Positions 1 through 64,000 of a stretch of 64,000 bases of DNA are shown here, piece by piece. Under the pieces are notes generated by a model. The model was given only the letters and a program-made list of their open reading frames with translations. It was not told the DNA's origin and ran no database searches. Within the stretch, counting starts at the first letter, position 1. Each line of letters opens with the position of its first letter. This DNA comes from an uncultured Bacilli bacterium (lineage in GTDB: Bacteria > Bacillota_I > Bacilli_A > RF39 > UBA660). The translations under genes were made by a program, and so were the position numbers. The stretch spans positions 38,933 through 102,932 of the forward strand of contig CAJUHO010000001.1 in NCBI GenBank assembly GCA_910586195.1. Direction: 5' to 3'.

Positions 1-59
1 TTTTTCTATAATTTGAGTATCTAAATATGATAAAATGGATATAGCCAGAGGTGATTTGT

Positions 60-791
60 GTGAATAAATATAGAGTTCTTATATTCGATTTGGACGATAC
101 ATTGATAGATAATTTAGAAAATACAAGATATGCTTATACTAAGATGGTGGAATCAGTTGGAAAAGAATATTCTGAAGATGGATTTGAAAAATGGTATGAA
201 GTAGATAGAAAATTTTGGAGAGATTGGCAAGATGGCCTGATAGAGTTGCCTACCCATTTAAAAAATGAAACAGGTAAAAAAAGTGAAGAATTTTTAAATT
301 GGTTAAGAGCACAAAGAGTTTTAATCTATTTTGATAATCAGATAAGTTTAGATGAGGCAATACAGTTAAATAATCTTTTTATGAATTCATTAACTGAAGT
401 TGTTGTTGCCATCGATGGTGCCTATGATATATTAAAATACTTAAAAGAAAAATATTATATTATTGTTGCTACTAATGGACCTTTCCTTGCAGTAGAAGAT
501 AAACTATCTAAGATAAATTGTTTGGATTTTGTAAATGAAGTTTTATCAGCTGAAATGTTTGGATATATGAAACCAAGAAAGGAATTTTTTGATGCTATTC
601 AAAATTTATTAAAGAATTATAACAATGATGAATATTTAATAATTGGTGATTCTCTTAAATCTGATGTTGGTTTTGCAATGAATTGTAAATTTGATAGTTG
701 TTGGTTTGATAGGAATAATGAAAAATTAACTGAACCTTATAAGCCAACCATGATAATTAAGAAGTTAAAAGAATTAAAAAAAATATTGTAG
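60..791 (+). CDS. HAD-superfamily hydrolase (subfamily IA, phosphatase/nucleotidase-like)
   Basis: ORF 51..791. It has the N-terminal DxDxT motif (FDLDDTL), then ATNGP and GDSLKSD motifs typical of the HAD fold. Start moved to the in-frame GTG at 60, 5 nt after AGAGGTGA. Confidence 0.8.
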   Translation: MNKYRVLIFDLDDTLIDNLENTRYAYTKMVESVGKEYSEDGFEKWYEVDRKFWRDWQDGLIELPTHLKNETGKKSEEFLNWLRAQRVLIYFDNQISLDEAIQLNNLFMNSLTEVVVAIDGAYDILKYLKEKYYIIVATNGPFLAVEDKLSKINCLDFVNEVLSAEMFGYMKPRKEFFDAIQNLLKNYNNDEYLIIGDSLKSDVGFAMNCKFDSCWFDRNNEKLTEPYKPTMIIKKLKELKKIL

Positions 792-918
792 AACTTGAGC
801 TTCTTTGTTTTCTGATTGATAAGTTTAGAATGATTTTGGAAAATATTTCCAAAAAATAATAGAAATTAGATAATCAAATGGTTTTAAAAGTACTTTTTTT
901 CATAATAAAAACAACATC

Positions 919-1158
919 CTAATTTTCACTAGAACTGTTGTTTTTTACTCTTTTTTCTACACTTGCTTTGATAATATCAAGCATTTTATTTTTCATCTCC
1001 TGATCGGCACCTTCCCAGATAAGTTCTAAGAAAACTCCCATACCAGGTAATGTTACTTCGTCTCCTTCTGCAATAGATTCTTCGATAGCACTACGTAGTT
1101 GGTCGTAATTATCCCCCTGAAAATTATTAATAATATGATCTCTGATACTAATATCCAT
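919..1158 (-). CDS. sspI: small acid-soluble spore protein SspI
   Basis: 79-aa ORF. MDISIRDHI...TLPGMGVFLELIW parallels Bacillus SspI as I recall it (MDLNLRHAV...MLPGLGVLFEVIW). Confidence 0.75.
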   Translation of the reverse strand: MDISIRDHIINNFQGDNYDQLRSAIEESIAEGDEVTLPGMGVFLELIWEGADQEMKNKMLDIIKASVEKRVKNNSSSEN

Positions 1159-1265
1159 AAATATCTTCCTCCTAAAAATAGTTTACATAGATTTAAAAAA
1201 AATATACATTTTACTTTTCAAATAACTACTTTTAGCGTATACTTATCATAAAAGGAGGAATCAGA

Positions 1266-1823
1266 ATGCCAATATGGTTAATTGTCATTATCGTAATTGT
1301 TGTATTAATTTTATTATGGGCTTTTTCAACTTATAATTCTCTTGTTGTTTTAAGAAATAGAGTAAAAGATCAATGGGCACAAATTGATGTACAGCTAAAA
1401 AGAAGAGCAGATTTAATACCAAATTTAGTTGAGACGATTAAAGGTTATGCCAAGCATGAAAAGTCAACACTTGAAGATGTCGTAAAAGCACGTAATACAT
1501 TTGCTAGTGCTAAGACGCCAGAAGATGAAATGAAAGCAAGTGGAGAATTAACACAAGCATTGTCTAGATTAATGGTTTTGAGTGAATCATATCCAGAATT
1601 AAAAGCAAATCAAAACTTTTTAAGTCTACAAAATGATTTAAAAGATTGTGAAGATAAAATTAGTACTATGAGACAATTCTATAATGATACAGTATTAAAA
1701 TATAACAATAAGATTGAAGTAATTCCATCTAATATTATTGCGAGTATTGCACACTTTAAAAAAGAGGCGTTTTTTGAAGCGACAGGGGAAGAGAGAAATG
1801 TTCCCAAAGTATCATTTGAATAA
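1266..1823 (+). CDS. lemA: LemA family membrane protein
   Basis: Single N-terminal TM segment, then a LemA-like pattern (NSLVVLRNRVKDQWAQIDVQLKRRADLIPNLV ... QFYND). RBS AAGGAGGA upstream. Confidence 0.85.
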   Translation: MPIWLIVIIVIVVLILLWAFSTYNSLVVLRNRVKDQWAQIDVQLKRRADLIPNLVETIKGYAKHEKSTLEDVVKARNTFASAKTPEDEMKASGELTQALSRLMVLSESYPELKANQNFLSLQNDLKDCEDKISTMRQFYNDTVLKYNNKIEVIPSNIIASIAHFKKEAFFEATGEERNVPKVSFE

Positions 1824-1828
1824 ATAAA

Positions 1829-1855
1829 ATGCACTTAAAAAAGTGTATTTTTCTC
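1829..1855 (+). terminator. intrinsic terminator after lemA
   Basis: Stem ATGCACTT/AAGTGTAT, loop AAAA, followed by TTTTTC. Confidence 0.55.
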
Positions 1856-1908
1856 TTATATAAATTGATATAATTAAAATAGGTACTAGTTTAAAAGGAG
1901 TTGAGTGT

Positions 1909-3804
1909 ATGATGAAAAAGATAATAGTTGTATTATTTCTCTTTATTTTATTAAATCCAGTTGTTGTTTTTGCAAAAGAGGGAACGAAGAAGATGTATAT
2001 AAAGATGACTATAGAAGAAAATGGCTCTGTTAAAGTGGAAGAGCTAGCAGAACTATCAGGAAAATATAATGGACGTCTTCGTGATATTGCGTATAGAAAT
2101 GAAAATGCAAAGCTATTTACTGGAAGTTATGAGGGCTTTAAGGGGAGCAGTATTTATAATGGTAGTGGTATTTCTGATGTGAAAGTATGTGAGACTGCAT
2201 CTTATAATATTAGTGAAGATGATTTTGGAAAGTGTGCAAGGGAGTATAAAACTGTAAGTTATGCCAATAATGGAACTTCCGGTGTCTATCAAAGAACAGA
2301 TACGAAAAATGGGGTTAATTTAAAAATATATAATCCTTCTTCTACTCATAAATCTTTTTATTTGTCTTATACAATATTGGATGCTGTTGTCATGCATAAT
2401 GATGTGGCAGAGCTTGCTTGGAATATTTTAGGAGATGCTTATACTGAAAATATAGAAGAGTTGAAGGTATGGGTTAGTTTGCCTAAGGCGGATAATGACT
2501 TACGAGTGTGGCTTAAAGGAGGCAAAAACACTTTAAATGGAAAAATAGAAAATATAAAAAATAAGACTGCTTATATTTATTTTGACTTTTTGGGAGCTTA
2601 TAATCCAATTACGGTTAGGATGATGTTTAACAAAAGTATTACGCCTTTATCTACGAAGTTAAGTGGTGTAAATGGAAAAGATAACATTCTAAAAGTGGAA
2701 GAGGAAGCTGCAACAGAAGCCAATAAAGTTCGTGATAGAATTAAAAGACAAAATTATTTGGTTATGACACTTACCGTGATATGGTATCTAAGTGCTGTTA
2801 TCATCCTGATTTTATTTATTAGGGCAAAGAAGAAAAATGGCAAATCCTCTTTTGAGCAAGATTATTTAAGAGACCTTCCAGCAGAATATGGACCAGAAAT
2901 TTTAGAATATTTGATGAAAAATCATGTTAGTGATTTAGGTATGTCTGCTTCTTTATTAAATATTATTGATAAGAAAGTATTAGCCGTATCAGAAAATCCT
3001 GACGAAAATAAGGATTATTATTTAACATTAGAAGATAAAGAGATGAATGGTTTAACTCCAAATGAAAAAAGATTGTGCAAACTGTTTATTGAACAGATTG
3101 GAAATGGAGAGAAAGTTTCTTTATCAGAAATTAAAAATTATGGAAACGATGCTAAGAAAGCCTCTATTTTATTAAGGGAGTATAATATTTGGAAGACAAA
3201 TGCTAATATGGAGGGAAAAGAGGAAGGCTTTTTTACGGGCTTACAACCTATACAAAATGCCTCTTTGATTATCGGCGTATTATCGATTGGTATTATCGTA
3301 TTAAATATTTCATTTGAGACCAATTTTATTCCAGGATTTTTAGTTGTTATTTTTGGAGTTTTCCTATGCTTATATATCCTAAGTTATTCCTTTAAAACAG
3401 AAAAAGGTGCTCTTGATTATAGCAAATGGTTGGCGTTTAAAAGATTTTTGAAAGATTTTGGATTATTACATGAAAAAGAATTACCAGAGATTAAGCTATG
3501 GGGAAAATATTTGACTTATGCAACGGTACTCGGTTGTGCAGATGAAGTGGAAAAAGCAATGAAGATTCATATGGATGCGATGAATATTGATGAGAGTAGT
3601 GCTTTTTATTGGGATTACTATTATACGAATCATCTTATGCGTGCACATATTTATTCTTCTATTTCCTCATCAATTGCTTCCTCAGTTTCAGCGTCACGTT
3701 CCTCTATTGCTTCTAGTTCCTCTGCATCAGGTGATGGCTTCGGTGGCGGCAGTTCATTCGGAGGAGGTTCCTTTGGTGGAGGTGGCGGCGGTGGCCGTTT
3801 CTAA
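1909..3804 (+). CDS. DUF2207-like membrane protein (LemA partner)
   Basis: Signal peptide, large extracytoplasmic domain, several TM segments, and a Ser/Gly-rich tail ending GGGSFGGGGGGGRF. Adjacency of LemA and DUF2207 is a common pairing. Confidence 0.7.
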   Translation: MMKKIIVVLFLFILLNPVVVFAKEGTKKMYIKMTIEENGSVKVEELAELSGKYNGRLRDIAYRNENAKLFTGSYEGFKGSSIYNGSGISDVKVCETASYNISEDDFGKCAREYKTVSYANNGTSGVYQRTDTKNGVNLKIYNPSSTHKSFYLSYTILDAVVMHNDVAELAWNILGDAYTENIEELKVWVSLPKADNDLRVWLKGGKNTLNGKIENIKNKTAYIYFDFLGAYNPITVRMMFNKSITPLSTKLSGVNGKDNILKVEEEAATEANKVRDRIKRQNYLVMTLTVIWYLSAVIILILFIRAKKKNGKSSFEQDYLRDLPAEYGPEILEYLMKNHVSDLGMSASLLNIIDKKVLAVSENPDENKDYYLTLEDKEMNGLTPNEKRLCKLFIEQIGNGEKVSLSEIKNYGNDAKKASILLREYNIWKTNANMEGKEEGFFTGLQPIQNASLIIGVLSIGIIVLNISFETNFIPGFLVVIFGVFLCLYILSYSFKTEKGALDYSKWLAFKRFLKDFGLLHEKELPEIKLWGKYLTYATVLGCADEVEKAMKIHMDAMNIDESSAFYWDYYYTNHLMRAHIYSSISSSIASSVSASRSSIASSSSASGDGFGGGSSFGGGSFGGGGGGGRF

Positions 3805-3815
3805 AAAAGTTGTCA

Positions 3816-3849
3816 GAAGGAAAAGCTCAGTCTTTTCTTTTCTTTTTTT
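3816..3849 (+). terminator. intrinsic terminator after the DUF2207 gene
   Basis: Stem GAAAAG/CTTTTC, extendable with A-T and G-U pairs, loop CTCAGT, then a T-rich run. Confidence 0.55.
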
Positions 3850-3877
3850 ATGTTGTAAAATAATAGTGGTGATGTAG

Positions 3878-4516
3878 ATGCATTTTAGAATAGATGGTCA
3901 TGATTACTTAGTGGTAATTGATAAAAAAAGAACAACACGAAATACCTATATTCGCATTAAGGATGATTTTACGATTTATGTTACGACTAATACATTTACG
4001 TCTACAAGAAGCATAGAGGACTTATTAAAACAGAAACAGGATACTATTTGCAAGATGATAGAGGCACAGCGTATAAAAAATGAAAACAATCATGATTTTC
4101 ACTTTTTAGGAAAACGCTATGAAATTGTTTATACAAATGAAAATAAAATTATATTTGGAGAGAAAAAGGTTTTCTTAGATAAAAATGTAGATTTAGAAAA
4201 GTTTTATAAAAAAGAGGCTAAAAAAGTATTTTTAGAGCATTTGGATCGAATGTATGAAAACTTTTCAAAACAAATTCCATATCCTAATTTACGTATTAGA
4301 AAAATGAGTAGTAGATGGGGTGTTTGCAATACCAAATTAAAAACGATTACTTTGAATTCAGAACTTATGAAAAGAGATGTAAAATATTTAGATTATGTGA
4401 TTATTCATGAATTATCTCATTTAATTCATGCCAATCATTCAAATTCGTTTTGGGAGTTAGTAGAAGAAAATTGTCCTAATTATAAACAAATAAGAAAAGA
4501 AATGAAAGCATTTTAG
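3878..4516 (+). CDS. YgjP/DUF45-type (M48-like) metal-dependent hydrolase
   Basis: HExxH motif (IIHELSHLIHANHS) near the C-terminus of a ~210-aa protein, which is the typical size and architecture of this family. Confidence 0.7.
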   Translation: MHFRIDGHDYLVVIDKKRTTRNTYIRIKDDFTIYVTTNTFTSTRSIEDLLKQKQDTICKMIEAQRIKNENNHDFHFLGKRYEIVYTNENKIIFGEKKVFLDKNVDLEKFYKKEAKKVFLEHLDRMYENFSKQIPYPNLRIRKMSSRWGVCNTKLKTITLNSELMKRDVKYLDYVIIHELSHLIHANHSNSFWELVEENCPNYKQIRKEMKAF

Positions 4517-4525
4517 AGGTGTGAT

Positions 4526-5260
4526 ATGTTAATTACTAGTATTGATAATCCAAAAGTAAAAGAGTATGTGAAACTGCAACAGAAAAAATATCGAGATAAA
4601 TCTAATAAATTTATTGTAGAAGGGATGCATCTGGTTTTAGAGGCTTATAAAAAAGGGATTGTAGAAGAAGTGATTTTAGAGCAAGATGAAGTGTTACCTT
4701 TGGATATTCCTATGGTATATGTTACAAAAGAAATTATTTGCAAAATTTCAACGTTAGATCATCCTGTCAATATTTTAGCTTTATGTCATAAGATTCCAGA
4801 GCAAGAGCAATTAGGAAAAAGAGTATTATTATTGGATGATATTCAAGATCCTGGGAATCTGGGGACTGTCATACGTAGTGCTGTTGCTTTTGATATTGAT
4901 ACGGTTGTTTTATCGGAAAAGACCGTAGATTTATATAACCCAAAAGTTGTAAGAGCAACACAGGGGATGTTATTTCACATTAATGTTATAAGAGAAGATT
5001 TAAAAGTGATAATAGAGAAATTAAAAAAAGAACAAATTCCTATTTATGGTACGAGAGTAGAATATGGGGATGATGTTCGGAAAATTCGTAATCATGACTC
5101 CTATGCCTTGGTGGTTGGAAATGAAGGGCAGGGGGTAAGTGATGACATTGAACAGCTGTGTGATGCTAATTTATTTATTGAAATGAATAGTGATGTAGAA
5201 AGCTTAAATGTGGGAGTGGCAACTAGTATTTTGCTCTATGAATTGCGAGGCGTAAAATGA
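4526..5260 (+). CDS. TrmH/SpoU-family RNA 2'-O-methyltransferase
   Basis: SpoU motifs LLLDDIQDPGNLGTVIRSA, ALVVGNEGQGVS and LNVGVATSILLYE. Confidence 0.8.
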   Translation: MLITSIDNPKVKEYVKLQQKKYRDKSNKFIVEGMHLVLEAYKKGIVEEVILEQDEVLPLDIPMVYVTKEIICKISTLDHPVNILALCHKIPEQEQLGKRVLLLDDIQDPGNLGTVIRSAVAFDIDTVVLSEKTVDLYNPKVVRATQGMLFHINVIREDLKVIIEKLKKEQIPIYGTRVEYGDDVRKIRNHDSYALVVGNEGQGVSDDIEQLCDANLFIEMNSDVESLNVGVATSILLYELRGVK

Positions 5261-5745
5261 TGGAAAAAGTATACATTGGTAAAATAGTCTCTACTCATGG
5301 GATTAAAGGAGAAATTCGTATTATTTCTGATTTTCCATATAAAGAAAAAGCTTTTAAAGTAGGAACAGATATTTTAATAAATAATCGTGAATACACTATT
5401 ACAAGTTATAGAAGGCATAAAAACTATGATATGATAACATTAAAAGATTATACAAATATTAATGATGTAATGTTTCTGATGAGACAAAGTGTATACAAGG
5501 AAAAGTCTAAACTTTATTTAGAAGAAGATGAGATACTAGATTCTGAATTAATGAATTACAAGGTGTTATCAGAAGGTGGACAGCAGGGAGAAATTTGTGA
5601 AATCTTTTTTGCAAGTCCTACTAATAAAATTTTAAGAGTAAAATTTATTGATAAAGAAATTTTGATTCCCTTTTTTTCACCACTTATTAAAAAGGTGGAT
5701 TATAAAAATAAAGAAATTATTGTTGAAGTAATAGAAGGAATGTAG
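5257..5745 (+). CDS. rimM: 16S rRNA processing protein RimM
   Basis: N-terminal IGKIVSTHGIKGEIRI signature. Lies directly upstream of trmD and has a 4-nt overlap with the upstream gene. Confidence 0.85.
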   Translation: MMEKVYIGKIVSTHGIKGEIRIISDFPYKEKAFKVGTDILINNREYTITSYRRHKNYDMITLKDYTNINDVMFLMRQSVYKEKSKLYLEEDEILDSELMNYKVLSEGGQQGEICEIFFASPTNKILRVKFIDKEILIPFFSPLIKKVDYKNKEIIVEVIEGM

Positions 5746-5753
5746 ATAAGAAA

Positions 5754-6437
5754 ATGAAGATAGATATTTTAAGCCTTTTTCCCGATATATTTTCTAGTGT
5801 TTTTGAAGAATCTATTATAAAGCGAGCGAAAGAGTTAGGGAAGGTAGAAATCCGTATAGTTAATTTTAGAGATTATTCTAAAGATCCTCATCATAAAGTA
5901 GATGATACACCTTATGGAGGAGGTCAGGGCATGGTTTTATGTTGTCAACCAATCTTTGATTGTGTGAATGCTATTAAAACCACTGAAAGTAAAGTTATTT
6001 TGTTAACACCAGATGGTGCTGTTTATAAGCAGTCTCTTGCATATGATTTAAGCCGTGAAAAACATTTAATTATTATTTGTGGACATTATGAGGGCTTTGA
6101 TGAACGTATTCGGACTTTAGTAGATTTAGAAGTTAGTATTGGGGACTATATATTAACAGGTGGAGAATTTGCCAGTATGGTGTTAGTAGACTCCATTGTT
6201 AGACTGTTACCAGGAGTTATTAAGGAAGAGTCACACTTGCAGGAATCTTTTCATAATAATTTATTAGATTATCCAGTGTATACAAAACCTAGAGTTTATG
6301 AAGGGTTAGAAGTACCAGAAGTTTTAGTAAATGGTGATCATAAGAAAATTGATGAGTATCGCGAGAGGATGAGTGTTGAAAGAACAAAAAAAAGACGTCC
6401 TGATTTATGGAGTGAGGAGAGGTATGATGAATTATAG
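5754..6437 (+). CDS. trmD: tRNA (guanine37-N1)-methyltransferase
   Basis: MKIDILSLFPDIF, YGGGQGMVL and ICGHYEGFDERI motifs. Confidence 0.95.
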   Translation: MKIDILSLFPDIFSSVFEESIIKRAKELGKVEIRIVNFRDYSKDPHHKVDDTPYGGGQGMVLCCQPIFDCVNAIKTTESKVILLTPDGAVYKQSLAYDLSREKHLIIICGHYEGFDERIRTLVDLEVSIGDYILTGGEFASMVLVDSIVRLLPGVIKEESHLQESFHNNLLDYPVYTKPRVYEGLEVPEVLVNGDHKKIDEYRERMSVERTKKRRPDLWSEERYDEL

Positions 6438-6867
6438 AATAAAAAAGAAAAATGATAGAAGTAAAAATCGATATAAAATAAAAGATTTAAAAGGCTACTC
6501 TCTTGCTGGAGAAAGTCATAAGTTCAGGATTGAGGGGACGGAAATTTTAAATATCATTGTTCTAGATTCTAAGTTAATTCAAGTGCTAGTGTCTAAAAAG
6601 GTAAAAGTAAGATATGACCAATTGATTAGATATTTGACGAATTTACTTACTGTTGTAGAAGATGATACAGGAACTTGTTGTCAAGAAGCATTAAATATGA
6701 TTGAAAAATTTCGTTTAGAAATTAAAAATAAATATCGAAATTATTTAAGTGAAAAAGAATTGAAAGAGATGGCGAATCAGCTAAAAGTAATGCAAAAAGT
6801 AGCATTAGAGAAGGAAATGGAGATTAAAAACTTTTTAGCAGAGGAGTATATGGGTAAATCAAGATAG
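6424..6867 (+). CDS. hypothetical basic protein
   Basis: ORF 6373..6867. Start placed at ATG 6424 after GAGGAG, overlapping the trmD stop. No recognisable motifs. Confidence 0.45.
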   Translation: MMNYRIKKKNDRSKNRYKIKDLKGYSLAGESHKFRIEGTEILNIIVLDSKLIQVLVSKKVKVRYDQLIRYLTNLLTVVEDDTGTCCQEALNMIEKFRLEIKNKYRNYLSEKELKEMANQLKVMQKVALEKEMEIKNFLAEEYMGKSR

Positions 6868-7018
6868 AAATTATTCTAAATTTTTAAAACGTAATCTTGC
6901 GTTTTTTTATATGATGGGGATATTCAAATACACAGTTTTTTTGATATATGATGGGAAATGATACTTCAAGTGGAGGTAAGTATTTGGGAGACAAGTATAA
7001 CAATAAACGCAGCTTACA

Positions 7019-7345
7019 TTATTTTTTATCTATATTCAATTTATCGCCAATCTTTAAGGACATGGTGCTATTTACAGGCAAAACAAATGTATAATATACT
7101 TTACGTTTAAAAAAAATTCTCTTTTCACTTCGTAGTTTTGGATAAAGATATAATATTTTATAATTTTTATCTGTCATGACTACATCTACTGGTTGGCAAT
7201 AAAAATAAGTACTAAAGTATCTTTTTTTAGGATAGCAAAGTCCTGTTGTAATTGTTTCAAGGCGCCATGTATAGCCCTTTATTCGTTCCCATTTCTTTGT
7301 TAAAACTTCTATAGGTATTCTTTTTTTATTGATAATTACTTTCAT
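7019..7345 (-). CDS. DUF192-like small protein
   Basis: 108-aa ORF whose size and pattern (PIEV....R.KG ... DVVM.D......L) resemble DUF192/COG1430. Assigned from memory only. Confidence 0.45.
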   Translation of the reverse strand: MKVIINKKRIPIEVLTKKWERIKGYTWRLETITTGLCYPKKRYFSTYFYCQPVDVVMTDKNYKILYLYPKLRSEKRIFFKRKVYYTFVLPVNSTMSLKIGDKLNIDKK

Positions 7346-7407
7346 ATAAATTCACTCTCTTCTTTAATTTTAGAATACCAACTTTTTTAAAATATTGCAA
7401 ATAACTA

Positions 7408-7436
7408 TTGCAAAATATAGTCTTTTGTGATAAAAT
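7408..7436 (+). promoter_or_regulatory. sigma-A-type promoter for the sigma-factor gene
   Basis: TTGCAA at 7408-7413, a 17-nt spacer, and TAAAAT at 7431-7436 with an upstream TG (extended -10). ATTGCAAA occurs twice, at 7394-7401 and 7407-7414. Confidence 0.5.
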
Positions 7437-7463
7437 ATGCACTGCCAATAAAGGGGTGAGTTT

Positions 7464-8762
7464 ATGGAAAATAAAGAAGTAAATAATAAGCAAAAAGAAG
7501 AAAGAGGGAAAGTTTTCAGCCTTATTGACGGGAATTTAGCAGTAGGTGGAGAAGGAAGTGCTGTAATTGATGAAAATTTATTAATTTTAGATAGGTTGAT
7601 GGATTTATTTCAAAAATTAGATTTACCGCTAGAGATGTCGTTTCTTTCTAATCTTATAAATGATTGGCCTACTTTAAATATTATTGTAGAAAATGTTATT
7701 GAAAAAAACATAAATAAAGTTAGGGCGGGTAATTTAGAAAGTATTTCGTCAAACTGGAGAACCAGAGTATTACTAGAAGCATATTGTGAATTACATGGTA
7801 TAGAGGGATATGATGTTGACCAAGCTCCAGCCTATGATTATTTACTGAGTGCACCACATGATATTATGGCTCAAACACTTCCAGCACTAGAGAAAAGTGA
7901 AGTCAATGCTTTAATTAAGCAGTATCTGGAGGGAAATAAAAAGGCAGGAGAAAAATTAATTCGCTCTCATTTAACCTTGGTTGATCATATTGCAGGAAGG
8001 TATCAAGGTAGAGGACATGACTATGAGGATTTAATTCAAAATGGGTGTGTAGGTTTATTAAAGGCAATAGAGAAATTTGATTTTGAAAGAGAAAAGAGTC
8101 TTACTACTATTGCATATATTGAAATAAAACATGAAGTTGTTCGTCAATTAAATAAAAACGGTAAGCTTACCAAAATTCCCGATGGTACCAACGATATAAT
8201 TAAAAAGATAAAAAAATATAAGGAGGTAATTTCTCAAATTCAGGAGGAAATGGACAGGATGCCAAGCATACAAGAAATTGCTAATAGATTACAAATGACT
8301 ACTAAGGAAGTAGGACAATTACAGTTTTTGTCTACTAATTTCCTTAGTATAAACGAACAAGCCTACCTTTCTACAAAGGATCAGGAAGATTGTGAACTTG
8401 GAGATTTGATTTGTAATGAGGAAATTTCGATGGAGGAAGAAGTAATTAGAAATGTAATGCAGAAGGAAGTACAGCAATTATTTCAGGCTTGTGAATTATC
8501 TGAATATCAGAGAAATATTCTAAATTTACGTTTTGGACTAGATGGTAATCCTATTTTTACACAACGAAAACTTGCTGAAAAGTACAATGTTTCTCAAGCT
8601 TCAATATATCAAAATGAAAAAAAGGCTCTTAATAAATTGAGAAGAATGAAAAATGTTGCTTGTTTTGCCAATTATATGGATAATCCAGATGCTAGTTTAG
8701 AATTTCTTAAAAATAGTCGTTATCAAGGGATAAAGGATAAAGCAAAAGTTAAGACTAAATAG
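7464..8762 (+). CDS. sigma-70 family RNA polymerase sigma factor (divergent RpoD-like paralog with an N-terminal extension)
   Basis: Region 2 is DLIQNGCVGLLKAIEKFD. Region 4.2 is LNLRFGLDGNPIFTQRKLAEKYNVSQASIYQNEKKALNKLRR. About 160 aa of unrecognised N-terminal sequence precede them. Confidence 0.75.
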   Translation: MENKEVNNKQKEERGKVFSLIDGNLAVGGEGSAVIDENLLILDRLMDLFQKLDLPLEMSFLSNLINDWPTLNIIVENVIEKNINKVRAGNLESISSNWRTRVLLEAYCELHGIEGYDVDQAPAYDYLLSAPHDIMAQTLPALEKSEVNALIKQYLEGNKKAGEKLIRSHLTLVDHIAGRYQGRGHDYEDLIQNGCVGLLKAIEKFDFEREKSLTTIAYIEIKHEVVRQLNKNGKLTKIPDGTNDIIKKIKKYKEVISQIQEEMDRMPSIQEIANRLQMTTKEVGQLQFLSTNFLSINEQAYLSTKDQEDCELGDLICNEEISMEEEVIRNVMQKEVQQLFQACELSEYQRNILNLRFGLDGNPIFTQRKLAEKYNVSQASIYQNEKKALNKLRRMKNVACFANYMDNPDASLEFLKNSRYQGIKDKAKVKTK

Positions 8763-8956
8763 TATGGATGTGTTTGCTTTAGTTTGGGCTAACATCTGAG
8801 GCGGCAAATTCCACTTTTTGTGGCACTAGCCATAATAGGGGAAGAATAGAGGATTCGTTATCCGATGAAAATCACTATTCCTCACGAAGGTCTGAATTAT
8901 TTCAAAATCTTTATTATGATGGAAGATTTAGGCAGGGTGTAATATTTGAAAAAGGT

Positions 8957-8990
8957 AGCAAAATATTTGATTTTGTTGCTTTTTATTTTT
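8957..8990 (+). terminator. weak AT-rich intrinsic terminator
   Basis: Stem AGCAAAA / TTTTGTTGCT with one bulge, then TTTTTATTTTT. Confidence 0.4.
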
Positions 8991-9051
8991 ATACTAGCAA
9001 AATGAAGTGACATGTGATATTATAATAGGGAATTATAAAGGAGGTAAAACT

Positions 9052-9774
9052 ATGAGTGGACATTCTAAATGGGCTAAGATTCATCGTGCAAAAGGAGCAG
9101 CAGATCAAGCAAGAGGTAAAGTGTTTCAGAAGCTAGCTAAAGAGCTTTATGTGGCAGCAAAACTTGGCGTACCAGATCCAGACCAAAATCCCTCTCTTCG
9201 TATGATTGTAGAAAAGGCTCGTGGGGCTAATATGCCTAAAGATAATATTCAAAAAGCAATTGATAAGGCAAAAGGCGCAGGAGACTCTGAAAACTATGAG
9301 TCTATTCGTTATGAGGGGTATGGTCCAAAAGGGATTGCAGTTATTGTAGACTGTTTAACGGATAACAAAAATAGAACAGCGGCGGAGGTGCGTAATGCGT
9401 TTACAAAACGAGGAGGAAATTTAGGCACTAGTGGTTCTGTAAGTTATATGTTTCATCGTACTGGAAATATTGAAATTCCTAAAGATTATGAAGAGGAAGA
9501 ATCTATGATGATAGCCCTTGATGCAGGGGCCGAGGACTTTGAAGTTTTAGATAATTCTTATTTAATTACAACAAAACCAGAGGATTTTATTTCTGTAAAA
9601 GATGCATTAGAGCAAAATGGAATTGTTGATTTTTTATCAAGCGAAGTTACTTTTATCCCTGATAATTATATTGAATTAGCTGATGAGGATAAAGAAAAAG
9701 TGTACAGTATGATTGAACAGCTAGAAGATTTAGATGATGTACAAGATGTTTATTGTAATTTAAAAGATGAATAG
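9052..9774 (+). CDS. yebC: YebC/PmpR family transcriptional regulator
   Basis: Canonical N-terminus MSGHSKWAKIHRAKG. Start ATG 9052 follows AAGGAGG. Confidence 0.9.
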   Translation: MSGHSKWAKIHRAKGAADQARGKVFQKLAKELYVAAKLGVPDPDQNPSLRMIVEKARGANMPKDNIQKAIDKAKGAGDSENYESIRYEGYGPKGIAVIVDCLTDNKNRTAAEVRNAFTKRGGNLGTSGSVSYMFHRTGNIEIPKDYEEEESMMIALDAGAEDFEVLDNSYLITTKPEDFISVKDALEQNGIVDFLSSEVTFIPDNYIELADEDKEKVYSMIEQLEDLDDVQDVYCNLKDE

Positions 9775-9832
9775 GATGGACTTGAACATTTTTATAAACT
9801 GTGTTATAAGTATAAATATGTGAATAAAAACA

Positions 9833-10037
9833 AGTGCGAAAGACGGGAATATAAGTTGTCTTGAAGAGAGTTTGTGGTTGGTGAAAACAAATAGATAGCT
9901 ATATTCTAGATCACTTTCAAGTGTGTTTTATGGATAAGATAAAACCGGTAACGCGTTATAGTTTAGAGAGCATAAAGTCTATGAATTAAGGTGGTACCGC
10001 GAGATTTCGTCCTTAAGAAGTAGACTTTTCTTTTTTT
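9833..10037 (+). promoter_or_regulatory. T-box leader, Ile specifier (AUC)
   Basis: AGAGAG at 9865-9870 and distal-loop GGTGAAA at 9880-9886. AUC followed by A at 9910-9913 sits on the 3' side of Stem I. T-box core AATTAAGGTGGTACCGCG at 9984-10001. Terminator AAAGTCTA...TAGACTTT (9974-10028) plus a T-run. Confidence 0.85.
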
Positions 10038-10051
10038 GAGGAGGAAGTAAA

Positions 10052-11002
10052 ATGATTGTACAAATAATACTATTAATCGTAGGATTTATTATTTTAATTA
10101 AGGGGGCAGATATTTTTGTAGATGGTGCTAGTGGAGTTGCCAAAAACTTTAAGGTATCTAAGATGCTTATCGGATTAACCATTGTTGCTTTTGGAACTTC
10201 AGCACCAGAGTTTGCAGTAAGCATTAAATCTTTGTTAAAAGGAAGTGGAGATATTGTCTTAGGAAATGTAATAGGAAGTAATATTTTAAATATTTTGTTA
10301 ATTTTGGGAATATCTGCTATGGTACATGCTTTGAGTGTAAAAAATAATACAGTAAAAAAAGAACTGCCTATTACTTTGCTTATGACTACTGTGTTTTCAG
10401 TATTATTATCGGATCATATCTTTGATTCTAAAATTACGAATGCATTTACTAGAAGCGATGGAATTATTTTGTTATTATTTTTCTTAGTGTTTATTTATTA
10501 TTTAATCTCTGTTATGCGTAAGAAGGTTGATGATGACAGTGATGGTGAAACAATGCCACTAGTAAAAGCATTCCTGTTTACTGTTGTGGGTATAATTTCT
10601 ATTATTTTAGGAAGTAATTTGGTGGTAGATTCAGCATCCTTTATTGCTACAGAAATGGGAGTAAGTGAGAGACTGATTAGTCTTACGATTATTGCTTTAG
10701 GAACTTCTTTGCCAGAATTGGTTACTTCTGTTTTAGCAACAAGAAAAGGAGAGTATGATATTGCTATTGGTAATGTTGTTGGTAGTAATATCTTTAACAT
10801 TGGAATGGTAATTGGTTTGCCTGTTACTTTGTTGGGGGGCATTTCACATTTAACATTTAATAGTATTGATTTGATTGTAATGATTATCTCGGCAATATTA
10901 TTGTTCTTATTTTCTTTTAAAGATTATAAGATTTCTAGAAAAGAAGGATTCGTTTTTTTAACATTGTTTGTTGTATATTATAGTTATGTTATTTTTAGTT
11001 AG
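10052..11002 (+). CDS. CaCA-family (YrbG-like) Ca2+/Na+ antiporter
   Basis: About 10 TM segments and two alpha-repeats, GNVIGSNILNILLILG and GNVVGSNIFNIGMVIG. RBS GAGGAGGAAG. Confidence 0.85.
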   Translation: MIVQIILLIVGFIILIKGADIFVDGASGVAKNFKVSKMLIGLTIVAFGTSAPEFAVSIKSLLKGSGDIVLGNVIGSNILNILLILGISAMVHALSVKNNTVKKELPITLLMTTVFSVLLSDHIFDSKITNAFTRSDGIILLLFFLVFIYYLISVMRKKVDDDSDGETMPLVKAFLFTVVGIISIILGSNLVVDSASFIATEMGVSERLISLTIIALGTSLPELVTSVLATRKGEYDIAIGNVVGSNIFNIGMVIGLPVTLLGGISHLTFNSIDLIVMIISAILLFLFSFKDYKISRKEGFVFLTLFVVYYSYVIFS

Positions 11003-11029
11003 AGGATAGAATGAAAGGTGATGATATTT

Positions 11030-14000
11030 ATGGAATTTGAAAAATTAGAAAAAGGGACAGTTAGTGAAGTTGAAAAAAGATATATAGATTTTTGGGAGAG
11101 AGAAAAGATATTCCAAAAATCAATAGATACAAAAGAAAAGGGAAAAAAATATGTATTTTATGATGGACCTGCTACTGCGAATGGACACCCAGGTTTGCAT
11201 CATATGTTAGCTAAATTTTTAAAAGATTCTTTTTGTAAGTATGAAACAATGAAAGGAAACCGAGTAGTTCGTAAAGTTGGTTGGGATACACATGGCTTAC
11301 CAGTTGAGCTACAGGTAGAAAAAGAGTTAGGCTTTTCTGATAAAAAGGATATTGAGTCATATGGGATAGGAGAATTTAACCAAAAATGTCGCGAAAATGT
11401 ATGGAAAAATGAGAAGTCTTTTTCTGATTTGACAAAAAAGATGGGACAATTTATTGACTTAGAACATCCTTATGTAACATATGATAATGATTATATTGAA
11501 ACAGAATGGTGGATTTTAAAGAAGTTTTTTGATGAAGGGTATTTTTATGAAGGTAGTAAAATATTACCATATTGTCCTAGATGTGGAACAGGATTAGCCT
11601 CTCATGAAGTAGCACAAGGTTATAAAGATGTTGATACTAATACTGTTATTGTTCCTATGAAGAAAAAGGGAGAAGATGTATATTTTTTAGTATGGACGAC
11701 TACCCCTTGGACTTTAATCAGCAATGTAGCATTATGTGTAAACCCTAATGAAGAATATGTTCAAGTAAAATCCTTAGGATATCAATTTATTTTAGCAAAA
11801 GCCCTTGTTTCTAGTGTATTGGGAGAAGAAGTTGAAGTAGTAAAGACATATTTGGGAAAAGATTTGGAGTATATGGAATATGAACAATTAATTCCTGAAT
11901 TAAAGGTAGATGGACGGGCATTTTTTGTAGCAGTGGATGAATATGTAACAATGGAAGATGGTACAGGAATTGTTCACCTAGCGCCAGCTTTTGGAGAGGA
12001 TGATAATAGAGTAGGTGTTAAGTATCAACTGCCTTACGTCAATCCAGTGGGCGAAGATGGAAAATATTTAGAAGGACCATGGAAGGGAATGTTCGTATTT
12101 GACGCTGACCTTGAAATTATTAAATATTTGAAAGAGAATAATAAATTGTTTAAAAAGCAAAAAATAAAACATAATTATCCTCATTGTTGGCGTTGTTCCA
12201 CACCACTAATTTATTATTCTAAGCCATCATTTTATCTTGCCATTACAAAATTTCAAGATAAAATTATTGCAGCCAATAAAAAGGTATGTTGGCATCCATC
12301 TTATGTTGGTGAGAAAAGGTTTGGAAATTGGTTGGAAAATTTAAAAGATTGGGCAATTTCTAGAAATCGTTATTGGGGAACTCCTCTTCCTTTATGGAGA
12401 TGTAGCTGTGGGAAAGATATTATGATAGGATCTCGTAAACAGCTTGTAGAGATGGCTAGTGAAAAAATAGATGAGTCTATAGAACTTCATCGTCCTTTTG
12501 TAGATGATATTCATATAACTTGTCCTGATTGTGGTCAGGTTATGCATAGGGTTTCAGATGTTATTGATTGCTGGTTTGATTCTGGTTCTATGCCTTTTGC
12601 ACAATACCATTATCCTTTTGAAAATGAGAATATTTTTGAGGATCAGTTTCCAGCAGATTTTATTTGTGAGGGCATTGATCAAACTCGCGGATGGTTTTAT
12701 ACACTATTAGTAATTTCTACTTTTTTGAAGGGATGTGCCCCATATAGAAATGTTTTAGTAAATGATTTGGTACAGGATGCCGAGGGAAAGAAGATGAGCA
12801 AATCAAAAGGAAACATTGTAGAACCATTTACGACTATGGAAAAATATGGTGCCGATACTGTCCGCTTTTATTTGGCATATGTCTCTCCTGTCTGGACACC
12901 TTTGAAATTTGACGAAGAGGGCTTGAAGGAAATCTATTCTAAATATTTCTCTACCTTTAAAAACACTTATGCTTTCTTTTCGATGTATGCGAATGCAGAT
13001 CATATTGATCCAAGGGAATATGATATTCCTATTAGTAAACGGGAATTTAGTGATCGATTTATCCTATCTAAATTGAATCGTTTAATTAAAGATGTAACAA
13101 ATGATTATGAGGAGTATGATTTAAATAAAGTAGCACGTGCCATTGTACCATTTTTAAATGATGACTTATCTAATTGGTATATTCGTAGCAACCGAAGAAG
13201 ATTTTGGTCTGCTCAGTTGGATGAATCTAAAAAGGCTGTTTATTTGACTCTTTATGAGGTGTTAGTTACATTATCAAAACTAGTAGCGCCAATTACGCCA
13301 TTTATTGCAGAAGAAGTTTATCAAAAATTAACAAATGAAGAATCTGTTCATTTAACAAGTTATCCAACAGTAGATGAGTCATTGATAAATGATGATGTAG
13401 AAGCTTGTATGAATTTGGTACGAGATATTTGTTCGCTAGGCCGTTTTGCTAGAGAAGAGGCGGGAATTAAAGTTCGTCAGCCAATTAGTAAACTAATTTT
13501 GTCAGAAGATGATAAAGATAAGATAGAAAAACTACTTCCAATTATTCAAGAGGAATTAAATGTAAAAGAAATTGTTTTTCAAGAGGATATGAGTAAATAT
13601 TTAGATTACATTGTTAAGCCAAACTTTAAGGTTTTAGGTAAAAAGTTAGGTTCTGATATTAAAGAGTTACAATTGAAACTACAAAATCTTGAAAAAGAGG
13701 AAATAACATCTCTTCAAAAAGGCTCTCTTACTATAACAGTAGCAGGAAATGAATTAATATTGGACTCATCTTCTGTAATTATTACATTAAAACAAAAAGA
13801 GGGATATGCTTCTAGTAGTAACGAGAAAACTTGCGTAGTTTTAGATACTACTTTAACAGAAGAGCTGATTTTGGAAGGTTTGGCTCGCGAATTTGTTCGT
13901 AATGTTCAAGCATTGAGAAAAGAGGCAGATTTTGAAATTACAGATCATATTGCCGTTTATTATGATGGAGACTCTGAATTAGATCAAATGTTAGAAGTAT

Positions 14001-14119
14001 ACAAAGAATATGTTATGAGGGAAACAATTGCAGAGGAAATCATAAGAAAAGAGCTAAATATAGAAGAAGTAGCGCTTAATGATATTAACGGAAAAATTCA
14101 AGTAGAGAGAAGAAAATAA
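11030..14119 (+). CDS. ileS: isoleucine--tRNA ligase (long, type-2-like form)
   Basis: HIGH-type motif (ANGHPGLHH), KMSKS (KKMSKSKGN) and a CP1 editing insertion. About 1030 aa. Start ATG 11030 lies 9 nt after AAAGGTGA. Confidence 0.97.
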   Translation: MEFEKLEKGTVSEVEKRYIDFWEREKIFQKSIDTKEKGKKYVFYDGPATANGHPGLHHMLAKFLKDSFCKYETMKGNRVVRKVGWDTHGLPVELQVEKELGFSDKKDIESYGIGEFNQKCRENVWKNEKSFSDLTKKMGQFIDLEHPYVTYDNDYIETEWWILKKFFDEGYFYEGSKILPYCPRCGTGLASHEVAQGYKDVDTNTVIVPMKKKGEDVYFLVWTTTPWTLISNVALCVNPNEEYVQVKSLGYQFILAKALVSSVLGEEVEVVKTYLGKDLEYMEYEQLIPELKVDGRAFFVAVDEYVTMEDGTGIVHLAPAFGEDDNRVGVKYQLPYVNPVGEDGKYLEGPWKGMFVFDADLEIIKYLKENNKLFKKQKIKHNYPHCWRCSTPLIYYSKPSFYLAITKFQDKIIAANKKVCWHPSYVGEKRFGNWLENLKDWAISRNRYWGTPLPLWRCSCGKDIMIGSRKQLVEMASEKIDESIELHRPFVDDIHITCPDCGQVMHRVSDVIDCWFDSGSMPFAQYHYPFENENIFEDQFPADFICEGIDQTRGWFYTLLVISTFLKGCAPYRNVLVNDLVQDAEGKKMSKSKGNIVEPFTTMEKYGADTVRFYLAYVSPVWTPLKFDEEGLKEIYSKYFSTFKNTYAFFSMYANADHIDPREYDIPISKREFSDRFILSKLNRLIKDVTNDYEEYDLNKVARAIVPFLNDDLSNWYIRSNRRRFWSAQLDESKKAVYLTLYEVLVTLSKLVAPITPFIAEEVYQKLTNEESVHLTSYPTVDESLINDDVEACMNLVRDICSLGRFAREEAGIKVRQPISKLILSEDDKDKIEKLLPIIQEELNVKEIVFQEDMSKYLDYIVKPNFKVLGKKLGSDIKELQLKLQNLEKEEITSLQKGSLTITVAGNELILDSSSVIITLKQKEGYASSSNEKTCVVLDTTLTEELILEGLAREFVRNVQALRKEADFEITDHIAVYYDGDSELDQMLEVYKEYVMRETIAEEIIRKELNIEEVALNDINGKIQVERRK

Positions 14120-14140
14120 GAATTCATTCTCTCTTTTTTT
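14105..14140 (+). terminator. intrinsic terminator after ileS
   Basis: Stem GAGAGAAGAA / TTCATTCTCTC overlapping the stop codon, followed by TTTTTTT. Confidence 0.6.
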
Positions 14141-14221
14141 GTTGGGGATTGATAAAATTTACTTTTCAAAACTTTTTAAATATAGTAGAATAGTAAATGG
14201 ATAGTAGGATAGGGTGATAGT

Positions 14222-16015
14222 ATGCTTATAGATGTTGATTTAGATGTTTTAAATTTTATTTTAAATCCTAATTATGATGATATAAAGAGGCAGTTAGAAT
14301 ATATAAAAAAAGCTTATATAGCGGAATATGGAATACAAAATCGTAGAAAAATAGAAAAAAATTTTGGAAAGATTAATTATTTGTTTCTATCAGAGAAAAA
14401 AGATATGAAAAAGTTTATTGCAGATTTTGAAGAAACTATGGTAGTACAATTATATAAAAAATTATTATCGTCTTTTGGATATCAATATCCTATATATATC
14501 GACGAGAAGAAAAATTTGAATTTTATTGAAAAAATTTTCGTAAATCATAATGTTTTGTTTTTTGAAAATGATAGAGATTTGGTGTTTTTTAAAGGACCTA
14601 TTAAAAGTCAATTAATATCATTTATAGAGGATTGTCACGACAAAGAGAGAAAGACTTTTTTGAAAAAACAACTTAATTTCATTAAAACTGTTGAAAGAAA
14701 ACATAATGCTATTCAAAAATTATTACAAGAAAAGAAGCAAGAAATTAGAAAAAGTGATCAACAAGAACAACACGAACATGACTCTATAGTAAAATCATTT
14801 ATTATAAATCATCCTATTTTTTTAACAGCTTCAGAGTTTAATTATATTAATCAATATCCTGATTATGATATAGCGTCTTTTTTACAAAAATCAAAATATT
14901 ATAAGCATTTGGTTTCTGTCTCTGATGAGGGAATTAATATGGGAGATATTAAATATTTTAAACCAGATTATGACGAGGACGTTTATGCTCTTTTTGCTCG
15001 TAAGAATATTTTAGTGGATTTTGGTATTGATTCTACAAAATTAAATGTTGATATTCAAGATGGGGCGTCTCTTCTAGAAAAAATCAGATTTCCTCGTAAT
15101 GCTAGTATGTCAGAGTTTTTTAAAGGTAGGCAGGCCCTTGATATCTTAGAAGATGAGATAAATTCTTATAATGATAAATATCAAAGCGTTGAAGATAATT
15201 ATCGTTACATTATTGGAAAGGAAGAATTTATTAATCAATATCTGTTGAGTGATGCTGTTGCGAATCGTACTTGTAATAAAGATATAAAAGATTTATTAAC
15301 GTTTACATCTCTAGATAAACAAAAAAGGGAAGGTATTTATAAATTTGTAAATAATTCTTTTCAAAATACTTCTTGTACAGGAGTTTGTGCTACATATCTT
15401 CTAGATATGGATAAGCATCACAATTATATTGGAATTGAGTATATGGCATTAAATGTACTATCTTGCATAAGAGTAAACCCTAATCATAAATTGAATTCTA
15501 CTATGGACTATGTGTTATCTCATGAGGGTGGACATATTGCAACTATGTCAGATGAATATAGTGCTATTTCGGGGTTTGATCTTGAAAAAAAATATACAAA
15601 TTTAAATGAGTTATACAACCAATATAAAAATAAAAAGGTCAGGGAAAGATTGGCTGGTTATAGTGATAGTGTCTTAATAGCAGATAGTACAGCAGTAGAG
15701 AATATAGATTTATCTGTTCATAGCACAAATTATTTTTTGCTAGAGCCATTTATTCCTAAATATGAATCTGTATTTGAAGAGGCTTCTGTCAATAACAATC
15801 CTGGTGTTTTAAAAGAGTCTTTGGGAGATGAAAATTTAGAACAGTTTCTTCTTGTTGTAAATGATTTCTATCATCAACAAGAAGAAATGCTGAAACTTGG
15901 AAAATATATTTTTATTGAGAATTTTGATTATGTCCAAGACGTGAAACAGCAAGTACAAAATATAGTAGAACAGGTCGAATTAAGACATAGTAGTACTTCA
16001 AATAAAAAGAAATAG
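14222..16015 (+). CDS. hypothetical protein with a lone HExxH motif
   Basis: 597-aa ORF with RBS GGATAGGGTGA. The only recognisable motif is VLSHEGGHIATM, about 150 aa from the C-terminus. No TM segment or signal peptide. Confidence 0.55.
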   Translation: MLIDVDLDVLNFILNPNYDDIKRQLEYIKKAYIAEYGIQNRRKIEKNFGKINYLFLSEKKDMKKFIADFEETMVVQLYKKLLSSFGYQYPIYIDEKKNLNFIEKIFVNHNVLFFENDRDLVFFKGPIKSQLISFIEDCHDKERKTFLKKQLNFIKTVERKHNAIQKLLQEKKQEIRKSDQQEQHEHDSIVKSFIINHPIFLTASEFNYINQYPDYDIASFLQKSKYYKHLVSVSDEGINMGDIKYFKPDYDEDVYALFARKNILVDFGIDSTKLNVDIQDGASLLEKIRFPRNASMSEFFKGRQALDILEDEINSYNDKYQSVEDNYRYIIGKEEFINQYLLSDAVANRTCNKDIKDLLTFTSLDKQKREGIYKFVNNSFQNTSCTGVCATYLLDMDKHHNYIGIEYMALNVLSCIRVNPNHKLNSTMDYVLSHEGGHIATMSDEYSAISGFDLEKKYTNLNELYNQYKNKKVRERLAGYSDSVLIADSTAVENIDLSVHSTNYFLLEPFIPKYESVFEEASVNNNPGVLKESLGDENLEQFLLVVNDFYHQQEEMLKLGKYIFIENFDYVQDVKQQVQNIVEQVELRHSSTSNKKK

Positions 16016-16183
16016 GAGAAAAGTAAGTCGGGTTTACTCCTGTTTTTTTATGCTATTGTTATTATTTATAAATATAAAGGTATGAATGGAATATCTTTCT
16101 TCTTGCTAATGGAATATAATCAATGGTACAATGTTGTTATCAATATTAAGTTTGCAAGTTCAAATAGGAAAGGTAGTAGTCTC

Positions 16184-17329
16184 ATGCATTGTATAGTAAG
16201 TATTATTTATGGTTTTATTATCGCTTTTTTAATCCTTTTAAGTTTGATATATAAAATCAAAACAAAAGTTATCCATATGATAAATAAACAAAAAGGTGTT
16301 TTGTATAAGAATGCGATTTTAGAAGAGATGAGACATTTAAAAAAAGGCAAACCTTCCTCAACTGAACATATTATTTATTTACAAAAAGAATTAAAAAAGG
16401 TGAGAAACCTACTTATTTTTGAAGATGTATTATCGCAGTTAGAGCAGGAGGATTGTCCTTTGTTAGAAGAGTATTGCATTAGCATTTCTATTGCTTTTCA
16501 ATATTTGGCAGATTACTTTCGTACAAAGAAATCACTTGATAAGGCCCATTTTACCTATGTCTTATCATTGTTTCCTAAGATATTACAGAATGATGATGAT
16601 ACTATTAGTTATGCCATGATGCATTTTGTTTTAGATAAGTCAATTTATTGTAGACAGTATGCAATGCTTTTTTTCTACCGAAGAGGGTCTGAAAAATTAG
16701 TAGTAAATTCTTTAAAGAAAATTAGTAAACGTAATCTATATTATAGTCCTAGATTATTGGTAGATGATTTATTACTTTTTAATGGGAACCATAAAACATT
16801 AGTGGCACTTTTACTACAACAATTCGATCTTTTTTCTCCTAATTTTCAAGTGGCGATTATTAATTATGCAAGATTTAGTAAAGAAAATCGAGTAGAAGAA
16901 ATTTATCAGAAATTTCATAGTAAGAAATATGATAAAGAAGTAGATTTAACGATTATTAGGTATTTTGCTTGCTATTGCTATGAACCGATGGGAGAGAAAC
17001 TCTTGCAAATTTTATACAATAAAGATGACTATAACTATGAGTATCGCCTAGTAGCTGCTTATGCTTTGGCATCATATGATACGAAAAAGGCAAGATTGGC
17101 TTTAATAGATTGTTTATCAGATTATAATTGGTATGTACGAAAAAATGCAGCAATTTCATTATCGAGAATGACTTTGGGGTTAGATGAGATTCGTATTATG
17201 AATGCTATTACCGATCCTTATGCTAATCAGATGCTTGACTATGTTTGGCAAAGCTCTGGCAAATCGTTTGAGAAATTCATAAATGCCACAGTATCCGCTA
17301 AACCAGCAAAAGAGAAGGTAGGTGTTTGA
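16184..17329 (+). CDS. HEAT-repeat (PBS-lyase-like) protein with an N-terminal TM anchor
   Basis: Start at ATG 16184 (MHCIVSIIYGFIIAFLILL is the TM segment). C-terminal HEAT-like repeats YEYRLVAAYALASY and DYNWYVRKNAAISLSRM. Confidence 0.6.
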   Translation: MHCIVSIIYGFIIAFLILLSLIYKIKTKVIHMINKQKGVLYKNAILEEMRHLKKGKPSSTEHIIYLQKELKKVRNLLIFEDVLSQLEQEDCPLLEEYCISISIAFQYLADYFRTKKSLDKAHFTYVLSLFPKILQNDDDTISYAMMHFVLDKSIYCRQYAMLFFYRRGSEKLVVNSLKKISKRNLYYSPRLLVDDLLLFNGNHKTLVALLLQQFDLFSPNFQVAIINYARFSKENRVEEIYQKFHSKKYDKEVDLTIIRYFACYCYEPMGEKLLQILYNKDDYNYEYRLVAAYALASYDTKKARLALIDCLSDYNWYVRKNAAISLSRMTLGLDEIRIMNAITDPYANQMLDYVWQSSGKSFEKFINATVSAKPAKEKVGV

Positions 17330-17330
17330 G

Positions 17331-18656
17331 ATGGATCTTTTTAGAACAGGCCTTATAGTGATGAGTTATTTATTCCTTCTATTTTTGATAATATATTCTA
17401 TATATTTGTTTTTTACTATTTTAATCGGTTTTATAGGGCTTTATAGAAAATCCTCTTATAGAAGGCTCAACAGTCGTTTGAACAGTGATTATGATATTCC
17501 TATTTCTATTTTAATTACAACACATAATCATGAAAAAGTAATAGTGAATACGATAGATAATCTTTTGAAATTAAAATATAAGGCTTATGAAATTATTATA
17601 GTAGATGACGGTTCTTCTGATAAAACTACGGATTTATTGGTGAGACATTTACGAATGAAAAAAATAAATCGTCCTATTCGTAAACAATTACAAATAAAAG
17701 ATATAAAAGAAGTCTACGAGGGGAATCATGATTTTGTTAAAATTACACTGGTAAAGAAAGAGTTTTGCGGTCGAATAGAATCCTTAAATACAGCCATTGA
17801 TATTGCGACTTATCCTTATATTACCTGTATAGATGCTACGACTACTTTGGCCCAGGATGCTCTCGTTAATATTGTTCGTCCTATTTTGGAAGATGAGGAG
17901 ATGCTTGTTTGTAGTGGAAGTGTACGTGTTAGTAATAAAAATGAGAAAACAAAGTCTTATTTTCTACCACGAGGGGTTCTTTCTAGTATGCAGGCACTAG
18001 AGTATAATCGGTACTTTTTAGCAGAACGACGCATGAATACTGCTCCTGTTGTTAAAACATTTAATCTATTTAAAAAGGATGTTGTGATTGCTATTGGTGG
18101 ATTTGATTTAAATTCATTTGGAGAGGATTATGAGTTAATTCTAAAATTAAAGGCCTATTCCAAAAAACAAGGGATTTCCTATGTATCACAATATGTTCCA
18201 GAAGTTGTCTGTTTTGTTGAAGTGCCAAATACAGTTATGAAGTTTCTTCATCAAAAAAGCAATCAAAATAGAGTAGTTGTCCACAGCAATCTTAAAAACA
18301 AAAAGTCAGTGTGGGATATATTATATGCCCCTCTTTCTGGTTGGGTAGGTCCTATCTTAGAGCTTTTAGGAATACTTGCGATTATTCTCGCTTGTTATCT
18401 ACACTTAATAGATGTAAGTGGTACTATAATATTTTTAATAAGTTATACTATATTTGGAGCATTTTTAACGTTTTATATATTTACAGCAAGATTTGCGATA
18501 GAACTCGAAACGTTATCGTTCTTTCGTAAAATAAGTATTTTTTCAACAGCAGTATTAGAGATGACAATTTTAAAATTATTAACATTAATAGCAAAAATTT
18601 TCTCGCTTCTACCTAAAAAGAGTGAGATTAGACCTATAGAAAAGAAGGGTAATTGA
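17331..18656 (+). CDS. family 2 glycosyltransferase, polytopic synthase-type
   Basis: N-terminal TM segment, then the GT2 core (IIIVDDGSSDKT, CIDATT, FGEDYEL) and 3-4 C-terminal TM segments. The start lies 2 nt after the upstream stop, with AGGTAGGTG as RBS. Confidence 0.8.
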   Translation: MDLFRTGLIVMSYLFLLFLIIYSIYLFFTILIGFIGLYRKSSYRRLNSRLNSDYDIPISILITTHNHEKVIVNTIDNLLKLKYKAYEIIIVDDGSSDKTTDLLVRHLRMKKINRPIRKQLQIKDIKEVYEGNHDFVKITLVKKEFCGRIESLNTAIDIATYPYITCIDATTTLAQDALVNIVRPILEDEEMLVCSGSVRVSNKNEKTKSYFLPRGVLSSMQALEYNRYFLAERRMNTAPVVKTFNLFKKDVVIAIGGFDLNSFGEDYELILKLKAYSKKQGISYVSQYVPEVVCFVEVPNTVMKFLHQKSNQNRVVVHSNLKNKKSVWDILYAPLSGWVGPILELLGILAIILACYLHLIDVSGTIIFLISYTIFGAFLTFYIFTARFAIELETLSFFRKISIFSTAVLEMTILKLLTLIAKIFSLLPKKSEIRPIEKKGN

Positions 18657-18662
18657 GCCCTT

Positions 18663-19577
18663 CTATTTTAATTCTTGATAAACGTTGTCTGAAAATATAT
18701 GTTGTTCTTTTTCTATTTCATTTAATTTCTGTGTATTAATTAAGAAAAAGTTATATTCTAATAAATCAGATCCATCTGTTGTTACAGGATCATCCCAAGT
18801 TAAATCTAAGTGATACCACTGATTATCAATTAATACTGCATTCCATACATGATTTTCACTAGAGACTTTGATATTATTTAGGCTCATATCCTCTAAAAGT
18901 AGAGCCATTGCATCTGTATATCCTCCACATAATCCCTTTCCTTCGATCAAAGGACCATAGGCAATATCGGATTTATATTTCACAATATTTTCATCACTTC
19001 TACTAGAATCATATTTACTATTGTTAATAATATAATCATGATATACTTTGATTTGCTCAATAGTAGATAGGGAATCATTTTGGAGTATTTCTTTGATATA
19101 CTCTACTTTTTCTTGAACACTTTTGATATCACTTTTACTATAAGTTTTATCGATACGAATTGTAATTTTTCCAAGACTATCATAAACAGTTTCAATATGC
19201 TTAAAACCGTTAAATGGATGAACAAAATTATTGATATGGGATAGTGTTGTTTGATCATTTGCTAAATATTTTACTTCTGATAGGCACTCTTTCCAATCAT
19301 CTGGACAATAAAAAGTAAATTCTTCTTTTCCTGCATTAATAATAGTGTAGTAAATATCAATAAGATCCTGTTTAGAATGTGGTTGAAAGTTATTGGTATT
19401 TTCTACAAAACTATATCCATAATTTCGATAATAATTATTGTGACCTTCTAGTTTTACATCCTTATCTACCTTAATAAAGTGTTCTGTATAAAGAATGACT
19501 AATTGTTCTCTTAATAGAAATGCAAAACCAGAAACAATTAATAAAAGTCCCAGCACAATAAATCTTGTGTATTTCAT
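18663..19577 (-). CDS. transglutaminase-like cysteine protease-fold protein, membrane anchored
   Basis: Cys-His-Asp core (GKGLCGGYTDAMALLL, ENHVWNAV, YHLDLTWDD). Start moved to ATG 19577 (MKYTRFIVLGLLL), because the longer ORF would overlap rpsT. Confidence 0.75.
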   Translation of the reverse strand: MKYTRFIVLGLLLIVSGFAFLLREQLVILYTEHFIKVDKDVKLEGHNNYYRNYGYSFVENTNNFQPHSKQDLIDIYYTIINAGKEEFTFYCPDDWKECLSEVKYLANDQTTLSHINNFVHPFNGFKHIETVYDSLGKITIRIDKTYSKSDIKSVQEKVEYIKEILQNDSLSTIEQIKVYHDYIINNSKYDSSRSDENIVKYKSDIAYGPLIEGKGLCGGYTDAMALLLEDMSLNNIKVSSENHVWNAVLIDNQWYHLDLTWDDPVTTDGSDLLEYNFFLINTQKLNEIEKEQHIFSDNVYQELK

Positions 19578-19662
19578 ATCATTCACCCTAATATTATCAT
19601 AACATAAAACGACAAAAAAATTAGTAAAAATACGTTCGGTTGACATAAAAAAACAACAGATT

Positions 19663-19926
19663 TTACTCCATTGCATTCTTCATTTTAGTAAGTCTTGATT
19701 TTAAACGTGCACCTTTGTTCTGGTGTACTAATCCATTTGCAACTGCTTTGTCAATTCTTTGAATTGCAATATTTAAGTTAACAGCAGCGTCTTCTTTGTT
19801 TCCAGCCTTTACACTTTTTTCAAAGTTCTTTATGGCAGTTTTCATACTAGAAGTTATTAAAGTATTTACTTTTTCACGTTTTGCGTTACTACGAACACGC
19901 TTTTTTGCACTTTGAATATTTGGCAC
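19663..19926 (-). CDS. rpsT: 30S ribosomal protein S20
   Basis: PNIQSAKKRVRSNAKRE signature. GTG at 19926 lies about 6 nt after AGGTGA. The ORF track extends to a GTG at 19935. Confidence 0.9.
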   Translation of the reverse strand: MPNIQSAKKRVRSNAKREKVNTLITSSMKTAIKNFEKSVKAGNKEDAAVNLNIAIQRIDKAVANGLVHQNKGARLKSRLTKMKNAME

Positions 19927-20028
19927 TTTTTTCACCTCACTTTTATAAACATATTCATTTTAACAAAAAATAGTTAAAAATGCAAATAAAATATAGATAT
20001 TTGTAGATATTAATAATGGTGATAAAAT

Positions 20029-21066
20029 GTGCATACAATAGATTTGAAAAATTATGGGTTTCGAACAGATTTGGTAATAGAAGATATTACAGAGGATTTA
20101 AGAGAAGAAGAGGTAAAATCTAAGCGCTATGAAAATAATGGTGTGATTGTTGAAGAGATGGAAATAAGTGATAGTGGTAGTAAAAAGTTAAATCGAAAAG
20201 CGGGGCTTTATCGTACTATCATTTTTCAAGATGTTACAGATAAAGATCAATATAAAATAGTAGAAGATACTTTTATTAAAGTTTTTAAAAAATTTCTTTT
20301 AGATTGTAATTTGAAAGAGACGGATTCTGCTTTAATTGTTGGACTTGGAAATGATCATTCAACACCAGATGCATTAGGTCCTAAAACATTAGAACAAATA
20401 TTAGTTACAAGACATTTGTTTCAACTAGGAGAGCTTGAAAAAGGGTATCGTAATACTGCTTCTTTTACACCAGATGTTACAGGAACAACGGGAATTGAAA
20501 CAGGACAATTAATAAAAAGTGCTATTCATGTAGTAAAACCTAATTTTTTAATTGTCATAGATGCTTTAAAGGCAAATAATATGGAACGGGTAACGAAAAC
20601 AATTCAAATGTCGAATACGGGAATTACACCTGGGTCAGGGGTTGGTAATAATAGAGAAGAGTTATCTTATGAATCATTAGGTATTCCTGTGATCGTAATA
20701 GGAGTACCTACTATCGTCGATCTTGTGACAGTCGTTTCTAATACTGTACAATATATTTATAAACACTTTAGTTATAAAATAGATCATATTGATAGTGCCA
20801 AAGAAAAATTAATTCCTAGTCATAAACAAAATTATATTGATTATCCTGATACATTAACCAAGGAAGAGAAAGCAGAAATTTTAGGAATGATTGGAAATTT
20901 GGATGATAAAGATGTAAAAGAGTTAATTATGGAAGTATTAATCCCTATCAATTATAATTTGATGGTAACACCTAAAGAGATTGATTTTACAATTGATAGA
21001 CTTTCGATGTTATTAGGTCAAGGAATTAATAAAAGTTTACATGAGAACTTTAAAGCGACAAAATAA
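20029..21066 (+). CDS. gpr: GPR endopeptidase (spore germination protease)
   Basis: RTDLVIE, IVGLGNDHSTPDALGP and ITPGSGVGN motifs. Conserved rpsT-gpr-spoIIP neighbourhood. Confidence 0.9.
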   Translation: MHTIDLKNYGFRTDLVIEDITEDLREEEVKSKRYENNGVIVEEMEISDSGSKKLNRKAGLYRTIIFQDVTDKDQYKIVEDTFIKVFKKFLLDCNLKETDSALIVGLGNDHSTPDALGPKTLEQILVTRHLFQLGELEKGYRNTASFTPDVTGTTGIETGQLIKSAIHVVKPNFLIVIDALKANNMERVTKTIQMSNTGITPGSGVGNNREELSYESLGIPVIVIGVPTIVDLVTVVSNTVQYIYKHFSYKIDHIDSAKEKLIPSHKQNYIDYPDTLTKEEKAEILGMIGNLDDKDVKELIMEVLIPINYNLMVTPKEIDFTIDRLSMLLGQGINKSLHENFKATK

Positions 21067-21105
21067 ATAAGATTTATTATATATGATAGTTTTGGTGATG
21101 GTATT

Positions 21106-22053
21106 ATGAGAAAAAAGTTTATTGCCAAAAAACGAAAGAAAAAGAAACCAAAAATAAAGTTTCTTCTTTTTGCGCTCGTTTTCTTTTTTAGTTTTTATGT
21201 AACCTATGAATATTTGGCACAAAGTAATTTTAAAATAAGTGATCAGGTATTAGTAAAGTTGTTATTAAAACAGTCTAATAATCATATTAAGGAAAAAACG
21301 GGTATGTTAGATAAGGTTAAAAAAATGGTGACAAATCCTACTTTTTTGATTAATAAAAATTATAAGGGTCTTGTGAAGTTAGAACAAGAGGTGAAAAAAG
21401 AAAAGAGAGAAAAAGAGCTGAAGAATACAGTAGCGGAACCGTTAATATACATTTATAATTCTCATCAAACAGAAGAGTATGCACCATCCTCTATTGCGGA
21501 ATACTCTGTAACACCAACCGTATTGGTGGGAAGCTATATCTTAGAGGAGCGATTAGAACAGGCAGGTTTTGAAACATTAGTAGAAGAGAGGAGTATTAAG
21601 AATTTATTAAATGAAAATAAGTGGAATTATAATTATAGTTATAGGGCTTCTAGAATATATTTAGATGATGTAAAGAATAATTATAGGACTATAAAATATT
21701 TTATTGATTTTCATAGAGATTCTTTATCTTATGATAAAACAACAATAGAAATTGAAGGGAAGAGTTATGCGAAATTATTATTTTTAATAGGACTTGAAAA
21801 TCCTAATTATATGAAGAATTTATCTTTTACGGAAAAAATAGTTGCAAAGTTAAATGAGAGGTACCCAGGCCTTTGTAAAGGAATTTATAAAAAAGGAGGA
21901 GAGGGCGTAAACGGTGTATATAATCAAGATAGTTCTGAATATACCATTTTATTAGAGGTAGGGGGCCCTGATAATAAAATCACGGAAGTGTTAAATTCTG
22001 TGAATGCTTTTAGCGAGGTATTTAGTGAGGTGATTACGGTTAATGAAGGGTAA
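21106..22053 (+). CDS. spoIIP: stage II sporulation protein P
   Basis: N-terminal TM segment, then IYIYNSHQTEEY and IDFHRDS motifs. Lies after gpr. Confidence 0.85.
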   Translation: MRKKFIAKKRKKKKPKIKFLLFALVFFFSFYVTYEYLAQSNFKISDQVLVKLLLKQSNNHIKEKTGMLDKVKKMVTNPTFLINKNYKGLVKLEQEVKKEKREKELKNTVAEPLIYIYNSHQTEEYAPSSIAEYSVTPTVLVGSYILEERLEQAGFETLVEERSIKNLLNENKWNYNYSYRASRIYLDDVKNNYRTIKYFIDFHRDSLSYDKTTIEIEGKSYAKLLFLIGLENPNYMKNLSFTEKIVAKLNERYPGLCKGIYKKGGEGVNGVYNQDSSEYTILLEVGGPDNKITEVLNSVNAFSEVFSEVITVNEG

Positions 22054-22366
22054 AAGTATCGTTCGAATGGTAATTGGTGTTTTGGGAATTGTTTTTTTAG
22101 TTGTTTATTTTGGAATGGCAAGTGGCTATTTAGAAGTTGAAAATAGAAGAAAGACAGCGCTTACACAGGAGGCGATGGAAAAATATGAAAAAGATTTAAA
22201 AGAGGGAAAGAAAATTGATATGGATGCTTATCTAGTGGAGAAAAAGGTCTATAGTAATCATATCTCCAGTGTGGTATTAGAAATGTCATCTATTATTGAA
22301 AAGGGCTTTAATGCTATTTTAGATTATTTATTTTCGGAGGTGGATAAGGCAGTAAAAAGTAAATAA
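22043..22366 (+). CDS. YqxA-like small membrane protein
   Basis: 107-aa ORF with one TM segment, overlapping the spoIIP stop. It occupies the yqxA slot of the Bacillus gpr-spoIIP-yqxA order. The call is by position only. Confidence 0.45.
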   Translation: MKGKSIVRMVIGVLGIVFLVVYFGMASGYLEVENRRKTALTQEAMEKYEKDLKEGKKIDMDAYLVEKKVYSNHISSVVLEMSSIIEKGFNAILDYLFSEVDKAVKSK

Positions 22367-22431
22367 ATTGTTGTTTTTTCATATAATAAGAAGAAATAAT
22401 TTCTCTTTTTTGTAAAAATAAGTCAAATAAT

Positions 22432-22460
22432 TTGATATTAGAAATAATTTTCGCTATAAT
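22432..22460 (+). promoter_or_regulatory. sigma-A-type promoter upstream of parE
   Basis: TTGATA at 22432-22437, a 17-nt spacer, and TATAAT at 22455-22460. Confidence 0.6.
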
Positions 22461-22487
22461 TGATATGAAAAGTAATGGAGTGATAAT

Positions 22488-24389
22488 ATGGCATTGAGAT
22501 ATGATGATTCATCAATTAAGATATTAGAAGGGTTAGAAGCCGTTCGTAAACGTCCAGGAATGTATATTGGATCTACTGATAAGAGAGGACTTCATCATTT
22601 AGTTTGGGAAATTGTCGATAATGCGATAGATGAAGCAATTAATGGATTTGGTAATAAGATTGTAATTACGATTCATAAAGATAAGTCTTTAAGTGTTGAG
22701 GATTATGGTAGAGGATTACCCGTTGGAATGCATGAGTCTGGAAGAAGTACACCAGAGGTAATCTTTACAGTACTTCATGCTGGTGGTAAGTTTGAAAGTG
22801 ATGGGTATAAAGTTTCTGGAGGATTGCACGGTGTAGGTTCTAGTGTCGTTAATGCTTTATCAAAATGGCTAGAAGTAACAACAAGGCGTGATAAAGGTGA
22901 ATATTATATGAAATGTAGTGATGGGGGATGCGTTTCTGTTCCTTTAAAGAAAATAGGTACTACAAATAGGACAGGAACGACAGTACGGTTTTTACCAGAC
23001 GAGGAAATTTTTTCTACGATTCATTTTTCATATACTACGATTTGTGAGAGAATGCAGGAGTCTGCTTTTTTAATGAAAGGACTTACCATTGAAGTAATTG
23101 ATGAGGAAGACGAAAAGAGCGCAGTTTTTTGTTATGAACGAGGTATCGAGGAGTTCGTGGAAGATATCAATAAGGGAAAAACAACCCTTCATAAGGTGCT
23201 TTCTTTCGGTGGACAAAAGGAAAAAATAGAAGTAGATATTGCCATGCAATATACAGATACTTATTCAGAAAACATTGTTTCATTTGTTAATAATGTTAAA
23301 ACAATTGACGGAGGAACGCATGAGGTTGGCTTTAAGACGGCTTTGACTAAAGTGTTTAATGACTATGCTAAAAGTAATGGCTTTGTAAAGGGAAAGGATA
23401 AGGCCTTTGAAGGAAGCGATGTAAGAGAAGGCTTAACTGCTGTTATCAGTTTGAAAATCCCAGAAGGTATTCTCCAGTTTGAAGGACAAACGAAGGGCAA
23501 ACTTGGAACCCCTCAAGCACGAGTAGTAGTAGATAATATTGTCACAGAGCAAATTCGTATTTTTCTAGAAGAAAATAGAGCGGTCGCTACAGATATTATC
23601 AATAAGTCTTTGAAAAGCAAAATTGCAAGAGAGGCGGCCAGAAAAGCTCGTGAAGAGGCTAGAAAAGGCAGTAAGAAAAATACAAAAGAAAGGTCCCTAT
23701 CAGGAAAACTTGCACCAGCGCAATCCAAAGATAAAACGAAGAAAGAATTGTTTTTAGTGGAGGGAGACTCTGCTGGTGGTTCTGCAAAACAGGGGCGTGT
23801 TCGTGAGTTTCAAGCGATTCTTCCATTGCGTGGAAAGGTTTTAAATACCCAAAAGACAAAGGAAGAAGATATTTTAAAAAATGAAGAGATTAACACGATG
23901 ATTTATACGATTGGAGCAGGATATGGCGCTAATTTTGATATAAAGGATTGTGAGTATTCTAAGGTAATTATTATGAGCGATGCCGATGAAGATGGAGGAC
24001 ATATTCAGTGTTTATTATTGACATTCTTTTATCGTTATATGCGGCCACTGATTGAAGATGGAAGACTTTTTGTAGCACTTCCTCCACTTTTCAAAATTCA
24101 AAGTGGTAAAACGATAGAATACGCTTACTCTATCGAAGAGATGAAGGAAAAATCAAAAGGTAAACGCTGTGAGATACAGCGTTATAAAGGTCTTGGTGAA
24201 ATGAATGCTGATCAGTTATGTGAGACTACCATGAAACCAGGTAGTAGAACTTTGATTCGTGTCAATATTGAAGATGCACAATTAGCAGAAAAGAGAGTAT
24301 CTATTCTGATGGGAGATGACGTTCCACCTCGTAAAGAATGGATTGACGAGAATGTAGAGTTTACATTAGAAGATGAGTATGAGATTTAA
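22488..24389 (+). CDS. parE: DNA topoisomerase IV subunit B
   Basis: GHKL and Toprim motifs (LEGLEAVRKRPGMYIGST, EIVDNAIDE, EGDSAGGSAKQGR, DADEDGGHI). Called ParE because it is paired with a ParC-type partner. Confidence 0.85.
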   Translation: MALRYDDSSIKILEGLEAVRKRPGMYIGSTDKRGLHHLVWEIVDNAIDEAINGFGNKIVITIHKDKSLSVEDYGRGLPVGMHESGRSTPEVIFTVLHAGGKFESDGYKVSGGLHGVGSSVVNALSKWLEVTTRRDKGEYYMKCSDGGCVSVPLKKIGTTNRTGTTVRFLPDEEIFSTIHFSYTTICERMQESAFLMKGLTIEVIDEEDEKSAVFCYERGIEEFVEDINKGKTTLHKVLSFGGQKEKIEVDIAMQYTDTYSENIVSFVNNVKTIDGGTHEVGFKTALTKVFNDYAKSNGFVKGKDKAFEGSDVREGLTAVISLKIPEGILQFEGQTKGKLGTPQARVVVDNIVTEQIRIFLEENRAVATDIINKSLKSKIAREAARKAREEARKGSKKNTKERSLSGKLAPAQSKDKTKKELFLVEGDSAGGSAKQGRVREFQAILPLRGKVLNTQKTKEEDILKNEEINTMIYTIGAGYGANFDIKDCEYSKVIIMSDADEDGGHIQCLLLTFFYRYMRPLIEDGRLFVALPPLFKIQSGKTIEYAYSIEEMKEKSKGKRCEIQRYKGLGEMNADQLCETTMKPGSRTLIRVNIEDAQLAEKRVSILMGDDVPPRKEWIDENVEFTLEDEYEI

Positions 24390-24503
24390 TAGAAGAAGCC
24401 TGTTTCTACAAATGTTAATATCTTTATATTGAAAGAAGATACAGACAAAGGAAAGAGTAAAAATAATAAAAAATAAATACTATAAATAGAAGGTAGTGGT
24501 AAT

Positions 24504-27035
24504 ATGGCAAGAAAAAAAACACAGACGCAAGAAGTAATTGAAAAGATTTTTGACTATACCCTAGAAGATATTATGGGGGAACGTTTTGGAAGTTATTCTA
24601 AATATATTATCCAAGATCGTGCCATTCCTGATGCTAGAGATGGACTAAAACCAGTACAGCGACGAATTTTATACTCTATGCATAAAGAGAAAAACACTTA
24701 TGATAAAGGATATCGTAAAAGTGCCAAAACCGTAGGGGATGTTATTGGTAATTATCATCCTCATGGTGATACGTCTATCTATGATGCCATGGTAAGAATG
24801 AGTCAACCATGGAAGACTAGACTTCCATATATTGATATGCATGGTAATAATGGTTCTATTGATGGGGATAGTCCTGCTGCTTATCGTTATACAGAGGCAC
24901 GTCTTTCTAAAATTAGTAATGAAATGCTTCGCGATATAGAAAAAGATACGGTTGAGTTTGCGCCTAACTTTGATGATACTACGGTAGAACCAACTGTTTT
25001 GCCAGCGCGTTTTCCTGCACTTTTAGTCTACGGTGCCCAAGGGATATCAGCAGGTTATGCTACTAGTATTCCTCCTCATAATTTAAATGAGATTATTGAT
25101 GCGACAGTTTATCGAATTGATCATCCAGAATGCAGTTTGGATGATTTGATGAAATATGTTAAAGGACCTGATTTTCCGACTGGTGCTATTATAGAAGGAA
25201 TAGAGGGAATTCGTGATGCTTATAAAACAGGACGTGGACGAATTATCGTAAAAAGTAGATATGAATTTTTAGAAGAGAAGGGAAAGACTTCTTTAATAAT
25301 TACAGAAATTCCTTTTGAAGCGAATAAGGCACAGATTGTTAAAAAGATGGACGATATTCGTATTGATAAAAAAATAGATGGTATCATAGAAGTTCGAGAT
25401 GAATCTGCTGCTGATGTGCGAATTGTAGTGGATCTTAAAAAGGGTGCTAATAAGGACTTGATTGTTGCCTATTTATTAAAAAATACAGATATGCAAATTA
25501 GTTATAACTTTAATATGGTATCTATTGTCAATCGTCGTCCTAAATTGTTGGGCTTGGAAGGAGCCTTGGACGCTTTTATTGTTCATCAGCGAAATGTTGT
25601 AAAAAGGCGTACAGAATTTGATCTTCGTCATGCGAAAGCTAGATATCACATCGTAGAAGGATTAATTAAGTGTATTTCTATTTTGGATGAAGTGATAAAA
25701 ACAATAAGGGAATCAAAAAATAAAGCCGATGCCAAAACGAATTTAATGGAAAAGTTTGCCTTTAGTGAGGCCCAAGCAGAGGCTATTGTTACATTACAAC
25801 TTTATCGCTTAACGAATACAGATGTTGTTCAATTAGAACAAGAGATGGAAAATCTTAGAAAAATCATTGAAGGACTTACAGCAATCCTTGGTAGTGAGGA
25901 TGTATTAAAATCTGTTATGAAAAAAGATTTAAAGGGTGTAAAAAAGGATTATCCAACACCACGCCTTACTGATATAAAAGAAGAAATTACAGAGTTAAAA
26001 ATTGATACTACAGCTATGATTCCGAAGGAAGATACCATTGTTATGGTAACCCATGATGGTTATATTAAAAGGTCTTCTCCTAGAAGTTATGCTTCATCAA
26101 CAGAAGAGTCTGCTTTAAAAGAGAATGATTATGTGATAGGACTATATGAGATGAATACAGCAGATACACTATTATTGTTTACATCACTTGGAAATTATCT
26201 CCATATTCCTGTTCATATGATTCCAGATTTAAAATGGAAAGATATGCCTAAACATGTTAGTAATATAATTTCTATAGGTGAAGAGGAAAATATTATTTCA
26301 TCACTTCCTGCTTATGATTTTTCTAGTGATATGCGAGTAATTTTGGCTACAAAAAATGGAATGATTAAGCGTTGTAATCTGAAAGGTTTTAAATTACAAC
26401 GGTATTCTAAGCCAGCGTTATGTATGAAATTAAAAGCAGATGATGTATTGGTCGCTGTATGTTATGAAGAAAAACCAGATATTCTTCTTAGTACCAATCA
26501 GGCTTATGGTCTTGTTTTTGCCGCCTCAGATGTACCAGTAGTAGGGGTAAAAGCAAGTGGTGTAAAAGGAATTACTTTAAAAGGGGATGAGGTTGTTTCC
26601 CTTAATAGTCTAGATTATCATGAAGATGGGTATGTAGCAGTAGTAACAGATCGTGGAACAGCAAAGCGCTTACATATTCATGAACTAGATTTATCTACTA
26701 GAAGTCGTAGAGGACTACTACTTCTTCGTGAGGTAAAAACAAATCCTTATCGTGTTATTAAAACCTTTGTAATAGATGCTAAAAGACAACTTGGTCTTCG
26801 TAATGATACAATTCATTATGTTAAATCTGTGGAATTACCAATACTAGATCGTTATTCAACTGGTAGTCAGGTTATAAAAGGACTCTTAACAGACGCTTTT
26901 GTAGTTTTGGAACTACAAAAAAAAGATGATTTATTACAGCAACAGTCACCAGTAGAGGTTATACAAAAAAAGAAGACGATTTCTTTAAAAGAAATTGATG
27001 ATAAACTTATGACTATAGATGATTTTCTAAATTAG
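24504..27035 (+). CDS. parC: DNA topoisomerase IV subunit A
   Basis: RFGSYSKYIIQDRAIPDARDGLKPVQRRILY, NYHPHGD and GISAGYATSIPPHN match the ParC pattern rather than the GyrA pattern (YAMSVIVSRALPD, GIAVGMATNIPPH). I saw no GyrA-box. Confidence 0.9.
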   Translation: MARKKTQTQEVIEKIFDYTLEDIMGERFGSYSKYIIQDRAIPDARDGLKPVQRRILYSMHKEKNTYDKGYRKSAKTVGDVIGNYHPHGDTSIYDAMVRMSQPWKTRLPYIDMHGNNGSIDGDSPAAYRYTEARLSKISNEMLRDIEKDTVEFAPNFDDTTVEPTVLPARFPALLVYGAQGISAGYATSIPPHNLNEIIDATVYRIDHPECSLDDLMKYVKGPDFPTGAIIEGIEGIRDAYKTGRGRIIVKSRYEFLEEKGKTSLIITEIPFEANKAQIVKKMDDIRIDKKIDGIIEVRDESAADVRIVVDLKKGANKDLIVAYLLKNTDMQISYNFNMVSIVNRRPKLLGLEGALDAFIVHQRNVVKRRTEFDLRHAKARYHIVEGLIKCISILDEVIKTIRESKNKADAKTNLMEKFAFSEAQAEAIVTLQLYRLTNTDVVQLEQEMENLRKIIEGLTAILGSEDVLKSVMKKDLKGVKKDYPTPRLTDIKEEITELKIDTTAMIPKEDTIVMVTHDGYIKRSSPRSYASSTEESALKENDYVIGLYEMNTADTLLLFTSLGNYLHIPVHMIPDLKWKDMPKHVSNIISIGEEENIISSLPAYDFSSDMRVILATKNGMIKRCNLKGFKLQRYSKPALCMKLKADDVLVAVCYEEKPDILLSTNQAYGLVFAASDVPVVGVKASGVKGITLKGDEVVSLNSLDYHEDGYVAVVTDRGTAKRLHIHELDLSTRSRRGLLLLREVKTNPYRVIKTFVIDAKRQLGLRNDTIHYVKSVELPILDRYSTGSQVIKGLLTDAFVVLELQKKDDLLQQQSPVEVIQKKKTISLKEIDDKLMTIDDFLN

Positions 27036-27057
27036 AAGATAAAAGGAGAAAGATGAA

Positions 27058-27382
27058 ATGGAAAAATTATTAATTATGGCATATATGGGGACTGGAAAAA
27101 CAATATGATAATGTAGTTGATTTTGACTTTCAAGATTATAAATATATATATGATGAATCAATAAGACATTTACCCCTTGAACAGAGAAAAGGTTCCACAA
27201 GCCTTAGAGTAGAAAACTCTAATTACCCTAAAAACTTTCTTACCGATGCTAAACATTTATTAAATGAAGGGAAAGTGGTTGTCTCTCCCTTTATAAGTCA
27301 TGTATATGCTGCTACAAAAGAAAAGATAAAGACTATTCATCTAATGTTAATATTTGGATGGATGGTTTTTCTTTTGATATAA
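27058..27382 (+). pseudogene. frameshifted small ORF (P-loop-like GTGK N-terminus)
   Basis: ATG 27058 after AAAAGGAGAAAG reads MEKLLIMAYMGTGKTI then stops. The +1 frame stays open for 93 codons from 27101 (QYDNVVDFDFQDY...) to TAA 27380-27382. The junction is the A5 run at 27096-27100. Confidence 0.4.
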
Positions 27383-27431
27383 AATTGGAAAGAATTCTTT
27401 TTTGTTTCATATACTTTTATAGGTGAGAAAT

Positions 27432-27794
27432 ATGTCGAAAGAAAATTTTAAAAATTTTGTAAAAATACATCCAGAGCTTGCCACTCATGTAATTAATAAA
27501 AAAAATACATGGCAGGATTTTTATGAATTGTATGAATTATATGGGGAGTCTAATAATGTTTGGGATCATTACTTTAAAACGAATTTGACAAGTGTGCCAG
27601 CAAAGGATAAGGCATCCTCTATGTCAGAACTTATAAATATGGTAAAGAAAGTGGATTTAGATTCTGTTCAAAAGACAGTGGGAAATTTGCAAAAGACTAT
27701 AGGACTATTACAAGATATTGGAATCGGAGGAAGTACAGCTACTAAGACTTCGGGTTATGAACCTCGTCCCATGTATAAGTACTTTGATGATTAA
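27432..27794 (+). CDS. YlbD-like putative spore coat protein
   Basis: FKNFVKIHPELATHVINKKNTWQDFYELYELYGE resembles Bacillus YlbD as I recall it. Context is ylbD-ylbE-ylbF-rsmD. Confidence 0.6.
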   Translation: MSKENFKNFVKIHPELATHVINKKNTWQDFYELYELYGESNNVWDHYFKTNLTSVPAKDKASSMSELINMVKKVDLDSVQKTVGNLQKTIGLLQDIGIGGSTATKTSGYEPRPMYKYFDD

Positions 27795-28015
27795 TGTTTG
27801 TCCAAACTCAAATGACCATTCGCCACAATCCCAACCTTTATCGGTATTTACGAGAAAATTCTTATTGGTACAAATACTTAAACCGTTCTCCTGCTTTTAT
27901 TAAAGAGATGGAACAAGAGATGAAAAGCCGTTATAAATTGACGCCAGAAGATAAGATGGAAAAATTTTCAAGTCGTCTAGATATGATTACTTCCATTATT
28001 GATGTTTTAACTTGA
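27794..28015 (+). CDS. YlbE-like protein
   Basis: TAATG overlap with the upstream gene. YRYLRENSYWYKYLNRSP resembles the YlbE family. Conserved position. Confidence 0.55.
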   Translation: MFVQTQMTIRHNPNLYRYLRENSYWYKYLNRSPAFIKEMEQEMKSRYKLTPEDKMEKFSSRLDMITSIIDVLT

Positions 28016-28059
28016 TTGAAAAAAAGAGTAATTTATGTTACTCTTTTAATGGTGATTAT

Positions 28060-28332
28060 ATGCTTGAGTTATTAGAGAAAATTGATATTTTAAAAAAGGC
28101 CTTAAACGAGACAGATTTAATAAAGAGACTAGAAAGTGCTCAATTAGAAATCCTAAATGATTCCCAACTATATCAAAAAATAAAAAATCGTGATGTAGAT
28201 ATTTCTTCAAATTTAAAAGTAGTAGAATATAGAAAAGTAGAAAATGAAGTTAATTTTTTAATACTAGAGATTAATGATTATTTAAAACGAAGTTTTAAAG
28301 AAAGCCAAAGGTGTCATCATGAAAGTAATTAG
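28060..28332 (+). CDS. YlbF/YmcA-family regulatory protein
   Basis: Start ATG 28060 after GGTGA. About 90-aa helical protein (LKKALNETDLIKRLESAQLEILND) in the ylbF position. Confidence 0.6.
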   Translation: MLELLEKIDILKKALNETDLIKRLESAQLEILNDSQLYQKIKNRDVDISSNLKVVEYRKVENEVNFLILEINDYLKRSFKESQRCHHESN

Positions 28333-28867
28333 TGGAACGTTAAAGGGACGTACTATTTTGGGATTTCACAATCCTAAGACAAGACCGACTATGGATCGAG
28401 TAAAAGAATCTCTTTTTGCAATGATACAAGAACAGATTGTAAATAGTACTGTGTTAGATCTTTTCTCGGGTAGTGGCTCACTAGCAATTGAGGCTTTATC
28501 ACAAGGAGCAAAAGTAGCATACCTTAATGATAATAATAAAGATGCTATAAAAACGATTCAAAAAAATATTCAAAATTTTTCACTTCAAAGTAAAAGTATA
28601 ATCATGAATTATGACTTTAAAAAGACATTAAAAGTATTAAAGGAAAAAGGTGCTAGTTTTGATTTCATATTTTTAGATCCGCCTTATCAAACTTCTTATA
28701 TTAAAGAGGCCCTTTTGTTAATTTTAGAGTATCAACTTATAAATGAGAATGGTAAAATTATATGTGAAACGGATTCCTTAGAAAAAGTCTCACCATATGA
28801 CTCATTACAAGTAGTAAAACAAAAGAAATATGGTGATAAGTATATAGTAATTTTTGAGAAAGTATGA
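28319..28867 (+). CDS. rsmD: 16S rRNA (guanine966-N2)-methyltransferase
   Basis: RPTMDRVKESLF, the SAM-binding motif LDLFSGSGSLAIEALSQGA, and FLDPPY. Confidence 0.9.
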   Translation: MKVISGTLKGRTILGFHNPKTRPTMDRVKESLFAMIQEQIVNSTVLDLFSGSGSLAIEALSQGAKVAYLNDNNKDAIKTIQKNIQNFSLQSKSIIMNYDFKKTLKVLKEKGASFDFIFLDPPYQTSYIKEALLLILEYQLINENGKIICETDSLEKVSPYDSLQVVKQKKYGDKYIVIFEKV

Positions 28868-28894
28868 TATAAGTATATTAAGGACGATGATACT

Positions 28895-29092
28895 ATGATG
28901 AATCAAAAAGGATTTGCCGTTTCGACGATTCTTTATGGAATATTAATTATGGCTATGCTTATTATGACGCTGTTGATTGGCACAATGGCATTTACGAAAA
29001 AAAGTACTACTGATTTGGTGAATAGTGTAGAAGAAGATTTAAATAAATGTGTAAATCCAGATAGTACCGATTGTACTGCCACATTGCCATGA
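28895..29092 (+). CDS. small prepilin-like membrane peptide
   Basis: 65-aa ORF. MMNQKGFAVSTILYGILIMAMLIMTLLIG resembles a class III (prepilin) signal, but has Thr rather than Glu at +5. Confidence 0.4.
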   Translation: MMNQKGFAVSTILYGILIMAMLIMTLLIGTMAFTKKSTTDLVNSVEEDLNKCVNPDSTDCTATLP

Positions 29093-29156
29093 TTCTTTGA
29101 ATTAATGTGCTGTTTATGGTTTTAATAAAAATATATGGAAGGTGGAAGGGGTCTTT

Positions 29157-29732
29157 ATGGGTATAGAAGATTTAGTAATAAAGGCGAATCAATTTAATAG
29201 AAGTGAGATTGAAAAGTACAATCCTGATATGAAGTTTCTTTATGAACTGTCCTTAAACGCAGGAATGAAGTTAGCAAAAGAGTATGGTGCAGATGAAAAT
29301 GTTGTAAAGATTGCTTTGGCAATGATGAATTCTAAACTTCCAGAAGCTGCTTATTTAGGAGTGCCAAAAAAACATATAGAAATGGCTGTTTCTGCTACAA
29401 CAAAGGTTTTTAAAGATATCGATGGTTTAGATGACAAAATAAAAGAAAATATTATTAAATGTATAGAAGAGCATCATGGGGTAGAAAAATATTTTAGCAT
29501 AGAATCAGAAGTTGTTGCTAATGCCGATTGCTATAAATTTGTTCATCCAAAGGGAATTTTATATTATTCTTCGATGTTAGGACGTAGATTTCATGACTTT
29601 AATAAGGAACTAGAACAGTTAGAGTTCAAATTAAATGAAAAACATGATACGATTTCCTTGCCATTAGTTAAAAATGAATTGGAATCGTATTATGAATATT
29701 TTCAAAAGGCTATTAATGAGGCAAAAAAGTAA
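29157..29732 (+). CDS. HD-domain protein
   Basis: About 190 aa and helical, with an EEHHG motif and a later D. Start ATG 29157 after GGAAGGGG. Confidence 0.6.
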   Translation: MGIEDLVIKANQFNRSEIEKYNPDMKFLYELSLNAGMKLAKEYGADENVVKIALAMMNSKLPEAAYLGVPKKHIEMAVSATTKVFKDIDGLDDKIKENIIKCIEEHHGVEKYFSIESEVVANADCYKFVHPKGILYYSSMLGRRFHDFNKELEQLEFKLNEKHDTISLPLVKNELESYYEYFQKAINEAKK

Positions 29733-29797
29733 AAGGCGATGTCTAAGTGATAGATTCTTGGAATTGTTTTTTTATGTAGTTTATTTAGCAAAAAAAC

Positions 29798-29827
29798 TTG
29801 ACAAGTGCTAATGTTCAGTCATATAAT
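29798..29827 (+). promoter_or_regulatory. sigma-A promoter of the hrcA operon
   Basis: TTGACA at 29798-29803, an 18-nt spacer, and TATAAT at 29822-29827. Confidence 0.7.
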
Positions 29828-29831
29828 AGCT

Positions 29832-29858
29832 TTAGCACTCATAAATTAATAGTGCTAG
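29832..29858 (+). promoter_or_regulatory. CIRCE operator (HrcA binding site)
   Basis: TTAGCACTC-N9-TAGTGCTAG, against the consensus TTAGCACTC-N9-GAGTGCTAA. It sits between the -10 box and the hrcA RBS. Confidence 0.9.
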
Positions 29859-29869
29859 GAGGCGTTTTG

Positions 29870-30868
29870 ATGGATTTTGTAATAACAGAACGACAAAAAA
29901 AGATATTAAAACTCATCATTGAAGAGTATATTAAAACTGCGAAGCCAATTGGTTCTAATTTATTATGTAAACGCTTGCATTGCTCATCAGCGACTGTTCG
30001 AAGTGAGATGGCAACACTAGAGGATAATGGCTTGCTAGAAAAAACACATACTTCCAGTGGGCGAGTACCTAGTGAGGTAGGATATCGATTTTATGTTGAC
30101 CATTTAATGACTTTAAAACAAATGAATGCAGAAGATATGTTGAAGTTACAGATTATATTTAAAAATCAACAGTTAGAATTATCCGATTGTATAAGTAAGA
30201 GTCTGCAAGTTGTCTCAGATATTACAAGTTATGCTACAGTAGTTTTGGGTAGCACTTCTCATGATAATTTATTAAAGAAAATTGATGTGGTTCCAATTGA
30301 TGAGCAAAGTATGACAGTCATCGTTGTTACAGATAAGGGACATGTAGAACATAAAAATATTACGTTAGAAAATGTCAGTTTAGAAGAGATTGAAAAAACA
30401 GTAGGTCTTATTAATAATCTAATTGTAGGAACGCCTATTGATGAGGTTAGTAGTAAACTAGAGTTTGAAATTAAACCCATCATTGGTAAATATGTTGCTC
30501 AACATGAACAAATCTATAATGCCTTCTATCATGTGTTTTCTGATTTTACCTCGCCACATACTACGAATGTGGTTGGCAAGAGTAAGTTTTTAAATCAGCC
30601 AGAATTCAGTAACGTGGATAAAATTAGGCAAGTATTTACAAAATTGGAGGATGAGGATACACTGCGAGAAATTAAACAGGATGATGAGAATAATATTACT
30701 ATTTGTATTGGAAAAGATAGTAATATTGATGATGATGTAACAGTCATTAAAACGAAGTTTAAAACCGCAACAGAAGAAGGAACATTAGCAATTATTGGTC
30801 CAAAAAGAATGGAATATGATCGAGTAGTTGCGATGCTAGATTTTATTAAACAGAATATAGAAAGATAG
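29870..30868 (+). CDS. hrcA: heat-inducible transcription repressor HrcA
   Basis: MDFVITERQKKILKLIIEEYIKTAKPIGS... is the HrcA winged-helix N-terminus. ATG 29870 follows AGGAGG. The longer ORF would run through the promoter and CIRCE. Confidence 0.95.
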   Translation: MDFVITERQKKILKLIIEEYIKTAKPIGSNLLCKRLHCSSATVRSEMATLEDNGLLEKTHTSSGRVPSEVGYRFYVDHLMTLKQMNAEDMLKLQIIFKNQQLELSDCISKSLQVVSDITSYATVVLGSTSHDNLLKKIDVVPIDEQSMTVIVVTDKGHVEHKNITLENVSLEEIEKTVGLINNLIVGTPIDEVSSKLEFEIKPIIGKYVAQHEQIYNAFYHVFSDFTSPHTTNVVGKSKFLNQPEFSNVDKIRQVFTKLEDEDTLREIKQDDENNITICIGKDSNIDDDVTVIKTKFKTATEEGTLAIIGPKRMEYDRVVAMLDFIKQNIER

Positions 30869-30877
30869 GAGATGCCA

Positions 30878-33324
<2,447 letters not shown>

Positions 33325-33329
33325 GATAA

Positions 33330-33353
33330 AGTTCTAGGAAACTAGAACTTTTC
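33330..33353 (+). terminator. hairpin between dnaK and pepF (weak terminator or processing site)
   Basis: Perfect 8-bp stem AGTTCTAG/CTAGAACT, GAAA loop, then only TTT. Confidence 0.4.
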
Positions 33354-33375
33354 GCTGATATGGAAAGGGTAAGAT

Positions 33376-35178
33376 ATGGATAAACAAAAAACAAGAGATG
33401 AAGTAAATAGCGAGGATAGATGGAAGATAGAACTTATTTATAAGGATGAAAATGCTTTTTTTAAAGATTTTCAACAAGTACAAAAGGAGTTAGAAAAGTT
33501 AATAGAACAAAAGGAGAACTTTACAAAAGATTCTAAAAGTTTTGCATGCTTTTTTAAGCAAGATGAGAAAGTCTCTAGGCTTTTAGAAAAGTTATATACT
33601 TATGCAAAATGTAGAAAAGATGAGGATCAGGCTAATAGTACTTATCAAGAATTAGAAGCCAAAATGACTAATATTTATGCTGAGTATGAAGAAAAAACAG
33701 CTTTTGTTATTCCCGATGTTTTAAAGCTTTCTAAAGATACTGTATTAAAATATTTACAACAAGAAAAAGATTTAGAAAATTACCATCACTTTTTTGATGT
33801 TATTTTTGAAAAAGATGCGCATATATTAGATGAGAATACAGAAAAAGTTCTATCTGCTTACGGTCCCGTGTTATCTTCAGCAAGCACCACTGCATCTTAT
33901 TTGACGAATGCTGATTTGGTATTTAATCCTATTTATGACGGTGAAAAAGAAATTCCTGTGGATCAGGCGAATTATGCCATTCATATTCGTTCAAAAAATA
34001 GAAAAATTAGAAAAGACGCTTTTTTGAGTTTACATGAAGGTTATAAAAAAGTAAAAAATACTTTGACTTCTACTTATACCGCTGTTTTAAATTATGATGC
34101 TATTACGGCAAGACTCAGAAACTACAAAAGTTCTATTGCGATGTATTTGCAACCAAAGCATATTCCAGTAAAACTATATGAGAATTTGATTGAAGTGGTT
34201 CATCAAAACTTACCTGTTTTATATGATTATTATGATTTAAAAAAGAAAATGTTGGGCTTAGAAGAGTTTCATTTATATGATAGTTACTTATCGACTGTTC
34301 AAAAAAATGATAAAGAATATTCTTTCGAGGAAGCTAAGAAAATAGTTTTAGAGGCATTGAGTGTTTATGGTAGAGAATATCATGATAAACTGCAAGAGGC
34401 TTTTTCTCATAATTGGATTGATAAATATCCAAATAAAGGAAAAAGAAGTGGTGCTTATTCTATGGGATGCTATGATACGATTCCCTATGTACTTTTAAAT
34501 TATACGAATACTTATACAGATGTCAGTACTTTGGCTCATGAATTAGGACACTCTATGCATACTTATTATGCAAACAAAAACAATTCCTATATTGAAGCGA
34601 ATTATCCTATCTTTTTAGCGGAAATTGCGTCTACTACTAATGAGCTTTTATTAGGACATTATATGTATCAAAAGGCAGACAGTAAAGCAGAAAAATTGAG
34701 CATTTTAAATGAAAAATTGGATTTATTTAAAGCATCTATTTTTAGACAAGCTATGTTTGCAGAGTTTGAATATATGGCACATTGCTATGTCGATGATAGC
34801 AATGTGGCAACAGCGGATTATTTATGTGAGATGTATTATCAATTAAATAAAAAATATTTTGGTGATGGTGTTGTGGTAGATCAGGATATTCAGTATGAAT
34901 GGTTGCGAGTACCACACTTTTATAGCCCTTTTTATGTTTATCAATATGCAACAAGTTTAGCGATTTCTTGTTATGTAGTAGAAAATATTATAAAGGAAAA
35001 AGAGGGGTTTCAAGAGAAGTATATAAAGTTTTTATCTTCTGGGGGAAGAGACTTTCCTCTTGAGGTATTGAAAATCATTGATATTGATTTAACGGATACT
35101 AAGGTGTTTGAAAGTGCTATGAAAGAATTTAAAAATACATTGGAAGAGTTTAAAAAAGTTTATAATGAAATGGAGTGA
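33376..35178 (+). CDS. pepF: oligoendopeptidase F (M3B family)
   Basis: 600 aa with the zinc motif HELGHSMH and a downstream E (FLAEIASTTNE). Confidence 0.88.
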   Translation: MDKQKTRDEVNSEDRWKIELIYKDENAFFKDFQQVQKELEKLIEQKENFTKDSKSFACFFKQDEKVSRLLEKLYTYAKCRKDEDQANSTYQELEAKMTNIYAEYEEKTAFVIPDVLKLSKDTVLKYLQQEKDLENYHHFFDVIFEKDAHILDENTEKVLSAYGPVLSSASTTASYLTNADLVFNPIYDGEKEIPVDQANYAIHIRSKNRKIRKDAFLSLHEGYKKVKNTLTSTYTAVLNYDAITARLRNYKSSIAMYLQPKHIPVKLYENLIEVVHQNLPVLYDYYDLKKKMLGLEEFHLYDSYLSTVQKNDKEYSFEEAKKIVLEALSVYGREYHDKLQEAFSHNWIDKYPNKGKRSGAYSMGCYDTIPYVLLNYTNTYTDVSTLAHELGHSMHTYYANKNNSYIEANYPIFLAEIASTTNELLLGHYMYQKADSKAEKLSILNEKLDLFKASIFRQAMFAEFEYMAHCYVDDSNVATADYLCEMYYQLNKKYFGDGVVVDQDIQYEWLRVPHFYSPFYVYQYATSLAISCYVVENIIKEKEGFQEKYIKFLSSGGRDFPLEVLKIIDIDLTDTKVFESAMKEFKNTLEEFKKVYNEME

Positions 35179-35191
35179 GGTGACATAAAAT

Positions 35192-36346
35192 ATGGCGAAT
35201 AAACGTGATTATTATGAGGTGTTAGGTGTTGAGAAAAATGCCAGTGATGCTGAAATTAAAAGTGCTTTTCGAAAGCTTGCGAAAAAATATCATCCTGATT
35301 TAAATAAGGATGATCCATCCGCAACAGAAAAATTTAAAGAAGTTCAAGAAGCCTATGAAGTGCTTAGTGATCAACAAAAGCGTAGTCAATATGATCGCTT
35401 TGGTCATGCTGGAGTATCAGGTAGTGCTGGGGGAGCAGGTTTTAATGGCTTTGGAGGAGGATTCTCTGGGTTTGAAGGGGCTGATTTTGACTTTGGGGAT
35501 ATTTTTGATAATATCTTCGGAGGCGGTTTTTCCTCTTTTGGTGGTTCTTCTCGAGGCTCTAGTCAAAGTAGACGAAATAGAGGTAGCGATCTTTTAATGA
35601 GAGTGGATTTATCTTTTGAAGAGGCTGCTTATGGGACTGAGAAAGACTTTGATTTAGATGTTGTTGAGGACTGTGAGAATTGTAATGGCCAAGGAGGATT
35701 TGATTCTAAGAGTTGTGATACTTGTCATGGAAGTGGAACTATTACTTCAGAGCAACATACTATTTTAGGATCCTTCCTGTCTAAAACAACCTGTCCTGAT
35801 TGTCATGGAACTGGAAAGACATTTAAGAAAACATGTCCAGAATGTCATGGCAAAGGAAAGGTGAAAAATCAAAAAACAATTACAGTAACAGTTCCGTCAG
35901 GAATTGATACAGGAGATAGACTTCGTGTTGCGGGTAAAGGAAATGCTGGTAGTAATGGTGGGGATAATGGAGACTTATATTTAGAGTTTGTAGTAAAAGA
36001 ACATGAGTTTTTTAAGCGAGATGGCGATGATATATATCTAGAATTACCACTTACAATTACAGAGGCTATTCTTGGATGTAAAAAGGAAGTTCCTACCTTG
36101 TATGGAAATATCCAACTTACCATTCCTGCAGGAACAGCAAGTGGAGAAAAACAAAGAATTCGTGGAAAAGGAATTGATAGTAAGGCACATAGGACGAAAG
36201 GAAATATGTATGTAATTACTAAAGTGATTATTCCTAGAAAGTTGTCACGTGCACAGAAGAAGATAATTGAACAACTTGCACTAACGGAATTAGAAGATCG
36301 TGAAATTGATCAATTTAATAAATTTACAAGGAGAAATGACCAGTAG
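35192..36346 (+). CDS. dnaJ: molecular chaperone DnaJ
   Basis: J-domain HPD (YHPDLNK), a Gly/Phe-rich linker, and four CxxCxGxG repeats. Confidence 0.97.
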
Positions 36347-36360
36347 TCACTTCTTTTTTT
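36332..36360 (+). terminator. intrinsic terminator after dnaJ
   Basis: Imperfect stem AGAAATGAC / GTCACTTCT spanning the stop codon, followed by T7. Confidence 0.5.
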
Positions 36361-36457
36361 GTACTAAGTAAAGTTTACAGATTGTAATATCTTATTTTTA
36401 CCAAATTTTGTTAATTTTTTGTTATACTATAATTAGTAAGATAACAAGTATCTTATT

Positions 36458-36495
36458 GAGGCAGTAATCTAGATTGATTCTGCCTCTTTTTTTTT
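36458..36495 (+). terminator. strong hairpin plus T9 immediately upstream of the HTH gene RBS
   Basis: GAGGCAG (36458-36464) pairs with CTGCCTC (36480-36486), followed by TTTTTTTTT. The RBS GAAAGGAG comes next. Confidence 0.7.
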
Positions 36496-36511
36496 GAAAG
36501 GAGAAATAGCT

Positions 36512-36811
36512 ATGGAAAAAGAACGTTTTGTATACCGAAAATCTTATAAGAATTATGGTAATATTAGATTAACTGTTAGTGAAATAATGAAAGACAGAAA
36601 AATGAATACTTATAGACTTAGTGTTTTAACAGATGTTAAGTGGAATATTATAAAGAAATACGTAAAGGGTACTTTATATCGAGTGGATTTAGATATATTG
36701 TCTCGGATATGCTATGCTCTAAATTGCTCTTTGGAAGAATTACTTCGTTATGAACTAGAGGTAAAAAAAGAAGGGACTGTATATGAGAAAAAGAAAAAAC
36801 AAAAAAATTAG
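36512..36811 (+). CDS. XRE-family helix-turn-helix protein
   Basis: MNTYRLSVLTDVKWNIIKKYVKG ... LDILSRICYALNCSLEELL is a typical Cro/C1 HTH. Confidence 0.7.
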   Translation: MEKERFVYRKSYKNYGNIRLTVSEIMKDRKMNTYRLSVLTDVKWNIIKKYVKGTLYRVDLDILSRICYALNCSLEELLRYELEVKKEGTVYEKKKKQKN

Positions 36812-36923
36812 ATTTCATAAAGATATAATCAATTGTTATATATTCAAATAATTATAGTCTAATTAGGGGGATATTCTTATCCTTTGTTTTTTGATATTAT
36901 AATCTCTATCAAGGGGGATTGTA

Positions 36924-37630
36924 ATGAATTTTAAGAAAAAGAAAATGATAATGGAATTTAGTAGTATTGATACAATAAAAAGTAATCCTGAACTGTTGAA
37001 TAAGGATTATAATAATATTTCTATAATTTGTGATGGTTTACCATATAATTTTAGAAAGCTGCTACGATATTTAAGAGAATGTCGAGGAATGACAAGGGAA
37101 AAGTTAGAAGAAACTTCTTATATTAGCGTGCAAACAATCAAGGAAATAGAAACAAATAAAGAAAGAGGGTATTCGTTAGAGACGATTATTGCCTTATGTA
37201 TTGGGATGTATCTAAGGATATGTTTAATAAAGCATTGAGTGGTTCACCTGGTAATATTTCAAAGAGTACCCAGAAGCAGATAATACAACAAACAAAGAGC
37301 TCTCCTCAAGTGAATACAGCAATTAAGAATTGCATTACTCAAAGTAATGGAGCTAATAGTTTCTCGAATTGTTTAGGATATGATGATGCCGAATTGCAAG
37401 GAGATCTATATTATTCGATACAGCATATTGATATATATGCTGATGGAAAAAGAGGTAGTAATGGTGTGTGGGATATTACTATCCATATGGAAGATGAATA
37501 TGATTTTGAGCCCAGACGGGGTCATGGTTTTGCAATCCTAGTTAATAATTTTGGATATTATCTGCAAGAACATGAATTATTACATACATATCATTGGAGC
37601 GTATCTTACAAAATGAAATATAAAGAATAG
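36924..37630 (+). pseudogene. split gene: XRE HTH N-terminal part plus an unknown C-terminal domain (-1 frameshift)
   Basis: ORFs 36924..37238 and 37196..37630 overlap. The second frame is open from 37160. Restoring one nt near 37205-37210 would read ...IIALCIGM.VSKDMFNKALSG..., continuous with the usual post-HTH pattern of this family. Confidence 0.45.
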
Positions 37631-37660
37631 TTTAGTAAATCATATAGGAGGAAATAGACT

Positions 37661-38140
37661 ATGGTAAAAAGAAGGTATATACTAATTATTTTTATACTAA
37701 TTACTTTTATACTAGTTATTATGTATAATATTTATGATCAATATTATGGATTAGTTAACTTAGCGTACTCAAATAGTAAAGGGGAACTTTCTTTTTTACC
37801 TACCTTAAAATCAAAAAGTATTTATCTTTATGAATTTGGAGAGGGCGAAGATTTTTATATATTTAATTATAACTCAGATGAAATTAAAAAAGTAATAAAG
37901 AAAAATAACTTTAAAAAAATAAAAGTTGATAACGAAAATGAAGTAAAACAATTATTGACTAAATATCGGGAAGATTTATGTGAAAAAGAACTAAAACTTT
38001 TTGATAAAACTACTTCAATTTCTGAATTGTCTACTATTGGGAATTATTATCTTTATTTAGAGTTGAAGAAGAAGAATTATACTATTTGTATTGGGGATAT
38101 ATTAAATAATAAAGTAAGTGTTTTGCACGTGAATCATTAG
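37661..38140 (+). CDS. hypothetical N-terminally anchored protein (YYL-motif paralog)
   Basis: RBS AGGAGGAAA. TM segment ILIIFILITFILVIMY. A C-terminal GNYYLYLE motif is shared with downstream paralogs and remnants. Confidence 0.5.
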   Translation: MVKRRYILIIFILITFILVIMYNIYDQYYGLVNLAYSNSKGELSFLPTLKSKSIYLYEFGEGEDFYIFNYNSDEIKKVIKKNNFKKIKVDNENEVKQLLTKYREDLCEKELKLFDKTTSISELSTIGNYYLYLELKKKNYTICIGDILNNKVSVLHVNH

Positions 38141-38242
38141 TTGTTTTCTGTTATAATGATTAAAAAACTATTAAATTAAGATTAGGACTTAAGCAAGGTT
38201 GAATTCTTTATTGTTGAATGTAAAAATGTCAGTTTTTAATAG

Positions 38243-38398
38243 AATACAGATAATTATTATTTAAAAATCGATGGAAAGGGGGATAATTGTTATTATTTAA
38301 TTTATAATGATACAAATAAGGAATTTAATCACTTACCAACAAATTCTGGAAAATATCATATCTATGTTTTGCATATAATATGGATGATAAAATCCTAA
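38243..38398 (+). pseudogene. 3' remnant of a paralog of the 39215..39667 ORF
   Basis: Open frame with no start codon. NTDNYYLKIDGKGDNCYYLIYND... matches NITDDYYLKIDGKKF at the end of 39215..39667, and also the non-coding DDSYYLIYN trace at about 39738-39770. Confidence 0.4.
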
Positions 38399-38480
38399 AA
38401 GTAAATGCCTTTGTTTACATCACCAGTGAAAGGAAATGATAAAAGGAGCGAAGAATAGATAAGAATTTATATATAATGTT

Positions 38481-38557
38481 TAGGAAAGTACTGAGGAAAA
38501 AATTAATAGTTTTTATTTAGTACTTTTTATTTATTAATTGGAAAAATATGGTAATTA
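38481..38557 (+). repeat. 77-nt repeat R1 (terminator hairpin module)
   Basis: TAGGAAAGTACTGAGGAAAAAATTAATAGTTTTTATTTAGTACTTTTTATTTATTAATTGGAAAAATATGGTAATTA. Nearly identical to 39824-39899. Contains AAAGTACT...AGTACTTT plus a T-rich tail. Confidence 0.8.
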
Positions 38558-38558
38558 A

Positions 38559-38903
38559 TATGAGATTTGGTATAATATAATACCCGATTATACAATTTCC
38601 TATGGATATAGAAAGGTAGTATTAGATAAAATAGATTCAAATTATAATAATTATAAATATTATTATGATAATTTTATTACTGAAAAAAAGTATAAGTTAA
38701 TAAATGAGGAACATTTCTTTGCAATAGATTATGTAGATGATTTACCAAAAAATGCCAATTTTGATTCTGGTACAATCACATATAGTTATAATGCACTAGA
38801 TAGAGTGGAAACTAAAAATATTAATAATTTATATACTATTAATTATAAATCTAACTATTTAGAAAGATATTTACAGAAGTTTACTGTTAGTATATGCTAT
38901 TAA
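38559..38903 (+). pseudogene. 5'-truncated gene remnant
   Basis: 114 sense codons plus stop, with no ATG/GTG/TTG start, opening directly after R1 (YEIWYNIIPDYTISYGYRKVVLDKIDSNY...FTVSICY). An open frame this long is unlikely by chance in such AT-rich DNA. Confidence 0.4.
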
Positions 38904-38924
38904 TAATAGAAAGAACTGATTATT

Positions 38925-39667
38925 ATGGGTATATTGTTATTTTCCAAAGATTTTCTGCTACTGTTAATATTTGCATTTATTTTTCTTCCTTATTTTATAT
39001 TCTTAATAATATTTCTAATTAAGAAAAAATTTAGTAGGAGAAAGTGTATTCTATGCTTAGCTGTATTTATGCTCGTTGTTATGAGCATACCAATTGAAAA
39101 AATCATTGATATCATTCCGTTTCAATTTAAAGATGTTGAAGAAGCATTTAACTTTGATTATGGTTATCACTATCAATTTGCCTATGGAAAAAAATTAAAG
39201 AAACATACTTTGTTATGGGGATTCCTAAAAAAAATCCTAATATAGCATATCATTTTGCTAGCTATTCAAAAACAAAAAATGGTTGGAGAAGTTTAATACA
39301 ACCATCTTCTATTAGTAAAAATGAAAAGCTCATTCAATGTTATAAAATACATTATTTTAATAATCCAAAGGATAATATAACGGGTATTTTTATAGAATCG
39401 ATAAATGGTCAAGATAATAAAGATGGTTTGAATGAAAATTCCAATATATCTGATAAGTATAACACTACATTTACTTATATAAAGTCAAAAGATGGGTTGC
39501 CAATCGTACAGAATATAAAAGTAGAAGATTTTCCTGTGCCATTTAGAAAAAGAAAAATAATAAAAGAATATATAGGAAGTTATATTTATTTTGGTATTGT
39601 AGAACATAATATTACAGATGATTATTATTTAAAAATTGATGGAAAGAAGTTTAAACTTAGTGATTGA
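38925..39667 (+). pseudogene. split membrane-anchored protein gene (frameshift in a homopolymer A tract)
   Basis: ORF 38925..39245 carries the TM segments and ORF 39215..39667 the soluble part. The second frame is open from 39158. One extra A in A8 (39227-39234) or A7 (39188-39194) fuses them into roughly 247 aa. Confidence 0.5.
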
Positions 39668-39823
39668 AAATGTATAGTAAAGATGGATAAAGAAATAAAA
39701 GACTTTTTCATCTTATCAATTGTAAGAAATAGAAGATGATAGCTATTATTTAATTTATAATTATTAGTAATAATGAAAGTAATAAAATAACACTGAATAA
39801 ACAAAAAATTGTATGGAATATTT

Positions 39824-39899
39824 TAGAAAGTACTGAGTAAAAAATTAATACTTTTTATTTAGTGCTTTTTATTTATTAATTGGAAAAATATGGTAATTA
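39824..39899 (+). repeat. 76-nt repeat R2 (copy of R1)
   Basis: TAGAAAGTACTGAGTAAAAAATTAATACTTTTTATTTAGTGCTTTTTATTTATTAATTGGAAAAATATGGTAATTA. About 5 differences from R1. Confidence 0.8.
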
Positions 39900-39910
39900 T
39901 AATCGTTCAA

Positions 39911-39934
39911 ATAAAAAAAGTAGCTAAACTACTT
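39911..39934 (-). terminator. intrinsic terminator of rnhC
   Basis: On the minus strand, AAGTAG-TTTAG-CTACTT followed by a T8 run. Confidence 0.55.
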
Positions 39935-39936
39935 CA

Positions 39937-40839
39937 TTAATAAATAATAGTATGTAATATTCGTTCTGTGTTTTTAAAGTTCAATTTGGCAATTTCTTTA
40001 AGTTTTTCTTCTCCATATTTTGCGACCACTTCTTCTCCAATCTTATCAACTTCAACTCCTGCGCCTTTTACAAGTGGAAGATGTACTTGATCGCAAATCT
40101 TATCAAACTCTTTTAAAAATATATAACGACTAATAATGGAACCACAGGCTACGGCTAAGTTTTTATCCTCTGCTTTTGTCATAAAGGTAATTCCTTTTTG
40201 AATATTAGGAATGCCCTCCAAATATTCATAGTACCTTTTTTCTCTTGCAAACTCATCTACAATAATATAGTCTATCTTAGGATTTTCTTCTTTTATTAAC
40301 TGATAGAGAACTTTATTATGAAGAATCGCTTTGATTTTATTCATATTTACATTTTTATTATATTTTTCATTAAACTCTTTATTAGATAAAATAATGCTTC
40401 GGTAGGGAATTCTTTTGGCAATCTCAGGAGCCATCTTTTTAATTTTGTCATCATCTATCTTTTTAGAGTCTCTAATACCTAGTTGCTCTAGAAAAGCTAC
40501 ATCTTCTTTTTTTACATAGGCTGCTGTTACTACAATAGGACCAAAATAATCTCCTGTGCCGACCTCGTCACTACCAACAGATGAGCAGTTATGATATTTA
40601 CTAGTGTCTACTTTCTCATTCGTTGCGGATTGTCCATCCATCTCTTTCCACATAGTAGCATCTACATCAGCACTAGTTCCTTGGAACATAATCTTTCCTG
40701 ATGTATACATTGTAATGACTGTATCCTCATCTACTGCTTGGAATACTACATAGGGAATTTCCTTATCTCGCTTCTTATCACGATAATACTCTATCATTTT
40801 TTTTTGCGTGTTTTCACTTACTTTTATAACAACATTCAT
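39937..40839 (-). CDS. rnhC: ribonuclease HIII
   Basis: N-terminal DUF3378-like domain plus the RNase HII/HIII core (VGSDEVGTGDYFGP, DSKK). ATG 40839 follows GAGGTGG. Confidence 0.88.
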   Translation of the reverse strand: MNVVIKVSENTQKKMIEYYRDKKRDKEIPYVVFQAVDEDTVITMYTSGKIMFQGTSADVDATMWKEMDGQSATNEKVDTSKYHNCSSVGSDEVGTGDYFGPIVVTAAYVKKEDVAFLEQLGIRDSKKIDDDKIKKMAPEIAKRIPYRSIILSNKEFNEKYNKNVNMNKIKAILHNKVLYQLIKEENPKIDYIIVDEFAREKRYYEYLEGIPNIQKGITFMTKAEDKNLAVACGSIISRYIFLKEFDKICDQVHLPLVKGAGVEVDKIGEEVVAKYGEEKLKEIAKLNFKNTERILHTIIY

Positions 40840-40921
40840 CTTGCCACCTCTTAAATAGTATAGCATATTTTTAAAAAATAGGTTATACTATTTATAGAAT
40901 GAGTAGAAAGGAAGTAAAGTT

Positions 40922-41644
40922 ATGAATATTTTTGATATTATAATCATTCTAATTATTTTATTATCAGGGGTTGTTGGGTTAAAACGAGGGGTTTTAAAAG
41001 AACTGGTAATGCTTATTGGAACTATTATAGTCTATGTAATTGCTTTTCAATTAAAGACACCACTGGCTAATTTCATGATGCATTATCTTCCATTTTTTGA
41101 TTTTTTAGGAAAATTAAAAGGTGTAGTCGTTTTAAATGTTGTCTTGTATCAGGTACTTTCATTTGCGATTATTGCTAGCATTTTACTTGCTATTTTTAAT
41201 GTGATTTTGAAAGTAACAGGTATTATTCAGAAGTTAATTGATTTGACAATTATCCTGACATTGCCATCTAAAATTTTAGGGTTCATTGTAGGATTATTTT
41301 CTGGATACCTTTATGTTTTTATTGCACTAATTATTTTTGCAATTCCACTTGGAGGGATAGATTCTTTTAAGGACTCTAATATGGTAGGACAAATTTTATA
41401 TAAAACGCCTGTACTTTCTAATTCACTAGGAGGCTTTAAAGATGCGGTGAAAGATGTTTATACATTGACGGATAAAACAGTAGAGGCAGAAAATGTTAAT
41501 ACAGTGCAGTTGAATTTAGATGTTATGAATATTTTGTTGAAGTATAAAGTAGTAACAAGTGGTGATATGGAAAAGTTACTAGATAGTACAAATAAACTAG
41601 ATCATATTACAGGAATTAGTGAATTAATTTATCAATATAAATAG
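40922..41644 (+). CDS. CvpA-family membrane protein
   Basis: MNIFDIIIILIILLSGVVGLKRGVLKE is the CvpA N-terminus. Four TM segments. Divergent from rnhC, as in Bacillus (rnhC / yshB). Confidence 0.8.
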   Translation: MNIFDIIIILIILLSGVVGLKRGVLKELVMLIGTIIVYVIAFQLKTPLANFMMHYLPFFDFLGKLKGVVVLNVVLYQVLSFAIIASILLAIFNVILKVTGIIQKLIDLTIILTLPSKILGFIVGLFSGYLYVFIALIIFAIPLGGIDSFKDSNMVGQILYKTPVLSNSLGGFKDAVKDVYTLTDKTVEAENVNTVQLNLDVMNILLKYKVVTSGDMEKLLDSTNKLDHITGISELIYQYK

Positions 41645-41659
41645 AAATAGGAGGAAAAA

Positions 41660-41965
41660 ATGATAAAAGTTTTTGATGAAGATACAGAAATGAAGGAAGA
41701 GATTAAAGAGGGGATGATTCTTATTGATTTTTTTGCAACTTGGTGTGGACCTTGTCAAATGATTGCAGGAGAATTAGAGGAATTATCTGCGAGTGATGAT
41801 ACAATAAAGATTTTAAAGATTGATATTGATCGTCATCCAGAAATAGCAAAGGAATATGGTGTTATGGCAGTGCCAACTCTTTTGTTTATAAAAGATGGCG
41901 ATTTACTAGAAAGACAAACTGGATTTATGCCGAAAGAAAAAATTATCGAAATCTTTAAAAAATAG
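41660..41965 (+). CDS. trxA: thioredoxin
   Basis: WCGPC active site in a 101-aa protein. Confidence 0.95.
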   Translation: MIKVFDEDTEMKEEIKEGMILIDFFATWCGPCQMIAGELEELSASDDTIKILKIDIDRHPEIAKEYGVMAVPTLLFIKDGDLLERQTGFMPKEKIIEIFKK

Positions 41966-42086
41966 AGGGAGAAATTCCTCTTTTCTTGATTTATAAGTAA
42001 AATGCAACCGAAAATTGACAAAAAACAACTTAAAATTGGTAGGATGCAACCATGTAAAGTGCTATAGTGAGTGCGAGGTGAAAGAA

Positions 42087-43508
42087 ATGAAATTTTGTGA
42101 AAATTTGCAAAATTTGCGAAAGCGGAAAAATATTTCGCAAGAACAACTAGCAGAAATGTTAGGAGTAACGAGACAGTCTGTCTCAAAGTGGGAGTCGGGA
42201 GCAAGTTATCCAGAAATGGAAAAACTAACAGAGATGTGCAGGATTTTTCATTGTAGTCTAGATGCTTTAGTTAATGGAGATGTGCTAGAGGCAGAGAATA
42301 AGAAAGATAATAATGTATTTTACTCTATTATGTCCTCTTTAGAACTTGCCGTAAAAAAGACAATTGCTATGCTTGAAAATATGAATGCTTCTGAGATTAT
42401 AAAATTTCTATTTACGCTTTTGATTATTATAATTGTAATATTAATATGTAAAGTACCCTTTGTGTTGTTAGAAGAATCTATTAATTCTATTTTTTACTCA
42501 GGCGCAGGTAATATTGTTGGCAGTATCTTAAGGTCTTTATGGTCATTTTTACTAAATTTGATTTATGGAATTTTAGCAGTTTTATCTTTCCTTTATATTT
42601 ATAAAGTAAAATATTTAGATAGAATTGAGCTTACGGATGATAATGAAGAAAAAATAAAAGTAGAAAAAGAAAATATTACAGTACATAAGGAACGAACTGC
42701 TATTAAGGAAAAGAGATACATCTATCAAGAAAATTCTGGTGTTTTTGACTTTCTAACTACGATATTAATGACTTTTGTAAAATTTGTGTGTATTATTATA
42801 TTGATATGGGATTTATGTGCTTTAGTAACTTCTGTTATTTTGTTAGCACTAGTATTCATATTGGCAATAAAAGGATTATTATTAATAGGACCCATATTGA
42901 TGGGGTTAGGTGTTATTCTATTTACTATTCTAATTGCCACCTTATTATTTAACTTTGTTGCAAATCGCAAAAGTAATCAAATGTTTACGTTAATAAGTTT
43001 ATTTACATCCATAGTTTTGGGCGGTGTTGGAGTAGCACTATCGCTATGGTATTTTGCCAATCTAACATATATTGATGGTCTACCAGATGCTTACCATGAA
43101 AGAAAAGTGACGACTACTTATGAAATGAGAGATAACTTGACTGTAGGACATCATTATAATATTGAATATATAGAGGATGATACATTGCAAAATGAAATTC
43201 GTATAGATTTAAAATATTATTATCAAAAATACAATCCTAAAATTACACTAACAGATAATAAATACATAAATTATGAACTAGAAGAGAAGACGGCAATATA
43301 CCCAAAAGAAATTATTGATGATATTATTGAAAGCTTAAAAAAAGGGCGTATTTATACTTATGATAATTGCTTCGAGGTAAAGATGGTTATTACAACATCT
43401 AAAGAAAACATTAAAAAGTTAAAAACCAATACTTACTATGAATATTATTATGATGAATATAATGATCCAGTGGCAGAGCAGAGGGAACTTGAAAACTTTA
43501 TACAATAA
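42087..43508 (+). CDS. XRE-family HTH regulator fused to a polytopic membrane domain
   Basis: Start ATG 42087 after GAGGTG. LRKRKNISQEQLAEMLGVTRQSVSKWESG is the HTH. Several TM segments and an extracytoplasmic C-terminal domain follow. Confidence 0.7.
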   Translation: MKFCENLQNLRKRKNISQEQLAEMLGVTRQSVSKWESGASYPEMEKLTEMCRIFHCSLDALVNGDVLEAENKKDNNVFYSIMSSLELAVKKTIAMLENMNASEIIKFLFTLLIIIIVILICKVPFVLLEESINSIFYSGAGNIVGSILRSLWSFLLNLIYGILAVLSFLYIYKVKYLDRIELTDDNEEKIKVEKENITVHKERTAIKEKRYIYQENSGVFDFLTTILMTFVKFVCIIILIWDLCALVTSVILLALVFILAIKGLLLIGPILMGLGVILFTILIATLLFNFVANRKSNQMFTLISLFTSIVLGGVGVALSLWYFANLTYIDGLPDAYHERKVTTTYEMRDNLTVGHHYNIEYIEDDTLQNEIRIDLKYYYQKYNPKITLTDNKYINYELEEKTAIYPKEIIDDIIESLKKGRIYTYDNCFEVKMVITTSKENIKKLKTNTYYEYYYDEYNDPVAEQRELENFIQ

Positions 43509-43510
43509 AG

Positions 43511-43540
43511 AAAAGGGATATTTTCCCTTTTATTTGTTTT
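43511..43540. terminator. bidirectional terminator between convergent genes
   Basis: AAAAGGGA-TATTT-TCCCTTTT, flanked by A and T runs. Confidence 0.65.
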
Positions 43541-44105
43541 TAGTAATTAATTCTTCGCCTAATACTTCATAAGAAAATTTTCCATTTAAAATAGATTCAT
43601 TTTCTAGTAGTACAGTATAGGAAATTTCCTCTGCAAAATTTTTCTCTAATATGTTTTCATTTTGCAGTAGGTGGTTTAATTCTTTAATTTTATTGTAATC
43701 TGTAGTGATAATTACTTTCTTAGCAGGGACTAATTTTAAAATGGTACTATGCTTTAGAGCCTCTTTACATGTAGTGGAATAGGCTCTTATTAATCCACCT
43801 GTGCCTAGCTTTATTCCTCCAAAGTAGCGAACAATTATTACTAAGATATTGGTCATTTCTTGTTTTTGTAAAACATTTAGAATGGGAATACCCGCGGTAC
43901 CACTGGGTTCTTTATCATCACTAGATTTTTCTTTTACACCTATTCGCCAGGCATAAGTATAATGAGTTGCCTTTGGGTATTTTGCTTTGGCATTTACTAA
44001 TAAGTCTTTTACCTGTTCTTCCTTTATTATAGGATGTAAAATGGCTATGAATCTAGAATTTTTAACAATTAGTTCATATTCTAAAGTATTTTGAATTGTA
44101 TACAT
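43530..44105 (-). CDS. yigZ: YigZ/IMPACT-family protein
   Basis: KNSRFIA ... HYTYAWR ... DDKEPSGTAG.PIL ... VIIVRYFGGIKLGTGGL pattern. Confidence 0.85.
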   Translation of the reverse strand: MYTIQNTLEYELIVKNSRFIAILHPIIKEEQVKDLLVNAKAKYPKATHYTYAWRIGVKEKSSDDKEPSGTAGIPILNVLQKQEMTNILVIIVRYFGGIKLGTGGLIRAYSTTCKEALKHSTILKLVPAKKVIITTDYNKIKELNHLLQNENILEKNFAEEISYTVLLENESILNGKFSYEVLGEELITKNK

Positions 44106-44312
44106 AGATTATCACCTATATCTATTATAATACAATAATAAATAATAAGAAAGAGCTCTATATTCCCGCTTTTTTTCCTAAAGAGTAAAAAAAGTAAAAT
44201 TTTTCCAGAAAAATACTTGACTTTTTTTTGGTACGATAAGGCACAACAAGGGGGGAGAAGAATATGACTCAAAAAAAGATGCCCTCTTTGAATACAAAAT
44301 TAGGGGGAAAAT

Positions 44313-45496
44313 ATGAGTACTGAGAAAAAATTAAATTCACAAACTGCTTATGAATTACTAACAGAAGGAATTATTACTAATGAGAGGGATCTTTCCGAAG
44401 ATAAAAACAGATGGATTATGCACTGTATATATACAGGAATTGCTGCAGGAAGAATTGTTGAGAGATTACAGTGTGATGCCGATTATGCTAAGGCTTTGGG
44501 GTACATTCATGATATTGGTAGAAGAATCAGTCATCCTAAACATCCAACAGAAGGCTATTTTTATATGAGAGACCTTGGTTATGATGAAGAGGCGATGATT
44601 TGCTTAACACATTCTTTTATTGATAATGATATCACGAAAGCGGCGGGACCATTTTTACCAGAAGAAGCTTATAACATTGTTCAACCACATTTATTTAAAA
44701 ATTCACCTAGTATATATGATAGTATTATTCAACTTTGTGACTTGTTTTGTTTAGAGACAGGCTTTACTACACTTGAAAAAAGAATATTAGACATATCTAC
44801 TCGTAAAGGTGTGGTTCCTGGTTCTTTTGAACATTTTCAAAGCGCTATTAATCTTAAACAAAGACTTGAAAAATCAATGGGAAATATTTCGCTATATAGC
44901 TTATTTCCTGAAATATCAGAGGAAGATTTATTACAACAGGAGGATCACTATAATCAATTAATAGAACTATTTGAAACAACATCGTTTAAAAAGTTAAATG
45001 TCGGTCTTGATATTGACAATGTAGTATCAGATTTTGATGGATTCTTAGAAGAAGAGTTTGCTACAAGATTGCCAGTGAAAGAAGGGGCTCAATATAATAT
45101 GCATAAATTACATCATGATGGACATCGTGTTACGCTAATTTCTAATCGTGTATACCCACATTATACAAAGCTTATTTCACAACTAAAAATTGGTTAGATG
45201 AAAATCATCTTTACTATGACGCTTTGGTGCTTTCTACAAGTTCTGATAAAAGTCGGGAATGCAGGGATTATAATATTGATATTATGTATGATGATAATCC
45301 TTATAATTGTAGACAGTTAATAAATTCTGGCATTGATTGTTCACTAGTAGGGACAAATTATTGGAAAAAAGAAAAAGATGGGTTACGCATTGTTGCAAAT
45401 TGGAAAGAATTATATCAAGAAGTAAATGATATTTCTATGCAACAAAGTGTTAATGAGATGCAAACTGAAAATAAAAAATTAGTTAAAGCAAAATAA
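44313..45496 (+). pseudogene. split gene: HD-domain phosphohydrolase fused to a 5'(3')-deoxyribonucleotidase-like HAD domain
   Basis: ORF 44313..45197 holds the HD motif (LGYIHDIGR), then the HAD motif I (GLDIDNVVSDFDG) and LISNR. The -1 frame, open from 45146, continues TKNWLDENHLYYDALVLSTS...IDIMYDDNPYN (ORF 45224..45496). Confidence 0.55.
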
Positions 45497-45531
45497 TTTA
45501 TGAAAGTATCTAGTAAAGGGGGAAAATAAAA

Positions 45532-46320
45532 ATGAAAATAGTAGATACAGGAAATCATTATGGAAATATGAATACGGCAGCATCGTTTTATCCAAAAAAT
45601 ACGACAAAGGAGTATAGAACACAAGACTTTCTTGCTAGAAGAATTCTTTTAGGAAATGATGAAGGATTCGATGGGCATAAAGTATTTATTGCTGATCAAA
45701 AGGATCAAAGTGGAACTTATCATATTTTAGGTGAAGAAGATGTTAAAAAAGCTCCAAATGGATGGGCTGAAATTGATATTGATGAAGATATCTTAGTGGT
45801 AACGGATAAAGCACCTGGGATTGTAGCAGCTCATGCTGTTGCAGATTGTCCAGTAGTAATGGTAAGTGATTATAAAAATGGAGTTACTGCAGTTTGCCAC
45901 TGTAGTGGAGCTTTAGTAGATAAAATGCTTCCAGCACTTACTGTAGACGCATTACTTAAGGCAGAAAAAGATTTAGGAATGGATTATTGTGATCAAAATA
46001 TTGGAGCCTATATTTCTGCATGTGCAGGTCCTAATTGGCAATATAACAATTACCCAGGATGGGCAACAGATGAGAGCGTATGGAAAAATAGTATTATGGA
46101 TAGAGGAAATGGTATTTTTAATATCAATATTCGTCAAGCAGTATTAGAACAGTTTAATAATCGTGGTGTTAAAAATGTTAATATGAAATTAGTAGACACT
46201 ATTACTAGTCCTGATTATTATTCACATTCTGCATCATTTAATGATCCAACAAAAGCTGGTAGAAACTTGATTGGTGCCTTTTATCCAGAAGTAAATTTCC
46301 AAATGGTAAAGAAAAGATAA
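45532..46320 (+). CDS. divergent DUF152 (YfiH/PgeF/LACC1-like) protein
   Basis: VADCPVVMV and AVCHCSGA sit where the family has ADC.P and HAGWRG. The C-terminal SHSASFND...GRNLIGAF resembles FSYRR...GR. Assigned from memory of the family pattern. Confidence 0.5.
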   Translation: MKIVDTGNHYGNMNTAASFYPKNTTKEYRTQDFLARRILLGNDEGFDGHKVFIADQKDQSGTYHILGEEDVKKAPNGWAEIDIDEDILVVTDKAPGIVAAHAVADCPVVMVSDYKNGVTAVCHCSGALVDKMLPALTVDALLKAEKDLGMDYCDQNIGAYISACAGPNWQYNNYPGWATDESVWKNSIMDRGNGIFNINIRQAVLEQFNNRGVKNVNMKLVDTITSPDYYSHSASFNDPTKAGRNLIGAFYPEVNFQMVKKR

Positions 46321-46334
46321 ATATTAAAAAGTTG

Positions 46335-46369
46335 ACTGATAGAAAAGGAATTTTATCAGTTTTCTTTTT
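46335..46369 (+). terminator. intrinsic terminator
   Basis: ACTGATAGAA / TTTTATCAGT stem followed by TTTCTTTTT. Confidence 0.6.
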
Positions 46370-46500
46370 GCATATTAGGAATTATTGGAAAGTCAAAAAA
46401 ATATTGACAAACGAATGTACGATGCTATATATTAGAAATACAGATGAATTGTTTATTATAAAATGAAGATGATTTTCTGAACAATAAAAACTATAAATGA

Positions 46501-47202
46501 TTGGTAGAGCGATATATCGTTTGGGATATATGCTTAATTTTAGGGGGCATTACAATAGATGAACAAAATATTTACACAAATTCAATATTAACCTTTGCAT
46601 TTACAAGTGATGGTCAAATAATTGTTAAAAAAGATAGAGAAGGAAAGCTAGATACTCTTCCATGGCTTTTTATGGGTTGCCGTGAGAAAGATATTAAGGT
46701 TGATTATGAAGATAGTATTTGGGTAATGAATAATCCGAATGAATACAAAGAAAATGCTATGTTATTTTTTGCATATCATTTAAGAAACTGTAGAAAAGTT
46801 ATCTTGGATGGATGGTTTGTTGGAAATGAGAATGCTTTATTAGATGTTGGAAAACTTCATGGAAAAATTGCAAATCATCAAATCAAAGAAATGACAGTTC
46901 TTGATGGTCCCTCTTTTATAAGAGTGAATAGCAGCTTATATGATGGCGGAACAACTCTATATGGGCAACGAATTATTAATGGAATAGAAACTAGATATAT
47001 TGTTTTACCTAGCGATGAAGATATAGGAAAATTCCCAGAATTAGAAATAAAAGAGTTAGATGAATTAAGAGAAGATTTTAGTTTATTATCTGATAAAATG
47101 ATACTTGGCATAACAGGGGAAGATGGAAAGATTATGGAGTCATTTGTAAGTCAGATAAAGTCTTTCAGTAAAAATTCTTTTATTAAAAAAATTGTTAAAT
47201 GA
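46501..47202 (+). CDS. hypothetical protein (start uncertain)
   Basis: The ORF has only a TTG start and no convincing RBS. The first in-frame ATG is far downstream. No motifs recognised. Confidence 0.35.
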   Translation: MVERYIVWDICLILGGITIDEQNIYTNSILTFAFTSDGQIIVKKDREGKLDTLPWLFMGCREKDIKVDYEDSIWVMNNPNEYKENAMLFFAYHLRNCRKVILDGWFVGNENALLDVGKLHGKIANHQIKEMTVLDGPSFIRVNSSLYDGGTTLYGQRIINGIETRYIVLPSDEDIGKFPELEIKELDELREDFSLLSDKMILGITGEDGKIMESFVSQIKSFSKNSFIKKIVK

Positions 47203-47332
47203 AAATGTGGATTTTAATGTTGTTTGATTTGCTTTAAAAGCAGTTGGGAGTCTAAATATTCAAAATTTTAAAACTATAGTAGTGATATTGCAGGATTTTT
47301 GGTATAATCTAGAGTAGAGAGGAGATGATGGA

Positions 47333-48472
47333 ATGCTTAAAAAGCATGAAAAATTAGATGTAGAAAATTTAAATGAAGTAATTTCAATTACAAAAAAATT
47401 ATTAAAAATAGGTTTTACCTTTGCTATTATTGCCTTAATTGCGATTGCTACTTACTTATTAAAAACGTGGAAAGTATTTGAATTTTTGAAAACTGTTTTG
47501 ATTGTGATTTCTCCTGTTTTTATCGGGTTATTAATTGCTTGGTTATTTGATCCAATTGTAACAGCAATGCAGAAAAAAATTCCAAGATTAGTAGCATGTA
47601 TTGTTGTTTTTTTAGTATTTTTTGGTGGTATTGTACTACTCCTTTGCTTATTACTGCCTTCTTTTACCATTCAAGTAAGGGAATTTGTAACAGGAATTCC
47701 TAATATATTAAAAGAGATAAAATCAATGTTAAATCAGTTCTTTTTGACTATTAGCGGCGATAGCGGGATAGACTTAACTAGTGTAAAGGATCAAGTTTTT
47801 AATTCTATAGAAAATGTGGGAATTAGCTTAACTACTAAACTTCCTGATATGTTTATTAATATAATTAAATCCATAATTAGTGGAGGAATGCTTTTAATAC
47901 TTGGTATTATGGTAGGATTTTATATGCTTTATGATTTTAAGAAAGTAAAATATGGGCTACTAGACTTTGTTCCTAAAAAATACCATACAGATGCAAAGGA
48001 ATTAATGAAACGCTTAAACCATTCTTTACGTGGGTATATTCAAGGACTATTTGCTGTCATGTTTTTAGTGTTTATTACCCAAAGTATCGGTCTTACTTTA
48101 GCGGGATTAAAGGCACCTATGATTTTTGCACTATTTTGTGCACTAACCGATATTATTCCCTATTTAGGGCCTTATATTGGTGGGGCTCCTGCTGTATTAG
48201 TTGGCTTTACGATTTCACCTATTGTAGGTATTTTTACACTCATTTCGATTGTTGTAGTACAGTTGCTTGAGAACAATTTCTATCAACCATTAATTATGGG
48301 AAAAGCAATGCAATTACATCCTGTAACAATTATTGTAGGACTCTTGCTTTTCCAACATTTCTTTGGTATTATAGGTATGATTGTAGCAACTCCAGTTATA
48401 GCATGTGTTAAAGTAATATTTACTTTTATAGACGAAAAAATAAATGTAATGGAAATGATACGAGAAAATTAA
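47333..48472 (+). CDS. AI-2E family (PerM/YdiK-like) transporter
   Basis: About 8 TM segments. IPYLGPYIGGAPAVL and the PLIMGKAMQLHPV pattern are typical of the family. Confidence 0.85.
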   Translation: MLKKHEKLDVENLNEVISITKKLLKIGFTFAIIALIAIATYLLKTWKVFEFLKTVLIVISPVFIGLLIAWLFDPIVTAMQKKIPRLVACIVVFLVFFGGIVLLLCLLLPSFTIQVREFVTGIPNILKEIKSMLNQFFLTISGDSGIDLTSVKDQVFNSIENVGISLTTKLPDMFINIIKSIISGGMLLILGIMVGFYMLYDFKKVKYGLLDFVPKKYHTDAKELMKRLNHSLRGYIQGLFAVMFLVFITQSIGLTLAGLKAPMIFALFCALTDIIPYLGPYIGGAPAVLVGFTISPIVGIFTLISIVVVQLLENNFYQPLIMGKAMQLHPVTIIVGLLLFQHFFGIIGMIVATPVIACVKVIFTFIDEKINVMEMIREN

Positions 48473-48490
48473 ATCATGATATACGTAGAA

Positions 48491-48665
48491 AAAGATAAGT
48501 ACAAAATTGCTATCTTTTAAGAGAGTCTATGGTTGGTGAAAATAGACAAGATACTTTTTTGGAAAGCTCCTTTGGAGTATATTCGGGTAACCGTTATCAA
48601 AATAAGACCAATATAGGATGGTACCGGGCAAATTTTGTCCTCCTATGCTTTGGTCTTTTATTGTT
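48491..48665 (+). promoter_or_regulatory. T-box leader, probable Ala specifier (GCU)
   Basis: AGAGAG at 48520-48525 and GGTGAAA at 48535-48541. GCU at 48566-48568 lies in the predicted specifier region. T-box core AATATAGGATGGTACCGGG at 48610-48628. Terminator AAGACCAATATAGGA ... TCCTATGCTTTGGTCTT plus TTTATTGTT. Confidence 0.8.
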
Positions 48666-48674
48666 GGAGGGTAT

Positions 48675-49217
48675 ATGGAATTATATTTAATTGCTGGTTG
48701 TGCAAGAAGTGGGAAAAATCAATTTGCTGGTTATTTAAAAGAAGAATGGGAAAAACGTGGAAAAAAAGTTTGTCTTTTAAAAATTACAGCGCCACTTTAT
48801 CATTATGCTTGTGACTATTTTGGCTGGGATGGTGATGAAAAAAAGAAACCACGTACATTTTTACAGACGATGGGAATTGAATACATTAAGGAAGAACTTA
48901 AGATGCCTGATTTTTTGTTAAATCGTCTGAATGAAGATATTATTATTTTAAGTAAATTCTTTGATATTGGTATTATTACGGATGGAAGACTTAAAGAGGA
49001 AATACAAAAATTAAAGGAACAATATCCTTCCTTAGTTACCATTCATATATTGCGATCTAGTTACGATAATGATTTAACGGAGAAAGAAAAATCCCATATA
49101 ACAGAACAGAACCTGATAAATTATCATTCGTTTGATGAGGAAATATTAAATGATTCTTTAGAAAATTTGCAACAACATGCACTAAAAATAGTAACAGAAA
49201 GGAGTGAAAAGGGATGA
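48675..49217 (+). CDS. T4 gene-1-type deoxynucleoside monophosphate kinase-like protein
   Basis: Start ATG 48675 after GGAGGG; the longer ORF begins inside the T-box. GCARSGKN, RTFLQTMGIE, ITDGR and SHITE parallel T4 Dnk GVKRSGKD, RRLMQALGTD, PDTR and THITE (from memory). Confidence 0.6.
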   Translation: MELYLIAGCARSGKNQFAGYLKEEWEKRGKKVCLLKITAPLYHYACDYFGWDGDEKKKPRTFLQTMGIEYIKEELKMPDFLLNRLNEDIIILSKFFDIGIITDGRLKEEIQKLKEQYPSLVTIHILRSSYDNDLTEKEKSHITEQNLINYHSFDEEILNDSLENLQQHALKIVTERSEKG

Positions 49218-49777
49218 AAAATTTAATTGCCATTGTTGGTATGGCTGGTAGTGGAAAAAGTATTGCCACAGATTATTTAGTAAAAAAAGGATATCAAAAT
49301 ATCTATTTTGGTGGCGTAATTTATAAACGTATGAGGGAAGAAAATATCGAAATTACACCCGATAGTCAAAAAGAGTTTAGAGAAAATTTACGAAAAGAAT
49401 ATGGTATGGGTGCTGTTGCCTCCTTATTGTTACCTGAAATAAAAAAGGCGCATGCTTCAGGGAATACTGTGTTAGATGGTCTTTATTCATGGGATGAATA
49501 TTTAATACTCGAAAAGGAATTTGGACAAAAATTAAAAATGATTGGTGTGGTTTGTGACAGAAAAATTCGTTATAAGAGAATAGCAGTACGTAAAGACAGA
49601 CCGTTTCAATATGAAGATATTGTCAAAAGGGACCTAGCAGAGATTGAAAACTCTGCCAAAGGGGGCCCTATTGCTTATGCTGATTATTATATTTTCAATA
49701 ATGGATCTTTAGATGACTATTATAGGCGTCTAGATGAGATTTTAAAACATATAGAAGAACATGAAGGAGAAGAGTAG
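49214..49777 (+). CDS. P-loop nucleotide/nucleoside kinase-like protein (dephospho-CoA kinase / adenylate kinase fold)
   Basis: Walker A IVGMAGSGKS at the N-terminus of a ~190-aa protein. ATGA overlap with the upstream gene, and a stop 1 nt before the alaS start. Confidence 0.6.
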   Translation: MKNLIAIVGMAGSGKSIATDYLVKKGYQNIYFGGVIYKRMREENIEITPDSQKEFRENLRKEYGMGAVASLLLPEIKKAHASGNTVLDGLYSWDEYLILEKEFGQKLKMIGVVCDRKIRYKRIAVRKDRPFQYEDIVKRDLAEIENSAKGGPIAYADYYIFNNGSLDDYYRRLDEILKHIEEHEGEE

Positions 49778-49778
49778 T

Positions 49779-52472
49779 ATGAAAAAAATGAGTCATAATG
49801 AAATTAGAAGTATGTGGTTTGCTTTTTTTAAAAGTAAAGGTCACAAGATAGTAGAAAGTGCATCATTAATACCAAAAGATGATAATAGTCTACTTTGGGT
49901 TAATGCGGGTGTTACCCCTTTAAAAAAATTTTTTGATGGTAGTGAAATTCCTGAATCTAGAAAAATCGCCAATATCCAAAGGTGTATTAGAACAAATGAC
50001 ATTGAAAATGTAGGAGTTACTAGGCGTCATTGTACATTTTTTGAAATGATGGGAAACTTTTCTATTGGAGATTATTTTAAAGAAGAGGCGATTGAATTCG
50101 CTTATGAATTGTTGACATCATCAAAGTGGTTTGCTATTCCACTAGAACGCCTTTATGTGACTGTTTACACAGAAGATGATACTGCTTATAAAAAGTGGTT
50201 ATCTTTAGGAATGCCAGATGATCATATTATTCGTCTAGATGAGAACTTTTGGGAAATAGGAGAAGGTCCATGCGGCCCAGATAGTGAAATTTTCTATGAC
50301 AGAGGAGAAAAGTATGATCCTGATGGGGATGCTTTTGAGAAATTTAAAGTAGATGAGGATCAAGAGCGATATATTGAAATCTGGAATAATGTTTTTTCGC
50401 AATATAATGCGAAGGCTAATACACCTAGAAATAAATATAAAGAGCTTCCTCATAAAAATATTGATACAGGAGCAGGTCTTGAGAGATGGTGTTGTATTTT
50501 TCAAGATGTAGATAGTGCCTATGATACAGACCTATTACAACCAGTCATTGAACGAATAGAAAAAATGACAGGAATTTTATATGATGGACAGACTGCTTTT
50601 AAAGTAATTGCTGATCATATTAAGGCCATTACTTTCGCATTATCAGATGGTGCTATTTTTGAAAATGTTGGTCGTGGGTATGTTCTTCGAAGACTTTTGA
50701 GAAGAAGTGTTCGTTATGGAAAAAAGTTAGGATTAAACAAACCGTTTATGTATTTATTAGTATCTGATGTAGTAGATATGATGGAAGAGGCTTATCCTTA
50801 CCTAAATGATAATAGAGGAGTAGTGGAGGCCTTGGTTCTAGAGGAAGAAAAACTCTTTATGACAACGCTAGATGCGGGTGAGAGGCGTTTAATGGAACTT
50901 ATGAAAAATTCACATGATAAAACAATTTCTGGAGAGGATGCCTTTAAGTTATATGATACTTTTGGTTTTCCATTTGAACTAACAGAAGAGTATTTAAAAG
51001 AACATCACTTTAGCGTAAGTCGTGAGGAATTTGAGCAGTATATGAAGTTACAAAAAGAGCAATCTCAAAAAAACGCTAAAATGCATTCTTCTATGACGAG
51101 TAAACGTCAAATTTTTCTTGATTTTACGAGGGACTCAACCTTTGTTTATGGACTTTACCGTCTAAAAAGTAGTGTTATTGGACTTTTTTCAGAGAGCGGT
51201 CAAGAAAAAAGCATTGAAAAAGAAGGATATATTGCTTTAAAAAGAACTTGTTTTTATGCAGAATCTGGTGGACAGGTAAGTGATACTGGAATGATTATTG
51301 GCAAGAATTTTAAGGCGAGAGTATTAGATGTTTTTAAAGCCCCTAATGGACAACATATTCATAAGGTTCGCCTTTTAGATGGTGCTATTGAACTGAGGGA
51401 TGACTGTGAAATTGTTGTAGATAAAGAACGAAGAAGAACAATAGAGGCCAATCATTCTAGTGTACATCTACTTCATTATGCACTTCGTAATATATTGGGT
51501 GATAAGGTTTATCAAGCTGGTAGTTACATTGATGAGGAACGTTTAAGACTAGATTTTACTTATCCAAAGAAACTTACTGATGATGATGTTTTAGAAGTTG
51601 AAAATCAAGTAAATGAATTAATTCGGAAAAAGCAAATCATTTCTACAGAGGTAATGCCCATAGATAAGGCTAAAAAATTAGGCGCTATGGCACTATTTAC
51701 AGAAAAATATGGAGAAGTAGTTCGTGTTGTTAAAATTGGTAAATCTATCGAGTTATGTGGGGGAACCCATGCCAATAATACAAAAGATATTGAAAAATTT
51801 GCGATATTTTCTTATGAATCAAAGGGAAGTAATACTTACCGAATAGAAGCTGTTACTGGAAAGAAGATAGAAAACACTCTATTTAATGTTATTAAGCCAT
51901 ATAATGATGAAATGATTAAATTATTGATGAAAGCACGTGCTATTCTAGATGAGGCAAGCAAAAATGGTATTGTTTTAGATTTCGATGTTCATATTGATAA
52001 TTCAAAACCAGAATCCTACAAAGATATTATTTTTAATTGTAATGAATTAGGATATATCCAAGGCGAAGTAAGAGATTTAGAAAAGAAATTTCAAGAACAG
52101 ATGAAAAGTGTAGCATTAAAAGATTTAGGTAAATATAGGGAAATGTTGCGAAAAAAAGATGGACTTTCTTATATCGTAATGCCAATAGATAATGCTGATA
52201 ATTATATGTTAAAAGTGATTGCAGATCATCTAGCAAATGAATTAGAACCGTGTGTAATCTTTTTAGCAAATGTGAAGGATGATAGTAGCGTGAATTTTAT
52301 CTGTCGTAGTAGTGCCTCTCTTCATGCAGGGCTTTTAATGAAAAAAGTATCTACATTTTGTAATGGAAATGGGGGAGGTAGTAACACCTTTGCCCAAGGT
52401 GGAACAAAAAAAGTAGATGATTTAGAAAAATTATTAAAAGAAATCAAACAGGAAATTATTCATGGAAAATAG
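49779..52472 (+). CDS. alaS: alanine--tRNA ligase
   Basis: N-terminal FF.SKGH, WVNAGV and FFEMMGNFS motifs, editing-domain HSSVHLLH and CGGTH, and a C-terminal DHHA1-like GGG. ATG 49779 follows GAAGGAGAAG. Confidence 0.97.
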   Translation: MKKMSHNEIRSMWFAFFKSKGHKIVESASLIPKDDNSLLWVNAGVTPLKKFFDGSEIPESRKIANIQRCIRTNDIENVGVTRRHCTFFEMMGNFSIGDYFKEEAIEFAYELLTSSKWFAIPLERLYVTVYTEDDTAYKKWLSLGMPDDHIIRLDENFWEIGEGPCGPDSEIFYDRGEKYDPDGDAFEKFKVDEDQERYIEIWNNVFSQYNAKANTPRNKYKELPHKNIDTGAGLERWCCIFQDVDSAYDTDLLQPVIERIEKMTGILYDGQTAFKVIADHIKAITFALSDGAIFENVGRGYVLRRLLRRSVRYGKKLGLNKPFMYLLVSDVVDMMEEAYPYLNDNRGVVEALVLEEEKLFMTTLDAGERRLMELMKNSHDKTISGEDAFKLYDTFGFPFELTEEYLKEHHFSVSREEFEQYMKLQKEQSQKNAKMHSSMTSKRQIFLDFTRDSTFVYGLYRLKSSVIGLFSESGQEKSIEKEGYIALKRTCFYAESGGQVSDTGMIIGKNFKARVLDVFKAPNGQHIHKVRLLDGAIELRDDCEIVVDKERRRTIEANHSSVHLLHYALRNILGDKVYQAGSYIDEERLRLDFTYPKKLTDDDVLEVENQVNELIRKKQIISTEVMPIDKAKKLGAMALFTEKYGEVVRVVKIGKSIELCGGTHANNTKDIEKFAIFSYESKGSNTYRIEAVTGKKIENTLFNVIKPYNDEMIKLLMKARAILDEASKNGIVLDFDVHIDNSKPESYKDIIFNCNELGYIQGEVRDLEKKFQEQMKSVALKDLGKYREMLRKKDGLSYIVMPIDNADNYMLKVIADHLANELEPCVIFLANVKDDSSVNFICRSSASLHAGLLMKKVSTFCNGNGGGSNTFAQGGTKKVDDLEKLLKEIKQEIIHGK

Positions 52473-53409
52473 GTGTTATTTAATTGAATATTCTGATAAT
52501 TATCTCTTTCGAGGGAAAGTGGAGGAATTGATTCATAAACATCAATTTCAACAATCAGAAATTACTTATTATGATTTAGAAGATGCTACATTAGCACATG
52601 TATTAGAAGATTTAGATACATACTCTTTTTTGACACCACAAAAAGTAATTGTTATTTCTAATGCTTTATTTTTAGCATCTTCTGATATAAAATTTAGTGA
52701 CGAAGAGATAAATCATATTATGAAGTATTTGGATAATCCAAATCCTGATGTTTTATTTATCATGGGAGTAGTAAAGTTTGATGAAAGAAAAAAGATTGTT
52801 AAAAATATTAAGAAAAAAATCCCTGTAATAACAGTTAATCCTGACGTTATGCAATATACTAAAGATTTACTAAAAGATTATAAGGTTGAAAATGATGCCT
52901 TATTATTGTTAATAGATTATTGTAATAATAGTGTTTCTAAGATTACTCATGAGTGTGAGAAGTTAAAAATGTTTGCTATTGATACAATGGAGATAAGAAG
53001 AGAAGATATAAAAAAAATAGTTACAAAAGATTTGACAGAGTTAGATACTATTGCCTTTGACTTTGTAAAATATATTGCATTAAAAGATAAGAAGAGAATG
53101 TTTAATTGTTATCAAATATTAAAAGAAAATAGTTTCGATATTCATTCGACGATTGGGCTTATTGAAAGCCAAATTCGACTTATTTATCAAGTTTTATTAG
53201 GAAAAAAGAAGAGGATGTCCAAGGATGAGATTGCTAAATATTTAAAAGAACATCCCTATCGTATTCAGAAAACCTTAGAATTTTTACCTTTTTATACAGA
53301 AAATGATATTCGGAACTTAATTCATAAATTACACGAACTAGATTATAAAATTAAGAGTGGACAAATAGAGGCCACTTTAGGTTTTGAAGTATTTTTGCTT
53401 TATATTTAA
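52462..53409 (+). CDS. holA: DNA polymerase III subunit delta
   Basis: About 315 aa with typical holA size and helical C-terminal pattern. Overlaps the alaS stop. The motif match is weak. Confidence 0.7.
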   Translation: MENRCYLIEYSDNYLFRGKVEELIHKHQFQQSEITYYDLEDATLAHVLEDLDTYSFLTPQKVIVISNALFLASSDIKFSDEEINHIMKYLDNPNPDVLFIMGVVKFDERKKIVKNIKKKIPVITVNPDVMQYTKDLLKDYKVENDALLLLIDYCNNSVSKITHECEKLKMFAIDTMEIRREDIKKIVTKDLTELDTIAFDFVKYIALKDKKRMFNCYQILKENSFDIHSTIGLIESQIRLIYQVLLGKKKRMSKDEIAKYLKEHPYRIQKTLEFLPFYTENDIRNLIHKLHELDYKIKSGQIEATLGFEVFLLYI

Positions 53410-53453
53410 AATAAGAATAATTAAAAATATTGAAAATAAATTAGGTGATATAG

Positions 53454-53861
53454 ATGAAAAATAGAAGTGAATTGCGTGAAATAATAATGAAAGTCATATA
53501 CCAAGTATTGATTTATGATAATACAAATTTAAATTATAGTGTTGATGACTTAATTGAAGAACAAATTGAAATAGAAAATGATTATGTGGAGACTATGGTA
53601 CATGGAATTTTAGAAAATAAAGATGCCTTGTTTCATCTTGCCAATAAATATTTAGTAGACTGGAAAATAGAGCGTTTAAATAAAGTGGATCAGGTGATTT
53701 TGTGTCTTGGAATATATGAGTTAATGTATACGGAGACTCCTGCTGTTGTGGCTATTAATGAGGCAATAGAGTTATCTCATAAATATAGTGAAGAAGCAGT
53801 TACAAAAATGATTAATGGGGTTTTAGATAACATTTATCATAGTGAGGATTATAATGAATGA
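53454..53861 (+). CDS. nusB: transcription antitermination factor NusB
   Basis: RSELREIIMKVIYQ N-terminus and VAINEAIELSHKYS pattern. nusB-xseA-xseB context. Confidence 0.88.
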   Translation: MKNRSELREIIMKVIYQVLIYDNTNLNYSVDDLIEEQIEIENDYVETMVHGILENKDALFHLANKYLVDWKIERLNKVDQVILCLGIYELMYTETPAVVAINEAIELSHKYSEEAVTKMINGVLDNIYHSEDYNE

Positions 53862-55107
53862 TAAATATATTACGATTAGTAGTTTAACTAAATATATTAA
53901 ATATAAAATTGATAATGATATCCATTTGCAGGAAGTGTATATCAAGGGAGAAATTTCTAATTTTAAGGCTCATTCTAGAGGGCACTTTTACTTTACATTA
54001 AAGGATGAGACAAGTCGTATCAATGCCATTATGTTTGCCTCCTCTGCTTCTAAGCTCGCTTTTGTCCCAAAGGATGGAATGAAAGTTTTTGTGACGGGAA
54101 AAGTGAGTGTTTACGAGGCAACAGGAGCTTACCAAATTTATGTATCAGAGCTTTTGGAAGATGGTGTTGGTAATTTATATGTTGCTTATGAACAATTGAA
54201 GAAAAAATTGGAAGGAGAAGGTTTATTTCAACAGCAGCATAAAAAGAAAATTCCAAAAATCCCCCAAAAAATAGGAATTATAACCGCACCAACAGGGGCG
54301 GCAATACGTGATATTCTTTCAACAATTAATAGAAGATGGAGATATGCCAATACCTTTCTTTATCCGGCTTTAGTACAGGGTATGGATGCAAAAGATGATA
54401 TTGTTAGACAAATAAAAAGAGCAGATATGGATAATTTAGATGTATTAATTATAGGCCGTGGTGGAGGCTCTATTGAAGATTTATGGAGTTTTAACGAAGA
54501 AGTAGTTGCTAGAGCTATTTATGAGGCTAAAACACCTATTATTAGTGCTGTAGGACATGAGGTGGATTTTACAATTGCAGATTTTGTAGCAGACGTTCGG
54601 GCGCCTACGCCAACAGGAGCAGCAGAAATGGCTGTTCCAAACGAACGAGACATTAAAAATCAGTTAATGCAATTAAAAATTCGTACAACAAAAGTGATTG
54701 ATAATTTGCTTCTTTTAAAAAGGCAAGAATTAAAACGTATTACCGATAAATATATTTTTAAAAATCCAGTTATGATTTATCAGGCTAAAGAACAAAGTTT
54801 TAGTTATCTTTTGGACCGTTTAAAACTATGTAGTAAAAATATAATCATTAAAAATCAACAAAAAATAGATTACTATAAAAATAGTTTTATTTTTAAAAAT
54901 CCAAAATTATTATTGGATAATAAAAAGCATCAATATTTGCAACTATTATCTAAATTAGAACCATTAAGTCCACTTCTTACTTTAAAACGTGGCTATATTA
55001 TTGCTAAAAGTAAAAATAAGGCTATTCAATATAAAAAAGATCTAAAAAAAGATGATAAATTAGAATTAACATTTCAAGATGGCGTGGTAGACGTAACAGT
55101 ATTATAG
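53854..55107 (+). CDS. xseA: exodeoxyribonuclease VII large subunit
   Basis: OB-fold N-terminus (V.GEISNFK.HSRGH.YFTLKD), IGIITAPTGAAIRD and RGGGSIEDLW. Confidence 0.92.
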   Translation: MNDKYITISSLTKYIKYKIDNDIHLQEVYIKGEISNFKAHSRGHFYFTLKDETSRINAIMFASSASKLAFVPKDGMKVFVTGKVSVYEATGAYQIYVSELLEDGVGNLYVAYEQLKKKLEGEGLFQQQHKKKIPKIPQKIGIITAPTGAAIRDILSTINRRWRYANTFLYPALVQGMDAKDDIVRQIKRADMDNLDVLIIGRGGGSIEDLWSFNEEVVARAIYEAKTPIISAVGHEVDFTIADFVADVRAPTPTGAAEMAVPNERDIKNQLMQLKIRTTKVIDNLLLLKRQELKRITDKYIFKNPVMIYQAKEQSFSYLLDRLKLCSKNIIIKNQQKIDYYKNSFIFKNPKLLLDNKKHQYLQLLSKLEPLSPLLTLKRGYIIAKSKNKAIQYKKDLKKDDKLELTFQDGVVDVTVL

Positions 55108-55121
55108 TATAAGGAGAAAAT

Positions 55122-55352
55122 ATGGAAGAGAAGAAAAATGAATTAAGTTTTGAAGAAAATTTAGAACAGTTATCAAAAATTGTAGAAAAACTAGAAACGG
55201 GAGAAATTCCATTAGATGATGCTATTTGTGAGTTCCAAAAAGCAACATTATTAGCAAAATCATGTGACGAAAAATTGAAGTCAGCAGAAGATGCAATATG
55301 TAAAATGGTAAGTGATAGTGGAGAATTAGAAGACTTTGAAATAGGAGAATAA
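55122..55352 (+). CDS. xseB: exodeoxyribonuclease VII small subunit
   Basis: 76 aa. SFEENLEQLSKIVEKLETGEIPLDDA is the XseB signature. Confidence 0.88.
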   Translation: MEEKKNELSFEENLEQLSKIVEKLETGEIPLDDAICEFQKATLLAKSCDEKLKSAEDAICKMVSDSGELEDFEIGE

Positions 55353-55438
55353 GTCTTTTATTTTTGGTAATATTTATAACTAGTAATTTTTATAAAAATA
55401 ATCATACTATAAATGTAGCCAATCGTTTTTAAAAGGAG

Positions 55439-56431
55439 ATGATGTTTATGAATTTTAAAAACAAGCTACGATTTCTTTTTGCCTTTCTTTTATTTATTCT
55501 ACCACTAAATGTCTTTGCTTATTCAGAATATATTATTCCTGGTGGTCAAACTGTTGGAATTGAAGTAAATTCAAAAGGAGTTTTAATAGTTGGATTTTAT
55601 AAAGTAAATAATACTTATATTGGCCGTGATGCGGGCTTTGAAGTTGGGGACAAAATCCTAAAACTAGATGGAAAAGAAGTAAATACTACTGAAGAAATGA
55701 TTCAAACTATTGAACAAAATGCGAATAAAGAACTGACGTTTACTATAATGCGTGATAAGCAGGAAAAAATAATAAAGTTTACTCTTGTTCCTGATGAAAG
55801 TGGCGTATATAAAACGGGACTTTATGTAAAAAATCAAATTAATGGGATTGGAACTTTAACTTATGTTGATCCAGAAACTTTAAAATTTGGTGCTTTGGGT
55901 CATGAAATTATTGAAAAAACAACGGCTTTAAAATTTGAAATTAAAGATGGAACAATATTTAATGCTGTTGTAACAGGGATTACCAAAAGCGAGCGTAATA
56001 AAGCAGGTGAAAAAAATGCTACTTATAATAAGAGTCAATTATATGGAAAAATAGAGGATAATGAAATATCAGGTATTTTTGGAAATTATACAGCATCCCT
56101 TCCTAATTTTGAAAAACTCAAAGTAGCAAAGCCAGCAGAAGTTCATACTGGTGAGGCAGTTATTCGAACAGTTGTAGAAGGAGAAACAATTAATGAATAT
56201 ACCATTAAAATCTTAAAGTTAGATGATAGCAGTAAGACAAAAAATATTTTATTTGAAATTACAGATAAGAAATTGCTTGAGAAAACAGGTGGTGTAGTTC
56301 AGGGAATGAGTGGTTCTCCAATTATTCAGGATAATAAAATAGTAGGTGCAGTAACACATGTAATAGTAAATGATAGTTCGAAAGGATATGGTATATTTAT
56401 TACTACTATGTTAGAAGAAGGCGAAAATTAA
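55439..56431 (+). CDS. spoIVB: SpoIVB peptidase (S55)
   Basis: Signal/TM segment, PDZ region (GDKILKLDGKEV), and protease motifs GTLTYVDPETLKFGALGH and GMSGSPII. Confidence 0.88.
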   Translation: MMFMNFKNKLRFLFAFLLFILPLNVFAYSEYIIPGGQTVGIEVNSKGVLIVGFYKVNNTYIGRDAGFEVGDKILKLDGKEVNTTEEMIQTIEQNANKELTFTIMRDKQEKIIKFTLVPDESGVYKTGLYVKNQINGIGTLTYVDPETLKFGALGHEIIEKTTALKFEIKDGTIFNAVVTGITKSERNKAGEKNATYNKSQLYGKIEDNEISGIFGNYTASLPNFEKLKVAKPAEVHTGEAVIRTVVEGETINEYTIKILKLDDSSKTKNILFEITDKKLLEKTGGVVQGMSGSPIIQDNKIVGAVTHVIVNDSSKGYGIFITTMLEEGEN

Positions 56432-56455
56432 AGGTGCTTAGTAGCATCTTTTTTT
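56432..56455 (+). terminator. intrinsic terminator after spoIVB
   Basis: AGGTGCT-TAGT-AGCATCT followed by T7. Confidence 0.6.
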
Positions 56456-56517
56456 GATCGATTTGAAAATTTTGTATTTTTTTATATTATTAATCCATAA
56501 TACTAATGGTGAAGAGT

Positions 56518-57234
56518 ATGGATATTAATGTTAAAGAAGTTTTAGGGATTATTCCTAGTAGTTTGATTTCTTTGTTAACTTTATTTTTGATTACAAAAAT
56601 TATTGGCAAAAAACAGGTTTCCGAACTTAGTTTATTTGATTATGTAATTGGTATTTCCATCGGAAACTTTTCTGCTGAAATGATTATTAATCAGGATGTA
56701 CAATATGTAAATGGTATGATGGCTATCGCTGTCTTTGGTGTAACAGCATGGTTTGTCAATTTATTATCAAGAAAAAGTATTGTGGTAAGGCGCTTATTGA
56801 TGGGAACACCTACTACAATAATAGAAAATGGTGTAATTCTCGAAAAAAGTTTAAAAGATTTAAATATGGATATTAATGATTTATTAGAGTATTGTAGAAG
56901 TGCTGGATATTTCCACATTGAAGAGGTGGCATTTGCAGTAATGGAAGCTAATGGCCAATTAAGTATTTTGCCAAAAGGTTCTTATAAACCTGTTACGTTA
57001 AAGGATATGAAAATAGCAGGTAGCAAAGAGGAATTAGATAGTAATATTATTATAGATGGTAAGTTCATGGAAGAAAACATTAAAAACTCATCTAAAGGGA
57101 TGGACTGGATTCAAAAGGAACTAAAGAAAAATGGATATAATAAGCCTGATGATATTCTTTTAGGAATTATTAGTAGTAATAAGTTAGTACTTTATCCAAA
57201 AAATAGGGAAGATTCCAGAGAAGTTTTAGAATAA
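56518..57234 (+). CDS. DUF421 (YetF-like) membrane protein
   Basis: Two or three N-terminal TM segments, then the pattern GKKQVSELSLFDYV and a soluble C-terminal domain typical of YetF/YdfS-type proteins. Confidence 0.7.
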   Translation: MDINVKEVLGIIPSSLISLLTLFLITKIIGKKQVSELSLFDYVIGISIGNFSAEMIINQDVQYVNGMMAIAVFGVTAWFVNLLSRKSIVVRRLLMGTPTTIIENGVILEKSLKDLNMDINDLLEYCRSAGYFHIEEVAFAVMEANGQLSILPKGSYKPVTLKDMKIAGSKEELDSNIIIDGKFMEENIKNSSKGMDWIQKELKKNGYNKPDDILLGIISSNKLVLYPKNREDSREVLE

Positions 57235-57248
57235 ATATAGGTGATATC

Positions 57249-57542
57249 ATGAAGGTATGGAAGAAAGTTCACTTGAAAGAACAAGATAAAAACATTAATA
57301 TATTAAGTAATACTATTACTAATTATTTATATACAAATGGGCCGCTGGAGCAATTGTGTATGAAATATCATGTTAATCATCAGGAAATAAAAAAATATAT
57401 TGCTAATAGAATTGCTGGAATCTTAGTAATTTATATTGCTAATGATCAAAGAAGAATACATGATATTGTAAATCGGTATTATACAAAAGAGACCTTTTTA
57501 TCTCATATCATTCCAGAACTAGAGGGATATATAGATCAATAG
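57249..57542 (+). CDS. hypothetical protein
   Basis: 97-aa ORF with RBS-like TAGGTGA upstream. No motifs. Confidence 0.45.
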   Translation: MKVWKKVHLKEQDKNINILSNTITNYLYTNGPLEQLCMKYHVNHQEIKKYIANRIAGILVIYIANDQRRIHDIVNRYYTKETFLSHIIPELEGYIDQ

Positions 57543-57544
57543 TA

Positions 57545-57573
57545 AAAAAGATTGGATATTTTCCAATCTTTTT
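57545..57573. terminator. bidirectional intrinsic terminator
   Basis: Perfect 12-bp stem AAAAAGATTGGA / TCCAATCTTTTT with a 5-nt loop. Confidence 0.75.
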
Positions 57574-57583
57574 GCCGCAATTA

Positions 57584-57670
57584 TTAAATATATAATAAGG
57601 CACTTATAAAGCTTGCTATCATGGCAAGTACCATAATAATCGCAACAACACGAATTACTTTTTTATTCAT
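57584..57670 (-). CDS. 28-aa single-TM micro-protein
   Basis: ATG 57670 lies 5 nt after GAGGTGA. Sequence MNKKVIRVVAIIMVLAMIASFISALLYI. The terminator is immediately downstream. Confidence 0.45.
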   Translation of the reverse strand: MNKKVIRVVAIIMVLAMIASFISALLYI

Positions 57671-57772
57671 AGAGGTCACCTCTTTCTTATTATAAAATAA
57701 ATGGGGAAAATTGTAAATTCTTTTTCTACATGAAATAATTTTTTCTCTAATATAGTTTATTAGAGGTGAAAT

Positions 57773-58366
57773 ATGAAACCACAAACACAAAATCAAAAAA
57801 AATTATTTATAGGGTTAATTATTGGAGCAGGAATTAGTATTCTTTTAGGAATTGTTATTATGGCACTATTATCTAAAAATAATAAAGAATTAGTGACGAA
57901 CACTATCACCGCTTTTATGAGTCAAGTAAAAAAAGGAAATTTAAATTATCAGCAGGCGATTATACAAAGTCTTATGCAAAATAGTATAGAATGTATTTTA
58001 TTATTCTTTTTAGGAATGTCTATTATTGGAATACCGATAACACTTTTTTTATTCTTTAGTCATGCGTTTGTCTTAGGATTTTCGATGGTTAGCATTTTTC
58101 ATGTATATAAATGGAAGGGAATCTTATTAGCTCTTATTTATTCATTACCACAAGTTCTTAATCTTCTAATCTTACTTGTTTTCTGTTACTTTTCTTTACT
58201 TTTTTCTAAATATTTATTTTATCAATTATTTTTAAAGAAAGATATTTCCTTTAAAAGAATCATGAACCGTTATGTAAAAGTATTTGGGATATGTTTTGGA
58301 CTATTATTAATAAGCAGTACTATAGAAATATTTTTAGTTCCTAAAATTTTAAAATTTATTTTATAA
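57773..58366 (+). CDS. spoIIM: stage II sporulation protein M-like (DUF95) membrane protein
   Basis: About 197 aa with 5 TM segments and topology and size typical of SpoIIM. Assigned by architecture and sporulation context. Confidence 0.55.
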   Translation: MKPQTQNQKKLFIGLIIGAGISILLGIVIMALLSKNNKELVTNTITAFMSQVKKGNLNYQQAIIQSLMQNSIECILLFFLGMSIIGIPITLFLFFSHAFVLGFSMVSIFHVYKWKGILLALIYSLPQVLNLLILLVFCYFSLLFSKYLFYQLFLKKDISFKRIMNRYVKVFGICFGLLLISSTIEIFLVPKILKFIL

Positions 58367-58444
58367 AATAATATGAATTTTAGTTTATACTTTTGGATTA
58401 GTCTTATAAATAATCTCTATAATATATTTTCTAATATGATATTA

Positions 58445-59401
58445 TTAATGATATTTAGAAAAATTTTTTATATAATCATAAATTAATGGAATTAATATTA
58501 CTGTTGAGATATAATTATAAACGTCTATAATAGCTTGATTAATAGGAAAAGCTTTATCTGTCAATATTGAAATATATACTATTGAAATTGATACAATAAT
58601 TGATATACTTGTAATTTTTTTAGTTACTTTATGACTATCATTGTTAAGGTCATCAACAATATGGAGTATAATATTTATTTTATTTTTCAAAAAACAAATG
58701 GTTAACTGGAAAACAATAACTACTAAATTAAGTATAATAGTGGGCACAGCTAAAAATGAGTATATTATTATATCAATAATATAAAAAGTTTTAGAATTAA
58801 ATTTTTTATAAAGAAGAAAATCATAGTCTTTTAATTTAGGAGAAATACTATTAGATGGTTTTTTTTTCAAAGTAATAGGTTTTAAGATAATAATATTTGA
58901 GATTAATATTGTAAGGTTTTCGAATAAGAAAAATAAAAATAGCATTATTTTTATTAGCAAATAGGAAATAAGGAGTAATTCTTTAACAGTGTGATTAATA
59001 TTAGAACAAAAACCATAGTAGACAGTTGGAGCATATGATGAACAAAATATTATAAAAATAATTTCAGACCACAGTTTAAAATATTTAGTTTCTGTAGAGA
59101 GAGTTTGACATTTTTTTAATATATTATAAAAACTTTTAATTAAAATAATACTAGGTATAATAAAATATACAAGCCAAGAAAAAGTAACGTTATATTTAAT
59201 ATAAGAATATACAAATAGTATTACCATAGCTAAAAACAAAATATGTATTTTGCATTTTTCAACACTATTTAATGTTGGCATAGTATTTAACTTCGTTTTT
59301 TTCTGTTTATAATTTATAATTGTTGTTAAAAATAAATTCATCAAAAGTAGTAAACCTATTATAATTTCAAATACAGTATCATTTAAAATGAAATTTATCA
59401 T
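58445..59401 (-). CDS. hypothetical polytopic membrane protein (extremely AT-rich gene)
   Basis: ATG 59401 lies 5 nt after GGAGGG. About 8 TM segments with I/L/F/K/N/Y-dominated composition. No motifs. Confidence 0.5.
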   Translation of the reverse strand: MINFILNDTVFEIIIGLLLLMNLFLTTIINYKQKKTKLNTMPTLNSVEKCKIHILFLAMVILFVYSYIKYNVTFSWLVYFIIPSIILIKSFYNILKKCQTLSTETKYFKLWSEIIFIIFCSSYAPTVYYGFCSNINHTVKELLLISYLLIKIMLFLFFLFENLTILISNIIILKPITLKKKPSNSISPKLKDYDFLLYKKFNSKTFYIIDIIIYSFLAVPTIILNLVVIVFQLTICFLKNKINIILHIVDDLNNDSHKVTKKITSISIIVSISIVYISILTDKAFPINQAIIDVYNYISTVILIPLIYDYIKNFSKYH

Positions 59402-59562
59402 AATACCCTCCACAATAACCTGGTTATATATTTTATCAACTTATTAAATGAATATCAATCATAAATTGTAGAATTTAAGATATAATCAATTTATTTATAA
59501 CGATATCTATAATTATGTTATACTATTAATGTTATATAACATTATAATGTAGGAGAAGGAAA

Positions 59563-60069
59563 ATGTTTAATATTCAAGATTATTATTTAGGGGTTATTAT
59601 TCCTCAGCTTAGTTATTATCAAAATCCACAACGTCATAGGTATATTGGGGATATTTCTTTTGACCCATTTAATGAAATACCACCAATTGTAGCATTAACA
59701 ATGGGTGAGGTAACTTTGCTCCATAAAAAGGGAGAAAATTATTATGATGAGTATTACTCTCGTTATAAGAACGAATTATATTATAAATTGGGAGAGACTA
59801 ATAATTTAGGGATTATACTAGCATTTGCAGAACCTTTTCAGAAATACTATGCTGAAGAACCAGTATTTTATAATCAGGAAGATATTGAAAGTGATTATTA
59901 TAAGTTAGCAGAAATACTTGATAAACATTCTTATTATATTGCACACTTGAAATTAAATAAGACAGATGCCATTATGACATTAGATGATAATCCAATTATG
60001 CAAGTGAGAGATGATTATATAAAAATGTTATATCATGATAATGGAATTGTGTATCAAAAAAGAAAGTAG
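59563..60069 (+). CDS. hypothetical protein
   Basis: 168-aa ORF with RBS AGGAGAAGGAAA. Tyr-rich, no motifs. Confidence 0.5.
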   Translation: MFNIQDYYLGVIIPQLSYYQNPQRHRYIGDISFDPFNEIPPIVALTMGEVTLLHKKGENYYDEYYSRYKNELYYKLGETNNLGIILAFAEPFQKYYAEEPVFYNQEDIESDYYKLAEILDKHSYYIAHLKLNKTDAIMTLDDNPIMQVRDDYIKMLYHDNGIVYQKRK

Positions 60070-60078
60070 GAGAAGTAT

Positions 60079-61101
60079 ATGGAGAAGTGTTTAGTAGCTA
60101 TGAGTGGTGGTGTGGATTCATCTGTTTGTTGCTATTTATTAAAACAAGAGGGAGTAGATATTGCTGGAGCTACTATGCTACTTTTAGATAATGAAGAAAG
60201 TTATCAGGCTATAAATGATGCCAGGGAAGTATGTTCTTTTCTTGGCATTAAACACTATGTTTTTGATTTAAGAGAAGATTTTAGGAAAAGCGTAATTAAT
60301 AATTTTATCGAAACCTATAAAAATGGAGAAACTCCAAATCCCTGTGTTTATTGCAATAAAAAATTTAAATTTGGACTATTTTATCAAGAGGCCTTAAAAC
60401 TTGGATTTAATAAAATTGCTACTGGGCATTATGCACGTATTACAGAGGGAAAGTTGTATCGATGTGATAACCTAGACAAAGATCAAAGTTATTTCTTATA
60501 TGGAATTAATAAGGACACCCTAAATTATGTGATTTTTCCCCTTTCTAGATTTAGTTCAAAAGAGGAAGTGCGGGAGATAGCCCAAAATGCCAATTTAAAG
60601 GTATTTAATAAAAAAGACAGCCAAGAGGTCTGCTTTGTCCCAAATGATGATTATAAGGCTTTTTTAAAGGATAAGATAAAGGAAAATAGAGTAGGGGAGA
60701 TATGTTTAGAAGATGGTACTGTGCTTGCCTACCATAAAGGTATACATCAATACACAATAGGACAAAGAAAAGGCCTTAATATTGCCTATTCTTATCCCTT
60801 ATATGTAACAAGAATAGATTTGGCACATAATAGAGTGGTAGTAGGTAAAAACGAGGATTTAATGCATGATACTTTGATTGCAGAGGAGATAGAACTTTTA
60901 GTAGATACATTACCGAGGCATGTGCTAGCTAAGATAAGATCTCGTGGTACTTTGGAAGAAGCTACAATAGCCATTATTGATAACAAACAAATAAAAGTTG
61001 TTTTTAAAAGGGCACAACGAGCTATTACTAAAGGGCAATCTATTGTTTTTTATGAAAAAAATCAATGTTTAGGTGGGGGTATTATTAAAGATGTATTATA
61101 G
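60079..61101 (+). CDS. mnmA: tRNA 2-thiouridine(34) synthase
   Basis: PP-loop AMSGGVDSSV, NPCVYCN, ATGHYAR and DQSYFL motifs. Confidence 0.95.
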   Translation: MEKCLVAMSGGVDSSVCCYLLKQEGVDIAGATMLLLDNEESYQAINDAREVCSFLGIKHYVFDLREDFRKSVINNFIETYKNGETPNPCVYCNKKFKFGLFYQEALKLGFNKIATGHYARITEGKLYRCDNLDKDQSYFLYGINKDTLNYVIFPLSRFSSKEEVREIAQNANLKVFNKKDSQEVCFVPNDDYKAFLKDKIKENRVGEICLEDGTVLAYHKGIHQYTIGQRKGLNIAYSYPLYVTRIDLAHNRVVVGKNEDLMHDTLIAEEIELLVDTLPRHVLAKIRSRGTLEEATIAIIDNKQIKVVFKRAQRAITKGQSIVFYEKNQCLGGGIIKDVL

Positions 61102-61124
61102 TTAGTTTCTCATTTCCCCTTGAA

Positions 61125-61168
61125 AAGTGTCAATTTACACTTGACTATTTACATATTCTTGATAAAAT
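61125..61168 (+). promoter_or_regulatory. promoter with an overlapping palindromic operator
   Basis: Inverted repeat AAGTGT-N6-ACACTT at 61125-61142 overlaps -35 TTGACT (61141-61146). A 16-nt spacer follows, then an extended -10 TGATAAAAT (61160-61168). Confidence 0.5.
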
Positions 61169-61191
61169 TATATTAGGAGGGTAGATGAAAC

Positions 61192-61959
61192 ATGAAAGAA
61201 CTAAATGACATCTTAGTAGAACTAGGAATTTCGAAAGTTCGGTTAGCAAAATATTTAGGAGTATCAAGACAAATGCTTTATAATTATTTAGCACTTGATT
61301 CATTAAATGAATGGCCTAAAGAAAAATCTGTTAGATTACTAAGTTTATTAAATATTAAAGAAGAAGAAGAAATCAAGAGTTTAAATGTTAATGGTGATTA
61401 TATCATTGAAGTAGAAAGTCGCTTAAATGAAGGTGTTAAAGATTCTTCTAATCGTGAAGTTATTGCTGATTTGAAAGGATTTAATAAAAAGGAACAAGAA
61501 GTATTATCAGATATTATTAACTTATTAAAAGAAAAATTAGCGGAAGATAAAACAAAGGATACATATACTACTTATTGTTATTTATATCATTATTTGCAAT
61601 CTATGGAAACGGCAAATGAACTTAAATATATTTTAGTGTATATGTCAAAATCTTTAGGATTTACTCCTGTAGATGAATATGCCTATAATAAGGACAAACA
61701 GTTTATATTAGAAAGTATAATGTTCTCTGCCATGACCCTATATAATAATGGTGGTACATCTAGAACAAAAATTGCTGAAACACATAAACGTTTTGAACAA
61801 GATATAGAACATAAAAATGAAGAGAAATTAAGTCGTACTCAGGAATTAAATTCAGCTAAAATTCAGGCTTTAAAAGAATTAGGATATACTGAGATTAATG
61901 AAGATAATGCAAAAGAAGTTTTAGAGAAAATAGCTGAAATTCAATCAAGGAAAGTATAG
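61192..61959 (+). CDS. HTH-domain protein (unknown C-terminal domain)
   Basis: LGISKVRLAKYLGVSRQMLYNYL is an HTH at the N-terminus, with about 200 aa of unrecognised sequence after it. Confidence 0.55.
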   Translation: MKELNDILVELGISKVRLAKYLGVSRQMLYNYLALDSLNEWPKEKSVRLLSLLNIKEEEEIKSLNVNGDYIIEVESRLNEGVKDSSNREVIADLKGFNKKEQEVLSDIINLLKEKLAEDKTKDTYTTYCYLYHYLQSMETANELKYILVYMSKSLGFTPVDEYAYNKDKQFILESIMFSAMTLYNNGGTSRTKIAETHKRFEQDIEHKNEEKLSRTQELNSAKIQALKELGYTEINEDNAKEVLEKIAEIQSRKV

Positions 61960-62060
61960 TAATTAAGGGATTCATATCTATTTATTAAATTAGTAAATAT
62001 AGTGATCCTTTTTTATTTTACTTTCTTTTTTCAACTTCCTATAATATATACTAAAAGACC

Positions 62061-62276
62061 CTAATTGGAGTCTTTTTTTCTTGTGACTATTTTTCTAACT
62101 TCTTTTCCGATTTCTTCGTTTGTCATTTCTAAAGCTACTGCTATTTTTCCAAAAGTATCTATTAAGGGCATGTTTAAATTATTTTCAATTCTAAATATAG
62201 TTTTTCTATCTAAATTTGTAATATCTTCAAGCTTTTCTTGAGATATTTTTTTTCTTATTCGATATTCTTTTAACAT
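62061..62276 (-). CDS. XRE/Cro-C1-type repressor (71 aa)
   Basis: MLKEYRIRKKISQEKLEDITNLDRKTIFRIENN is the HTH. RBS AGGTGA. Divergent from the phage-like module. Confidence 0.8.
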   Translation of the reverse strand: MLKEYRIRKKISQEKLEDITNLDRKTIFRIENNLNMPLIDTFGKIAVALEMTNEEIGKEVRKIVTRKKDSN

Positions 62277-62299
62277 TTAATCACCTGTTTATAATGTAG

Positions 62300-62372
62300 C
62301 AAGTTTGCCTCAAAAAAACATTGACAAGTATGCCCCAATTATGTTACTTGTTATATGAGGCATGTTTGCCCA
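62300..62372. promoter_or_regulatory. three reiterated operator-like boxes in the divergent control region
   Basis: CAAGTTTGCCTCA (62300-62312), CAAGTATGCCCCA (62325-62337) and CATGTTTGCCCA (62361-62372). The second overlaps a TTGACA hexamer (62321-62326). The third forms TGAGGCA-TGTT-TGCCCA. Confidence 0.5.
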
Positions 62373-62441
62373 TTTTCAAATCACAAAAGAAAGGAGGTGT
62401 ATACCTACCATTTCAAAGTGATTTGAAAAAATATTTGAAAT

Positions 62442-62530
62442 GTACTAATAGCTTAACTGGATAAAGCTTGCTCACGTGTGCGCAAACGGGAAAGGTGTCG
62501 TTGATGTAGGTTCAAATCCTACTTAGTACA
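62442..62530 (+). other. tRNA-like element (degenerate tRNA or possible integration-site remnant)
   Basis: Perfect 7-bp acceptor stem (GTACTAA/TTAGTAC), a D-arm (GCTT-AACTGGATA-AAGC), and a canonical T-arm (GTAGG-TTCAAAT-CCTAC). The 38 nt between the D and T arms cannot form a 5-bp/7-nt anticodon arm. Confidence 0.45.
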
Positions 62531-62562
62531 AAAAAATTTACACGAAAGGAGAGTGTCAGAAA

Positions 62563-62730
62563 ATGGATGTAAAAGCAACATTAAAAGACGGTGTAAGTAA
62601 GTCTGGAAATGCATATAAGTATGTATCAATCATGTTAACAGATACATTAGAAAAGAAAGTATTTCTAGATAAAGCGGAAATTCAACTATTGGAATTAAAG
62701 AACAAAGAAGTAAATCCGTTTAGAAAATAA
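62563..62730 (+). CDS. hypothetical 55-aa protein (phage-like module)
   Basis: Below the ORF-track cutoff. ATG 62563 lies about 8 nt after AAAGGAGAG. Sequence MDVKATLKDGVSKSGNAYKYVSIMLTDTLEKKVFLDKAEIQLLELKNKEVNPFRK. The stop overlaps the next start (TAATG). Confidence 0.5.
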   Translation: MDVKATLKDGVSKSGNAYKYVSIMLTDTLEKKVFLDKAEIQLLELKNKEVNPFRK

Positions 62731-62945
62731 TGCGAAAAATTATAGTTTACTATAATCCTAATCGTGATTGTTACTATTTTCGTACAGTTCGTTGTTATTA
62801 TCGTAATTATGAAGTGGGCGAGAAAAATCAATATGGACATGAAGTTATATTAATTATTGATATTGATGTATTAACCTCAAGTTCTATGTCATTTAAAGAA
62901 AAGCTAATAACAAGATTTATCTTGTTTTTAGAAAGAATTAAATAA
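62730..62945 (+). CDS. hypothetical 71-aa protein (phage-like module)
   Basis: Start coupled by TAATG to the upstream ORF. No motifs. Confidence 0.5.
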   Translation: MRKIIVYYNPNRDCYYFRTVRCYYRNYEVGEKNQYGHEVILIIDIDVLTSSSMSFKEKLITRFILFLERIK

Positions 62946-62965
62946 GAAGAAAGGAGATGTACTAG

Positions 62966-63190
62966 ATGTTTCTAGCTAGATTATTTCAAGTAGGAGAAAC
63001 AACAGCAGGAAGTGTTGATTTTACTGTTTTGTTAGACGCCTTAAAAAATTCTATTACACCCGCACAAGTATTAGGGGTATTAGCCGCTGTAATCGGTGTT
63101 GGTATGGTGTTTTTCCTAATGTGGTTAGGTGTACGTAAGGCAATCACTGCTTTCACTTCATCACTTGCCAAAGGAAAATTAAGAATTTAG
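62966..63190 (+). CDS. inovirus major-coat-protein-like 74-aa protein
   Basis: RBS AAAGGAGA. Polar/acidic N-terminal part, one hydrophobic helix (VLGVLAAVIGVGMVFFLMWLGV), and a basic tail (RKAITAFTSSLAKGKLRI). A strong terminator follows immediately. Confidence 0.5.
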   Translation: MFLARLFQVGETTAGSVDFTVLLDALKNSITPAQVLGVLAAVIGVGMVFFLMWLGVRKAITAFTSSLAKGKLRI

Positions 63191-63195
63191 TATCG

Positions 63196-63218
63196 GGACT
63201 TTATAAAAGTCCTTTTTT
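63196..63218 (+). terminator. intrinsic terminator immediately after the coat-like gene
   Basis: GGACTTT-ATA-AAAGTCC followed by TTTTTT. Confidence 0.7.
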
Positions 63219-63235
63219 GATAGGAGATGATAAAA

Positions 63236-63967
63236 ATGATAAGTTATAATGCATGCCGAGAGTCAATAAACCCAAAGCGTGTATGGGATTTAATCAAGTA
63301 TAAGTTTAAATTTATGAGAGAACACCCTGACTATTTTAATCCTGACGGATTAGTAGTATTTACAGGAGCTCAAGGAACAGGGAAAACACTATCAGCCGTA
63401 AATTATGTCGAAAATTTATTAAGAGCCTATCCTAAGGCCATTTTGGTGACGAATTTAAGCCTTTCTCACTTTCCCTTTGATGGAGACCGTGTCTACTTCT
63501 TTTTGGACGGAGATGACCTTTCTAGGTACGAAAACGGGGAGTATGGTGTTATTTACTTGATAGATGAGATACAACTATATTTTAATTCTTTGCAATCTAA
63601 AAATATCAATCCTGATGTTATGGTACAAATCTCACAACAGAGGAAACAAAGAAAACATATTGTTGGAACTTCTCAAGTATTTGGTCGAATGGCTAAACCA
63701 TTACGAGAACAATTCTCAAGTGTTGTTGTTTGTAAAAAACTATTAGGCTTTATTCAATTTAATAAATTGGTTGATCGTGATTCGATAGGGGAGAATGATA
63801 ACGGAACAAGCTTAAAGGGAGAAGTAATAAAACGCTTTTTCTGGTTTCATTCTCCTAAAGATTATGGAAAATATGACACATATCATGTCATACAAAAAAA
63901 TAACTTCGTAGCAGAAGAAGAGAAGAAGGTGGGTATTTATGGCACTGAATTATCAAGTTGTCGTTAA
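63236..63967 (+). CDS. Zot/pI-like P-loop ATPase (filamentous phage assembly protein-like)
   Basis: Walker A FTGAQGTGKT, then VTNL, Walker B VIYLIDEIQ, and QRKQRKHIVGTSQ. These parallel the Zot family pattern (G.PGSGKS, vTNi, iDEaq, hRH.g.Di.l.TQ), recalled from memory. ATG 63236 lies 9 nt after AGGAG. Confidence 0.55.
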   Translation: MISYNACRESINPKRVWDLIKYKFKFMREHPDYFNPDGLVVFTGAQGTGKTLSAVNYVENLLRAYPKAILVTNLSLSHFPFDGDRVYFFLDGDDLSRYENGEYGVIYLIDEIQLYFNSLQSKNINPDVMVQISQQRKQRKHIVGTSQVFGRMAKPLREQFSSVVVCKKLLGFIQFNKLVDRDSIGENDNGTSLKGEVIKRFFWFHSPKDYGKYDTYHVIQKNNFVAEEEKKVGIYGTELSSCR

Positions 63968-64000
63968 TCTAGTATGCAACGTTATGATGATTGCATTTCC

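Follow-up and report, generated by a model that had tools for sequence, protein, structure and literature searches.

A probable filamentous phage prophage at the chromosomal dif site of an uncultured gut Bacilli bacterium

At the right end of the window (the whole 64,000-nt stretch of DNA analysed here), we identify what is very probably a filamentous ssDNA phage (Tubulavirales) integrated as a 5195-bp prophage, carried by an uncultured low-GC gut Bacilli host and inserted at the chromosomal dif site via the host Xer system. The window stops 1.97 kb into this att-to-att length, and everything past 64000 is taken from the public contig L023, which equals the window base for base over 61732-64000 and, across the 10.8 kb that the two share, agrees with it at 10750 of 10765 bases (99.86%). 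The exact element occurs in at least 22 public contigs and is base-identical across several independent assemblies.

The element encodes 12 ORFs, all intact, with overlapping or closely spaced starts. Its left half runs from attL through an XRE repressor gene on the minus strand, the operator/promoter region, a tRNA-like element, p55, p71 and p74 to a terminator; its right half comprises a Zot/pI-like ATPase gene, p47, p160, p382, p91, p90, p44, a nick-site hairpin, rep and attR. The features located in the window, and the partner site of attL, are as follows.

62034-62061, plus strand: attL, the left prophage end, a hybrid dif ACTTCCTATAA-TATATA-CTAAAAGACCC
62053-62076, strand unassigned (found by the terminator scan on the minus strand): hairpin terminator behind the repressor gene
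62061-62276, minus strand: XRE-family repressor, 71 aa, divergent from the structural genes
62300, 62325 and 62361 (62300-62370), plus strand: three operator-like repeats CAWGTWTGCC, from a motif count
62373-62429, plus strand: perfect 12-nt inverted repeat TTTTCAAATCAC / GTGATTTGAAAA in the leader, arms 33 nt apart
62442-62530, plus strand: tRNA-like cloverleaf, long in its extra arm and lacking a usable anticodon loop (Rfam, ARAGORN, fold)
62563-62730, plus strand: p55, 55 aa, candidate ssDNA-binding protein (AF2 model, Foldseek)
62730-62945, plus strand: p71, 71 aa, an ORFan of this phage group, its ATG overlapping the p55 stop as TAATG
62966-63190, plus strand: p74, 74 aa, candidate major coat protein (layout, AF2, phrog_2186)
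63195-63222, plus strand: intrinsic terminator directly 3' of the candidate coat gene (hairpin 63195-63213, then a T-run)
63236-63967, plus strand: Zot/pI-like morphogenesis ATPase, 243 aa (Pfam, PHROG, identity, motifs)
63939-64000, plus strand, cut by the window edge: p47, 47-aa hydrophobic protein (in full at L023 10704-10847)
L023 13994-14021, equivalent to window positions 67229-67256: attR, the partner site, a full dif ACTTCCCATAA-TATATA-TTATGTTAACT

Gene content and regulatory region

A preliminary description had proposed an inovirus-like module of four same-strand ORFs with a TAATG overlap, cut by the window edge and lacking integrase, capsid, terminase and tail genes. All four ORFs were located as described, and no head, tail or terminase family was matched among the 12 ORFs of the element. 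Extension along L023 supplied a rolling-circle Rep and adsorption- and minor-coat-like membrane proteins followed by host genes, with no tail or ICE genes in the L023 gene map past 64000.

The ATPase matches Zot above threshold (Pfam PF05707, 25 bits versus a cutoff of 20.3) as well as the Zot-like PHROG 197 (1.4e-8). It shows 48-52% identity to the Zot/ATPase encoded by circular inovirus genomes of 4-6 kb in public records, and has relatives in 42 IMG/VR viral genomes, mostly of 4-7 kb. The Pfam and PHROG searches returned no match of this protein to IstB/DnaC, coupling proteins or terminase. Its Walker A (GAQGTGKT), Walker B (YLIDEIQ) and QQRKQRKHIVGTSQ block, earlier read from the sequence as a Zot/pI-type set, are all present and kept in the relatives. 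The 243 residues contain no hydrophobic or transmembrane segment; the p47 start overlaps the ATPase stop, and p47 may provide this missing membrane part. An in-frame upstream ATG at 63227 would yield a 246-aa ATPase; public gene calls give 243 aa, and in an exact-protein look-up the form starting at the second ATG was recorded while the 246-aa form had no record.

The 74-aa protein has the three-part layout previously noted as coat-like, with a variable acidic N-terminus, one hydrophobic segment (approximately residues 29-60) and a basic RK...KGKLRI C-terminus, and its AF2 model shows helices at 20-29 and 32-68 (pLDDT 82). Its 77 homologue clusters (61-80 aa) share the coat-like layout, many of them on contigs of about 5 kb, so coat-like homologues do exist; the link to a named family is weak, the 'virion structural protein' family phrog_2186 being matched by the window p74 at E 0.03 and by 17 of 26 p74 family members, at best at 5.4e-5. 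No Pfam coat family was matched, and comparison with the PDB by sequence profile and Foldseek produced no informative match, which is unsurprising for a lone helix. Directly behind the gene, where a terminator had been reported, we find a hairpin and T-run; the terminator scan expects 0.7 sites of this kind in the region and detects two, this one included. Both prophage copies in contig L005 carry an equivalent hairpin and T-run after the coat homologue.

For p55, AF2 predicts three strands and one helix (pLDDT 80). Foldseek ranks the Ff gene V protein first, though without significance (E 0.37, TM 0.3), and hhalign aligns only 16 columns (E 0.025, probability 1.9%), leaving a mere hint from the model that p55 might be a gene V-type ssDNA-binding protein. 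Its neighbour p71 has one homologue cluster among 5.8 billion proteins and no family match in the Pfam or PHROG searches.

Beyond the ATPase gene, in the part read from L023, p47 and p160 are membrane proteins, p382 has a signal peptide and a C-terminal anchor in a layout like that of the pIII adsorption protein, and p91 is multi-pass, like pVI. The coat (p74) and pIII-like (p382) assignments are those of candidates, drawn mostly from layout. The Rep is of the rolling-circle pMV158 type, with Rep_OBD at 134.5 bits, an HYHV motif and RepB_C at 26.3 bits, just below the 27.3 cutoff. Upstream of rep lies the hairpin GGGGGG-TTACTACGACA-CCCCCC, the loop of which contains the nick sequence TACTACGAC and matches the published pMV158 nick sequence TACTACG/AC, which likewise sits on a hairpin loop (PMC5030251).

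The divergent XRE gene, already described as a repressor with reiterated operators, matches Pfam HTH_3 (E 4.6e-10) and a PHROG of transcriptional repressors; its top NCBIfam match is the RstR family (CTXφ repressor), with a score under the cutoff of that family. Its operator-like repeat CAWGTWTGCC occurs in three copies within 70 nt, against 0.23 expected per 64-kb window, and these flank and overlap a TTGACA box (62321-62326) that presumably belongs to the rightward promoter. The leader inverted repeat TTTTCAAATCAC / GTGATTTGAAAA is kept in L116, a free circular relative. A 9-codon mini-ORF in the leader (62397-62426) was set aside because its SD-like AGGAGG directly abuts the start codon, leaving no spacer.

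Integration at the chromosomal dif site

Both ends of the element show the dif-type 11-6-11 architecture and share a 17-nt identity; the att repeat sought at the prophage ends thus exists and is the chromosomal dif site. Compared with B. subtilis dif (PMC3025954), the full dif at attR has 3 changes in 28 positions; in attL, the XerC-type arm and the centre come from the host and the other, degenerate arm from the phage. From these we reconstructed attP as ACTTCCCATAA-TATATA-CTAAAAGACCC, in which the XerC-type arm and the centre are good and the XerD arm is degenerate, predicting the circular junction ...GAAACTTCCCATAATATATA|CTAAAAGACCCTAATTGGAGTC and, for the vacant chromosome, (255-aa gene flank)-ACTTCCTATAATATATATTATGTTAACT-(G2P fragment flank). 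We recovered no vacant dif from this species.

The full dif sits at the replication terminus. GC skew, positive throughout the window, changes sign there (left of it +0.19 to +0.28, beyond it -0.11 to -0.18), and gene orientation flips at the same point. A host XerD (TIGR02225, 331.2 bits versus a cutoff of 329.6) is encoded 2 kb from dif, and no recombinase family was matched among the element's ORFs. The dif ends, the change of skew sign and the nearby xerD together point to integration by the host Xer recombinases, which, with no recombinase of its own, would make the element an IMEX of the TLCφ or gonococcal-island type.

In the reconstructed circle, the rep stop codon falls directly after the crossover point, and terminator 62053-62076 would also follow the convergent rep gene. 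In the integrated form Rep is longer by 20 residues, an extension that might impair it.

From these features we envisage a cycle in which attP would recombine with the chromosomal dif at the terminus through host XerC/XerD, needing no phage recombinase, and the repressor would hold the rightward operon off in the lysogen. Rep would nick TACTACG/AC in the hairpin loop and start rolling-circle synthesis of plus strands, which would be coated and extruded across the membrane by an ATPase-driven assembly machine. The secretin gene is absent from the element; with no outer membrane to cross, none would be needed.

Relatives, turnover and alternative origins

Relatives point to mobility of such elements and to turnover at the site. 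L116 is a 5149-nt contig whose 30-nt terminal overlap identifies it as circular; it is 92.8% identical to the element over the tRNA-like element and the structural genes and combines the same structural module with a G2P-type Rep. Strains with an identical 255-aa flanking protein hold a different inovirus at the same site, L005 holds two tandem prophage copies bounded by three dif-like repeats, and a truncated Rep fragment of another phage adjoins the element itself.

The element could instead be a defective, domesticated remnant of an inovirus, fixed at dif and producing no particles. Its base identity in several independent assemblies would suit such a remnant, as would the Rep C-terminus altered by integration, and the adjoining Rep fragment demonstrates that decay does occur at the locus. 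The predicted circular junction, too, had no match in IMG/VR or JGI metagenomes, a result without weight, since the assemblies that carry the element come from ENA and Logan and fall outside those scans. Against decay, all twelve ORFs are intact and tightly arranged, as are the nick hairpin, repressor and operators, the 93%-identical relative is a free circle, and polymorphism of the site between strains with the same flanking gene speaks for recent turnover. We consider a dead remnant unlikely and favour a prophage that may still be capable of excision and of producing ssDNA and virions.

A second alternative keeps the phage and changes its route of entry, the dif-like repeats then being preferred targets of some other mechanism, such as homologous recombination or a reaction driven by Rep. 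Strand transfer is within the abilities of HUH Rep proteins, and the 17-nt identity of the two sites could support homologous exchange; however, the repeats are built precisely like dif (11-6-11), they lie where the GC skew switches and 2 kb from xerD, and the Rep nick sequence is absent from the prophage junctions. Relatives with an unrelated Rep (G2P, as in L116) and the opposite orientation use the same dif while keeping the XerD arm, and those not at dif are located in tRNA-Lys and encode their own tyrosine integrase. Integration without Xer is accordingly very improbable. That the element is no virus at all but an integrated pMV158-family plasmid with a chance Zot-like ATPase, as its plasmid-type Rep and nick site (Rep_OBD, RepB_C, TACTACGAC) and its size of about 5 kb, in keeping with small Gram-positive rolling-circle plasmids, might suggest, is very unlikely, given that mobilisation, resistance and copy-control genes are absent, that nine of the 12 ORFs form a filamentous-phage-type module (small single-pass proteins, a signal-peptide/C-terminal-anchor protein, the Zot ATPase) also conserved in inovirus genomes on record and in viral contigs of 4-7 kb, and that the same module travels with a different, G2P-type Rep in L116, making Rep an exchangeable part and not the core.

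A tRNA-like cloverleaf and comparison with known systems

Between the leader and p55 lies a cloverleaf that Rfam scores as tRNA (RF00005, 44.7 bits versus a cutoff of 29), with conserved D- and T-loop elements. ARAGORN reports it as 'tRNA-???' with 2- or 4-base 'anticodons', and neither ARAGORN nor the fold shows a 5-bp anticodon stem with a 7-nt anticodon loop, the arm instead folding as a short irregular hairpin with a 4-nt loop; we therefore call it tRNA-like and not a decoding tRNA. Homologues are present in L116, L040, L035, L001, L008 and L011, and the acceptor and T stems show covariation; nine pairs carry changes in both partners, where shuffles give 3.4±1.3. It was excluded as an att site of the tRNA-gene kind, being internal to the element, kept in circular L116 and distinct from the ends, which are dif.

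ARAGORN and a covariance model found the tRNA-like element in none of the 42 IMG/VR relatives, which limits it to a few lineages and argues against a clade-wide feature. An IMG/VR scan for the D-loop/T-loop motif gave 71 loci, none encoding an inovirus protein; ten of them examined with ARAGORN were ordinary tRNA genes, mostly on large contigs, so the motif alone is unspecific. A conserved non-decoding cloverleaf inside a phage looked new to us. It could be a new functional element, for example an origin for the complementary strand, an ssDNA packaging signal, a mimic of tRNA or a signal for processing by RNase P/Z. More broadly, it is possible, though we hold this only tentatively, that Firmicute inoviruses form dif IMEX arrays with two mirror-image attP designs (XerC-arm-only, as in the element, and XerD-arm-only, as in elements like those of L005 and L116), a subset of them carrying a conserved non-decoding tRNA-like RNA/ssDNA cloverleaf whose 'anticodon' arm ends in a palindromic loop.

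The nearest counterparts are uncultured gut inoviruses, among them pig-faecal records named 'Inovirus sp.' (for example MT135286 and MT135300) and the bajarodino viruses of rodent faeces (for example PQ006142). They are likewise small and circular (4-6 kb) and encode the related Zot/ATPase, a replication initiator and several small hypothetical proteins. Firmicute hosts are predicted for the pig-virome inoviruses (PMC9723715), and the host of our element is likewise a Firmicute. Those records are free viral contigs without a demonstrated host or integration site, whereas the element is a prophage in a defined host genome, integrated at dif and equipped with a repressor module and a tRNA-like element; its ATPase is only about 50% identical to theirs. 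The earlier suggestion that the element was likely undescribed holds in part: related Firmicute gut inoviruses already stand in metagenome catalogues (PMC6813254, PMC9723715) and the exact element is in public contigs, but none of these has been characterised. Genes for SpoIIM and a SpoIVB-type S55 peptidase lie just upstream of the element, and a spore-forming host is plausible from gene content.

TLCφ, CTXφ and VGJφ (Vibrio cholerae IMEXs) and the gonococcal genetic island of Neisseria also lie at dif without an integrase, and they integrate by host XerCD. In TLCφ and difGGI, as in the element, the attP XerC arm and central region are kept and the XerD arm is divergent (PMC5357621). The Vibrio IMEXs form multi-element arrays at one dif, as do the element's relatives, and the RstR of CTXφ is distantly similar to its repressor. 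The element differs in its Firmicute host with a CodV/RipX-type Xer system, in proteins unrelated except for the Zot ATPase fold, in its pMV158-type Rep and in having relatives that use the opposite arrangement at the same dif, with the XerD arm kept. A literature search on Firmicute IMEXs and bajarodino viruses gave nothing usable. Integration at dif in Firmicutes struck us as new; we know of no phages hijacking dif/Xer outside Proteobacteria, and Firmicute cases would to our knowledge be the first.

With the Ff phages (M13/fd/f1) the element shares a functional layout, in which a terminator lies behind the gene of a small helical protein, here the candidate coat, and which further includes a pI-type ATPase, rolling-circle replication, a pIII-like protein with signal peptide and anchor, and small hydrophobic minor proteins. 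Its gene order is unlike theirs, it has no pIV secretin, its Rep belongs to a different HUH family, and outside the ATPase there is no significant sequence similarity; Ff pI has a membrane segment and a periplasmic domain, whereas the 243-aa ATPase has neither, and the element, unlike Ff, is temperate. Propionibacterium phage B5 / Philemon (Paulinoviridae) and Clostridium phage CAK1 resemble it in small genomes without a secretin gene (10.64898/2026.07.11.737922). The B5 host, however, is a high-GC actinobacterium, a phage-collection search found no similarity to B5, and the CAK1 genome was never sequenced (PMC9723715), which makes comparison with it impossible. The pMV158 RepB replicon has the same Rep_OBD and RepB_C domains and nick sequence in a G/C hairpin loop, but here the replicon serves a phage genome, with no recognisable plasmid ssoA/ssoU.

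Gut inoviruses of Gram-positive hosts are little studied, and viromes hold hundreds that are uncultured and have no confirmed host. This locus links one of them to a specific host genome, with a full map, a replication origin, a repressor switch and an integration route, and predicts its exact attP junction. The cloverleaf may bear on complementary-strand priming or transcript processing in these phages. Together, these results suggest that hijacking of Xer and dif, a strategy elucidated in Vibrio and Neisseria, is also at work in gut Firmicutes, and that different inoviruses replace each other there at the replication terminus and exchange replication modules.

Gene content of the filamentous prophage

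The 3' end of the window lies inside a 5195-bp filamentous (inovirus-type) prophage, of which the window carries the left ~1.97 kb. L023, a 43.7-kb contig from an ENA gut assembly, agrees with the window at 10750 of the 10765 bases that overlap, without a single difference over 61732-64000; given this near-identity, it served to extend the reading beyond 64000, where it holds the rest of the element and then host genes. Proteins are named by their length in amino acids.

Features of the element, left to right (window coordinates unless L023 is named)
62034-62061: left end, ACTTCCTATAA-TATATA-CTAAAAGACCC, a good XerC-type arm and centre, then non-dif sequence
62061-62276, minus: divergent XRE/HTH_3 protein (family match)
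62373-62429: perfect 12-nt inverted repeat (TTTTCAAATCAC / GTGATTTGAAAA) enclosing a AAAGGAGG box and a 9-codon frame (62397-62426)
62442-62530, plus: tRNA-like element
62563-62730, plus: p55 ORF, 55 aa
62730-62945, plus: p71 ORF, 71 aa; its ATG shares TAATG with the preceding stop
62966-63190, plus: p74 ORF, 74 aa, coat candidate
63195-63213, plus: hairpin then T-run immediately 3' of the p74 gene, terminator-like
63236-63967, plus: ATPase ORF, 243 aa
From 63939, plus: p47, hydrophobic, overlapping the ATPase stop (remainder from L023)
3' of p47 (L023): p160, C-terminal anchor
3' of p160 (L023): p382, N-terminal signal peptide and C-terminal anchor, the pIII layout
3' of p382 (L023): p91, multi-pass
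Between p91 and p44 (L023): p90
3' of p90 (L023): p44, N-terminal hydrophobic segment
Last gene (L023): Rep, 220 aa; Rep_OBD 134.5 bits, RepB_C 26.3 bits (slightly below its cutoff, 27.3)
L023 13994-14021: right end, full dif, ACTTCCCATAA-TATATA-TTATGTTAACT

A preliminary description made from the sequence had read 62277-64000 as an inovirus-like module, an interpretation that our analysis supports. The ORFs, TAATG overlap, divergent XRE gene, terminator and repeated operators that it listed were all found at their loci; CAWGTWTGCC occurs three times within 62300-62370, against a chance expectation of 0.23 per whole window. None of the genes in the L023 extension of the element is of tail, capsid, terminase or conjugation type, and a hairpin, GGGGGG-TTACTACGACA-CCCCCC, sits 5' of rep; its loop agrees with the nick sequence published for pMV158, TACTACG/AC, likewise located on a hairpin loop (PMC5030251). 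The ATPase and p47 genes share 29 nt (63939-63967), read in different frames, an arrangement kept in the related contigs L002 and L005. An upstream ATG at 63227 would extend the ATPase to 246 aa; public gene calls give 243 aa.

The proposed Zot/pI likeness of the ATPase was borne out by a 25-bit match to Pfam's Zot family (PF05707), which exceeds the gathering score of 20.3; in Pfam, every score against generic AAA families fell under its cutoff, and IstB/DnaC, coupling-protein and terminase families gave no match. The top PHROG is 197, 'Zot-like' (1.4e-8). In a tblastn search of 50,697 phage records, 20 matched, 19 of them Inovirus sp. (8) or bajarodino virus (11), mostly 4-6 kb long, with 48-55% identity over 56-92% of the ATPase, the weakest few of the 19 excepted. 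Of these records, the two examined in full are circular, with the matched genes annotated as Zot or ATPase. An alignment of the ATPase with 13 relatives shows conserved Walker A (GxQGxGKT) and Walker B (LIDEIQ) motifs and a QQRKQRxHIxxTSQVF block; a search of IMG/VR with this alignment yielded 42 viral contigs that carry relatives, most of them 4-7 kb long, and the 243-aa ATPase is present on at least 22 public contigs. Ff pI has a membrane segment, whereas the ATPase of this element does not; p47 may supply the missing segment, or frameshifting may join the two proteins.

For p74, the predicted coat protein, the role of major coat is consistent with its layout, position and strong Shine-Dalgarno and with the terminator that follows its gene, making it a candidate. 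Its 77 homologue clusters (61-80 aa, many on 4.6-6 kb contigs) share, after a variable N-terminus, (V/I)DFS..ALT.SITPAQVL, then the hydrophobic core VLAAVIGVGMxFFLMWLGV, which is invariant, and finally RKAT.AFT...GRIRI, a basic tail, and AlphaFold places helices at 20-29 and 32-68 (pLDDT 82). Neither Pfam coat families nor the PDB gave a match; 17 of 26 family members match phrog_2186 'virion structural protein' (best 5.4e-5), the window's p74 only weakly (E 0.03). The p55 model has three strands and one helix (pLDDT 80), and its best PDB matches are to Ff gene V protein, at non-significant values (E 0.37, TM 0.30); hhalign paired no more than KATLKDGVSKSGNAYK with QFTTRSGVSRQGKPYS, the DNA-binding wing of gene V protein (E 0.025, probability 1.9%), at most a hint of likeness. 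For p71, an ORFan, the homologues form a single cluster.

Integration at dif

In contig L005, three copies of a single repeat frame two prophages that lie in tandem and have diverged; together with other relatives, this contig pointed us to the ends of the window's element. This boundary repeat resembles the B. subtilis dif site, ACTTCCTAGAATATATATTATGTAAACT (PMC3025954). The att repeat that the preliminary description proposed to look for is present at both ends of the element and is dif-type, the starts of the left and right sites lying 5195 bp apart. GC skew is positive over the whole window (0.07-0.34); in L023 it is +0.28 and +0.19 on the left side and -0.18 and -0.11 to the right of the full dif, where gene orientation reverses. 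The window's 3' end is ~3.2 kb from dif and the skew switch, indicating that the window is the last 64 kb of one replichore.

A 300-aa recombinase 2 kb right of the full dif is XerD (NCBIfam 331.2 bits, cutoff 329.6), and the element encodes no recombinase gene; integration is probably Xer-dependent. We infer an attP in which the XerC arm and centre are conserved and the XerD arm has diverged, the configuration of TLCφ and the gonococcal island (PMC5357621). In the reconstructed circle, the crossover falls at the 3' end of rep and a stop codon forms directly past it, giving a 199-aa Rep with the C-terminus ...SHNIY*; the terminator of the repressor gene also serves rep in this form.

Left of the element, 61192-61959 (plus) encodes a 255-aa protein whose sole family match is an N-terminal HTH (HTH_7, 26 bits). 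In several species (L002, L003, L005, L009, L010) its gene is invariably found on the side of dif that bears the XerC arm, and it is a consistently dif-linked host gene. Sporulation-associated genes also lie near the terminus, encoding SpoIIM and a SpoIVB-type S55 peptidase (57773-58366 and the L023 flank), with a DUF1540 gene immediately past the phage remnant in the L023 flank; they are consistent with a spore-forming host, without proving it.

Arrays and module exchange

The two ends of contig L116 (5149 nt) overlap by 30 nt, which makes it a circular molecule. Identity with the window's prophage is 92.8% over the stretch that runs from the tRNA-like element to p91, both included; L116 lacks the repressor and has a different, G2P-type Rep. 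Adjoining the full dif on the right is a truncated 169-aa ORF (L023 14023-14532, minus; window-equivalent 67258-67767), 95-97% identical to the 3' part of the L116 rep; this G2P-type Rep fragment is what is left of a second inovirus, which had entered that dif in the opposite orientation. With a complete phage on one side of dif and this remnant on the other, the locus is an array.

Strains whose 255-aa flanking protein is identical (L035, L036, L040) have another inovirus at this site (L040 1629-6698). It shares the repressor (or has an Arc-type one instead), tRNA-like element, p55 and p71, with equal gene sizes and order, and its Rep is of a common family; its morphogenesis module is another, in which the genes follow an Ff-like order and a pIII-like gene precedes that of a 221-aa Zot-like ATPase. 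L039 is a further variant. Relatives in other species sit at dif in the opposite orientation, keeping the XerD arm and not the XerC arm: tandem arrays in other Bacilli MAGs (L005 2716-13268, L002 8523-18153, L001 108-5383) are bounded by repeats in which the centre and XerD arm (TTGATATTATGTTAACT) are kept, mirroring the window's element. An element in L011 (8783-16673; ATPase identity 56%) encodes its own 301-aa tyrosine integrase and sits between two 99%-identical tRNA-Lys(CTT) copies, so integration routes differ within the clade.

A tRNA-like element and the standing of the prophage

In the structural-operon leader, 62442-62530 (plus) scores 44.7 bits against Rfam tRNA and folds as a cloverleaf in which the extra arm has 5 bp and the 'anticodon' arm is stunted, closing with a 4-nt loop inside the palindrome CACGTG (CCATGG in the L008 and L011 homologues). 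ARAGORN assigns it no anticodon, and it cannot decode. Homologues occur in L116 (2219-2307), L040 (2008-2096) and L035, in L001 (742-821), and in L008 (8296-8383) and L011 (14921-15008; 3' of rep and 5' of a terminator); across 70 sources, a covariance model added nothing further except a truncated L039 copy and, in L010, a marginal hit of 19 bits, and the element is absent from the 42 IMG/VR relatives. Across three lineages, both-sided changes affect 5 of 7 acceptor-stem and 2 of 5 T-stem pairs, and total 9 against 3.4±1.3 when shuffled (0/500) and 1-3 in slid controls; among five sequences, this covariation is suggestive, not conclusive. On ssDNA the element might act as a complementary-strand origin or as a packaging signal; alternatively, it might be a processing signal for RNase P/Z, or mimic a tRNA. 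The inverted repeat 5' of it (62373-62429), also kept in L116, could be a leader regulatory hairpin. We found no description of a comparable tRNA-like element in inoviruses in the literature.

Thousands of cryptic inoviruses were catalogued by Roux et al. (PMC6813254), and pig viromes contain 344 inovirus contigs with mostly Firmicute predicted hosts (Billaud et al., PMC9723715); the 'likely undescribed' of the preliminary description holds only in part. According to a 2026 preprint (10.64898/2026.07.11.737922), B5, Philemon and CAK1 are the sole characterised inoviruses of Gram-positive hosts. The element, a putative particle producer, is a new addition to a known yet uncharacterised gut/Gram-positive inovirus group. 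Our analysis adds a firm host link, a complete gene map and a pMV158-type origin, together with dif integration that is probably Xer-mediated, array formation, module swapping and a tRNA-like element.
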